Source: Phallusia mammillata
Lineage: Eukaryota
Direction of reading: 5' to 3'
NCBI GenBank assembly: GCA_965637545.1
Contig: OZ281498.1
Coordinates: forward strand, 5,952,001-6,016,000
Length of the DNA: 64,000 bases
Part shown: piece after piece, positions 1 to 64,000 of the stretch
Numbering within the stretch: the first letter of the stretch is position 1
Layout: each line of letters begins with the position of its first letter
Notes under the pieces: model-generated
Databases searched by the model: none
Told to the model about the DNA's origin: nothing
What the model saw: only the letters and a program-made list of their open reading frames with translations
Made by a program: the position numbers and the translations under genes

Positions 1-596
1 TCCCTTTACCATTTTCTCTAATGATTCTTTCACCTCTGTAAGCTGGTCAACTGTTTCCTGCTTTAAATCATCATATTCATCTTCCAGTTCCTCCCTGAAA
101 CATACATGAATAGCAAACAAGGGCAAAAAAATCTGGGGTATACACAGTGAATTTGAAGTTTTTGTTTATGCAATATTCTTTTTCTGCATATTGATCATTT
201 TACTACACAGTGATTATACAAGTAAAAAGAGGTTTCTTGGGCATAATAAGTAATGTTTTACAATATACTTAAAGGCAGTGGTTTTGACTTCGTGTCACCA
301 AAAACAGGACGATTTTTAGTTAAGGACAGAAAATATAATAAACACGGCAAAATATAAACATAGTTGCGCGAATAATTTTGTTTGACACCAACAAAACAAG
401 GGGAATTTACATTTTTTAAAGTTAAAACGGGGTTAGCAAAACTTACGTTAACGTTTTGATTGTTACTAAGCGCCAAAATACATGCGTAAACGTACTTTGC
501 TTCTTCCAAATCAGCCAGCTGTTGTACAAGCCGATCAATCTGGTCTTGTAGATTTTGTTGCAAAACTTTGGATTCCGCTTTTCCTCTGGAAGCCAT
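1..596 (-). CDS. LZIC: LZIC (leucine zipper and CTNNBIP1/ICAT domain protein), 3' part outside window
   Basis: Exon 596-496 gives MASRGKAESKVLQQNLQDQIDRLVQQLADLEEA. It splices in phase 2 (GT-AG) to exon 94-1, EELEDEYDDLKQETVDQLTEVKESLEKMVKG. Both match the N-terminus of vertebrate LZIC. Confidence 0.93.
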
Positions 597-1983
597 GTCA
601 CATGACTTAGAAAAACTAACTTCAATGATTTCGGTCTTCACAACAAAAGTGATTTTCTGATCGCAATGGTTGCGTTTGTTTAAGCTCAGAAGCCATTCAT
701 TCAGAAGTTGGTCGTGCCTTGCCTTGCCTTCTTCTTTCGCATGTTTTCCTTGTCACGACTGAAAGCATTCGCTGGCCTTTGTACATTTCTATGAAACTAT
801 CGCACATACTAGTCATTCGCTTTGTGAACGGCGACGAACGTATCAGACTAATTGTTAGGTTGTACTTTTACCTTAGCAGTGGTCGTCACCTAGTTCGTCC
901 AAGTAGTTTAGTTTAGTTTGTGAGATCGGCGACTTTTGTTGTAAAACTGTATCTGTTGTACGACTAGCATGTGTGCGTGTTTGCCTGTTTTGCTTCTGTG
1001 TTTGGCTTATGTTGCCGATATTTTTTTGGCTTGAAGAGCCGTAACCAATCACTATATGTCACGTATTAGTTACTGTTTTGTAGCTTATGTCTAGTGCAGG
1101 GAAAAAAATTAAACAAAGTTTTTTTGTAAAGCTACTTAAACCCATTATTCAAAACTTTAAACAATTGGGATTTTTTGTTATCTATAGATATACAAGCATT
1201 ATGTAATCTACAAAACGGTTGTGACATATTTCATAATAGTTGTATCATGCCTGGTACAGCTACTTAGTTACAACATTTTAGTCTGTTGAATCAAGATTTT
1301 GCCCCAAATTTGATCATCTACTCAAGTGTTTATTTGACAAAATTGGTTATCCATTGGTTTAGAATCAGCTTGTATTGATGTGTATGTATTCAAAGCCTAT
1401 GACCAATGATTCATAAACTGAATGCCCTTCTGTCTTTGTATGATGCATTTCTCAGCATGTTTATAGTTTTGTAGCAAATAATGTTTGCTGTTTGAATTAA
1501 GGATACATGACATATGACCATTGAATTGTGCACTTCTGCGGTACACCAACCAACTAAAAAAGTGTAAATTCAATTATTTAATAACTCCAATGTGTTACTC
1601 TCTTTGGTTGTAAATAAGGTCAAAATGAAGCTATGGTGTTATGTCGTGCACACCTATGTTTCACCACCAAGCACATAGCATAAGATAAAAGTTGCACTTA
1701 AATACTGTGTTACTCAAGTTGGAATTATCTAGCGGTATACACTTTAAGAATATCTGATCTATATTGATGATGGTCAAAACAGAAAACAATCATTAAACTG
1801 TTTTACCAGAATAAGCAACAGATCAATCTTATACATGCGCTGAAAGTTTTTCATAATCTTTAATGTCATTTTTAGTGTTATGTGTAAAATAAAATGTAAA
1901 GAAATGAAGTGTATAATATAACCCCCCAAAAATTAGCATTGGCTGATGTATGACTTGATTCACCCAGCCAGTGTCAGCAAATA

Positions 1984-4900
1984 ATGTTTGAATGGGCTAT
2001 TGCTACAGATGATGCCTACTATCAGCAGTCAATAGAAGAAAAAGAGGAAGAATTTAATAATGTGGTATGTTTTTTTAAAATTTATATATTTTAATGTATG
2101 TCCTAGGCTATAGTACATACTTGTAAAAAGAAGGTAATTCAAAGTTTACAAATTTTTTTGGTGTTTTTTAGGTCCGAGAAAACATCATTGCACTTCTTAC
2201 TTTTATTGTCTTGTACATTTGTTCATATTTTATAATCTTACGGTACCACGAGAAGCGCGAACGCGATGGATTGTATGACACTGATGAAGACGCACAGGCA
2301 TACAGGTACATATTAAGCTTTTTCCTATAATTTGTACTAACACTTACAGATTTTATGCGTATTTTGGTAGAATCTCTTTTTATTTGTGCTGTTTTACATT
2401 GGCTGTGTCATGTGGAAGTATCTTTATGTTGCCTATGTCGATGATTGGAAATGAAGTGGTACACTTACATCCCGATAGTTACTGGGTACAATGGTTAAAT
2501 GGAGCATTAATTCACAGTAAGTTGTAATTACCTCACATATAATGAGTATTTGTAAAGGTGATAACTAATTAACTCATATTGTTACAGCTTTTTGGCAATG
2601 GACTTTCCGATTCAGCAATCTTTCTTTATTTGTCCTGCTGCCGTTTTCTTACTTTTTTACCGAATCGGAAGGATTTTCTGGATATCGACGTGGACTCATG
2701 CCACGTGTTTATGAAACTCTAACAGTGTTGTTGCTTCTATTAGTTCTTGTATTTGGTTTCTCTGTGTTGGCTTTAGCCTTTTTTGATAAGGATGATTCAG
2801 CCCAGGTGAGCAAACTATCTTGGTTATGGTGCAATAGATGGTAAACTATGATTTCGTCATACTGTATTATGTGTAACGCCTAACCAATGTTTTCATAAGC
2901 AAGTGTTATATATATTTATTTTTTGCAGAAAATTCTTGTGATGGTTAGTGAATCTTATCTTCAGTACTTATACTCATTTCTTCTATGTGCAAGTGTTTTT
3001 TTCATGGTGGCTGGATGTGCCCCTATTGGTTTTATCACACTGTTTGATGCTGTCGGCCATCTGCTTGTGAAACCCAAAATTTTTGAAAATAATGATGAAA
3101 AGATTGCAAGGGAAGCAATGGAAGAGGTTTGTATAACCCATGTACCAACTGTGTATAATCCATTCCTATGTCCATAAATAATCTTAATATACACTACATG
3201 CAACCAGGAGTTGTATCAACCTGATTAGTAACCTAATAGTAAATTTTAAATACTGACAAGGGGTATAATAACAAAACAAATGACTTTATAATAGTGCATG
3301 ACATTTTTGAGTTGAACTGGCTAATCATATAGTCACATGTAATAGCTTGATACATCATAATTATAGTTATTAGAATGATGTGCAGCATAAAACAGGAAAC
3401 TGCATTTTGTAAACTGTTAGAACTAAACAGGTTTACTATCTCCAGGAAATGCATGAACTAAACAATGCACACATTTTATATTGTCAGGAAGCACTGCAGC
3501 AAAAACTGAAATCGAAAACATTTGTTGGTCGGCTCAGTCCCACTAAGTACAAAGAATTGCAGCAAAAGTTACATGAAGTCCATGACAATAGAATGAAGTT
3601 AGAAAAACGTAAAAAAGCTTCCTCTTTTGAACGAAACATCGGTTATCCGTTGGTTGTACTAATTATTTTGGCGCTAACAGGCCTTGCTTTGTTTTTGGTA
3701 AGTAAACATTTTTTGAGACACTTTGGGGCACAAATTCATAACTTCGATTTTTTGAAGGTCTCAATCCACATTTTGAAGTTAGTGTTTATTGGTGACCATG
3801 AACTACATCCCAGTACAGTAAAAGAAGAATTTGGCAAGGATTACAGGTAATACGGTTTTTACTTATTGATCAACTAAATCCCCAAGACCCCAGCACACTT
3901 ATGCGCAATCTATTTAATGTGAGGCAAAACATCATTGACACAATATTTCGTAAATCATGTTTTAGCTTCAACATTGTACAAGATAACTTAAATTCAATAA
4001 ATTGAATGCGCTTTTTGCACATGCAGTACACCCTAATTTACGTAAAACTTTTTGATAGTGAGCGCATAATCGTTTTTGTTTTAGTTATCAATATGTAACA
4101 ATTCAAGACATGATATTTGTTCACAAAAAGTTACTAGCATCCTGTATTTGCACCAGCACAGCAAGTGATATGCAACCCAGTGTTTTAAGTCAGAATAATC
4201 GAATTGTGTGCAAAAATACATAATAAATAAAATACCCTAAGGTACCGGTTGGGAACCACTGACATAAACACTAACTGTTGTCCACTTGTGCAGAAAATTT
4301 CAAAGCGAAAAAACATGTCCAAGATCTCCAAGTATTCTTGAACAACCAGCCAAACCAGCTAATTCACATTGGTGGAAGTTTTGGGCAGCCTCTACATTGG
4401 AAAAAGAACCACCAAAAGAAAAGGGTCATTGCCCTGATGCAGCAAAATTAAAAGATGAAAAATCACATTTTCATTCGCTTGGTGCTGCCTCACTGTCCAC
4501 GTTTGGTCTTGTTGGAACACTGCTTGAAGCGGTTGTAATTTTGTACCTTATGCTTGCTTCTGTCATTGGATTTTACAAATTGCCCGGCTTCAAAAACCTG
4601 CGACCCATAGCCCATGAAACAACCATGACAAAACTCATTGCAAACTGCTATGCCATGCAGTTGCTCAGTGCGTCTCTTCCTGTGCTATCGAGAGTATTAG
4701 GTAAGATACAAAGTTAGTTTTGTGAGTCACAGACCTTTTGTTAAACACGTTCTTTCTCGCAGGAATTACTGATTTTGACTTGCAAGGAAAATTCGGGACA
4801 TTCTCCTGGCTTGGTGACTTTCACATTATTTTTGCCTTCAATGTTATTTTTGCTGCCGTCACTGCTTTGTGCTTGGTGAGCAAGGTGACTGCCAAGATTC

Positions 4901-5534
4901 GTTATGAGCTTTACAAGGCACTGCGTAAGTATATATTAAGCTTTACTTTTTAGAAAGACTGCTAACTGAAGTTATATGTTTCTATTTTTTATCTGTGTTA
5001 AAATTTGAACAACAATAAGCACAATTTGCCAATTATATCCAACCTTAAAAATATCAATCTTGGTTTACTCTTTACTTAATGTCATACCATTTTTTGTAAC
5101 CACTACTTCTAAGGTGGTTTGTAAACATTTAGCTTGGCTCTCATCTTCTATAAAAATTAGTGTAACAGGTTCAGTGTAAAGTTGCCTGTTATATTTTTAA
5201 ATATGTCAGTAATAGGACACCATTACATGTAACTTACACTGTGTAAAACTGCTGTGTTTGTGTTTCAGAGTACAACCGCAATGTAATAGTGCATCTGGCA
5301 TTGAAACACAAGCTGCCATTAAGTTCTGCCAGCAGTCCAGCGGGTGCACAGAAAATCAATTCAAGCACTGATGTTTCATTTATGTTGGGTCAACGTGAAG
5401 CAACTGAAGCAGAATTAGTTCTTCCAGATACTGTGAGTCCTGCTACACCGAAAGACACTGATGGTGTATCGACAACACCATTCGCGTCGAGGACCTTTTT
5501 AACCACTACAGCTCCTAAAACCGCACACCATTAA
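1984..5534 (+). CDS. LMBR1: LMBR1/LMBR1L-family multi-pass membrane protein, 10 coding exons
   Basis: ATG at 1984 (MFEWAIATDD...EEEFNNV|VRENIIALL). Conserved blocks: YWVQWLNGALIH, GHLLVKPKI, LEKRKKASSFERNIGYP, ASLSTFGLVG, ETTMTKLIANC, LPVLSRVLGITDFDL. GT-AG junctions are in phase; stop at 5532-5534. Confidence 0.95.
4247..4261. mobile_element. Solo right terminal inverted repeat of a hAT (Buster/Charlie-type) MITE
   Basis: GGTTGGGAACCACTG is identical to the right end of the 20170-20807 element and is followed by acaTAaac. No matching left end was found. Confidence 0.45.
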
Positions 5535-6280
5535 GCTGCGGTGGTTCAGATAACCTGAAGATGCAAGTGGTGCTTATTTATTGCATCAAGTTCATAGTTT
5601 TACACTTTTTTGTTAGTAATGCAAGCTTGTGCATTTTTTGTTGAACTTCACTTGTACATGTGTGCCTGCCTTGCAAGCGTCTAGTGCCAATGTACAGTTT
5701 AAATTCTGTTTAATTATAATTTTTTAGATATAATTTCGTACCGATTAATTTTGTTTTTTTTCGCAGTTCTGTTATCTATATTTTGTTATAGTCAGCATTT
5801 ATGGCACCCATTCTTCAAGTGGTCTGTGCTTCGCAATGCTGGACCCCAAGTGAAATTTTAAGAGTGGCTGACACCATGATTTTGTGTTGCTTTTAGCGCC
5901 ATGCTCTTTCTTAGTTTCTCATTTTAAGTCATACCAGAAAAGTAGATTGGCAATATTTTGTGTACCGCTTTTTTTCTGGACATGTCAAAATCTTCAACTA
6001 GCTTTGCGTTTGCTCATGGCAAGAGTTGAATAAACATATTTTACACTTTAAGCAAGGTTTGTGTAGTTAACAATAAAGTTTCAAATTAACAAAGACTGCC
6101 AGCTGAATTAAACAGATATAAATGTATCTTATAAGAAAGAGAGAAATTAAACAGATAAATAGTTTATAAAAGTTATATTTTAGTAAGCTTTTTTCTCACA
6201 GCAAGCAGTTTCAGTTATTATGGGTCCCCTTCTATGAAGGGGACACATATTGTTTTTGTCCGTATTTTTTTTTCGTTTTT

Positions 6281-6603
6281 CTGTCTAACGCTGGTTTGTT
6301 AAACGCGTTTGGTCAAGAAAGAGTGCTCCAAATTTATTAAAATTTAGACAGATGTTACATATTAATCCAAATTTGATCCTCCTGAAGTTTGACCCCGAAT
6401 GACCCAGCGGTTCACCCACAGGATTTACCCATTTTTACCCCTTAAACCCCAAAATATTCGTTTCTGTCTAACGCTGGTCTGTCAAACGCGTTTGGTCAAG
6501 AAAGAGTGCTTTAAATTTATTCAAATTTACACAGATGTTAGTTATTGTTTAAAACCTGATCCTCCTAAAGTTTGACCCCAAATGACCCAGCGGTTCACCC
6601 ACA
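6281..6603. repeat. 183-bp tandem duplication (~1.8 copies) inside the Helentron-like element
   Basis: CTGTCTAACGCTGG...GGTCAAGAAAGAGTGCT...GACCCAGCGGTTCACCCACA starts at both 6281 and 6464. Confidence 0.9.
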
Positions 6604-6752
6604 AGCCCCCAAAACGTAAAGTTTTGAAAACGGCTGTACTGACTAAAGTACATGATCTAAGAGTTTCATGCTTTGTTGGTTGGTGCAATGTAAGGTATTC
6701 TAAATACTTTTCTAATTTTTTATTGGATTTACCCATTTTTCACCCCTTTAAG

Positions 6753-6816
6753 CCCGAAATAATCGTCACCCCTTTGAGCCCGAAATAATCGTCACCCCTT
6801 AAATCCCGAAATAATC
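6753..6816. repeat. 26-bp minisatellite, ~2.5 copies
   Basis: CCCGAAATAATC(GTCACCCCTT) starts at 6753, 6779 and 6805. Confidence 0.9.
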
Positions 6817-8548
6817 TTTTTTGGTTTTAGGCCAGAAATACAAGCTCTAATGTGCTGAAATTTCAAACAATTGTTTGCAGTAGTTTACTCGTTTAGTATT
6901 CAAAAATTTGCCTTAATCGGCCAAATAATGACTTTTACAGCCCATAGTTTGTGTACACTGTCAGTCAGACAAAAGTCCCAAGAGAGTCATTCACTGGTTT
7001 ACGATTAAAACGGTTTAGTGCAGAGCGGGAGGGATCAGCTTGACGTCCGGACAGACGTTTTAAGAGACAGTCTTTTCAGTGATTAGAAATCATCTGTTTT
7101 TGCGCAGCAATGCCATGTCGTTTTATAAGTTATCACTCGCACTTCCAGCAAACGTTTTACGCCTAAGACGTAATTTAAATTCGATAAAAGTGCTTCGGTT
7201 TTGTAAATGTCAAGCAAAACATTGTTGATCAACATAAAGGTGAAAAAATAAACATAATTTCTTTTTATAGCCGTGATAAATAGTATTTAAATTCTCGTTG
7301 TCAGCTTGGCCGCCGCATGACCACAGGTCACTAAAGGTCAACTTGTAGGTATTACAAACACAGTTAAGATCGAATTTTCGTCACAACGTAGCTTCATTAT
7401 TTTTGACAAACCAATACTCAAATATAAATTAGGCAAACCGGTATTGTTTTACACTAAGTCTGCTTGCTATTGAAAACGGTGTCAAAAAAGGTTACTAAAG
7501 GTCAGTGAGAGGTTACTAAAGCTCAATGGTAGTCGTTTTGCGAAACAAAGTTAAGTAAAAAAGCAATTTGTTATGTATACCTGTGCAGCAAATGGCTGTT
7601 TAATTTATAGTGTCTGTAATTAAGGCTTTGTAGGAAAATTTGTTTAAAACCCGACCTTGGACGACAATATCTGGGTCGAAGCAAGAGATTAAATTGAAGT
7701 ATTTGTATCGTTTTTTTAATGTTTTTGTAATTATATATATATATGACAATAATAGTGCCAAAAGAATACGAACTATTTTTTTTATTGTTGGGTTAATGCT
7801 TTCTAAAAATTTGTCCTTAAGAATCTAAAAATCACCGCAACATTTGTTTACCGTAAATCCGCACAAACACGCGTGTGGGGACCCATTAGTTTTTGTTTAC
7901 AAAAACAATCATATGTGTAGATCAAATGATGTGTATGGTAAATTGGTAAATATCGTATAGAATATATAAAATGGAAGTATATCAGAAAGCCACTCTTCTA
8001 GTTTTTTTAGTCTTTAAATGGCATGTTTTGCCATTTTTGCAGGCATTTGATTAATAATAAGTGTTGCAGAATTCAATTCCTTTAGTAATCTATATAAAAA
8101 CACACTTCTGTTCAATTTGTAAATTTCTTTCTGAATACATATTGATTGCAAGATTGCACAAACTATTAACAGTGATTATTAAAAAACGAATGAGAAGCAA
8201 TAAAATAAACAAATAATATAGTCACAGAATCATTGGAACAAGAATGTGAAAAAAGGCAAGATGAACACCTAATTCAAGCAGAACATCTTACAATGAAAAA
8301 CATAGTTTTCACAGTTAGGATATAAATGAACTGACCAATACATTTTCATATTGATTGTGACATGATGTAGCACATAATAGATCAATTAAATATTTTTGTT
8401 ATGTTTGAAAAGGTTAGTGAAACACTGCAGATGTAGCAGCAAAATATCAATGGAATCTAATTGCAATATATATGGGCAACTCTGGGCGTATGGGTAAAAA
8501 ATAATAATAAAAACTTGTTTTGAAGCAAGGTGTATCCTAGGCAACAAT

Positions 8549-11500
8549 TTAGTACTGGTCAAGCAGTTTCCACATGTTTGGGTAGCGAATCATGTTTTCT
8601 CTTAAAAATATCACATCTTCTGCATGTTGTTTGGTGTCTTTGTCCACACAGAGGACTGCTGGACTTTTAAAGACATACTGGTCAGGCTGGGCAACTGACA
8701 GGGGAACTTTAAGGTATTTTAAAGCAAGCTTTGATAGATCCGGCCATGTTGTGCTGTATTCCATCCAGTAAACAACAAGGGAAGCAGGAACTGAAGAAAA
8801 GTCATTCATGTACTCTTGTACCTGATGTTGTATGTTGTTTGAAAACTTCAGTTTTCCAAATGAAGGGCAAGAGGTTGCGGCATTCATTGCTTCCACAGTG
8901 TCATCCAAGTTAGTTTTTGCAATAAAATGTGAGATTCGTTCCAAACAGGAATGTGGTATATGGTGCTTTAGCCTAAAACACAGTAAAATTGAACACATTT
9001 GAACCACTCTTTCCAGAACGAAGATTCGCTTATGAAGGTAAAGTAACAACTTAACTAATTGTTATCTCATTAAAAACATTACATTATTTCAGAAAACATT
9101 ACATTATTCAAAGTTCTTACTGACCTATTCTTTGTACCTTTGTTAATTTTTTTAGATTCTGAACCATAAGCAGCAACCCCGTCAAGTTTGGGTTGCCAAG
9201 TTTAAAGAGATTATCAAATTGATTGAAGTAAACAGGCCAAACCCACATTGGTCATAAAAAAACTTAAACAAAGCAAAATGCGCAAATTGTGGTACAATAT
9301 TTCTGTTATTATTTTTTTAATTTCTTGGTGGTGGAATATATATATGCGGTTGGGCTTGTTTATTGTAGGCTTAGACTAGGTATCCATTTATTGCTAACAA
9401 CAATAACCCACAGGCAAGTTAGTTTTGCATCTACTGTACAACTCTAAACTCTGTTACATGAAACAGAAACATACCCAGGGTGCAAAAAAGTGCTGACGAG
9501 GTAATCATTGTGGTCAAGTGCTCCATCTTTTAAAGTTAAGCAAGCTTCATAAAATTCATCCAGCAAGTTCTTAACAACATGATTGTCATCACCATCTCGC
9601 AGTTTTCTGAAATTACAGCAGAAAAAATTAAGTTGATTGAAAAAACAAGACCTTACTTCTAAACAACATGGTTTAACTAACCATAAATATTCAAATATGC
9701 TTGGGTAGCAAAACAGTAATGTATATTTCTTGTCTTGATTCAAGCATGACATTTATTTCACTAGCCAACTATATACTATCTACCTTTTAATTAATAGTTT
9801 ACATATGAAATCTTACTTCACTCTTGATGTTAACTCCATGGCAATTGGAATGCCATTGCCGAGACATGCATCTCTGCTTGCTTCTTCCATAGCCTTTTCA
9901 AATGGTTGAAAAATATTCACCAAAGAAAGACAAATTTCCCAATCTTCATCACTGAGATTGGTGCATATGTTATCAGTGGTTTCTCCAAGCATTGAAATTT
10001 CACTTTTCAACTCCAACAGCCTGTGCATCATTTGATACAGGGACAATCCATTTTGTGAGGTTACTGTGGCAAGAAGAAGTGGCTGTGGGCGACCCAAATT
10101 GACTTGAATTCGTTCAAGACGAAGCATTGCACTATCAGTTTGTTGAAAGTATGTAACAATTTCTTCAGCCCTTTGAATTGCTTTATCGACTCTTGTTCCA
10201 GTTTGCTTCGCCATAACTTTAGCAAAGCACTCTTGGAGTTGGGACCGAAAACATGACAACAATTTGAAGTTTTTGAGGATTTTAGCACTTTCTATTGCAC
10301 TGTTTAGAACTTTGTTTGTACCCACAACAACATGGGTGACATGTGGTCTCCATTTCTCTTGCAAAGATGATTTACTTTGCATATTTCCGACACAAAAAGT
10401 GTCAGTGTCATCTTTTAGAGGTCCAAGAGCATGTAAGTCATCTTTTGACCAATCCTTACTGAGGTATGGCTCAAATGCATTCGAAAAAATATCAAACAAT
10501 TCATCAGATCCTGCATTAGAATTTAAAAAGCGAAATGCAAGCATCATTTCTGTTTTGGCGTTCTTTGAAGACACAAGGGTGGTACATGGTAAATGATGAA
10601 GATTGTTGGAATGGACATAAATGGCTATAAAAGAACAGTCAACCTGAGGCTTAAAAAGTTCGACAGATAAAGATACAGAAGGAACAGATTGTACAGTGTC
10701 TCTGATGTACTGTGTCATTTTTTTCTTGGCACAGAAAATGTTGTGTAGAATATGCTTTTTTGACATTATGTAATTTGGATGGGCATTCCTAATAAGAGCT
10801 GAAAATCCAGTACCATCAAGAATATGACTGGATGGTAAATCATCTATTAAATACTTAATGATGCTGTTTGTAATTTTTTGTTCATTGTCATTATTTATCG
10901 AATTGCCTGGTTCAGTAAACTGGTCTTCAGTACTAGATTTTAGCGAGTTGTCAAAATTACCAGCTGATGAGTTTCCAGCACATCCATCGAAATGGTCAAG
11001 ATCATCTTTCATTTCATCATATGGCTGCAGTACAACATATTTTTCAGTTGGGGCATTTGAGACTGTATTTAAATTCAATTCAGAACAGATTTCACCATCT
11101 TCATCATCATTTTGGGCACCAGCAAGGCTTGTCGAGGTTTCTGCACATGGCTTTGAATCAACACACTTCTTGTGGTGAACCCACAAATTGGTGGTGTTGC
11201 CAAAAGGTCTCCTTATGACTAGTCGGCAAGACAGGCATATTGCAGACGATTTGTCCAGTGGGCTTTGAATAAAGTAGTTCCAGACTTTAGATTGCTTTTT
11301 TACAGGGGAGTTTTTTTTCTTTGTTGTAATGATCTTTTCGTGTTTCGGAAGTCGGTTCGGGGCAGGTCCTTTGTTTTCTAAACAATTCTTTTTGTGTTTC
11401 CATAAGCACGAAGTATTTCCACCTGGAAATCTCACAGGCTTTTTACAAGAATGACAAAAGGCATGTAGGTTGTTTTGGTCTGGTGTAAAATAATTCCAAA

Positions 11501-11717
11501 CATGTGATCTTTTTGCATATGTTCCTCTTATTGTTCTTTTTTGTTGGCCTTTTTTCCCAGCACTGTTTGAAATAATTTGGGCACTACATTTTTCATAATG
11601 CTTCCATAGATTAGTAGTGTTGCCACATGGTCGTTTAATTATCTTTTTGCACAGGTTACATGTCACCAATTTGCTGTCAGTTTCACACTTTACAAAATAA
11701 TCCCATACTTTTGACAT
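8549..11717 (-). CDS. ZBED-like domesticated hAT transposase derivative (3 BED zinc fingers, degenerate RNase H-like core, hATC dimerisation domain), 818 aa
   Basis: Exons 11717-9817, 9606-9475 and 8972-8549 join in phase. There are three S.VW.YF..C..C..GNT..LW.H..C fingers. STFLHPG|LK corresponds to the hAT T.LDPRFK motif, and YW..WPDLSKLALKYLKVP to hATC. Confidence 0.88.
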
Positions 11718-12876
11718 ACCTTTTGTTCATACTTTAATTAATTTTAAACCAATATTTATTTACATGTTTTTCCTAAACAAATAAAAAATGGCGTACATTA
11801 AATTAGTATTGTTTTTTTGTCAATACTTCGCAGCACGTCAAGAACAAATAGTTCACCAAACCAAGGTTCTTGTTTTAATATTCCTACGCCGTGGCATTAT
11901 TTCGCATTCATCACCTCTTTGTACAAAATATTATCACGAAAGTACATCAAACATGTCTATGTAAACATACACAAAACGTATAATTTCATTTTTGTACAAT
12001 TCAAGGTTTCTTTAATTTAGTAATAAACTGCGCCATTGTCCAGAAAGTTGCACATGCGCCGCCATCTTTATTCGGCGCTTGCGTTCGAACAGCCAGAAAC
12101 GGCGCTAGGAATTTTGACATTTAAGGTAGTTTACAAACTATATACATTTGGTCAACTAACACACAACTACATTCTTTACCAATTTACAATTGCAAACATA
12201 ACGATTACCCCTAAAGGTTTGTGTTTTTTATCTGGCCTGTAGTGTTTGTTTCAGAAACTGGCGTGGCTGATGAAACGGCGGCGCCAAAATTACATACGGC
12301 AACCAGTCTTCTCTCAAAGCTAAGCCTATCCTATCCTATCCTACACTACGCAACACGCTACACAGCTAAAACTGGCGAGAGAGAGCCTCGCTGGTAATTC
12401 TCTCGCATGGCATTGCTTTTTTCTCTTCTCTCGTTACGAGATGCTGTCAATCAAAAGGACAAATTGTCCAATCAGACAGCGTACCGAGCCGAATGCGAAA
12501 CCCAAATTTGGCATGCCGTGCTTCGTGAAGCAGAACGCGCCGCCTTTTCAGAATTTTATAAATAGCAGCAACACGGCATGGAATGTTCAGTCGCTGCGGT
12601 AGTGGTCTGGCAGCATTATCTCTGAAAGAAGCTGGGCTGCGTCGCTCTGATTCATCACAGATATCTTCATCTTTTTAAAAAGGTAGAATTATGATTTCAT
12701 TTGTTTACCTATGGTGTACAGAAGTCATGTTAAAAATTAAAAAAAATATGTTTTCTTGTCAGTTTATTCCTTGCTCGAGATCGCGCGTCGTGTGACGTCA
12801 TCGCCTGAGCTGTACAAAACCCGAAGCGCGACGCACGTTGCTTACAATTTGGCGCGTGTGCTGAACTACAGCAAAC
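11718..12876. promoter_or_regulatory. Divergent promoter region shared by the ZBED-like gene and POLR2A
   Basis: The two ATGs are 1.16 kb apart, head-to-head. Motifs seen: YY1-like CCGCCATCTT 12059-12068, CCAAT 12468-12472, TATAAATA 12557-12564 and CRE TGACGTCA 12793-12800. Function is inferred. Confidence 0.6.
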
Positions 12877-23367
<10,491 letters not shown>

Positions 23368-23662
23368 GGACTATGTTACATGAAATTGGGTTGTAACTAT
23401 TCTGCTGTATCAACTTCTTTGATTATGCAATATATATGTTTTGTGCTTGTGGGGATGATAAGAAACTGTATGGTCATTTGAGAATTGGAAATGGATTTTT
23501 GCTGTACAAGGCTTCGTTATCAGCTTTAATGTTCAATAAAATTCAAACCCAAAAAGTGCGTACCATCAAATAGTCTCTGAAGTCATAAGGTTTTATTTCG
23601 TATCTGAATTAGTTTATTGGCCACTGCAAACGATAAAATCACACCACAGAAAATGAGAAACA

Positions 23663-25111
23663 TTATGGCGACATATATTTTTCATGGATAGATGCTGAGC
23701 GAAAATAGTCAAAGTCAGCTCCAACAGCCACTGACAACAACTTTTGAATGTTGCGTTCCTCAATATCCCCATAGCAATATCCATTAGCTTTGTCAACCTG
23801 CTTTAAGACAGCCAGCATACTTTCCTTTTCCTCCACATGGAGAGGTACAAATGACACCAAACTATAATCTTCAATGACACTGCACAGCTTTCTGCAATAC
23901 ATAGAAATTAGAGTTATCTCCCAGGCATGTCCAGAAATTGGGGAGTAAGATCTGTGCCCATAAATAATTTTACTCTATTAATGCCTGAAAGTCTAGTAGC
24001 CTAACCTAAAGTAGATCTCAAAGTTATTTTCTGGAGAAAAGTTTGTGTTTTAACTGGTTTTCTGTGCATGGTGTTGCCAATTTTTTTTTTTTGAAACTGT
24101 CAGAAATTTTGCCTATGCAGATATGGCAACCCTAATATAAATATATGTATGATCAATAGTTGAAAATATAATGCACATTACTCATTGAGTTTGTGATATT
24201 TTTGTGTAAATGGATCTTTATCATCAAGCTCAATCAGTTTTTCAAGGTCCAATACTTCTGTGTAATAATCTAAATGGAAGGGAAATCTGAAAAGTAACAT
24301 GCATTGTGTTCATAAAATATATTAGTGCTATGAAACCCATGTTACCTACTTTCCATACTGTTCAGCTATGTCCATTTTTGAAAGCACATTGACATGGGGC
24401 ATATGCATGTGAAGCATTGTAGAAAGTGAGGTAAGCAGAACAGATACAAATTTACTGGAGTCTGAACAATAATGTGAATCGACCAAGTGTACTGCAGTCA
24501 TGCGAATATCGCAGTCTTTGTTTGCCAGCTTTGCAATGACATTACGGAGTGAGGCATGATGAGTATAGAGTTCAACTTGACCAGGACAATCAAACACAAA
24601 GTACCTGAAAACCGTTTTGTATGTAATGCAGAAAAATTCTGGTCGATCACATATCTAATATGACTAGCTTTTTTGCAATAGTAATTTGGGAACGAACGAT
24701 AGGGTTGATATGCACAAACCACAACAAAAAAAGTAATTTGGTATGCAATTAACATCAACGAAAAATACTGTGGATGTAGCGCTAGTGTTTCACAACATAC
24801 CTGTCAGAAAACTGTGCCAGTTTCTGCAACAGCCAATCATAGTTCATTTCTAAATACTCCATGCAGTAAAGCAGTGCCCCATTAGGCCCCAGTGATAAGT
24901 TTTTCATAACATCCTCAACAGTGACCAGGTCATTAATATCAATATCACACTCATATGGAATGAAATCATTAGCAGGGTCCAAATTTACAACACAACACTC
25001 TCTTTTTACAGCTTTTAAAAACTGTTGCAATCCATGGCAGTAGGTAGTTTTCCCACTACCAGGAGGGCCAATAACAACTTGTCCAAATGCAGTTTTTTTA
25101 AATAGTGGCAT
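23663..25111 (-). CDS. GPN2: GPN-loop GTPase 2, 4 exons
   Basis: ATG at 25111. Motifs [69 protein letters not shown] and VDKANGY. Junctions are in phase. Confidence 0.97.
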
Positions 25112-25125
25112 TTTCAAATGTAAGT

Positions 25126-25709
25126 TTATCTGCCGTGAAGGATTTTTCCACGATGCTCAAAACTACAGAAAGACCATCTGTTGCCAACAGTTTCGAATGA
25201 CTTTGTTTTCATGTCAGCATTGACTTGAATGTCTTTAAATTCACCAGCGACCATAAGAATTCCACACGAGGACAGAAACAAACCCAATACAGACTGAAAC
25301 ACAATCTAAAAAAAACATTTCAATTTGAAATTATTGGCTGGTTTTTTATTTGGTTTACAGTTAAAAAAATTAAATACTGAAACAAATATGGGATGCTACA
25401 AATTTTCACAAAATATATACGCTGGTTCATTTTTTATTTCTTCATACATTTTTTATTTCTTACTGGACAGTTGTAGCATAAAAAATGTAAAGTTTGTCAT
25501 ATTACTTACATCAATTGGAAGAGAATAGAACTCTTGTTCAGTTAAGCGGACAAATGATCGATCTAAAAATCACAAAACATTTAAAAAAATCAGCAGTAGT
25601 ACATACATTTACATATTTCAATAAACTTACGCTGCGCAGCAGATATACCAGCATGGACAATGCAAGCAAGACCAACTATCAAAACAATCTTCTTAAAAGT
25701 TTGCTTCAT
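25126..25709 (-). CDS. MMGT1: ER membrane protein complex subunit 5 / membrane magnesium transporter 1, 103 aa, 3 exons (not in ORF track)
   Basis: Exons 25709-25631, 25562-25510 and 25305-25126 give [103 protein letters not shown]. This matches the EMC5 signatures AHAA.SAAQHR, LPIDIV, AGEFKD and F.HRG. Confidence 0.95.
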
Positions 25710-26462
25710 TATTTAGCTAGTTTAAAAGACATGCTACAAAAGGGGTAAAGGCGTAAAGCACAAAAGCTGCTTGAAAGTATGAACAACGCTTGTTTGGTTA
25801 CCATTTCTCTATAGCCTAAAACGAGTTGAGACACGAGAAACATAACCATTGTCCTAATTCCTAAAACGATTAAACGAAGGCGAAAAATACGATTTCGAAC
25901 ATGCACAAGTATGACGTCACAGAAGCACGGACGTGCTGTTTTAACATTTCTATAAACAATAAAATATGAATATTTTTTAACTATTAGAGAGAAGTCAGCA
26001 CATCGTTTAAATCTCTACAAAACTTGATATGTTTAGTTTTAAAAAATAGTTTACAAACAGTCCTTTAATTTTGACCAGCACCTTTGGCTTTTGACATTGT
26101 CAATACATATGTAAAAGAAACGATAAATGTCTAAAAAATGTTTAGTGAAAAATATCATTATGAATTTCTAAAAATAGTTTTATCCCACCTTGACACCATG
26201 TTGCGAAATTATGGTTTTGTAATGCGATTGCGCAAGTCAGAAAAAACGAGAAAATGTTTTGCTTTTAGGGAATTCCCCAAACAACAAAGAGCCGAAATGA
26301 ATTGTCAACAAAAGTATTTTTGAAGACAAGTATAATAGTAATTAGTAACATCTCGCTCAAAATGCGGCACGGAAAGTGATATAATGTAACAAACGGCGTG
26401 TGACTGAGTTTTTGGTGATTATTGTTGCAAGAGGTTTAGCAAAATTTCAAACTATTTTCTTG
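25710..26462. promoter_or_regulatory. Divergent promoter/5' UTR region for EMC5-GPN2 (-) and LENG9-TRPT1 (+)
   Basis: Head-to-head genes; CRE TGACGTCA at 25912-25919; a probable non-coding exon ends at 26462 (G|GTAAGT) and splices to the acceptor at 26629. Confidence 0.55.
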
Positions 26463-26630
26463 GTAAGTTTGGTAAAAATTGTAACTTTTTTAAGCACCTA
26501 AAAATATGCGGATTTTTAAAAATATTCACTTAATTGTGAATGAATGAATGAATGATACATCAAGAGACCTAAGCTGTGTTTCACAGTGTGTCATGAGTGG
26601 TAAAACATATAGTGATGTGTTTTCTGTAGT

Positions 26631-29600
26631 ATGATTTGTTTGAGTTACATTAAAAAATCTTTAAGAAAAGTTCCTATTCCCAAACTAATAAGGCCAGGTG
26701 CAGTAGTTTCAATATTTGACAAACCTCACCTCATTATGGATGAGCAAAAAGGCCAAACTTCAGACAAACCTTCAACTGCAAATACTGGAGAAGAGGCAGA
26801 AGTGCCGACCACTTCACAGAAGGAACAAAAACCTTTGCAAAAAATCAGACTTGCAGCAGTATTTGATAAACCTCCTGCTCCAGTCAAAACACCAACATGT
26901 CAGAAAAAGCCACCAATGAAAACTGCACATGATGTGATCAACAGGTTTGTAGGTTGCTATCTATATCACTGGTTCTCAAACTTTTTTTATAGTTGGGACC
27001 AAATGATAGTTTTTTAAGTGTGCAGGGAGCCGCAAAAAAGAAACCTTGATTAAATCACTAAAGATTATTATCTTTAAAGCGAAAATAGCAATCTTTGGTG
27101 GTTTTCTAAGGTTTGGTGGGAGTCGCAAAATAAGTGGTTGGGAGCCACATGCGACCATGAGACCCGCATTTGACAATCACTGATCTAAATCATTGTTATT
27201 TATGTACACTTAATGATTTTTAACAGAGTCAAGTGGGATGAATCACTTTCCCCTGATGAATTCTGCGTTGGTTATACAGATCGCTTTGATGGACTTGTTG
27301 AAAAGCCGTTTGCAGATTTAAATTGGGACATAGATATAGCTGGTGTTGGCCCAGATATTTTTTGCATTCCTCAACACAGAATTCAATACTTCAAACGGAA
27401 TGACCGAGTAGTTTGGGATAAGTCAAAACGACTGGACAATGTTTTTGGATCAACTAAAGGATGTGTTAAAATTCATGATTTAAATGGTGAAAATCATCCA
27501 GATGACCTTCAGGCAGAGTGTATTGAAAAAGAAGAGAGTTTGCAGGCTAAGAGTGAGGAATACAAGGGTCCTTCTCTCAATCCAGGTTTGTTGTGGTGTA
27601 ATGACCTTTGGTTCTTATGTTTGTTATAATTCTACTCTTAAATATTCATGTCATGCCCTCTGAATACTGAAGCATTATTGTGTTGCTGTTGTTAAAACAA
27701 ACTTTATTGCAGGCTCTTCAAGACCAAACTGTTTTATTGGTTTCCTTGTTGATGCTCTTGAAGTACGTCAGAGTGTACATGCTTATTACAGAAAAGTAAC
27801 TGAAATGGCCAACCAGGGCAATGTTGCACAGGAGGTACAGTCAGCTTTCGTGCCACTAAAGAAACTGCATGTTAGTTTTTGTGTCTGTACAGTTAACATG
27901 GAGGAGTTACAGACTGTAAAAGAGGTATGACGAATTTTGTTAATAAAATTCTGATATTCATACCAACGAATGGGTGCATTTTGTAGATAACTCAGCAAGT
28001 ATGTGAAGATGCAACCTCAATACATGTCAACTTCAGAGGTGTTGGGGAATTTGGACAGAAGGTTAAATATGCTGTGCCTGATGCCCCTGGGTTACATGCC
28101 CTTGGTACCCGTTTGCAAGAAAAATTAACTGAAGCTGGGATCAACATGCAAGGTAACTTAATATTTTGGTTTGCCAAGCACATGTAAAAATCCCCCCTTT
28201 TTTCAGGAAACTTCTCGCCATTCCAGCCCCATTTGACTTTAATAAACTTCAGAGGTTCTGCTCCAGCACCCGAAATTTCCAGGATTTTGAACAACAAAAT
28301 GTTTACAAAATGGGTTTTTAAGCATCAAGTTTTAAATAAATTTGTGATATGTGAAATAGGATCCACAGGAGCAGATGGTTTTTACAACACCTTTGCAACA
28401 TACAGACTAAAAGATACTCAGGTGTGAAAAATTGCATAGGAATAGTACTCAGAACACAATTACTAAATTTTCTTTTAATTTATATCATACATTTCTCAAT
28501 ACAATTTGCTGTATTTTGCACACTTTTGAACAAAGTGGCAAATCTGTACACATTTGTCACTTTTTAAACTGTTGATTTTATTGTTTCAGAGCCAATCTGC
28601 CAGTAGTTCGTTGCACTGGGACACACCACAAGGTATAAAAATACATAAATGACATTATTTTTTACTCTAACATTTTGGATACATACAACAGATTCAAGTT
28701 TTGAACACTTTCAACCAGTAAGGAATAAAAAACAAAAACCTCAATCAAGAAACAGGAAAAGGTACTGTAGTTAATCAATATTTTTAAAAGATGTTGTGCC
28801 AAATCTGGCTATTAGCATACTTCGTTTAATTGCTTAGTGATGGTTAATCCCTATTGTGGGCATTAAATTAGAAAATTATTTATTTTCATGATTTTTGTCC
28901 CAATTCCGTCTGCTAATTTGTTAGGCGATAAACCTCTGCACTTACTTTGTTAATTTTTTTAAAATTTCTATGCAGTAGTTGTCTATGATTAAAATACATT
29001 TTTCTAGATATCATAACAATTTGAAAAGAGATGTTGAGATTGGGAAGGCACTGGGTGCAGTACTCAGACACAACAAGTTTGGATTCAAAGTTGACTCAGG
29101 TATCATGAAGCTTTAAAGTTTTTGTGTGAATTTTATAAACATTATGTTTTTACTGTGATGTTGTGGATAGCTGTTGGCAGACACTATACTGATGCTGTAA
29201 CTGTACTACATAGTACATACCATAGTGTGCTATAACCTTTGGTACTGTGCATGACTGCATGCTATAGTGCCAATATCCAGTGGTGGGATTCAAATTTTTT
29301 TTAGCCGGTTCTGTTACAAAATCCATTCACAGTAACCAGTAATGCTAACCAGTTCACTGATCTCATAAAATTTCGTGAGACGGTTCTATAGAACTGGTGC
29401 GTACCGGCTGAATCCCACCACTGCCAAAATCTGTAGCTAGTTTTTGTGTATTTAGGAAACATATTTATATGACTAGTGATGTTAACAGGCTTCGTTTCTG
29501 CCGACTGTGATGAATAAAAATAAAAGTTGTAGAAGCAATGAGGATAGTGTCAAGGCTCAGATGATGTTGTTAGACCAATTAATTAATATAATTAAATGCA

Positions 29601-32600
29601 GGAGTAACATGGTACTAAAATCAAAGAGGTTTGCAGTAATCATAGCATCACAATGTTTTTTCATGTAGCATACAAAACGAATAGAAAGTGACACAAACAC
29701 TATAATTGAGTAAACTTTGTAGCATTTTTCCCCTTTTGACATATTTGCGTCAAATGCCTGCATAAAGGGTGGCAAAATGTTTACTGTAACTTTGGCTTTA
29801 CAGGTGGTTACGTGAAAATAAAGGATATCCTGGCACATCAACATTTCTCCAAAACGCTGAATGTGTCAAGAGACGACATTTACAGGGTAGTGAGGAACAA
29901 TGACAAACAAAGATTTGTTATTGTGGTGGATACATTGGGAGTTGAAACTATCAGAGCTACCCAGGGCCACACTGTCGCTGTAAGTTAAGCACATTAACAT
30001 TGAATACTATGATGGGAGAACGGTCTATTACTGTGTTCACTAAAACAGTGCGACTTAGAATTTAGAATAGAATATTTTACGAACACAACTTTAAAGCACA
30101 GGCCGTTACGTTTTAACCAGAGATGTACCGAATATCCGAATCTTTTTTAAACACACATTCAAAGCGTTAAACTCGTCTTTTTTGCTTAGTACCAACGAAA
30201 ATCGCCTCAATTATCATATTTTTTGACACATTATCGTTTTTCCCACTGCAGACAAAAATCAGTAATTTATTGTCGGGTTGGAAATCATGCTTAAGGCAAT
30301 GTTAAACTCACAGAATTAAATAGGGGACGAAACACAACTATTCTGCACCAACTGCCTGGTAAAAAAGCATTGTTTTCATGTCAAACGCATAGCGTAAGAC
30401 TTCGCGTGACCTCATAATGATTCGGTTGATTCGGCCGATTATATTCGGCAAAACCGCCGAATATTCGGTTTCGGCCGAATCGAAATTTCGCCGATTTGGT
30501 ACATCACTAGTTTTAACCTAATTACGTACCACCACAACTCTTTCAAGAGCAACAACTAAAATTGCGTTAACTGTTGCAATTATTAAATCCTTATCGTTTT
30601 GTCCATTTCTTACAAAGATCAGCAATGCATTTGCAACGATGCCCGACTAATATCATACTTTAACATAATTACCTTTGCAGTAACATCGCTGTTGGTTTGG
30701 TAGAAAAATATGTTTTTTATGTCATGAGCGTGGTGTGCGACTTCGCGTGACGTCACAAACGATTCGTTTTTTGATTTGTTGACGTCACAAACGATTCGGC
30801 CGAATTATTTGGGAAAAAACTGACAAATGTTCGGTTTCGATCCGAAACCAATTCAGCCGATTCGGTGCATTACCATTGCTAACCAAGTACGTTCAAAGCA
30901 GAGGTGTTAGTTGACCTACAATTGTGGCCCGAACCCGGCTGAACACGACTGAACCCCAACCGAAAACAGTCTTAAAATGACGTACCGAATTTAAACGAAG
31001 TGTATTGTACGAAAACAAGTTGAGTTGAGTTGAGTTGAGTTGAGTTGAGTTGAGTTGAGTTGAGTTGAGTTGAGTTTATTTCGCTTGGTGAAAGAAAACA
31101 TAGCGACACTGTAGCACTAAAACAATCACCAAGCCGGAAATAGCTGCGCAACATTAAAACGGTAAAGGGCACAATTGGTGGATGATACCAAAACGCGCTG
31201 CAGCTACACCGTATTATAAAGCGTTATGTGACCGGGGCTCACAAGAAAGTGAGGTTGGCGCAGTGTTGGTAAACACGACTGGGGAGGGAACGTTGGTGGG
31301 ACCAGTCAAGGGGGGCCTATTAACTAACCACCCGTGTTAGGGAAAGAGGGTGGGGTTCGACAGGAAAAGAAACCACCGAAAGAAACCCTGTCGGATAGTT
31401 TCAAGCGCCGGAAGGAAGATCACACTCCATAGAGCTTCATTTTTAAACTCTGGCCCCAACCCAATAGCCCTTATTATCGCAAGCATTTCACAAATCAAAA
31501 TTTTCTTGTTTGATGAAATTTCTCTCAAACCTGAACTCCCTAGGCTTTAAAAGTTCAGCAAATAATAATAAAAAAACACGAAAGGAGCATAAAGTTCTAC
31601 CTAATGATTTACATTTGTGATATAACTATTTGGCGTTAAGGTGGATAACTTGGAGTTAGAAGAAATTACAGACCCTTCCCAATTTCCCACTGTGGTACAT
31701 GGAACGTTTTGGAAATTTTGGATTCCGATTTCCGTCCAAGGACTTCATCGAAGAAACGTCAGCACCGTAGTTGCATGTCTACTAGAAGATGTCGATAAAA
31801 TTAACAAAATGTTTTTTTTTCACGCAGAGAATACATATCCATATGACTACAGCAGAGCCAACGGATGGAAACGGTGTTATCAGTGGAATGCGGAAAACAT
31901 GTAATTTGTTCATATATATCGACATAGCGGCAGCAATGGCAGGTAAAGTATTAGTTTTGGTAAACTTCGTAGGCTTCATGTAATTTTTGGAGTTGACATT
32001 TAATTGTACAATTATAATCAACCTGTTAGATAGGCGCGCCGTTTTAATTTAGTCGTAACCAACTTGTGAAATGGGGAGTGAATAGCATCATTTTTATCAA
32101 CCACGCCAAGAGAATATTCAGCGCATTCACTTTCTGCTCACAAGGTTGTGGGATTAAAATTTTTGTCAGCCGGTTGTATCACAAAAGTCATATTTCCATT
32201 GACAGTAAGCAGTAAAGCTAACCGGTTCGCTGATCTCATAAAATCTCGTTAGGACTTATTGTGAGCATAACGCATTTAGGCGTTGCCCAAGCACCGAATA
32301 TAGAAACTTTTTTCCAATTTTCACGTAGATGGAATACGATTTTTTGTTTCTTCTAATGGAGTGATACTCTCGACAGGCGATGATATGGGATATTTGTCTC
32401 CTAAATACTTTATTAAAGTGATAGGGTCAAGTAAAAAGCAACGTAAGTGTACTGTATATTTTTAAAATCTTTGCCCACTAAACTAGTTCATTTCCAGGCA
32501 CTACAGTGTTTGATAGAGAAAATGACGAAGCAGTTACTCGTTATTATGAAGCAATGGATGAAACAGACAAAAACGAGGACGTTGATACTAGTGAGCAACC

Positions 32601-32649
32601 GCAGCCTATGTCTCCAGAAGATTCAAGTACATCGACCGAAACTGAATAA
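26631..32649 (+). CDS. LENG9-like (MJ1316/DUF504 + AKAP7-type 2H phosphoesterase) fused to tRNA 2'-phosphotransferase Tpt1/KptA (TRPT1); 714 aa, 13 coding exons
   Basis: Exons 26631-26944, 27227-27585, 27713-27924, 27987-28152, 28207-28421, 28590-28632, 28692-28761, 29008-29099, 29804-29979, 31641-31757, 31828-31942, 32329-32442 and 32498-32649 sum to 2145 nt in one frame. MJ1316: MKTAHDVINRVKWD..VGYTDRFDG..IPQHRIQYFK. 2H: RPNCF, LHVS, PHLT. Tpt1: LRH, NDKQRF, IRATQGH, VVHGT, HIH, SGMR, SNGVILS. Confidence 0.9.
26967..27182. mobile_element. hAT (Buster/Charlie-type) MITE, 216 bp, splitting the MJ1316 coding region
   Basis: Ends CACTGGTTCTCAAAC / ATTTGACAATCACTG; TSD atctatat/atctaaat (7/8). 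Confidence 0.8.
29278..29423. mobile_element. hAT MITE, 146 bp, with perfect 15-bp TIRs
   Basis: CAGTGGTGGGATTCA / TGAATCCCACCACTG; TSD ccaatatc/ccaaaatc (7/8). Confidence 0.9.
30118..30509. mobile_element. hAT (Ac-type) MITE, 392 bp
   Basis: Ends CAGAGATGTACC / GGTACATCACTA; exact TSD gttttaac/gttttaac; clustered TTCGG/CCGAA subterminal repeats. Confidence 0.9.
30700..30872. mobile_element. Diverged right-end copy of the Ac-type MITE family
   Basis: Parallels 30360-30509 (GACTTCGCGTGAC...GATTCGGCCGA...TTCGGTTTCG...CCGATT.GGT.CAT). Carries a duplicated TGACGTCACAAACGATTCG at 30748 and 30780. Confidence 0.6.
31018..31076. repeat. (AGTTG)n pentanucleotide microsatellite, ~12 units
   Basis: Directly visible in the sequence. 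Confidence 0.98.
31018..31550 (-). mobile_element. 5'-truncated LINE/SINE-like 3' end (stem-loop, AATAAA, tandem tail); 5' boundary uncertain
   Basis: On the minus strand a 9-bp stem (31134-31126 with 31091-31083) precedes AATAAA (31080-31075) and (CTCAA)n. This layout is typical of CR1/L2-type tails. The region is more GC-rich than flanking intron. Confidence 0.5.
32145..32250. mobile_element. Truncated second copy of the 29278-29423 MITE family
   Basis: GTGGGATTAAAATTTTTG..AGCCGGTT..CAGTAA.CAGTAA.GCTAACC.GTTC.CTGATCTCATAAAAT parallels 29283-29372. Confidence 0.7.
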
Positions 32650-32965
32650 AATGAAAGAAATAAACCAACGTTATATATTTGCAGTTTCCAATTTTACTCA
32701 AAAACAGTAAAAAATCTGAATTATGCAACTAGGACTTTTTTGTTTTTAGTACGTGTGCCTTTGCTATGATTTTATTTGCTATTGTGAATGTTTATCGCTG
32801 TGTTCTGTAATCTTGTAGTAGAGTTGCTTTTTTAATTTGAAATAAAACAAAGCTGTCATTTCCAGTAGGCTATACCAAACAAACGCATCCAATACGGGTC
32901 AGTGAGTGTACTTGAAAACATATCGCCCATATTTCTATTTCGTCCCGAACTGTTTTCAAAATTCG

Positions 32966-33226
32966 GCCGAAACCGATCTTTTAGAGATGAAATCCTAAAC
33001 ATTCCACATCGTCAGTTAGAACCGTCATAAATTAACAAAGTGTCGGATGTAAAAAAAACACGAGCCATGTCCGTTGCAAAACAGTATACGTTTTGTTCCG
33101 CTTACTTAGGCTACTGCAGTTGTTTTTTAGTTGCAAAAATGAGTTCAGCAGCATCAAAAGCACAAGTATCAGTTGAAAACAGCCACCGAAAATGAGTTTT
33201 GGGTTCAGTCTGATTCGGTTTCGGCC
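32966..33226. mobile_element. Decayed Ac-type MITE remnant
   Basis: A 12-bp inverted pair GGCCGAAACCGA / TCGGTTTCGGCC resembles the subterminal repeats of 30118-30509. Termini and TSD are not recognisable. Confidence 0.4.
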
Positions 33227-33865
33227 CCAACCTTTTGAGTATGGCTGTATAATAAGCAAAAATTTGTGTCGTGATTACAAAAAATACCGTATTGTTGGGT
33301 TCCATGTGGTGTAGTAGGCTATATTAGCTGAAATGCTGTTAAAATGGGTCGAAATAAAACACTGAACTACGTGCTTTCTGTGGCTTGTATTTGGTAATAA
33401 TGACAGTACTGCTCTGGATTGAGCTATTTGTCTACTCACGTGTAATGTAACAGGCAAACCGCTAATAGCTTACAGCTGTCTGTAAGTTTTAGTAGTAGTA
33501 TAACGTAACTTTTTAGTTTTAGTCTCTAAAAAGTATATTGAACGCTTGTAAAGAATGAAGGGTATGGTATAATCATAGTGTGTTTCACACTTTCATACAC
33601 ATCACTTTACAATGGTTAATATTGCTTTCAGCAAAAAAGTAATTTTGTTTAAATTATAGTTTTTATTTAAATTATAGTTATAGTTTAAAAGAAGAAAGTA
33701 TGCAAATTATTTTGGAATAAAATTAAATCAATAATGCTTAACTGTTTGTGCAGATAAATTGTGTAGTTAAACAAACAAAAACACAGACAACATTTGTGTT
33801 TATTTTGTTCATTGTACAGTTTTGCTAGGCCAATTTTTAGTAGCAACATAGAGAATTGGGGGGTT

Positions 33866-34689
33866 ATGGAAGCTCTTTTTTATGATGGTATTCAAGCAAC
33901 ATTAAAAAGTTGGACAGCGTTGCAGGTATTTGATATGATCACAATAAAATATTTAAGATATACAAGTTGACGAATGACCCTTTTACATCTAAATTGATTC
34001 CAGCTTTCTTTAAGTTACTTTGTGATTGTGCATAGCCATATTCGTAGTCATTAAACTTTTGTTAACTTTGTGTATTTAGCTTGCTGTGAGCAAAGGATTT
34101 GGAGGAGCACACAGCCAGGAAAAAGCACAGTGGCTTGTCAGGGTCATCCAACAGTTTTTTCAAGAAAATGGTATAATTTCAAACATGTTTATGAATTGTA
34201 ATGTCAATTTTTACCAAGATATCTTGGTTAATAAACTCATTTGTTTTTAGATGATATTGAGCCTTACGAGCTTGAGGACTTCATTGAGGAAATTATGTCT
34301 ACAGAATTTAGTCTCATTACAGAAGACAACAGCGTCAAAGACATTTCTATTAAAATTTGCAACTTGTATAAAATGTGTTCCCAAGGAAAGCTGAATGAAG
34401 TTAGAGAAACAATGAAAACTCTTCCATATGTTAACTTGGGTGAATGCATGGAAGCAACATCCCAGGTAATGTGCTATTTATAAACAAACTATAAAAGTGT
34501 TTAAAACAAGTATATATATACATACATCAGGTTGAACAAACACATGATCAAAGCGATGAAATCATTGGTCAATTAAACCTAACATCCTCCACAAGTCAAA
34601 ATCTAACAAATGCAAGTGAAAATACAGCTCCGGCCTCAACATCTACTGATGGATGGGTTGAAGTTAAGTCAAGAAAGAAAAGAAAATGA
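33866..34689 (+). CDS. TSR2: Pre-rRNA-processing protein TSR2 (eS26 escortin), 174 aa, 4 exons
   Basis: Exons 33866-33925, 34080-34170, 34251-34465 and 34531-34689. Motifs [37 protein letters not shown] and C-terminal [13 protein letters not shown]. Confidence 0.95.
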
Positions 34690-35888
34690 ATTTCTATTTG
34701 TTGTCTACCTGCAGCCATCAGCTAAATACTGCCATGTGCAATGTTTGATCGGATATGCTTTAGTGCAAGTGAAGAAAAGGTTCTGTGGTGTCGAAACTGT
34801 GCAGCATGTGTACAATGCAAACTTCTCAGCACCGAATGCTGTGGCAATAAATAAATCATATGTTGAGTTTGGTCAATATCTATTCTAGTTCGATGGTTCT
34901 TGACCGATGGGTAATTACTGCTAAATGGATAATTTTACACTCTGCATCTGCAATTACAGTATCATTTTTTAGTTCCATCATGGCATCCTTAAATATGGCG
35001 GTATAGTTGACCATTTTCTTTTTTTAAGAGGGTTATATAGGATCCAGGTGGTTGTTCTCGGTACTAACAATAATAAAAATAGCCACTGATCCAGCTCAAT
35101 AATCTTTATTTGTAATAAACAAGATTTTCAAACGACATGTTAATGGTGTGTAGTCAAATTTGAAATAAGTAAAGCCTAAAACCAAGAGCATAGGATATTA
35201 ATGTAAGCAACAGAATTTATTTGCAGCAAAACATTAAACTTGTTCAACATTGTATGCTCTACTGCGCCATCAAGTGCAGGTTTTCGCACGGAAACTGAAA
35301 ATCAATTGTTTGGTGACAAGAAACTACACACAATTAGTCACTGTGTTTTTAAGCCCAGTGTTTGTGGTGTAGCATTTTTGGCAGCTAGCTATGCAGATCA
35401 AGTGTACCTGCCTGTCCTGCTTCTGATAATGGCTGTAGTCTCTAATTTATTGACAAACAAAAAGTAGATCGGCATTTAAAAGTAATACAGTGATCGCAAA
35501 ATACAAACAAACAAATGAACAATACGATGAAGAGCAAAATGCGGTATTCGGTTTAAAATGCTTTAAACACGTATTTCAAAGCGATTTAGAATGGAATGAT
35601 ACACAAAAAACAGCATCAGCGTAATTTTAATGTCTCACCGATAAAGCAGTACGCGAAAATGTGCAGACAATTTTCTATGGAACTCTATGGGGTTTCGTGT
35701 TAGGCCTCATCACTGGTTCGTGAAATGAACAAGTTTGCTGGCCGTACCGCAGCAACAGTAACAGTGAGCGGCACATAACACGCGCAAAATTATCAAAGGG
35801 TTTCGGAGTCTGGAAGGACCCAGGATCTTCCGAATAGCAAGTGCAATTGTCTCAAACAAAGCGCAGTGGCAACACGCAAGCACACGTT

Positions 35889-38800
35889 CTAGTCTGATGA
35901 CTCGTCGCCACTTTCCATTGACGACTTGTCTTGTTGTGGTTCGTTCTTTTCGTCAACAACGTTCTGGCCAAGACTAGAAACGTCGGCACTTGTTAGGTCT
36001 TCGCCTTTACTGCCCTTTTTCAAAGCGTACATCCACCGGTCCAAGACTACTCGCTCGGCGCTGGCTAAGTAAAGGACTTTTCTGGCTTGCGACAACTTAA
36101 AGCAGTGTTTGTGGTCGTTGTTTTGTATTTCCATAACCTCGTAGCCAGGAAGGGGCAAAGTCATCTGCGCGCGAACGTCCTATAATAAATTAAAAATAAC
36201 TATTAGGCTAAGTTCCATACGTTTTCCGCGTTTGTGAATGGAATACAATTGCTACCTGATGTGCACCGTAAAAGTACAGGCAAAGTTCGTCATTGGGAAT
36301 CACACACCAGGTTTTGACCCAAGACTTTTTCTTCAGGGTCTCGGAGAAAAATAAATAGTTGGCAATCACGCTGTTTGTCGAGACTGCATCAGCTTCAACC
36401 TTTATACACAGAACAACAATAAATATTGCCTCCAATTCAAACTATGGTATTTGCTCTTCATTTGTTGCGTAGATTTTAATGAATTATATTATCTATTGAA
36501 GTGAGGATGTAGAGAGTAGAGTAGTTAAGAGTAGTGATAGATAATTACCTCAAGTACTCCTCTTTTCTCACCATCCACAGCGTCCGAATGTTGTTTACCG
36601 GTGAGTTTGTTAAAGCACGTGATGCACACCTTTTGTCCCTTGTCGGGCTCGTATTGTAGTGTAAGCTTATGTTCCGAACACTCAGAACATACAACCTTCA
36701 TTAAAAAAAAGATTGAGAAATTCGTTCCACTTTAGACCAAAGCTATCTGCATTAAGTGATATATACATACCCTTCCGCAGGCTCTGCAATGATGTCGCCT
36801 CCTTAGAAGTTTGTTGAAGGGTTTTTGGCAGCACATACACATCGTGACTTCGTGATCTTTGATCCAACGTGGCGCGCGCAAGCCCAAGTCCACATCGTCA
36901 ATTAAAAGTTGTTCGTTGCCGCCAGCATGGTGAAGTGGACTTGCCTCGGCTTGACCGTTCTGTGGTGGCGATAGGGTGTCTTCAGTCGAACTATTCTCCA
37001 TGGGTGAACGGACGCTCGGGTGTTTCATAAACGTTGATTTTCTCTCTACATACTCGTTGACCGCGCCCTTAATTGCCTCCACCCAAGTATCCTTTTCTTC
37101 TGGTGTCCTATGACATAATGTTTCGTTTAATAATGGGACCTTTCGCTTAGCATGCTAAGATGAATATATACATACTGGGATCAGCCCTGAAGCGCAAATT
37201 CAGACCAGCGATCACGGCATATTTAAGCATGTGGATTTTTCTGTGGTATACTTACGTTGTAGCGAATTCCATGGACTTTTGAAGGCCGTTGACGCAAAAG
37301 GTGTTCTGAGCTGTTGGATTTTTAGCATCAACCACTTGCATACCTTCGAGATCTATTTTGGCTGTGATCTTGTAAGATTTGCCTTGCAGTCGGTTCAAAG
37401 GTGTGCAGCACAATAACATGTCACTGAACTGAACAACAAAATACAACATGTTATTTAGGTAATTGCGACATGAAAAAATAAAATGTCCACAGAAAAGTAG
37501 TACTTTTAAGCTATTTGCCACAAACGAACAACTCTTAGGAAAACATTAATATTTAAGTTATACAGTGTTATTGTTCTGTAGGGGGATTGTTTGCCGAACT
37601 ACTAATTTGATTCACAAACTGGATTGGCTTCAGTCGTTTCGTACCAAATAGAGGTAACGTTCGTATTTCTCCCCATTCCTAGCAGATATTTTGATGATTT
37701 TTCCTTCCTTGATCAGTTCACGCGACACATCAACAATGTCAAAGTTGACGTCAGCAAGTCGGTTGAAAACGTTGACCAGCTTGTGGAATTTGTCCTAAAA
37801 CACAAGGAGAGGTTAAGCACACAAAACAGGCCAATAACTGCGTCACTTTTCTCCTGTTTCAAGAGCCAAGTACCAATACACGACTGATACCCCAAACTTT
37901 TCGAACGTGCTGAACTTATGCAGTGACAAAGGTTAACTATGCTGCCTCATTAAGTATTAACAATCAACATTCCAGTAGCCTAATTGAACACGCGATTATG
38001 TAAACAATGCATGACTAACTAACACAAATTAAAATACACATTATCATGTTAAAACGTAAACGTACAATATTTTATGTGTTAGCATCCAACTGAAATCGTT
38101 TGTTTGTTTAAAACAAGGCATACAGAACTGTTACAATGGCTTTGCTTTAGCTCTACAACAGGCACGAAGCGTGTTTGCGTCTGGTCACCACAAACGGAAA
38201 AAAATTGCGTAGGTTCATATCGTAAATTTTTCCTTTTTTCGCTAGATCCTTCTACAAGGTCAAACGGGAGTGATGATGGGCTAATCATGCCTTTGCATGA
38301 GATGTGTCAACCCAACCATCTTGTTACGCATATGGCACACAGCACCCTCTGACCCTATTCTCGCTTTTAATCAACAAATATTGAAGGTAATTAGCCTTAG
38401 ACCCCGAAAACAATAGTGTTGCATATGGTCGGTTGCCTTTCAGGCGTCTATTATGACGTAACAAAACTATTCGAAGTTTTTACATTTCTGAAAAGTGGAT
38501 TTTACCACAAGAGAGCAAATTTAGACCAAACTCGGAAGTTAAGGGTGGAAGGTTTTGGCGGATTTAAAAAAAAAATTGACGAGATATAAAGCAATTATTT
38601 GGTGATTCAAATCGCTTTTTGTCTGATTTAATTCATTTTAAACCGTGATCTTTAGTGTACTGGTTAACTGTTAGCCTAAGTAGGGTGTTTTTCTTGACGA
38701 AGTTTTACTTACTATTTTTTTCATCGTTTCGTTGGAGTGCGTTGCTGCTACGGAAATAAGCTGCAAGGCAGTTTGGGCGACCGGTCGTTCTTCAGCGTCC

Positions 38801-41800
38801 TGTGGCAGACGTTTCAAGTAATCCTCCAGCAACATTTTGTAGCGTGGAACCCGTTGAACAGGCCCGAGCATGTGGTGCTGAAAACACATTCAAAACCGTT
38901 AGACATTTGCGTGCAGGCATTTAATTACACACATCGGTCGCACTTTTACCTGCAGTGTTAGAAAATTACATTCCGGCAGTTTTTGTATGGACTTTATAAT
39001 GGCATCAAAGTCCCGGGATTTTTCCGTCCATGTTTTAATGGTGTTCATGGCTTCATCAAAGTGCTGCACGTAAAGGCTGTACATCTTAAGGAAGGGCGCT
39101 GCCTGTGCCATGATATCACCGATCTTAGGGTTGGTTTCCCTGCAGGATGAACATCATGGATTTACGATCAATCATTGAAAAGTTGGTGTCGTTCCGTGAC
39201 AAATGCCACAAGTTTAAGTCCCTCAATTAACCTGTTCAATTACAGGCCCAAGCCGCGCTTTGAATCAGTACTGTACATTAGCGGCTGGCGCTTCAAGGTC
39301 GATACCGTCTGGTTTACTATCAACATTACCAACACCACGACTATCATTATAACAGGCGCGCCGAACGCTAAGCGCTCGAATTTCGAACATTACTTCAGGT
39401 GTCGGGGACAGCACATTATGACATAACTCTTTCACTTAACGTACCACTGCTGAAGTCGTTCGCGCAGCTGCGGCAGGAGAAAGTTGCTGTGAAACTGGTA
39501 AATAGCGGGAATGTGGCAAAATATATTGTTGACCATTCCTTCGGGCATGATGTGTTTCTGTACAGCCGCCTCCATAATGCGTTTGTGGAAGACCTGGAAA
39601 AATGTTAAAAGCACTTTGCACGGGAATCCGGAAGCACGAAAAATCGTTACCAAATTGTGTGTGACTTAAACATTGCATACCTGATCGATGAGATGAAGAA
39701 CAGCCACGTATGACTCTTCAGTACTTAGAAGCTCTTTGGCAATGTTGTGTAGTTTGACTTCGTTTGGTTCTTTGAGCTGCAAACATAACAAATATTTCAG
39801 TGAATAAATTGTTGTTGCCTGGCATAATTTACAAACATTCGTCAAACATAATTGCCGGCTGACCAAAAGGACAGAAATATATCAATGTTTGTCTAAAGCC
39901 AGCTATTGCCGTTTTAAACAACTGCATAGAATATGCGTTTTTAGGTAACTCTCAAACACTTACCGATGGGCTTGGGGATGCGGGCAGAGCTTTGTTGGGC
40001 GTTCCCGCATAGCTATCATTGTCCCCTTCATCACTGTTGTCAAAATCACTCCAACTATCAGCACTTGGGCCATGATGCAGGCTATTGGGTCGAGACGGAA
40101 CCTCAAGCGAGTCTCGAATGCTGGAGACAGCCGAGTCAGATGAATCGGTCTGGTTTTTGAGTGGTTTGAGTGGTGGTACTGGGGGCGCTTCGCTATCGTT
40201 GACTTCCTGGGCAATTTTATCGTATTCTTCCAAAGGATTGAACTCGCCCGACAGCGACGTAATTCCACTGTACGTTCCAATCGAATCGGTAGAAGTCTCC
40301 GACGGTGCGTCACTTTGTGGTCTCGGTTTCGGTGGCACTTTGGGTAGCGCTGGTCTGCCGTTCTGTTTAGGTCCTGTGTTTCGCGTATCATCTAGCGTCT
40401 TCCGGTCATTGCCTGGACTCGGTAAAGGCTTTCGTTTTAGGTCAAAATCACCTTCAGTTCTCGAACGCTCACGCCGGAGCAATTTAAGCGTCGTTGGCCG
40501 AGGAGTGTCATCGTCGTCTTCTTTGATTTCCTCCGACGACGAAGAGTTGCCAGGTATTGGTGTGTGCGCAGGAGTGTTCGGTGCACTCACGCTGTTCAGG
40601 GCCGTTACTCGTTTTAACTCGATAAGCTTATGAAGCGAACTCGTTCGGCGTCTGCCCTTCTCGCTGATAGACTCAGTCACTGGAAAGTTGTCTTCAATAA
40701 GCTTCTCGTCGCCCGGTGATTCCATGCCGAATATTGTTGCCTCTGTTGTTTGCACCACCAATGGTGATTGCTTTGACGAGAATGAACCTTGAGGGGTTAT
40801 CTGATTCTCTTTGGAAGACGAACGCCTCACAGCATTGTTGAGGAACGAGCCACGGCGTCTGGTTTCCTCATCATCTGTTGAGGAGTCGCAGGATCCTCGC
40901 TTCTTCATTCGTTTTTCGCGGGCGCGATCAGCGTTGTTCCTCAGCTTGTCCATCAGCTCTTTCTCATCGGATTGAGCCTTATCCTGACACGGTGCAACCT
41001 CGTCGTAGATGTGTGTGGCATCCGTGGACTGCTTGCTGGAGATGGACGCCTGGTCAAACGACTCGTCGGACCATGAACGACGGTGGCGTTGGAAGGCTGG
41101 TGAACTGCTTCTTGGTTGCCTGCAAAAGCATCTTGGTTGATACAAATCCTTCTAACCAATTTGCAAATTTACATGTACATTTGAGTCCCCTATTGGTTAC
41201 AGTATAAGGCAGTGGTATACTTTTTCAGGTAAAATGCTGTGCCCTTGTACCCCGGGGATGATCAACTAATTTAAGCGTTTTTATTGCTAAATATTTGTAG
41301 TTTTTAAAGGCCGGTCCGCGAGAAAACTTCAAATACGGTCCGCAGTGCAAAAAAGGTTGCCAACCACTGGTATATATAAGGTAACATTGGAACTGGTATG
41401 TTAAAACTTAAATTGAAAGTTCTAGTGGGGTTGTTTTTGTTTTTATGAACCTGTCCCAGTTCGTGCACGAAATGTACTTGACATACCGCGAACCGAGCAG
41501 CATAAAAACTTCTCCGCGTGGGAGTTTGCTCGCAACCGCAGACACAAATTGCTGGCTGCGAGTTTAATTATAGAAGTCTTCAATTGTCCATGCGGCAGAT
41601 TTAGCACGACCAACTTATTGACGTGGCAGTTCGGTAGCTTCACTGACAGAAAAATACGCCGGGAATGCCTTGTTCTCCACTTAACCGTGTTTCAGCTGTT
41701 TTCACACGAAAATAGCTGTTTAAAATGGGTGCGCCCGCGTTCTTACAGCTTGTAGTAGTTATCAGGTGCGAACAATTGCGATGTGTTTGCATCGGACAAT

Positions 41801-44800
41801 ACTCGTTACATATTTCCCCACTCTCTAGCCTTGCAGCTGAATATGTCGCCCCCAAATATTATGAACAGCTTGCCGGTGACCATCGTAACTTGCGCGGATT
41901 GTACACAAACCAATAAGCAATGAGGAAGTTGTTGCTTGGAAGAGAAGCAATTTCGTACACGGTCATCAAGAGGCCAAGGGCTTTCAGTCATTAGCATTAA
42001 CATAGCAAAATATGTCAGATATTATTTAAATAAAAGTGTAATACTCTGTTTAATATCTAATCATTATACACGGCAGGGTTCTTTGCTAGTATGCTCTGGT
42101 ACTGTTTTTGTACCTATTATACGTTTGCAATGGGTCTATAAACAACACGTGGAATTTTACCTGCATGAACCACCAACGCACAAAATATTGCAACCGTCGC
42201 TGGTCTTCTTAAAAAACTCTTGTACGATCGAGAAACATGAGGCCTTTGAAGGCTTTTTTGAGCGCTTTTTTTTGTGCTCTCGCCATTTGCGCCTGCGTAA
42301 TTTCCTTTCGTCCGTTTCGGGAACAAACAACGGCACCTCCGTCAAATCACAAGTCATGCTTAATTATATTAACTAATCAGGCACAACTAGTGTTTTTCTA
42401 CTGCTTCAGCCAACAATCTGTGTGCATAACAACAATACAATATCAGCACAAAACCAAAATGCGTTTCTTCCTATCCCATACCTTTCTCAAATATATGCAT
42501 TTCCTAAACTCTATGCGTTTCGAATCTCTCAACGAAATCTCATCAGCATGTATCACAGCGAACGGGCATAATTTCTCGCTAATTGATTCAAATTATACAA
42601 GAGCCACTTACGATCTAAACAACACGACTCATCTCGGTAACTGCGTCGCTCTATCGACTGTCAAAACACCAAATACCAGCAACAACATATTCACTCTCTA
42701 CCTGTCAAATAACTGGATTCTAACAGCAGTATACCTCGTAAAAACGACAGATGACCACATGCATCTCTACTCAAAACAGCTGGCGCCACGATCGCATTTC
42801 TTGCCGGTGTTGTTGTGATTTTGGGTCTGGCGACTGCAAACTTTTTCGCGTTCCCGCATGGTGCCTATTCACGGTCAACAACTTTCGCTCGATTGGCAAT
42901 TCGCTCGAAAAAGAAAACGGCGGATGCAACTCAGTTGAATGTCTGATGGGCCGTCTCGATAGTCCTGTTGACGCACTGTTATGCATACTTTTCTTTGACA
43001 AAACAACTGATCTTGTTCCGTGACCTCTGGCTGCTTCTAAAGGTTTGTCTATAACAAAAACTCAGTGTCGAAAATTCTCTATAGTACCATTACCACAACT
43101 CTGATACTTTGATTTGTAAGACTGGAAAAATAATACACAGCTGATATCACTGGTAAAACAAAGCACTGAGCTCGCTAATTCTTCCCTATGCAAACAAGAT
43201 CTTGAAACAACCGACCTGCACTGGTCGGCCCAGTAAAACCGACAGCCCGCGGCCAACAAAGATCGTTTCGGGCGTTTGAGTGTTAATTGGCTGTTTCTCG
43301 CGTTCGTCGTTAAGTTGTAATTTTACAAAGATTTACTCAGTTCGGCGCTGCCAATATTTACTGTCGTCTTGTCTAAGCTGTTCGAACAAATATTTTTTTA
43401 GTCGAATTAAACAGAATTATTGGCGGTTTTGAGAACAGACACCACTGACAGAGACATAATCCAATTTCCGGATAACCCGTAGGTTTAATCTTTGCTTTGT
43501 TTCGTTAACTGTAAACGGCTTTTCTGTTTGCGTGACCTGCTGACGCCAACTGATCTATGACCACAGCAAAGTGAGCAACGCTTTGGTGCTAAGCTTATCG
43601 GGGCCCACTCAGCACTGGAGAAAAGATATGCTATCGTGCTAAATCAAAGTCCAGAATAGACCTTCCAATCCACTTAGCATGTAGGCTTCGCGCTCTTGGA
43701 TACTCCACAGGGCTGTGGTATTGGCTAAAATGACAAAATCAGGCCTCCGCACAGGTTTAAAAACCAATTATCGCTTGATCGTTGAAGAGCAAACAGTCAC
43801 CTTTTTTGTCTGTATGTAACGCAAAACTGTAAACAGTGGGATATTGTTCTAAATTTCGGCCTGATAAGAACACTGTTTATTTGTGCAATAATCCTCATTG
43901 CTAAACAGCAGACGCCCTGATCTTAGCGGAAAAATCCGTACTGTCGGCGCCGGTCTTTATCTCATCGAAGAGTAAAGTAATTAGCTTTTTGAGTTCGTCA
44001 CTAGCTGGTTAACGCAATATGAACTAACTGTGAAGGGCTCTTGACGTGTCGCTAACTGGCGAAACATGGCACTGTCACATGAAACCCCGCGATCGAAAGG
44101 ATCAGATCATTCCTCGGAATTTCGATTTTACGGCGATACTGAACACTGATGATAGGTGTCCTATTGAGATAATGACATTGTGGCAGGCAGCGTAATCGCC
44201 AAGCAGGTCTTTACGTTGCGTCTCGACGCTACATCCTTCCGTTCGCCAGAAGTCTGTGTCTCGTTTCACCCTGCACCATGCCCTATCTGACTTTTCGGCG
44301 AGCCGGCTACCCGCCAACCTTAACCTTAAAACCTAAACCACATGCATTTCTGATAAGAGTTATCTTCTAATCAATCAATCAGGCGCTTGTGGTTTTGCCT
44401 TCTGTTTGCAGTAATCATGATAAAAGCATCAATCGCCTGTCAATGTCAAACACAAGTCGCTATTTTTACACTTGGCGTTGACGTAATATAGCTACCCGTC
44501 CCCACAAGGCCCTTCCAAACCATAAGAGGATTAACGGGTCTATACTGACTAGATCATCGCATGACAAAAGCGCCGAGCAAAACGATACGCTTGACATGGT
44601 TTCAAATCTGTTGACAAACCACCAAACCCCGTTGAACTTTCAACGCCGACTCAGGAAAATCGCAAGGGCTCAAAAACTGGTTCTACGCGGAGTTCGACCG
44701 ATTTTTTTGACTCATCAACATGTTTTGATGATCTGTATGCACTGTTCCCTAATCGTCCGACCGTCGGCGCCTTGCACTTGCCCAAGGGCGACGACGTTGC

Positions 44801-47800
44801 GCAATCGTTAGTGGGGATGTGGTATGTTAATCGCGCTAATGATAATGATTGCTTAAGGGATTTGGGTTGCCCGGTTCAAACTCCATACAACTGTACGGCA
44901 CGCACGGTGTGACTTTTACCTATAAGGCCTCGCGCGCCTATGCTGTTATTTGTGGTCGATTCTGTCGACCTTTTCTAGGTTCAAGTCTAGAACTCGTGGT
45001 GGCCGACCGCGTTCGAATGCAGCGACAAGGTAAAGGAATGTCGTCTGGCGTGGGTCTGTGCAGGCGTCTTGCATGTTACGATTGGAGGTCGAGTCCAAAT
45101 ATGGTGGGAGAACCCATATACATTTCACTAACAAGCAAGTAACGCCATATGAACGTTCGAACGATGACTGAAGGGCCTGTACAGATTGCTACTCGATGGC
45201 TATACGCTACACCAGAATGACGCGATTACCGATGCGTCATCACTTCAGCGCACTGAGAAATGACAACAGGAACTAAATGGCCGTTCTTATAGTCACGTGA
45301 CAGGTTGCAACACCGATTACTTCGCGAAATACGGAAGTAGGTGTAACTTGTTCAGGTAGGTTGTAAACAGATTGAGTTGACATTTGGATGTCTACATGTT
45401 TGCGTGTGCCCGGTGTGATGTTCTTCACACTTGTGCTACTGAATCACGGTATCTTGTGTTCAATGTTTTGCTGCATAGTGGTAAATGGCAAAGCCTACAC
45501 TTAAGAGCCGGCGTTTTGTCGTGCATTTTTCTGTTACGGCATTGGAGCTCTACAACGTACTTTCAAAGTCAAAATTAAAAGTTCGACTTTGGCCCTTTGT
45601 CGCCTCACGTGGACGATTAGTGTTTGTTTAAAATTCGGAGCATTTGCTGATTAATCACCGCGTTCGGTTTCCTCATGGGAATAAATTGTTTTCTACATAG
45701 TAATTTTTAGTGCGCAATTGCAAGTGAAAATTCTGAATACTCGTTGCGTACAAAAGATTTGATCCAATTTAACAACACCTCACTAACTCAATTTCAATAC
45801 ACAAGTTAAGTCTCAAAAATGCATTTTGTAGGTGGTTGGGTTGTAAGATTTGAAACCTGTTTTGCAGTTCAAGCTTAGTGTCTCATTATCTTTAAAAAAC
45901 ATCAGCTTATCGAGACCTTACATAACCACACACAATTGTTACCCACTGTGATCTTTTAACAAGATAGTGTACGCCAGGGGTTCTTAACCAGGGGTACGTG
46001 TACCCCTTGGGGGTACGAAGCACCAAAGCAGGGGGTACGACATGCAGTGTGAAATTGTACACTATTTAGGCATATTTGTGAAGAACGCGTAACAAGTTAC
46101 TTTGTTATATGTCTTTGACTGATTGTTGGTGTGCTGTAAATATTGTTGAACTTACAAGACTTATAAGTTATAAATACACTGAGTTTAATTCCTATTATTA
46201 CAATTTTATTTACTTTCGTCGGCTATTGTAGACCATTGTAGGGGTACGAGAAAATTTCATGAAAGCTCAAAGGGTACGAGCGCTAAAAAGGTTAAGAAAC
46301 ACTGGTGTACGCACCTGGCCTGAAACTTCCCGGCTCCTCCAAACAGCATCGCTTTTTCTGAGACGCTTGTATTTGCGGTCATTGTTGTAGCTGCGGTTTC
46401 ACTTCCGGATGAAGCCGAATCTGTTGTTTCGTTGCTCGCCGCTTGTGCTCGCGTTCTCTTTACATTGGTTTTTAGTCTTGGAGGCACCGCAGGTTGAGGT
46501 TTAGGAGGAGGAGGTTTATCGCGGTTTTCTGGTGACGAAGAACTCTTGCTGCTTGCCGTGGAAGACACAGATGTAGTTCTACTTTTCGTCAGACGCGTTT
46601 TAACCTCTGCAAAGTAGAAATGGGCTTATTAGAGACACGTTGTATACATGCATCTAGGCGTAGACATAAACTTGCGCTTGCAATACTGGAAACATATTGG
46701 CATTAAGTAACTAATATTTTTGTTTGAAGAATTTTATGCGTTTTACATTGGATGCATGATCTCTGGTTAGGTGCGTATTATTATGATGCCACTTCATTGG
46801 AAAATATTCACATCATAAACAAACAAACCAAGTGTGTGGGGAGTTTAAAAAATACTCTGAAACGTGTTGTTACAAAGCCTTGGATGTTCCTGTTTACATT
46901 CGACTTACGTGACTCAATTTTAAAGAAAAACAAACATATTTTTACGTACAACATTGGTAATGCAGCCAGATATACACTTGAACAGATGACACAACGTTAT
47001 AGAGAGCCAAAACACTAGATAGTCACAGAACATTACTAATGTTATGATTCAAGTTGAGTCGTTGCTAAGTAGTCTAAGTATAAGGTTAAATAAATGACGC
47101 AATTTTATGTAGATGCCAAGACACTCACAGAATTGATCAACGTTGTGATTTAAAAGTTGTTAAGGCGCCAATATGGTTTTTGCGTTAAACTTTGTCACAC
47201 AAAACATGAACGTCCTTCCATCGACCAAGGCTGTCTATTCAACCCGACTCAACCACATTTCCGCGACACCAGTCACGTACAGTGTAACTGCGTGTTCTTG
47301 CTGTCACCACAACTTATGTACTTACGAAGCATCTCCCCTAAATCTTTGACACTTCACACCTTTCTAGTGTTTTGTGGTTATGACAGAATCCCACCCTGTC
47401 AGTTTGAGAGGCGAGGCTCAATACATAACCTAAACCGTGTCGAAATGTTGTTCCCTAATTTGTGTGTCACGTAGAAACAAGCCCTATTTCGCAGGGAAAA
47501 TAGAGGATGGGCCATAATTCTATTCTCTACTTTGAAAAGGCTAAGTACATCAAGCGAAGTAATTCCAGATCTACATTGGTTCGACTGGGAATCACGACTC
47601 TTGCAAACAAATTCTTAACGGTTTTAAACCCCTTATTCACTATATTATGTTTTCGAGTATTTTTGTTTCAGGTTTTTTTTGTTTCACTTTCGGTAAATTA
47701 AACATGAAACCTACAAAAACATCTAAAAAGTACTATAGAATCTTTTATGTCAAATCCCAACTTCCTTTAATTACTAGTTTCCCTTTCCTTTGGCCCAAAA

Positions 47801-50800
47801 CACGCTTTGGCGAGCACAACTTTATACTTTCTATCTAAACAACACATCAGCCACGCACAAAGAACTGTTAAGTTCCTTAGCTTAACATGCAACGGCTAAC
47901 AGGAAGAGTTTGTGCCTGTGAAGTGGCCCACGTCGTGCCGTGAGTTCATCTTTGCATCTCACAACCAAATGGAGTGACGCGGTCGGCTCGTGGAGCCTCT
48001 AAAACACACTTCTGTGGCCTTTCTTTAAAACAAAGGGCCCCGAGTTACAACGCAGCACCCGTTAGTGTTGAATCACCATCACACAGATACGCGTGGGGAA
48101 AACTAGAGCTCGCTAAAGCTTCCGCGCTGGCAATGTAACTACATACACTAGACACAGAAGCACTTCTATACGGATGGCTACTACATAAAGCACATTGGTA
48201 CATGCACATCCGAACATCATTCAAGAAAGGCTTTGTATTGTAGTAGTTTTCTCACTGAAGCTTATACAAATTCTGTCGCTAATTTATTTTAAACAAAGCT
48301 TCGTTTTCAGAGTTGCTTCTCATGCTATCTCTAAAAATATGAATAGTTAAGTTGCTCGGAGTTCTGTATGGGAGGGTCGTGATCTTACTGGATAAGAGAC
48401 CGCGTCGCTGGCCTGGCGGAAGCTACGTCACTCTGACGAAACCTCGCATGCTGGGACAATATTAATCTCACGCTTCCGTCGTTCCTGTAGATGCCGAAAC
48501 GAAGTCATGCAAACAAAAAGTTGCGTTTCGAATTCTATTTTGAAATTACACGAAGACGCGTTTAACATAATTTTTGATATAAAAGTCTTGTATTTACATA
48601 AGGACCTATTTTATCGTTGTAGGTTTGTGGCATGGTTTTACGTCAACAGTTCGTAATTTGAGTTTTGTTTTTAATTTCTGTAAAAAGCAAACAAACAAAC
48701 AAACATACATACAAAAACGGTTTTACAACAGGTGGTTAAATGTGAAGCTACTTATAAAGACCAAATACATGTTTTTCTGTTAAATTAATACACATTTCAG
48801 TGTACCACAGTAAAAAGACCGTTAATGCGAACCAAATATCATATTTCTATTCTCATGGGAATAGAATGAAAGCGCCTTGTTTGTAGTCGCAATTCTTTCC
48901 GCGACGGTAAAGTTTATGGTTAAATTCGCGATTCGGGAATTTGAAACATGCTATGCCACGGTAGAACAGCCACATTGGCCAGGATAAGCTTAAAAACAAA
49001 AGTCTGACGCCCCAAGGAGACTTTCACACGGGCCTGACAGTTTAATTCATCAGACCTAAACGAAATTCTATCCCTAATTTTGGCAAGTCAAGTGCCCGTT
49101 ACCGCTCCATCGCCTATGTAAGCAACCCGTTGTGAAAGAGGGAGTAAAAAAAAACACCTTTAAATCACTTTCGTTTGATTAATCAAGTCGGGTGCTATGT
49201 TTTGGCTGTTAAAACATCTTAGATTTATTCAATAAATAAAAGATCTTTGTTTTTGATAAAGCAATATTCCAAGTCCTTTTCCGTGTTTCTAGATATGTAA
49301 ATCACTTTTAGTTTCTTAACTAACAAAAATTTATACCATTTTCACAAACATATCAACAACAACTTGGCAGGTCTAGCAGTCAGAATGTAACGTCACCCGC
49401 TTTACGTAACATTGTTTTTGGATGCGACCAAAATAACTCTGATTGGTTTCTCGAAGAAAACTTTCCACATACCAATGTACATGGAGCCAGTCAACAAACG
49501 CAATCCACTTCCGTGACATTACTTGCGTTCGAGTTTTGTTAAATCGAGGCTAAATTCGTTTTTAACACCGTTCTATGCTGACAAGACGCCTTCCATGTTT
49601 GCAGGGAGGATGTTACAACTCGTTAGCAGCAAAAACAAACCGCAACTGATGTACTGACGCCTTGCTGGGTCCATTAAACGCCAAGGATAAAATTGCTGTG
49701 ATTTGCTATCTTATATTATTGCTTGTAGTGTCTAATTGTTTTACCATTGGCCCCGCTAGTACAAAAATGAACTTTTACAGTAGCACACAGTATGAATTCG
49801 ATTTGTAAACGCAAATAAAGGTGTTTTGTCCTGCAGAGAACACTGTTTACCTAACAAGTAACAATACTGTAATGAAAAGCGGCAGTAATGGCACTTGTAC
49901 TTTTGAAAAACAGTTTTATGCTTTTGTACTTGAAAGTCTAATACAGTGGTTTTCAACCAGTGGGAAATCATGTACAAAAGATATTGTAAAAGTTAATGGC
50001 ATCTAAATTGTTAAGTTTTACACGAATATGTAAGGTCATGAATCTGATTATTTCGTCACACAGTTAAGTGTTTTAATCGAATAAAGACCGTAATTGTCAA
50101 TGTAGGGCACAAACATCATCACAAAAAGGGGAAAAGCGAACTTGGTGATAGACTTTAGGAGGTAACTACACGTAAAAGGTTAAGAAACACTGGTCTATTA
50201 GCTCACACAGGAACAAAGTTGAAGCTTACCATGTCACAAATAAAGCGCTCTGTGCAACAGGTTACCCTGATATTTACTTTTCCGATTTAGACCCTAGGCT
50301 GCTTGTCAAATATCACGATTACAAATCAGTTCTAACATTACCCACGACTGACGCTGTGATTTCCTGTAGTCCGCCAACGACCACATGAACTAACAAGCTG
50401 TGTACCTTAAACGCCAAGGACTCGCAAAGATTACATGTTGGGCAACTTCTCCTACGTAGCTAGTCAAACATAAAATACAAATATTGGCGTGACTGTACTA
50501 TTTTCAGGCCATGGTGTATGCTTTCAGCAATAACTAACTATGTAATGTTGGTAATTTGTCTACGAAAACCGGTGATAAATTTACCATAGTTCCTACTCAC
50601 TACTATAGGCATATATGGTAAGTGGCATCTTATATAACCCAACATTGTAGCCTAAACAAGAATAGACAGACGTTGGAAATAAGGGAAATCACAAGTGCTA
50701 TTTCATATGTCTGTTAACATCAATATCAATACTCACCGGTTTCAATTTTATTATCCCACAGTTTCTTTACTTCGACAAAGGTTTTGTGCAGGTGAGGGTC

Positions 50801-53476
50801 TGACATAGATCTTCTGTGTTTGGCTTTTCGACTGATGGCCGGTGGGCTGGGTTTCGTTCGATGCTCCTTGGCGGCCGAAGAACGAAGCTTGGGGGGCACC
50901 GCAGGCTTCGTCTTTGTCGTTGTGGTCGTTATCCGCGCTTCCATGGCCGCGATCACCCCTCGGACATTGACTGGTAAATAAGCATACAACAGTCAGCGCC
51001 TGGCTAACGAAACTACTCTTGATTTGCATTAGTCCAAGGCTGCTGCGTATGAATGCAAGTAGCGAAAATGCAGCCTCGGCAGAACTATAGAGCTCTAACA
51101 CTTCGTATAATAGCCTTTGTTAAAATATGCTGCGTGGCAATTGTTTCATTCTTCACCCCATGACTAGTGTTGCATTTGCCAGTGGTGACTCAGTCGTACC
51201 CGAAATTACAAGAGCTAAAAGCAGAAAAAAAGAACGATGCAGGCGAACTGCCAACGTATGACAAGAATGCCAACATTATACAGCCTTCCCAAACGCCCGT
51301 ACCTGGGTGTTCATAACGTTCTGCGAAAAATCCACGATGATCAACAAATTCGGCATCCACAACCACCAAGCTATCTGTTGGCTCAGCCATTGTGAAAGGC
51401 TGTTTAACAACACTTTAATTGCAGTACCGCTAGGTTTGCACTTTGCTCTGTCTGATGGAACAACAGTTCAGCGATATCAGCAACTGGTAAACTTGGTAGG
51501 TGCGCTAGTTTCCTTGTGCAGAGTTTTACAACTTTCACTTTGCTAAATAGACACAACTTCCCGTCGCCTATCACTCTTAGCTACATCTTTCGCATGGTGT
51601 ATTGTTCGTTTTGTTTCGCCTCGACTAGCAGACTTCCTTGGTGTGATAAAAATATGTTTACAACGACCCTGCGCTATCATAACACAGGGTAGTAATCGAG
51701 GATTAACCCTTGTTAACGAATTATTGCGTCACACCGCTATCTGACTGTTGTCCGAGATGATATACACACTCATACACGTGATTGCGTCGCAACAAAATCG
51801 TCATACACCCGGAAGCGAGCGCCTTAACCAGGCAGGCTCATTTAGGTGATGTCATTTCCTAACTTTACGCTTACAAAGGCGCTCGCGGAATAGGGTGGTG
51901 TCAAAAACTGTCCATTGACCGTTTTTCTAAGAAGCTGGCCGCGTTTTTTTTTTCTTAGGCTACAATACAAGACTGTTTGCATGCAAATGCTGCGAGTCAA
52001 GAAACGCTTCGCCTTGTCTACTTAAAAGCGACTATCGCAGAATATGCGGGTACTGATAAACAAACAGCTACGTCCAATGTATCAATGCGATGCGTTGTGA
52101 TAGCTCTAGTGCGCGTCGCATAAATACGGGGGCAGCAGCATACATACTGCCCACGATCCGTCCTCCACTATACTGCAAAACATTTATCTCTGATGTCGAA
52201 GTAATGTGTCAATTCAAAGCAAAACATACGCGGATATATGCATTGATCAGGTTTTCGCGCTACTGGTTGACTGAAATCCCCTAAAGATGACGTAAGCACC
52301 TGGGAACTTTCACTTTCTTGGGGCATTGGGGGTTTGTTAGGTTTAAGTCGATCACGTCACCTATCCACGATGTGTCGCGCCCCCGGTTTAACGTCTGGAC
52401 CCTGGATGACACTTACGCGTATTTGGCACGTAGCCAGAGGTATGACGCAGCGGCTCTCGAATCCAAATGCCCTTATGAATAAACTCAACGTAGTCTAGTC
52501 TCATAGTACGTCGTAAAATATACGGTTTTCGTGGACTGCTGTTTTACACTATATAATCTAAAAATCGATTTTACGTTGTTGACTCACTAGTGTTGGGTCA
52601 TAACGATTTTTATCGCCACAAATTGTGCCTTATCCACCCCCTGACGACTTAATGCAAACCCGATACGCTAGATACAATTTTCTGCACCCTGATGTAAACT
52701 ATCGTTACATACCTTTTGATCTGATTGCCCAAGACTTATATTACTTTGTGCAGGTCGTTATCCCCGCCCGAACGTCGTCAAACTTGGCAAGTCGTAACCT
52801 CCACAGACAACTTTCAGTTTGCTGTGTACACCTCTTGGTCGTATGCAAAAAGCGGAAAGGGTTGCGTATTTCCGAACTGTCTTAGAAGCCCGCGTTAAGT
52901 TCACAACAGCAGAAGCCACGGCCGCGCAACCCCGGTTTCAATCGGTTGAACTATTGTTACCGACTCTATAACGCTTTCCTGTTTTAAGGCTACAAGGGTT
53001 CGAGATCAGGCAAGAACTGCGATCCCTTGAGAATATATAACCTACATTCCTAAGATTTTATGTTAATAGCACTCACCTTGCGAAGATCGTCGAGTCAGGT
53101 GGCGAACTCCAAGGTCTACTGATGTTGTCCGGCCATAACTAAATGTGGTTGCTTCGGACTTATGTCGCTTTAGAATTGACCTTGTTGGGCCAGTAGCAAC
53201 TCCCTTAGGTTCTGTCTTCTCACTTTTCCTACGTTCGTAAGAATTGCGTTGAGCTATGGGTTGAACGTAAGACGGAATATAACTAGGCCGGGACTTTGCT
53301 GAAGTCTTCTGAGCTTCTGCCACAGCTTTTCCTGGTTGCTGCTCGACCCCGATTTCATTGTTATTTGCGTCATCACTAGGTTGCGGCCGTTCTTGCGCTT
53401 TTCTTTGTGACATCATAATGTCAGGATGCTTCTTGTGAGTAATTCCTCGTTGTACAGAAGTTACAGCACACGCCAT
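35889..53476 (-). CDS. FGD1: FGD-family Cdc42 GEF (DH-PH-FYVE-PH, FGD1/FGD4-like), ~1307 aa, 14 coding exons
   Basis: Exons 53476-53077, 50970-50737, 46606-46315, 41119-39964, 39776-39681, 39593-39445, 39139-38950, 38877-38713, 37794-37645, 37428-37256, 37107-36771, 36695-36549, 36399-36256 and 36179-35889 are all in phase. DH: AKELLSTEESYV, APFLKMY, HMLGPVQRVPRYKMLLEDY. FYVE: WIKD..CMCC..RRRHHCRACGRVVC. The paralog symbol is approximate and the three N-terminal exons are less certain than the core. Confidence 0.92.
41210..41369. mobile_element. Degenerate hAT (Buster-type) MITE, 160 bp
   Basis: Ends CAGTGGT / GGTTGCCAACCACTG; GGTCCGC motifs shared with 20170-20807; TSD only 5/8 (gtataagg/gtatatat). 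Confidence 0.6.
42161..42357 (-). CDS. Putative alternative first coding exon of the FGD gene
   Basis: ATG at 42357 gives MTCDLTEVPLFVPETDERKLRRRKWREHKKKRSKKPSKASCFSIVQEFFKKTSDGCNILCVGGSC. It ends AG|GTAAAA in phase 2, matching the phase-2 acceptor at 41119. Confidence 0.6.
45975..46304. mobile_element. hAT (Buster/Charlie-type) MITE, 330 bp
   Basis: TIRs CAGGGGTTCTTAACC / GGTTAAGAAACACTG; exact TSD gtgtacgc; GGGGTACG subterminal repeats. Confidence 0.93.
49944..50192. mobile_element. hAT (Buster/Charlie-type) MITE, 249 bp
   Basis: Ends CAGTGGTTTTCAACC / GGTTAAGAAACACTG; TSD gtctaata/gtctatta (7/8). Confidence 0.85.
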
Positions 53477-56400
53477 GCGACGTATAGGTTGTGTCTAGGC
53501 TGTAAGCTGACCTGTAGACCAGACAAAACCTACCACGTTCCAATGTCAACAATGCCTACCTTCTGTTCCTCTTCGGCGACGCCTGTAAAACTGACGCACT
53601 CCCATTTACAACCCAGAGGCACGGTGAATCAGACACTATAGATAAAAAGGCAAATGAGCGTTTTTTGTTCACACTTTCGGTTCTTTAACGCAACCTTTTT
53701 GTGAAACTAAAGATTTTCTCGCTTTATTACAGATGTAACGTGCGAAGTTAGTTTTGTCTTTGGGTTTTTTTTTCGCTAAGCTTGTGTCGTTCAGTCGTGT
53801 GAATCTGATACAAACGACACGGTTTGATAGGAAACCTGAGTATCTCGCGGCCTTGAGTAAATACTTAGGTCACGTCACTATCCTAGCAGCTAACTCGATT
53901 GCGGAACTAGGCTACGGGCAGAACCTAACGACCTCTCCATCTGTCTATCTGCCTCACATACCCAACTTTTTGGCTGTTGTTATGATAAGCGCGATTGAAG
54001 AAACCGAACTACTTAAGCTTAATGCGGCACTTTCCTGTACAAAGCGTAAATAAAAGGCGTTAAGCGACGTTTGGTCTTGCATTAAAAACGACAAATCCTG
54101 ATTAACCCGACAAGGCTGAGACGATTGATGGCTGATGTACGTACAGCATCGCAGTTAGGCCACTAAAGTGTTCCCAGAAGGACAGGTGCCAGTCCCGCAG
54201 AGGAACTCGTCGCATTTTACAATTTATAAAGCCACTTCACTTGTTCTGCCAATCATTAATCCAGACATTCGACATGAATTTACTTTGCCTGCGATTAATT
54301 GGAAGTTCAATAATGCTGGGTTTACCCTTGCCGAGGTGATGCATTCAAAACAACGGTTTCCGTAAGGCCAAACTTTTACTTAGGTTAGGGCCTATTGTTT
54401 GCGCTTCGCCTAAAAGTTCATGCCTTGAAGCGTTGTATAAGGCACTGGGCTTTTGACCGGTGAAATTGCTGCACGCAGCTCTTGTAATCCTCACAGTGTT
54501 GCATTTGGCCGTGACAAACTTAGCTATATGTACATACTTCACTGCAGGGCTAAGCACTAACGCTAACTTTTAAAAATTCCTACAGAACTGTCACTTTAAG
54601 AGTCTTAATTCAAACTGGAAGAAAGTTCACAAGCGTTTAGACTGGCGTGCTGCACACCCCTCAATTGCGACGAAGCATATCGCGTATAAACACAATGTTG
54701 CTAGCGACTTTTTTCCTCGAAAGGCGCATCAACCGACAACCAATAGGTCAAGACAATATTGGCCAAAGTCGCGCGTGCCTAATGATTCGGAAACTTGAAA
54801 CCGTTAATCTTGTTCACATTCAAAGCCTTGTCTGCTAGCATTTGTCGTAAAGACGTGTCATTTTATCGTGAAATGATAATCATGGCACGACTGAGATTCA
54901 TGCACAAGCAATAACAATAGAAGCCGCACGGTTTTCCAGACACTTCAATGCAGACGCGTTTTATTTTCAGATCGCCGTTTTACACACGATTTGAGTGCTA
55001 AAATTAAATCTACCCCGAAGAATTACTTGCAACGTGACGGTTGAGCAATGGGTAATTTACGCATCAACATAACAAAGCGGTCTTTTCTCACAATTTTACC
55101 CATCGTGCAGTGAATGCTATCATCAAACTAATCTTTACCCCATTTGGACTGAGGTCAGTTATGTCCTGCAATATTCATAATTGGTTTCATTCGGTGGCTG
55201 CTCAAAGTAGTAAATCTTTGCCGGAACATCATTTTTGAACGAGTGTGGGCAACATGAAAGTCACGTTTTTGTCGTTTGGCATGTTTTGCCCAGTCTCACT
55301 ATCACCAAGGGAATTGTAGGCCTGTGCACTGTGCCAATTTGCCAATTACTACTTGGTCTCACTACGAATTTTAGGAAAAAATAATTCCATAAATTTTGCG
55401 ATAACTTACCAGCGCAAGCAATTATATTTCGACTGTCGCATTAAATTTTATTGCAAAACATGTGGGTGGTAAAGGTTTGTAAGCTTATCAACGCTTCGGT
55501 AGTTACATGCAATGTATTAAATGGCTTTAAATAATATCAGTTCTACCGTGGTTCATCCTGTAGCCTCCCCATTTGCGTAAAGAAAGTGCAACTATGACGA
55601 AAATATGGCAAGAATTAAGTTCGGGCCCCAACTTCATTTTAAATATAAGTCGGTATACGTCGAGAACAGTTCGAACCCGACTTGAAACGTCTGGCCCAAA
55701 TTACTAGCCTGATTGATGACTGTACTATAATCGGCCCTAAAATTAACAGCCTGCCATGCGACAGTGGTAACCACTGACAGTAATAAGAAAACAAAGAAAC
55801 AAACAACTTGGTAACTAAAATTAAGGAAAGAATAAATGCATGACATGTAAGCGGGTCGTCGTCTTATCCCTCTACTCGTTTCACTCGACTTATCAGCAAT
55901 AAACAAGACTACAGCCTAACTTGTGCAATAAAACTATAAATGCCAATACAGTTGGCGACTTATAGCCAAATAGTTCCTAAAATAGAACCTCAAAAATAAG
56001 TGCCGTCCTGCATAAAATAGCATAAATTTGTACAACCTCACTGACAAATGATGCAAAAACATCAACAGCTGGAAGATGCCAGTCAAGCGATACGACTGAC
56101 TGTCAGCGATTTGCGACACGCGACATACCACAGAGTATCGAAAAAGCCCCGACTTCGTGAGAACTGAGAAGTCTGAGAAATGAGAAAATCTGAGATTAGA
56201 AGGGAAAAAAACTTTAAATGCAGTAGAAATAGAATAGAGTAACTACTTATTACAACAGAAATGTGTTTAGACTGTAACACTATAAAGTCGCGATGTTGTA
56301 ACTTCTTAGTAAATTACTTCTCCTTCAAGGAAAAACCAATATAGTAGCAACAATCAAATTTAGTAGTCAGTGTGCTTTTTACATTTTTTCCATAAACTTC

Positions 56401-56493
56401 TTTTGTTTTATTTTTTTTGTAATGCTAACATAAAAATTGTTTGAAGCTGGTATTTAAAGGAAAACTGGGATAGAAATTGTTAAACAAAGCAAA

Positions 56494-58337
56494 ATGGCAA
56501 GTGCTTCTATGGAAACTGTTCCAAAGAGTTTGCGGAATCTTCGAGCATGTCTGCTTTGCTCCCTAATAAAGGTATAAAGTTTTTCCATGCAAATTTTGAC
56601 CTGTTTAAAAACAATAAAGGACGTATCGCTGTTTGTAGTGACAAATGTGCCTTGTGTTAAGCTGGCAACTTATTTTTTTATGTTTAAAGATTTATTAGGA
56701 GTAGAATTTTGCTGTGGCACCATGTGTTAACCAGTCTGCAGAGTGTGGCAGCTGCACGCGCAATTTTTTTTTTGGAAAAAAGTTTTTGCACGAAAATTTT
56801 GCACCAAAGGCATTTAATTCGCCTGTCTTGACCTCTTTTACTTGCTTTGTGCCTGCTAAAATAGGTATTGCACGCGAACTTATGGGTCGTGCACGCGCGC
56901 ACGCGGGACATGTAGGTCCTGCATGCGCGAGATCTCGTCGGGAACTGCCATGTTCTGCAGACTGGTGTGTTAATATGTCTTCCAGCAAAAAATATTTGAA
57001 ATTCAAAACTTACCGGTTAATGTATTTTACAATTAAGAATAAAAATTACGACATTTCTGCCAAGTACTTTGGTAACTTGATAAAATCGACCCATCACTGT
57101 TAAACAACAAAAAAATTTTTTTTATGCTGCAACATTATGTTTTTGTGTAGATTGCTATGTATGTAGTTTTTCACTTTACTGTGACATGTTGCTTTGGGGA
57201 ATTAGCAATACAAAATCTCCACAATATGTTTGAAAATTCATTCGTTACAGATTTGTAGCCTTGAGTATCTGTTCAACTATTTTTTAAACAACTGCTGAAA
57301 TTAAAGTTTGCAGTGGTACATTTACAAGCTATGGTTTAAATTAACTATTAATTTTTAATTATAACAACCATTTACTTCAGCACTCCGATTTGCCTTTGTC
57401 ATGGTATGCATACTTCTTCAGTATGTTTATTCATGAATTATAACTGTATGTAATTCAGACAATTGATCAGTTTGAATATGATGGATGTGAAAACTGCGAC
57501 GAATATTTACACATAAGAGGCAATCGGGAAAGAGTGTATGACTGCACAAGCTCCTCCTTTGATGGGTCAGTTCATAGTAATTTACATGAATGATAAGAGC
57601 TTTAATATATAAGTATATATATATAGTATGTTGGTAAAATAAAACATGCAAGCATGTTGCTGTTCTCAGTATCCATGTTTCACATTTATAGAGTTTTGCA
57701 TTTACATATGACAAAGCTTTGATATCAACAATTTAAATGAAAATGAGATTTGAAAATAAAAAACCAGAGTCTGTGTATGTATTTTATTTTGTCAGACATG
57801 CATACTTATTAAGAGATTGTTTTTTGCAACGTCCTTGTAGGGCTAGTTTGTCGAGAAAAAACAGTGAGAAAATTTGTCTTTAAAAGCGGCTATAGTGCAA
57901 GTGACTGAAGCATGACAAATTGATTAAGGGATTGTGATTCACCATGCTAGTATATATATTTTAATTCTGTTTTTTTGGGACGATTTTGCTTCTGAGATGG
58001 ATATAAATATGTAAACGCAAATTTATGTGTAAATAGAAACAAATCTTAAATATAAATGCTTTTCATGACCTATTCTCTTGTTTCTTTCAGAATCATCTCG
58101 ATGATGATGCCCGAAGACAGTTGGGTAGCGAAGTGGCAACGTATCAGTATGTATTCATACCATGCAGAACAAAAAATCCAAATATATGTTTAAATGTACT
58201 TAATTGCAGGAAAATGCAAACCTGGATGCTATGCTATCAGTGTAACAGGAAGACTGCCTTCAAGCATAATAAGAGACCTTAAAGCCAGTGGCGTGATATA
58301 CCGGTCACGTGACACAAGTCAGAAATCTACTGATTGA
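56494..58337 (+). CDS. SUPT4H1: Transcription elongation factor SPT4 (DSIF small subunit), 122 aa, 4 exons
   Basis: Exons 56494-56571, 57459-57565, 58091-58146 and 58210-58337 give [34 protein letters not shown]...[25 protein letters not shown]...[10 protein letters not shown]. Confidence 0.97.
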
Positions 58338-61300
58338 AACTTGTTGCCATTTAAAATTGCTTTGTTTGATGCGACTTATTTTGTGTGAGAGGCGTTAAAT
58401 GAGGGCCTTGTGTTTCTTGAGCAAAACTGTTTTAGAATACCCTTTTTCTTTTTTTTTGAGTTTTTAGGTCGACTTTAAACTTCGTTAAGCTGGAAAGCGC
58501 ATCTGACCATTTTTTGGGGGCAGCACACAAAAATATAAACGCACTTGCGTTCCAATATGCAACATGGTGGTTCACTACAAAATTAAATCCTGGAAAGTTT
58601 TTGTGGTTTCCCGCTACGTGAGTTTCGGACGTTTGGCGCTTTTTACGTAGTTTCACGTAAGCGTTAGTCGGTATATCCGCTTGGACCAAACAAAAACCTA
58701 AATACAGCATTCTTGTAAGACAACCGCAGCCCCTAGACGTGGTGGAGCAGTATTGCCTTGAAAATTGTTGCAAATATTACTATGTGCTCTAAAATAAACC
58801 TGTTCATATATGAACGAAAAATTGTTTTCACTGCTTGTCAAGTTGTTACTTGTTTTGTTTTATTATCCGCTTGGGGGCGCCGCGTTCACGTTTCCCTCAC
58901 GGGATACGTGTGTCACTAGCAGTATCTGAAGAGCTGTCCAATAAACAGCGTGTTTTTTGGCACTAAAAACTGTGGGCTATTTGCTTTTTCTGCTTAGTGT
59001 TATTTATCTTCTTGGTTTCTTGGGCAGATTTGCTTATTGGTAAGAAAGTGGTGCGCGGTTTTAGTACAGGATCAAGGTATGATAAACTGAAGGTTTGAAA
59101 ACCACAAAAAATCTGGTAGTCTTGATTCTCGCTCGCTCGCTAGGTGGTAGTGTGGAGTAACAAAGAAAGTGTAAATATAGGGTGAAATGTTTTGATTAGT
59201 TTTAAAAAGGTATTGTTAACTATATATAGCCTACTCCTGCAGATATTGTTCGTTAATTGCTTACTATTACTATAACAAAACCCTAAAGTCAGCGAACCAA
59301 CCGTTGAAAATTTAAGGTCAATTTGTCCAGACGTCACGCACACACGTCGTGACCGTGAACTTCATATTTACACTTGCCCCGATCCAAGTACAGGCGCAAC
59401 AGATTTGTGGGACAATGTCTGCTATTTGTTGAACCCTTTGTGATTTTCGTAGATTTGTTTGTTGTTCCCAACCGATGACGCTTGACAATCCATTCAAGAT
59501 TTCCTGGAATCGATCGGATGATGTTTTGTCTGGATTTCCGGTGTGTTGTGTAATTTATAGAGGGACTTTTCAACTTAATATGCACAGTGACTGTTATGTT
59601 GCAAAAATGTATGAATATTAGTGGCGTCATCAGGCTACGTGATTGGGATGACGCCTTTATTGCTGTGTCACTATTAATGTTGAAAGTGTGACTTGTCAAA
59701 ATGAAGGAGCTTTTTTTCCTAAACTGGGTAATTAATAGGAAGTTTAAACAATGTTTGTCAACCTTGCTGGAAAAAAATCCTTGCTGTAAAATAATGCTTA
59801 GTACAGTGTTTATTGTTTCACCCTTTTTGAGCTTGCCTTGGCTTCAGTGAAAATGCCCACAGAAGTAAATCGAATAGTGGTAATTAACATAAAATTCTGA
59901 ACTAAAATTTACGACTTTTAACGCCTTGAGTGATGTTCTATGCATGTTATTTGATAGATATTTCAAACCACACTAAACCTTGACAACCTATATAGGCAGT
60001 GGTTCTTAACATTTGGGTAATTACTCCAAAACCGCTACTTTTTAGGTAATTTCCCGGTGTTACACTTACCCCTGGTACAGAACCCCTGGCTTAGTTGTTT
60101 ACAACATTGCACCGCTTCTTAAGCTAATGTGACGCAGAAATTAAATAAAATAAAGAACATTTTATGAATATTTTATGTCCTACGTATCTTGTTCTTATAG
60201 GTTAAATAGGTTTTGTGTTTAGGTTTCCGGAGGCTTATGCAAGTCAGGAATCTTTTCTGATATATTTTGCGTTTTGCTCGCTTGTTTTCTTGTTTATTAC
60301 ACAAATGCCACAAACTATTGGCTACTGCTAAATACACCCCCTTCAATACAAATTCAAACAGTTTAGAGGTACGTTGATTTCGCTCGGTGAAAACACAATT
60401 ACACCAAAATATCCACCTTGGCGGAAATTAGTTATCTAAATTCTAAGAACACCTATAGGTGGACCGTAGTGTAACTAGTAATTGTTGCCTAACAATTTTG
60501 TCTAAAAAACATTTCTCTGTGTTACAGCGGCTGTGTCCTCTGAAACAAACACAAATATGGTAGGAAAATGGAATAAATCACAAAATGTTATTGTGTTTTA
60601 TATTGTTGGGTGCATTTCCTAAGGTACGCCACCTATAACAAATGTTAGTATTGAAATGTGCGTTGAGAGTAATAATAGGTTGGGTAACAGTAACCCACAG
60701 CAGAGACAGTTTTGTTGTTCACACCGACAAGGCCAATCATCCATGGATTTTCAATTGTATATTAAATGGTTACTGCAAAATGCTGATATATTTAGTTGAT
60801 ATTTTTTTCGTTATATACTCAGCAATACACCGGTAATGAGAAGTTACGAAGTGGGTAATACTGGGGAAAGCTTGCTTCTGACGACAGGAATGTAACGCCC
60901 ATATTCTTTTGTGTAACTCGTGATTTATCGTTCTTAGTCGGCGCGATTTTAATAAACCTTTGATGACAGGCGAAAATAAATAAGAAAGCAACCCTCGAAA
61001 AGGGCCACCATGCCGATGACAATTGCTGTGTCTTGTGATCAGGCGCAACGCAAATAAAGTTCTTTTCTCCGTTTGCCGGCCGTACATCGCTTTCCATTCT
61101 CGCCATCACGATAAGGTCGCCGCAATGTTTTTCACATATTTATGGCACCACAATGCCTGTCGAAAATTATCACATCCATTCTTTTGTCAAGCGCCGCACG
61201 TTTCTTTGCCCTTCAAGCGCCGATTAATTGTGTCCCACCCGCGTTACGAACCCACCCGTGTTTACCTTGTGTTGGCTTGGCTCAGCGCCGGCCTTTCGTT

Positions 61301-63191
61301 TCTGTTTGCCTTGTTTTTGTTTAGCTGGGAGTGGCCGTTTGGCGGGCTTTAGAACGCGGCCGATCGCTAATATGCGCAACCCACTTCAATGCAATGACAA
61401 GGCGCGCTTTGTACCTCTTCGTAAACCACCAGGATTTTTGTACTTTTTCACCTGGGACAATTGCATCAATGATCTGGTATGTCCTATTTGAAAACAAGTA
61501 CCATTGTGAAGAAGGTGCTCTGCAAATTTGCGCAGACCTTTGAGATGTCTCAATTTGATCAAACCTATCTTTAATCTGAATTTTAATTGGTTTGGTAATC
61601 TCTTTGTCCCTATTGTTGAGCTTATATACCTTCCTTAAGTGGCGGATAAAAACACACATAACCTGTCCACCTTCAGAGAGCTGTATGACTTGCCGTATTG
61701 TCCAAGTGCAAGTACATGGTATTATTTATAATGTTACTGTGCTAACATGCTCATTTACATACAAATGGAATGATTAATTTGATCAATAAACCAATTTTTT
61801 GAACTATCAAGGTTCACAGATCGGCCATCCAAATAAGAGTCACGTTTCTAAACATATAGGGGAAAATTATACATTTTTGAAATGCCCATTACCTAAAGAC
61901 AAAAGGAGCCACTATAAGTAAATCCGAAAAATAAGGGTTGTTTCACCGCTGCAAAATACTTAAAACATTTCAAAAAATACTGAAAAACACTAAATACCGT
62001 TTGGGGACTCTTTTTACCCGTTTTTTATGACACTCTTTCTCAAATGCGACAAAGGTAGATTTCATATCCACGCGTTTCAAAGGTGATCATATAGGGATGT
62101 CGGATGGTGAAGCCGAAATAGTGATATGAAAACGCAAACATAGATTTGAATTTTGGTCTTTCCCACAGCTGGCGCAAAACCATAATTTATGCACTTTTTT
62201 TGTCTTTGACGTTCTTGGCTCTGTTTACGTTACAAGCAATGGCAGCTTAAAATGAAGAGCCTATCAATCTCCACCCTGTCCTCTCCTAGTGACAGAACAG
62301 CTCATACAAGTGGTTTCGACGCACTCATACTGGTAACAAATCCAGACCCTGGTCTGCCATGTAACCCCGCCTTGGCCTAGGCAGCGAGCGATAAGCCAAC
62401 TTAGCGACCGGTGGCAGTGAGGATACGGAAAAGAGAGAGGAAATTTGGAGGGAGGGAGGGGATCATGCGGCACAAACAGCAGCAGTGGTCGTTCTGTCGT
62501 CAAGTGGTCTCCACTCCACGCGTGTTTGTTTGTCAACTGCCGAAGCGCCGCCAAGCGATAAATACAACTTGAACGAGAAGCCCAACAACGCTCTGCGCGC
62601 CCCCATCAACATGTCATCGCTGTTACAACACACTTGTTTGGGGATATCGGCGCGTTCGTTTTTTTTCTCTCCGCCGCTGAGAACAAACAAAACGCACGCT
62701 GGGCGCAAGTGTGTGTGTGTTTGTTGTCCCGATTTTAACACATTTGCTCAAGACGAACTACAGTTCAGACACGAGTTAGCGGAGGTCTAGGTGTTAATTT
62801 GTAGTGTCAGAGAGGTTAGAATTAAAAAAAGATTTCGGCAGTTTTGAAAGATGCGATTCGCAAGAGATTCAAACTCGACCTTATAAACACCAGACGTCGT
62901 CAACAAGATATGTACATACAAAAACTTTAAGGCAAACATTTGTGTAAAATGGTTTTGTAGGGTTTAGGGCCTAAACTTTAGGCTGTGTATAAGTAACAAA
63001 CTTTTTGTTGCCGTGTTCGGTGCCACAAAATCCACTACTTTAGAAATTTTAAGTTACAAATTTTTTTATTAACTGTTTTTAGTAGTCTAATACAGATTTT
63101 GTGAAACTGAACAAATTCTCATCGTTATTCACTGCGTCAAGTGTGACGTTGAGGTCAGAGGCGCGAGGCGAGACAGTCGAAATTCGCACCA

Positions 63192-63904
63192 CACGTGTAC
63201 GCCAGTGACGTCACGTAGTCTCCTGTTCGTGAAGTAGGCTTTTCAGGCGTCTCTACTTGTGATTGTCCCAGTGACTCCGGTACTGGTGAAAGACCCTTTA
63301 GAAAAAAAAACATTTTGTTCGCTAAATATTTATGAACAGCATTTTAGGGAAATTTTGTTTGTTGTTTGTCGCTCTTTTTTTGTTTTTTTGTAATATTTTT
63401 ATGGCGTTTTACGAATGCTACTTTCTCTTCACCTTGACCGCGAGTTGTTTAAGATTTCAGGCCAATGACTTATCCAACATTAAACATTGGTTCGAAACAT
63501 ACGGCACTTACGGTGTCCGTAAACATGTCTCTCAGCTATTAAGCCGTAGGAATGTGTGTAACGGGGCCAGAAATGCTCAATCCAAGTATTGTTCTACCGG
63601 CATAAAAAGTGTCGTTTGGCGTCGCAAACAGTTTCTTACACAACGCCTTGTTGTCAACAGCGACCTCCTCCGTGAGTGGGTAATGCTCGCTGTTGCGCGT
63701 TCATCCGTAATTTCATTAGGGCCGGGCAATTGTTTGCTCGGTACACAGTTCTTTCTTCATGATAGGGAACAGTGTTTATAAATAAATAATGCTCTTTCAG
63801 GGCAACTTATACACACATATGTGCGCCCCGGTCTCTATTGATCGCCTGTCGATGCTGTTTCTATAGGTTTATTTGTCACTTTTGCGCGGCGCCTCCATAT
63901 AAGG
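63192..63904. promoter_or_regulatory. Candidate cis-regulatory cluster (E-box, CRE, CArG)
   Basis: CACGTG at 63192-63197, TGACGTCA at 63206-63213 and perfect CArG CCATATAAGG at 63895-63904 in a GC-rich patch. No gene could be assigned. Confidence 0.4.
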
Positions 63905-64000
63905 CGCGCCGCTACCCCCGCTGGGGTTTCTGGGTAAACAAATGCCGCTCCCGTTTCGAAAAAAGCCGTCAAGCGGCGACGGACAACACAATGGCGCTCC

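What the first reader, a model, noticed from the sequence alone, without database searches (positions are those of the whole stretch)
25109..25164. EMC5 stop codon is 14 nt from the GPN2 start codon with no acceptor in between: dicistronic or overlapping operon
Seen on the minus strand: ...CAC GGC AGA TAA acttacatttgaaa ATG CCA. The gap has no AG, the two frames differ, and no AATAAA/ATTAAA was seen in GPN2 exon 1. The nearest acceptor-like AGs lie inside EMC5 coding sequence (cacggcAG 25131-25130; tctttctgtAG 25164-25163). Known: ascidian operons have abutting cistrons resolved by SL trans-splicing. Inference: either a true bicistronic mRNA with reinitiation, or trans-splicing that cuts inside the EMC5 ORF and makes the two mRNAs mutually exclusive. 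An EMC5 mRNA would carry GPN2 introns downstream of its stop, an NMD-type configuration. Splicing EMC5 exon 2 to the 25130 acceptor would give an in-frame EMC5-GPN2 chimera.
Basis: partly seen in the sequence, partly recalled or inferred. Interest (0 to 1): 0.8.

Follow-up and report, generated by a model that had tools for sequence, protein, structure and literature searches.

The report
Sea-squirt EMC5-GPN2 operon, 14-base spacer
In the sea squirt Phallusia mammillata two unrelated housekeeping genes, EMC5 and GPN2, lie 14 bases apart and appear together on one spliced RNA, an arrangement at least ten other tunicates share; it is an extreme case of the known sea-squirt operon, and how the second protein gets made is still untested.

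Summary
On the minus strand EMC5 ends AGA TAA (stop 25128-25126). Fourteen bases without AG or ATG follow, then the GPN2 ATG (25111-25109) in another frame. The spliced GPN2 model is identical to the UniProt Phallusia mammillata GPN2.

What the RNA data show:
- Contig sets of four studies each hold one 1.2-1.4 kb contig running from EMC5 straight into GPN2, with every intron it covers removed.
- One contig starts with the ascidian spliced leader joined at AG 25735-25734, just upstream of EMC5.
- The only AATAAA signals lie after GPN2.
- Ten other tunicate taxa carry EMC5 and GPN2 on one contig, with spacers of 22-99 nt. One contig reads spliced leader-EMC5-GPN2-AATAAA-poly(A).
- All 547 spacer bases lack ATG (P about 0.003). 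Every taxon has an AG within 9 nt of the EMC5 stop.

So this is a deeply conserved member of the known ascidian class of operons without intercistronic DNA. I infer that EMC5 is translated from the unresolved dicistronic RNA, and that GPN2 mRNA arises by trans-splicing at AG 25131-25130, inside EMC5's last codon. Assembled contigs cannot show internal leader or poly(A) ends, so reinitiation stays open. The scan noted similar ultra-tight pairs elsewhere in this genome.

The parts
25736..25842 (-). Transcribed sequence upstream of EMC5's trans-splice acceptor (outron); the promoter lies further upstream, shared head-to-head with the plus-strand gene
   Evidence: Contigs of X12 and X8 run on to 25842 without the spliced leader.
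25734..25735 (-). Spliced-leader acceptor AG of EMC5 (ttttgtAG|catgtc)
   Evidence: The X4 contig begins with template-switch oligo plus ATTCTATTTGAATA[AG], joined at 25735 (table 7). The leader followed by GT occurs 3179 times in this genome, against 0 for the control pattern. It equals the published Ciona leader (PMC7986045).
25631..25709 (-). EMC5 exon 1 (ATG 25709-25707)
   Evidence: Joint 25562/25631 in contigs of four runs; translation.
25510..25562 (-). EMC5 exon 2
   Evidence: Joints 25305/25510 and 25562/25631.
25126..25305 (-). EMC5 exon 3 including stop TAA 25128-25126; the protein is 103 aa
   Evidence: 63-67% identical to PF10270 proteins.
25130..25131 (-). Candidate spliced-leader acceptor for GPN2 (tccttcacggcAG|ATAA), inside EMC5's last sense codon; inferred, not shown
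   Evidence: It is the last AG before the GPN2 ATG. AGs lie in an analogous position in all 11 taxa, with splice points -9 to +8 nt from the end of the stop and 8 of 11 within -4 to +1.
25112..25125 (-). 14-nt intercistronic spacer acttacatttgaaa, with no AG and no ATG
   Evidence: Spacers of 11 taxa total 547 nt with 0 ATG, against 5.5 expected from shuffles (P about 0.003).
24798..25111 (-). GPN2 exon 1 (ATG 25111-25109; the P-loop GPPGSGKT starts at residue 16)
   Evidence: PF03029 at 9e-36, with profile position 1 at residue 13; contigs run uninterrupted from 25305 to 24798.
24350..24601 (-). GPN2 exon 2
   Evidence: Joints; PF03029 at 7.5e-26.
24182..24286 (-). GPN2 exon 3
   Evidence: Joints 24286/24350 and 23891/24182.
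23663..23891 (-). GPN2 exon 4 coding part, with stop TAA 23665-23663
   Evidence: the whole 299-aa model is identical to UniProt A0A6F9DD94.
23571..23662 (-). GPN2 3' UTR with two AATAAA signals (23618-23613 and 23587-23582); these are the only canonical poly(A) signals of the unit
   Evidence: Sequence; dicistronic contigs end at 23624, 23612, 23596 and 23571.

Best explanation
This is a conserved tunicate two-gene operon, EMC5 followed by GPN2. SHOWN: one primary transcript starts upstream of 25842. It receives the ascidian spliced leader at AG 25735-25734. All five introns are removed. It persists as a dicistronic RNA that runs through the 14-nt spacer to GPN2's AATAAA sites near 23600. INFERRED: EMC5 has no poly(A) signal and no room for a 3' UTR, so its working mRNA is this unresolved dicistronic RNA, with GPN2 serving as its 3' UTR. 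GPN2 gets its own capped mRNA when the spliced leader is trans-spliced to an orphan AG at the very end of the EMC5 reading frame. The most likely site is 25131-25130, which would give an 18-nt AUG-free leader. That cut removes EMC5's stop codon. Each primary transcript can therefore yield either an EMC5 message or a GPN2 message, and the strength of this weak acceptor sets the ratio between them.
For: - Four RNA contig sets from four studies each have one contig running from EMC5 across the junction to the end of GPN2, with all five GT..AG introns represented (three of the contigs span all five); one starts with template-switch oligo plus spliced leader at 25735.
- Junction words are present in 18 runs of 5 studies.
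- The leader is the organism's own: 3179 genomic copies of leader+GT against 0 for the control. A neighbouring gene is also trans-spliced.
- There is no AATAAA or ATTAAA between EMC5 exon 3 and the end of GPN2 exon 1. Two AATAAA lie after GPN2.
- Ten further tunicate taxa carry EMC5 and GPN2 on one contig, with spacers of 22-99 nt. Their GPN2 proteins fall in a 100/100 tunicate clade that includes Styela relatives.
- L001 reads leader-EMC5-GPN2-AATAAA-poly(A). L023 and L024 also start with the leader before EMC5.
- The spacers are AUG-free: 0 ATG in 547 nt against 5.5 expected (P about 0.003), compared with 10 ATG in 750 nt of GPN2 3' UTR. This fits the whole spacer being a scanned leader.
- Every taxon has an AG within 9 nt of the EMC5 stop, mostly after a pyrimidine-rich run such as ccttatctcAG or tcctccattcgcggtAG.
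- In published Ciona operons the cistrons abut, AATAAA is usually absent, downstream genes are leader-spliced, and either/or resolution has been proposed (PMC1488885, PMC2760879).
Against: - No leader-GPN2 junction was seen in any data.
- Two scans of metagenome and metatranscriptome contigs for the leader 25-86 nt upstream of the GPN2 FGQxxIGPP motif found nothing. The same collection holds three leader-EMC5-GPN2 contigs.
- The pyrimidine tract before 25131 is modest.
- If poly(A) were added to the G of the acceptor AG, as in Ciona operons, the EMC5 RNA would lack a stop codon.
- A dicistronic EMC5 mRNA has three exon junctions far downstream of its stop. In vertebrates that would invite nonsense-mediated decay.
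- The AG-near-stop pattern is only suggestive, because TAG stops contain AG and the taxa are related.
Confidence: 0.55

Rival explanations
1. True dicistronic translation. There is no separate GPN2 mRNA. Ribosomes that finish EMC5 at TAA stay on the RNA, scan the short AUG-free spacer and reinitiate at the GPN2 AUG (termination-reinitiation).
For: The only assembled RNA form in Phallusia (4 studies) and in the nine other taxa seen as RNA contigs is dicistronic. Three contigs carry the leader at the EMC5 end and none carries it at GPN2. The spacers lack ATG in all taxa. The spacers of the window, L003 and L020/L021 contain no AG; in L004 the only AG straddles the stop and the spacer. Unchecked scan notes report other pairs in this genome 1-2 nt apart.
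Against: Reinitiation after a 103-codon ORF is normally very inefficient (established knowledge). Stop-start distance is not conserved (14-99 nt), and the spacer sequences are unrelated, unlike known coupled stop-start systems. EMC5 has several internal AUGs, so leaky scanning is excluded. The organism has a ready alternative in spliced-leader trans-splicing. Contigs cannot show internal leader tips, so their absence carries little weight.
Confidence: 0.22
2. GPN2 has its own capped transcription start inside the EMC5 gene (intron 2 or exon 3). The dicistronic RNA is then only the EMC5 message or read-through.
For: This is not excluded by contig data. In X20 the GPN2-containing contig has a higher mean word depth (78.6) than the contig of EMC5 exons 1-2 (43). 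The tool itself warns that such depths cannot rank parts of a gene.
Against: No contig starts between 25305 and 25111 except the X20 break at 25284, which abuts the EMC5 contig. A start upstream of 25176 would place upstream AUGs before GPN2. Conservation of tight linkage across 11 taxa argues for co-transcription.
Confidence: 0.08
3. The functional product is an EMC5-GPN2 fusion made by splicing EMC5 exon 2 to the 25130 acceptor, or the layout is an assembly error.
For: The joint would be in frame.
Against: No contig in four runs has that joint; only the five regular introns are seen. The public Phallusia GPN2 protein starts at the 25111 ATG. The junction is confirmed by RNA of 5 studies, and the stretch's words are held at 0.94-0.99 by the two largest runs, which look like DNA runs.
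Confidence: 0.02

Closest known systems
Ciona intestinalis operons without intercistronic DNA (Satou et al. 2006, PMC1488885; Satou et al. 2008, PMC2760879)
   Same: Same-strand housekeeping gene pair less than 100 nt apart. Polycistronic RNA is present. The same 16-nt spliced leader is used. No AATAAA lies before the upstream cistron's end. Either/or resolution was already proposed for this class.
   Different: In the Ciona cases studied, the upstream mRNA's poly(A) site and the downstream acceptor AG abut. Here the last AG before the GPN2 AUG lies inside EMC5's final sense codon. Poly(A) addition at that AG would delete the stop codon, so EMC5 has no room for a 3' UTR of its own. The spliced-leader site of GPN2 and the 3' end of EMC5 were not observed.
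Caenorhabditis elegans SL1-type operons, as discussed in PMC1488885 (its refs 42, 43)
   Same: Little or no intercistronic sequence. Upstream 3'-end formation and downstream trans-splicing compete for the same nucleotides.
   Different: According to PMC1488885, the upstream cistrons of the characterised worm cases have a canonical AATAAA; EMC5 here has none. It is a different phylum with a different leader.
Other ultra-tight gene pairs noted by this scan in the same genome (TMEM234-NR2C2AP, PET100-EXD3, TRIAP1-PIGM)
   Same: Abutting same-strand small housekeeping genes on one spliced RNA, where the usual operon cut would remove the first gene's stop. The mechanism is untested in each case.
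   Different: Their spacers are 1-2 nt, against 14 nt here. These are unchecked AI notes, and I did not verify them.
Dicistronic animal genes translated without trans-splicing (for example Drosophila stoned, mammalian SNURF-SNRPN; from general knowledge, not tested here)
   Same: A mature capped and polyadenylated RNA with two non-overlapping ORFs.
   Different: Those organisms lack spliced-leader trans-splicing. Here a leader-based route to a monocistronic GPN2 mRNA is available and is more likely.

Membership tests
Ascidian SL-resolved operon without intercistronic DNA | Same-strand neighbouring genes less than 100 bp apart (operational KH definition, PMC2760879) | tested here: met
   14 nt lie between the EMC5 stop and the GPN2 ATG.
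Ascidian SL-resolved operon without intercistronic DNA | A polycistronic transcript spans both cistrons | tested here: met
   One spliced contig across both genes in each of 4 runs from 4 studies. Junction words are present in 18 runs of 5 studies. Caveat: a contig is not proof of a single molecule.
Ascidian SL-resolved operon without intercistronic DNA | The organism has the spliced leader and uses it on this transcription unit | tested here: met
   The leader is joined at 25735 before EMC5 in X4. The genome holds 3179 copies of leader+GT.
Ascidian SL-resolved operon without intercistronic DNA | The downstream gene's mRNA 5' end is a spliced-leader acceptor at the cistron boundary | not testable with these tools
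   Only assembled contigs were available, and internal leader tips no longer than the word length are clipped during assembly. Scans for leader-GPN2 contigs in relatives found none, which is a weak negative.
Ascidian SL-resolved operon without intercistronic DNA | The upstream mRNA is polyadenylated at the G of the downstream acceptor AG | tested here: inconclusive
   No EMC5 poly(A) end was seen. By sequence, poly(A) at G 25130 would give ...GGC AGA AAA... with no stop codon, so this feature cannot hold for a functional EMC5 mRNA in this species. It could hold in L003, L001, L022 and L023, where the AG is part of a TAG stop.
Ascidian SL-resolved operon without intercistronic DNA | No canonical AATAAA upstream of the upstream cistron's end (16 of 18 Ciona operons, PMC1488885) | tested here: met
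   None between 25305 and 24798; only GATAAA at 25130.
Dicistronic mRNA with termination-reinitiation | A mature capped and polyadenylated RNA carries both ORFs | tested here: met
   L001 reads leader-EMC5-GPN2-AATAAA-poly(A) in a relative. The Phallusia X4 contig runs from the leader to within the GPN2 3' UTR. Both are assemblies, not single reads.
Dicistronic mRNA with termination-reinitiation | Fixed, very short or overlapping stop-start arrangement, with conserved upstream elements | tested here: not met
   Spacers vary from 14 to 99 nt and their sequences are unrelated across 11 taxa.
Dicistronic mRNA with termination-reinitiation | Ribosomes initiate at the second AUG on the dicistronic RNA | not testable with these tools
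   This needs ribosome profiling or reporter assays.

The most novel reading that the evidence does not exclude
In a chordate lineage, GPN2 is made from a conserved dicistronic mRNA without any message of its own, by reinitiation after the 103-codon EMC5 ORF. Together with the other 1-14 nt pairs noted in this genome, that would define a class of translationally coupled animal gene pairs hidden among trans-spliced operons.
Probability: 0.2. Interest if true: 0.75.

Novelty: new member of a known kind. Interest (0 to 1): 0.42.

Why it matters
Ascidian operons are known, but how their abutting cistrons are resolved is still unsettled (PMC1488885 calls for biochemical study).

- **A clean test case.** The upstream gene has no 3' UTR and no poly(A) signal of its own. 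The only possible acceptor for the downstream gene sits in its last codon. Two routes remain for GPN2: a trans-splice that destroys the EMC5 message, or translation from the dicistronic RNA.
- **Deep conservation.** The pair is kept together in at least 11 tunicate taxa from several deep lineages, whereas operons are reported to be poorly conserved in Oikopleura (PMC11067885). This argues that the linkage is selected.
- **A decay question.** The pair offers a natural substrate for asking whether tunicates tolerate exon junctions downstream of a stop codon.

Tried and rejected
- **Pfam on EMC5 exon 3 alone (59 aa):** no hit at E 0.01. Identity was settled instead through full-length relatives that carry PF10270.
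- **First Pfam call:** it failed on a frame slip and was corrected.
- **Search for a monocistronic leader-GPN2 RNA:** two metagenome and metatranscriptome pattern scans (leader, then 25-55 or 56-86 nt, then the GPN2 motif) found nothing. This is a weak negative only.
- **Look-ups of EMC5 and GPN2 relatives:** these returned dicistronic contigs, plus L007/L008, whose 79-99 nt 5' flank shows no EMC5 and no leader. This is unexplained; that taxon may have a longer spacer or no linkage.
- **Vertebrate hits:** P0015 (L010-L015) is a vertebrate-like GPN2 without EMC5 and was set aside.
- **X20 depth difference between the contigs:** not used, because the tool says contig depth cannot rank parts of a gene.
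- **Checking one earlier scan note (TMEM234-NR2C2AP):**
- **Papers not held:** Ganot 2004 and Matsumoto 2010.
- **The yeast reinitiation paper:** it added nothing specific.
- **Limits of the read data:** no raw-read run was offered, and the single read-laying run saw contigs only.

Full report
**Observation**

Read on the minus strand, the window shows ...CAC GGC AGA TAA, then acttacatttgaaa, then ATG CCA.
- The EMC5 stop is at 25128-25126 and the GPN2 ATG at 25111-25109.
- The 14-nt spacer has no AG and no ATG, and the two frames differ.
- No AATAAA or ATTAAA occurs from EMC5 exon 3 to the end of GPN2 exon 1. Only GATAAA at 25130 overlaps the stop.
A third, at 25157-25156, was missed.
- The exon 2 to 25129 chimera is indeed in frame.

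**Gene models and organism**

Five joints, all GT..AG on the minus strand, define the exons.
- EMC5: 25709-25631, 25562-25510 and 25305-25126.
- GPN2: 25111-24798, 24601-24350, 24286-24182 and 23891-23663.

The GPN2 exon pieces hit PF03029 (9e-36, 7.5e-26). The profile starts at residue 13, so the 25111 ATG is the only possible start before the P-loop. The spliced 299-aa model is identical to UniProt A0A6F9DD94, GPN-loop GTPase 2 of Phallusia mammillata. The 103-aa EMC5 model is 63-67% identical over its full length to four proteins carrying PF10270.

**RNA evidence in Phallusia**

- Twenty runs hold the stretch. Eighteen are transcriptome-sized and hold 0.39-0.47 of its words, which is about the exon fraction.
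- I laid four of these, from four studies. Each has a single 1.2-1.4 kb contig running from EMC5 without a break from 25305 through the stop, spacer and ATG to 24798, and on through GPN2 exons 2-4 to 23571-23624. In three runs it begins in EMC5 exon 1; in X20 it begins at 25284, and a second contig carries exons 1-2.
- The X4 contig begins with the end of a template-switch oligo (AGTACGGG) plus ATTCTATTTGAATA[AG], joined at 25735. EMC5 is therefore trans-spliced at AG 25735-25734.
- In X12 and X8 the contig instead continues into the outron, up to 25842.
- The leader equals the published Ciona leader (PMC7986045). Followed by GT, it occurs 3179 times in this genome, partly in 553-bp tandem arrays, against 0 for the control.
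- A 101-nt stretch centred on the junction has all its sampled words in 18 runs of 5 studies.
- After GPN2's stop lie two AATAAA signals (23618-23613 and 23587-23582), and the contigs end just around them.

Limits of this evidence:
- The runs are kept as assembled contigs.
- A contig across two genes does not prove one molecule.
- An internal leader or poly(A) branch shares all but at most 30 words with thousands of other RNAs, so it is clipped as a short tip.
- The contigs therefore neither show nor exclude a leader-GPN2 mRNA or a short EMC5 mRNA.

**Relatives**

Searches with EMC5 exon 3, with a relative's GPN2 and with a relative's EMC5, followed by contig look-ups, gave ten further taxa with EMC5 directly upstream of GPN2 on one contig.

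| Locus | Spacer (nt) | Note |
|---|---|---|
| L003 | 22 | Genomic; EMC5 exon 3 is 88% identical to the window |
| L001/L002 | 99 | |
| L023 | 79 | |
| L004 | 58 | |
| L005 | 60 | |
| L006 | 44 | |
| L009 | 49 | |
| L020/L021 | 33 | |
| L022 | 59 | |
| L024/L025 | 30 | |

- In a GPN2 tree all of them fall in a 100/100 tunicate clade, apart from vertebrates. L004 and L005 group with Styela clava, and three other deep groups are represented.
- L001 is a complete assembly: template-switch oligo, leader, EMC5, 99 nt, GPN2, AATAAA, poly(A). L023 and L024 also start with the leader in front of EMC5.
- No contig starts with the leader in front of GPN2. Two pattern scans of the metagenome collection for that form found none.
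- L007/L008, whose GPN2 is 91% identical to L001's, have 79-99 nt of 5' flank without EMC5.

**Patterns at the boundary**

- The eleven spacers (547 nt) contain no ATG. Shuffles give 5.5 on average, and P(0) is about 0.003. By comparison, 750 nt of GPN2 3' UTR contain 10. The whole spacer thus behaves as a scanned leader, starting at about the EMC5 stop.
- The spacers of the window, L003 and L020/L021 contain no AG. In L004 the only AG straddles the stop and the spacer.
- In every taxon an AG lies with its splice point between -9 and +8 nt from the end of the EMC5 stop. In 8 of 11 it lies between -4 and +1:
  - four TAG stops;
  - CAG|TGA in L006;
  - AG|ATAA in the window and in L005;
  - tGAG in L004.
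- The AG often follows a pyrimidine-rich run after the conserved RGK codons, for example ccttatctcAG or tcctccattcgcggtAG.
- Because TAG contains AG and the taxa are related, this is suggestive rather than proof.

**Mechanism**

Ciona operons are known to have abutting cistrons and usually no AATAAA. Their downstream genes are leader-spliced, poly(A) is added to the G of the acceptor AG, and resolution has been proposed to be either/or (PMC1488885). About 20% of Ciona genes lie in 1310 such units (PMC2760879). The present pair fits that class.

It differs in one respect. Applying the Ciona rule at AG 25131-25130 would give ...GGC AGA AAA..., an EMC5 RNA without a stop codon. The working EMC5 mRNA must therefore extend beyond the TAA, and the only poly(A) signals are those of GPN2. 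I infer two things.
- The dicistronic RNA is the EMC5 mRNA.
- GPN2 mRNA comes from trans-splicing at the AG in EMC5's last codon, giving an 18-nt AUG-free leader and destroying the EMC5 message of that molecule.

I put 0.55 on this whole statement. The part that was shown directly (one unit, leader at EMC5, spliced dicistronic RNA, deep conservation) I hold at about 0.9.

**Rivals**

- **Reinitiation on the dicistronic RNA (0.22).** It is favoured by the absence of any leader-GPN2 form and by the AUG-free spacers. It is disfavoured by the 103-codon first ORF and by the variable, unconserved spacers.
- **An internal capped start for GPN2 (0.08).**
- **A fusion product or an assembly artefact (0.02).**
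- Leaky scanning is excluded by several AUGs inside EMC5.

**Novelty**

This gene pair and its deep conservation seem undescribed. I found no paper naming it, but I searched only for operon and trans-splicing terms, not for the two gene names. The kind of system, though, is known. The scan has noted similar 1-2 nt pairs elsewhere in this genome, all unverified and all with the same open question. I therefore score it as a new member of a known kind, with moderate interest as a sharp test case for how ascidian operons are resolved.

Noticed in passing
window 26687-26692 (+), and 25843-26686: The plus-strand neighbour (noted elsewhere in the scan as a LENG9-TRPT1 fusion) is also spliced-leader trans-spliced. 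The X4 contig carries template-switch oligo plus leader joined at ctAATAAG|gcc, where the genome happens to match the last 6 leader bases. It lies head-to-head with EMC5, so at most about 845 nt hold a shared bidirectional promoter region.
   Followed up: partly
window 25732-25709 (-): EMC5's 24-nt leader after the spliced leader holds a 7-codon upstream ORF (MSFKLAK). Its TAA overlaps the EMC5 ATG by one base (TAATG). Upstream ATGs also occur in L001 and L023 but not in L024, so the feature is not conserved.
   Followed up: partly
window 21850-23573 (+) against 23571-23665 (-): The RNA polymerase II largest subunit gene (its CTD heptad-repeat ORF ends at 23367) converges tail-to-tail on GPN2. 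In X20 the two genes' contigs overlap by 3 nt (23573 against 23571). GPN-loop GTPases are known to help assemble and import RNA polymerase II (general knowledge), so the neighbourhood is a curious coincidence.
   Followed up: no
G000:C3:11108338-11147465 and elsewhere: Spliced-leader RNA genes occur as long tandem arrays with a 553-bp period. There are 3179 exact copies of leader+GT genome-wide, far more than the at most 15 copies said to be in the Ciona reference genome (PMC7986045).
   Followed up: no
L006:421-2401: In one long-branched tunicate taxon EMC5 and GPN2 are both intronless and 44 nt apart. A proteasome alpha-subunit gene follows about 170 nt downstream on the same strand, so this may be a three-gene unit.
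   Followed up: no
L007:1-99, L008:1-79: A taxon whose GPN2 is 91% identical to that of L001 has a GPN2 5' flank with no EMC5 coding sequence and no spliced leader. Either the spacer is much longer there or the linkage was lost.
   Followed up: partly

What the first reader, a model, noticed from the sequence alone, without database searches (positions are those of the whole stretch)
26631..32649. LENG9-TRPT1 fusion: a candidate single-chain RNA end-healing enzyme (MJ1316 + 2H phosphoesterase + Tpt1)
Seen: 13 exons form one 714-aa frame. Both 2H His motifs (LHVS, PHLT) and the Tpt1 Arg-His-Arg-Arg tetrad (LRH, KQRF, IRA.QGH) are intact. The three linker exons before the Tpt1 domain contain no Met, so Tpt1 has no start codon of its own. 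Known: in humans LENG9 and TRPT1 are separate, unlinked genes. 2H enzymes of the fungal/plant Trl1 pathway open 2',3'-cyclic phosphates to 2'-PO4/3'-OH, and Tpt1 removes 2'-PO4 using NAD+. Animals splice tRNA with RtcB, which leaves no 2'-PO4, so the substrate of animal TRPT1 is unclear. MJ1316 is a predicted cyclic-end recognition domain. Inference: this is a Rosetta-stone link in which MJ1316 binds cyclic ends, 2H opens them and Tpt1 removes the 2'-phosphate (or ADP-ribosylates ends), implying LENG9 may feed TRPT1 in other animals too. I cannot confirm that this architecture has not already been catalogued.
Basis: partly seen in the sequence, partly recalled or inferred. Interest (0 to 1): 0.92.

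Follow-up and report, generated by a model that had tools for sequence, protein, structure and literature searches.

The report
Ascidian LENG9-TRPT1 fusion gene
In the sea squirt Phallusia mammillata, a LENG9-like gene (RNA cyclic-phosphate-end binder plus 2H phosphoesterase) and the NAD-dependent RNA 2'-phosphotransferase TRPT1 are joined into one 714-residue protein, as they are in two other sea-squirt orders, which ties two poorly understood animal RNA-end enzymes together but is already in public databases and untested biochemically.

Summary
Thirteen GT-AG exons (26631-32649, + strand) give one 714-aa frame: MJ1316, a 2H phosphoesterase with both His motifs, a roughly 30-residue disordered tether, and a complete Tpt1 domain.

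The window is from Phallusia mammillata. A public protein of this species (CAB3260711.1 / A0A6F9DFL6) is colinear with the model: 714 aa, 11 substitutions, no indel. Its naming fits a de novo embryonic transcriptome, so the fused mRNA very probably exists.

My own RNA check confirmed only introns 1-4. The contigs of four runs left exons 6-9 uncovered.

RefSeq also predicts the fusion in Styela clava and Clavelina lepadiformis, so it spans three ascidian orders. No stand-alone tunicate TRPT1 was found.

- In-frame ATGs lie in introns 6 and 7.
- The fourth catalytic Arg is R589.
- Styela's 2H domain is degenerate.
- The HxS serine is polymorphic (S279N).
- 2H enzymes also hydrolyse Tpt1's product Appr>p, so the order of action is open.

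Elsewhere, LENG9-type modules are fused to kinase and HAD RNA-repair domains. This is a new variant of a known kind, moderately interesting, with an unproven mechanism.

The parts
26631..26944 (+). Exon 1: start codon, low-complexity N-terminus, first residues of MJ1316. An AG lies 1 nt upstream of the ATG (possible trans-splice acceptor, inferred).
   Evidence: intron 1 junction seen in RNA contigs of X9 and X19
27227..27585 (+). Exon 2: MJ1316 domain (RNA cyclic-group end recognition)
   Evidence: Pfam PF04457 6.9e-19 on the exon alone; AF2 pLDDT 87-97; RNA contigs
27713..27924 (+). Exon 3: first third of the 2H domain with motif LHVS (H277 at 27868-27870, S279 at 27874-27876). S279 is polymorphic: G27875A gives Asn.
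   Evidence: variant in RNA run X9 and in P0001
27987..28152 (+). Exon 4: middle of the 2H domain
   Evidence: introns 3 and 4 seen in an X9 contig
28207..28421 (+). Exon 5: end of the 2H domain with motif PHLT (H359 at 28230-28232). The donor CAG|GTGTGA carries an in-frame TGA at 28425-28427, at the position where stand-alone LENG9 homologues end.
28590..28632 (+). Exon 6: linker, predicted disordered
   Evidence: present in public protein P0001; pLDDT about 30; no RNA contig coverage
28692..28761 (+). Exon 7: linker. The peptide SSFEHFQ resembles NEFEQYQ of the Styela linker exon, and the split-Arg junction to the next exon has the same phase.
28649..28651 (+). ATG in intron 6, in frame with exon 7 and preceded by a stop. 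It is a possible start of a stand-alone TRPT1 if intron 6 is retained.
28985..28987 (+). ATG in intron 7, in frame with exon 8 (MIKIHFSRYHNN...), 9 nt after a pyrimidine-rich AG. It is a second possible stand-alone start.
   Evidence: sequence
29008..29099 (+). Exon 8: start of the Tpt1 domain with R480-H481 (29066-29071)
29279..29424 (.). MITE-like element in intron 8 with terminal inverted repeats (AGTGGTGGGATTCA). It is not part of the gene product.
   Evidence: (very high contig depth)
29804..29979 (+). Exon 9: Tpt1 core with R527 (KQRF) and IRATQGH
   Evidence: Pfam PF01885 4e-13 on the exon alone
31641..31757 (+). Exon 10: Tpt1 (HGT motif)
31828..31942 (+). Exon 11: Tpt1 with R589 (RIHIHM), the fourth catalytic residue
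32329..32442 (+). Exon 12: C-terminal lobe of Tpt1
32498..32649 (+). Exon 13: acidic, disordered tail and TAA stop, overlapping an AATAAA

Best explanation
This is a genuine fusion gene of ascidians. A LENG9-like gene (MJ1316 followed by a 2H phosphoesterase) and TRPT1 lie head to tail. A splice donor placed immediately before the old LENG9 stop codon joins them, through one or two short exons coding for a disordered tether, to the first conserved Tpt1 exon. The product is one polypeptide: MJ1316 - 2H - tether - Tpt1.

Shown here: the frame, the domains, the intact catalytic residues, and the recurrence in three ascidian orders.

Inferred: the fused mRNA itself, from a public transcript-derived protein.

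The most likely function, also inferred, is processing of RNA ends that carry 2',3'-cyclic or 2'-phosphate groups:
1. MJ1316 holds the end.
2. The 2H domain opens the cyclic phosphate to 2'-PO4/3'-OH.
3. Tpt1 transfers the 2'-PO4 to NAD+, either at the terminus or after ligation.
4. The 2H domain may additionally hydrolyse the Appr>p that Tpt1 releases.

The most constrained and universally kept parts are Tpt1 and MJ1316, so targeting of Tpt1 by MJ1316 is the core of the arrangement. 2H catalysis is an accessory that Styela seems to have lost.
For: Gene structure:
- 13 GT-AG exons give 714 aa.
- Pfam finds all three domains.
- The Tpt1 domain matches human and mouse TRPT1 structures by sequence (2e-40) and by fold (TM 0.89-0.90).
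- The 2H domain matches drCPDase, AKAP18 and LigT by fold.
- AF2 gives three confident domains and a disordered stretch at 422-451.

Evidence for the fused mRNA:
- Public Phallusia protein P0001 (CAB3260711.1) is colinear with the model: 714 aa, 11 substitutions, no indel.
- It is named after the best Ciona hit, which is the naming rule of the Velvet/Oases de novo transcriptome in PMC7237864.
- Four of its substitutions occur in RNA run X9.

Recurrence:
- The same architecture occurs in Styela clava isoforms X1-X3 and in two independent annotations of Clavelina lepadiformis.
- The intron before the first Tpt1 exon has the same phase in all three species.
- No stand-alone tunicate TRPT1 of 140-444 aa was found.

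Constraint: allelic amino-acid differences per 100 residues are Tpt1 0.5, MJ1316 0.9, 2H 1.8 and linker 4.2.

Functional context:
- LENG9-type modules elsewhere are fused to AAA_33 kinase, HAD_SAK_1 and R3H RNA-repair domains.
- A 2H-KptA partnership in RNA repair is established (PMC9503650).
Against: - The junctions 28421/28590, 28632/28692 and 28761/29008 were not seen directly. Contigs of four RNA runs cover exons 1-5 only, to 28294.
- No junction-spanning fragment is in the protein collection.
- That P0001 is transcript-derived is inferred from its name and alleles, not read from the record.
- In-frame ATGs in introns 6 and 7, and an in-frame stop right after the exon 5 donor, would allow two separate products.
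- Human Tpt1 is ineffective on terminal 2'-PO4 (PMC6573784).
- Styela's 2H lacks the first His (LNVN) and its C-terminal third.
- The HxS serine is polymorphic in Phallusia.
- AF2 shows no confident inter-domain packing (pTM 0.43).
Confidence: 0.6

Rival explanations
1. These are two neighbouring genes rather than one. A LENG9-like mRNA ends just after 28427 (Q-V-stop), and a separate, possibly trans-spliced, TRPT1 mRNA starts at ATG 28649 or 28985. The 714-aa form would then be a rare read-through (conjoined) transcript or an assembly or annotation merger.
For: - An in-frame stop lies 1 codon after the exon 5 donor, at the position where stand-alone LENG9 homologues end. The same holds in Clavelina (2 codons).
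- In-frame ATGs lie in introns 6 and 7.
- The Styela linker exon has an ATG 8 nt after its acceptor, and the Clavelina linker has Met residues.
- RNA contigs do not cover exons 6-9.
- Ascidians have operons and trans-splicing (lead from note s1-392405, not tested here).
Against: - A 714-aa protein with exactly these junctions is on public record from a different individual, and its naming fits a de novo RNA assembly kept only if seen in more than one assembly.
- All three RefSeq isoforms of Styela and both annotations of Clavelina are fused.
- No stand-alone tunicate TRPT1 was found.
- In Phallusia none of the three acceptors is followed by a usable ATG, and the first Met (M594) lies after three of the four catalytic residues.
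Confidence: 0.15
2. The fusion is real, but the 2H domain acts after Tpt1 rather than before it. [quoted passage not shown]
For: - The 2H family is known to act on Appr>p generated by KptA/Tpt1 (PMC9503650).
- Tpt1 produces Appr>p (PMC6097658 abstract).
- This order needs no terminal 2'-PO4 activity, which human Tpt1 lacks.
Against: - The 2H domain here is of the LENG9/AKAP7 type, not the Cpd1 type.
- In other animals the same module is fused to a polynucleotide-kinase-like P-loop and HAD phosphatase without any Tpt1. That points to RNA ends as its ancestral substrate.
- It sits next to MJ1316, which Pfam describes as an RNA cyclic-end binder.
Confidence: 0.2
3. The fusion is real, but 2H catalysis is dispensable or decaying. 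What selection keeps is MJ1316 as a targeting module for Tpt1, for example for 5'-phosphate ADP-ribosylation of RNA or for removal of junction 2'-PO4 made by an RNL-type ligase.
For: - Styela retains MJ1316 and Tpt1, but its 2H has LNVN and PHVK motifs, lacks the C-terminal third, and gets no Pfam 2H hit.
- The S279N polymorphism lies in the Phallusia catalytic motif.
- The 2H domain carries about three times more allelic replacements than Tpt1.
- TRPT1 ADP-ribosylates RNA 5'-phosphates (PMC6582358 and PMC9458441).
Against: - Both His motifs are intact in Phallusia and Clavelina.
- The 2H fold is predicted with high confidence.
- The 2H domain is still far more constrained than the linker.
Confidence: 0.2

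Closest known systems
Human and mouse TRPT1 (PDB 7yw3, 7yw2); yeast Tpt1 (7yw4)
   Same: The Tpt1 domain is 40% identical, with fold TM 0.89-0.90. The catalytic Arg-His-Arg-Arg are present (R480, H481, R527, R589).
   Different: Here the domain has no start codon of its own within the exon model. It is the C-terminal half of a 714-aa protein that begins with MJ1316 and 2H.
LENG9 (amphioxus CAH1272946, vertebrate LENG9)
   Same: The order MJ1316 then AKAP7-type 2H is the same, with LHVT/PHxT motifs. The stand-alone proteins end exactly where exon 5 ends.
   Different: Phallusia lacks the RWD and CCCH modules found N-terminally in amphioxus and vertebrate LENG9 (Styela keeps RWD). The stop codon is bypassed by a splice donor, so the chain continues into Tpt1.
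Fungal and plant tRNA ligase pathway (Trl1 CPD domain, Tpt1, Cpd1); amphioxus BfPNK/CPDase plus BfRNL
   Same: A 2H cyclic phosphodiesterase and Tpt1 act in one pathway on RNA>p and 2'-PO4. A chordate with a 2'-PO4-dependent ligase is known (PMC10946426).
   Different: No kinase or ligase domain is present here. In the classical pathway the 2H and Tpt1 steps are separated by ligation and the enzymes are separate proteins.
'Swiss Army Knife' type multidomain RNA repair proteins (Pfam HAD_SAK_1 context), e.g. Halichondria LOC135341864 and Nematostella LOC5520568
   Same: The same LENG9-type MJ1316 plus 2H cassette is fused to further RNA-end enzymes.
   Different: Their partners are an AAA_33 P-loop kinase, a HAD phosphatase and R3H, not Tpt1. 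None of the listed ones carries PF01885.

Membership tests
Tpt1/KptA RNA 2'-phosphotransferase (PF01885) | Significant match to the family profile over its full length | tested here: met
   PF01885 1.9e-52, profile positions 1-177 of 177; phmmer 1.9e-40 to human and mouse TRPT1
Tpt1/KptA RNA 2'-phosphotransferase (PF01885) | Catalytic Arg-His-Arg-Arg tetrad (yeast R23, H24, R71, R138; numbering from my own knowledge) | tested here: met
   R480, H481, R527 and R589 align with the corresponding motifs of yeast, human and mouse Tpt1
Tpt1/KptA RNA 2'-phosphotransferase (PF01885) | Two-lobed Tpt1 fold | tested here: met
   AF2 pLDDT about 90; Foldseek TM 0.89-0.90 to 7yw2 and 7yw3
Tpt1/KptA RNA 2'-phosphotransferase (PF01885) | NAD+-dependent removal of RNA 2'-PO4 | not testable with these tools
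   Needs a biochemical assay or yeast tpt1 complementation
2H phosphoesterase superfamily, AKAP7/LENG9 type | Profile match and 2H fold | tested here: met
   PF10469 9e-14 and PF13563 2.2e-10; Foldseek matches to drCPDase 5h7e, AKAP18 2vfk and LigT
2H phosphoesterase superfamily, AKAP7/LENG9 type | Two H-x-T/S motifs | tested here: met
   LHVS (H277) and PHLT (H359) in the window. The allele in P0001 and X9 has LHVN. Clavelina is intact; Styela is not (LNVN, PHVK)
2H phosphoesterase superfamily, AKAP7/LENG9 type | Cyclic phosphodiesterase activity | not testable with these tools
   Needs an assay on RNA>p and Appr>p
MJ1316 domain (PF04457) | Profile match over the full domain | tested here: met
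   1e-24, profile positions 1-75 of 75; pLDDT 87-97
LENG9 orthologue | Full LENG9 architecture (RWD and/or CCCH, MJ1316, 2H) ending after 2H | tested here: not met
   There is no RWD or CCCH in the Phallusia protein, and the chain continues into Tpt1. The MJ1316-2H core is shared.
Single-transcript gene fusion | mRNA molecules that join the last 2H exon to the Tpt1 exons | tested here: inconclusive
   Not covered by the contigs of 4 RNA runs. Supported indirectly by the colinear public protein P0001, whose naming fits a de novo transcriptome.
Trl1-type RNA healing and sealing enzyme | Polynucleotide kinase and ligase domains | tested here: not met
   No kinase or ligase family among the Pfam hits

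The most novel reading that the evidence does not exclude
In ascidians the only source of Tpt1 activity is this single chain. It performs a complete NAD+-dependent healing of RNA 2',3'-cyclic phosphate ends to 2'-OH/3'-OH: MJ1316 binds, 2H opens, and Tpt1 removes the terminal 2'-PO4. If so, LENG9 and TRPT1 would form one so far unrecognised RNA 3'-end repair or maturation pathway in animals generally, including humans, where both genes lack a known physiological role.
Probability: 0.2. Interest if true: 0.8.

Novelty: new variant of a known kind. Interest (0 to 1): 0.55.

Why it matters
TRPT1 and LENG9 are conserved animal genes without an established physiological substrate. Papers from the Shuman laboratory state that the roles of Tpt1 outside fungi and plants are unknown (PMC8051265, PMC6573784). 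A fusion kept in three ascidian orders is a Rosetta-stone argument that the two act on the same RNA ends. It also supplies a natural single-chain protein on which the order of reactions can be tested directly.

Two things limit the weight of the finding. The partnership of 2H enzymes with KptA/Tpt1 in RNA repair is already a textbook idea. The proteins are already in UniProt and RefSeq, although I found no paper that discusses them.

Tried and rejected
1. RNA support for the fusion junctions. Read laying on 26500-30000 with X1, X4, X9 and X19 gave contigs for exons 1-5 only and nothing on 28295-29190 or exon 9.
2. A search with the junction piece P0001:385-525 for RNA-derived fragments gave no hit.
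3. The search for stand-alone tunicate TRPT1 found none. The best hit, P0248, is a Tara metatranscriptome protein without 2H or MJ1316.
4. The Ciona orthologue (LOC100175594) could not be retrieved, so I cannot say whether Ciona is fused.
5. Burroughs & Aravind 2016 (PMC5062991) is the paper most likely to have listed this architecture. It is not held.
6. Literature searches for LENG9 with Tpt1, for MJ1316, and for LENG9 with cyclic phosphate found nothing relevant.
7. Loci of close MJ1316 homologues (L006-L008) and 80 metagenome Tpt1 loci show no linkage of the two halves.
8. An operon with an upstream gene: no obvious coding ORF lies on the + strand in 25200-26630.
9. The MorphoSeq supplementary text does not mention the gene.
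10. AF2 gave no confident inter-domain arrangement (pTM 0.43).
Full report
**What is in the sequence**

It has 13 exons, a 2145-nt CDS, 714 codons and a TAA stop, with every intron GT..AG. The exon coordinates are listed under parts.

Pfam was scanned exon by exon, because spliced proteins could not be typed in. It finds MJ1316 in exon 2 (6.9e-19), weak AKAP7_NLS/2H signals in exons 3-5, and Tpt1 in exons 8-11.

On the full-length public protein the same three families are clear:

| Domain | Pfam E-value | Residues |
|---|---|---|
| MJ1316 | 1e-24 | 96-170 |
| AKAP7_NLS (2H) | 9e-14 | 229-418 |
| PTS_2-RNA (Tpt1) | 1.9e-52 | 466-643 |

The 2H motifs are LHVS (H277) and PHLT (H359). The Tpt1 catalytic residues are R480, H481, R527 and R589.

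An AlphaFold2 model built on a 70-sequence alignment has three confident domains and disordered stretches at 1-90, 203-226, 422-451 and 686-714, with pTM 0.43. Foldseek matches the Tpt1 part to mouse and human TRPT1 (TM 0.89-0.90). It matches the 2H part to drCPDase, AKAP18, LigT and ASCC1.

**Organism and prior record**

An exhaustive profile-free search with exon 2 found one near-identical protein, P0001: 714 aa, with 98% identity over the 119-residue exon 2 query. It is CAB3260711.1 / UniProt A0A6F9DFL6 of Phallusia mammillata. UniProt names it '2'-phosphotransferase', and nr names it 'uncharacterized protein LOC100175594'.

P0001 is colinear with my genomic model, with 11 substitutions and no indel. 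It therefore comes from another individual but has the same exon junctions.

The name follows the rule of the de novo embryonic transcriptome in the MorphoSeq paper (PMC7237864):
- Velvet/Oases assemblies were made from mRNA libraries.
- Models were annotated with the best Ciona robusta BLAST hit.
- Transcripts were being deposited at ENA.

Four of the substitutions (T60S, L136F, E207D, S279N) are the very variants carried by contigs of RNA run X9. I therefore infer that the record is RNA-derived and that the spliced fusion mRNA exists. This is an inference about provenance, because I could not read the ENA record.

**My own RNA test**

RNA runs hold up to 0.29 of the sampled words. Contigs of X9 and X19 confirm introns 1-4 exactly. 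Nothing covers 28295-29190 or exon 9 in the four runs laid. Depth over the exons is low (5-10), and the tool warns that a hole proves nothing.

A search for junction-spanning protein fragments found none.

**Relatives**

A length-restricted search with the Tpt1 region returned only three proteins that combine PF01885 with PF04457:
- Phallusia mammillata.
- Clavelina lepadiformis, 1066 aa. CAK8698489 and RefSeq XP_076806644 are both 1066 aa and differ at 14 residues.
- Styela clava, LOC120328512, isoforms X1-X3 of 894-914 aa, all fused.

These represent Phlebobranchia, Aplousobranchia and Stolidobranchia (taxonomic placement from my own knowledge).

Mapping the proteins on their loci (L001, L002) shows the same plan in each: last 2H exon, then one linker exon, then the first Tpt1 exon. 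The intron before the first Tpt1 exon has the same phase (two bases of a split codon) in all three species. The Phallusia exon 7 peptide SSFEHFQ resembles Styela NEFEQYQ.

Stand-alone LENG9 homologues (P0003, P0008) end exactly where Phallusia exon 5 and the Clavelina 2H exon end. If the donor is ignored, a stop follows after 1 codon in Phallusia, 2 in Clavelina and 11 in Styela. The simplest history is that a donor arose just before the old LENG9 stop and captured the acceptor of the downstream TRPT1 gene.

A search for proteins of 140-444 aa with the Tpt1 half found no stand-alone tunicate TRPT1. The next relatives are echinoderm and amphioxus TRPT1 at 45-48% identity. The best hit, P0248 (56%), is a Tara metatranscriptome protein with a 140-aa unrelated N-terminus.

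**The rival of two genes**

The evidence that two separate products are possible is as follows:
- ATG 28649 in intron 6 is in frame with exon 7 and preceded by a stop.
- ATG 28985 in intron 7 is in frame with exon 8, 9 nt behind a pyrimidine-rich AG. It would give a 262-aa Tpt1 with an N-terminus of normal length.
- In Styela the linker exon has an ATG 8 nt after its acceptor.
- In Clavelina the linker exon has several Met residues.

In an organism with trans-splicing, separate and fused products could therefore coexist. Against a pure two-gene reading stand the colinear public protein, the uniformly fused RefSeq isoforms, and the absence of any stand-alone model. I put the fused mRNA at about 0.8 and exclusive two-gene expression at about 0.15.

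**Constraint**

I compared two alleles per species. Amino-acid differences per 100 residues are as follows:

| Region | Differences | Per 100 residues |
|---|---|---|
| Tpt1 | 3/601 | 0.5 |
| MJ1316 | 2/226 | 0.9 |
| 2H | 10/553 | 1.8 |
| Linker | 7/165 | 4.2 |

Protein lengths are unchanged between alleles in every species.

The 2H domain is intact in Phallusia and Clavelina. In Styela the motifs read LNVN and PHVK, the C-terminal third of the domain is missing, and Pfam finds no 2H. In Phallusia the Ser of H-x-S is Asn in P0001 and in run X9. What all three fusions keep under strong constraint is MJ1316 plus Tpt1.

**Mechanism**

Established knowledge from the papers read:
- Only a subset of Tpt1 enzymes removes terminal 2'-PO4, and human Tpt1 does not (PMC6573784).
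- TRPT1 can ADP-ribosylate RNA 5'-phosphates (PMC6582358, PMC9458441).
- 2H enzymes open RNA 2',3'-cyclic phosphates to 2'-PO4, and also hydrolyse the Appr>p made by Tpt1 (PMC9503650).
- Amphioxus has a 2'-PO4-requiring RNA ligase and a PNK/CPDase (PMC10946426). A junction 2'-PO4 is therefore not excluded in invertebrate chordates.

That is an RNA end-healing context without Tpt1. It favours RNA ends, not Appr>p, as the primary substrate of this 2H type.

My best reading has four parts:
1. MJ1316 tethers the enzyme to cyclic or 2'-phosphorylated RNA ends.
2. 2H opens the cycle.
3. Tpt1 removes the 2'-PO4, at the terminus or after ligation.
4. Appr>p clean-up by 2H is a possible second role.

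The order of steps and every activity are inferred. The disordered tether and the low pTM argue for a beads-on-a-string enzyme rather than a composite active site.

**Comparison and novelty**

Each domain passes its family tests. The protein is not a full LENG9 orthologue, because it has no RWD or CCCH and no stop after 2H. It is not a Trl1-type enzyme, because it has no kinase or ligase domain.

The 2H-KptA partnership is known, and multidomain proteins built on the LENG9 cassette are known, so this is a new variant of a known kind. The proteins are already in UniProt and RefSeq. I found no paper that discusses them. However, the paper most likely to have listed the architecture (Burroughs & Aravind 2016) could not be read.

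**Verdict**

The fusion is probably real and is conserved across ascidians. Interest is 0.55.

Noticed in passing
window 27875 (codon 279): G>A polymorphism changes the Ser of the first 2H motif (LHVS) to Asn. It is seen in RNA run X9 and in the public protein P0001, so a catalytic-motif residue segregates in the population.
   Followed up: partly
window 29279-29424 and 32195-32252: A MITE-like element in intron 8 with terminal inverted repeats (AGTGGTGGGATTCA). RNA contig depth runs into the hundreds to thousands and many contigs branch there. A second, 88% identical fragment lies in intron 11.
   Followed up: partly
window 31018-31077: A (GTTGA)n microsatellite of about 12 units lies inside the 1.66-kb intron 9. 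That intron also holds two copies of a roughly 60-nt repeat with CGATTCGGCCGA motifs (30357-30417 and 30698-30758). The intron is probably transposon-derived.
   Followed up: no
P0010/P0241 (Halichondria panicea LOC135341864), P0019, P0047, P0069, P0070, P0129, P0372 (Nematostella LOC5520568): LENG9-type MJ1316 plus 2H cassettes are fused to an AAA_33 P-loop kinase. Most of the longer ones also carry HAD_SAK_1 and R3H, and one has a weak tRNA_lig_CPD hit. These are large RNA-repair-like proteins of 746-1614 aa in early-branching animals.
   Followed up: partly
P0248; loci L003-L005 (Tara metatranscriptome, ERR1712136): This is the closest Tpt1 outside ascidians (56% identity). It has a 140-aa unrelated N-terminus and lacks the four residues RHNK that include the catalytic Arg-His. 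All three contigs begin 2 nt before the first ATG.
   Followed up: partly
L002:967-5676 (Clavelina lepadiformis): The gene directly upstream of the Clavelina fusion gene, on the same strand, encodes a 983-aa protein that also carries an AKAP7_NLS 2H domain.
   Followed up: no
P0153-P0163, P0313 (Logan, ENA and JGI proteins): Other Tpt1 fusions of unknown organisms: Tpt1 with PF04603, Tpt1 with the PF00929 exonuclease, and R3H with Tpt1.
   Followed up: no
window 26616-26633: The start codon is preceded by TTTTCTGTAG and one base. This looks like a trans-splice acceptor directly before the ATG. RNA contigs begin 30-40 nt downstream, so it was not tested.
   Followed up: no
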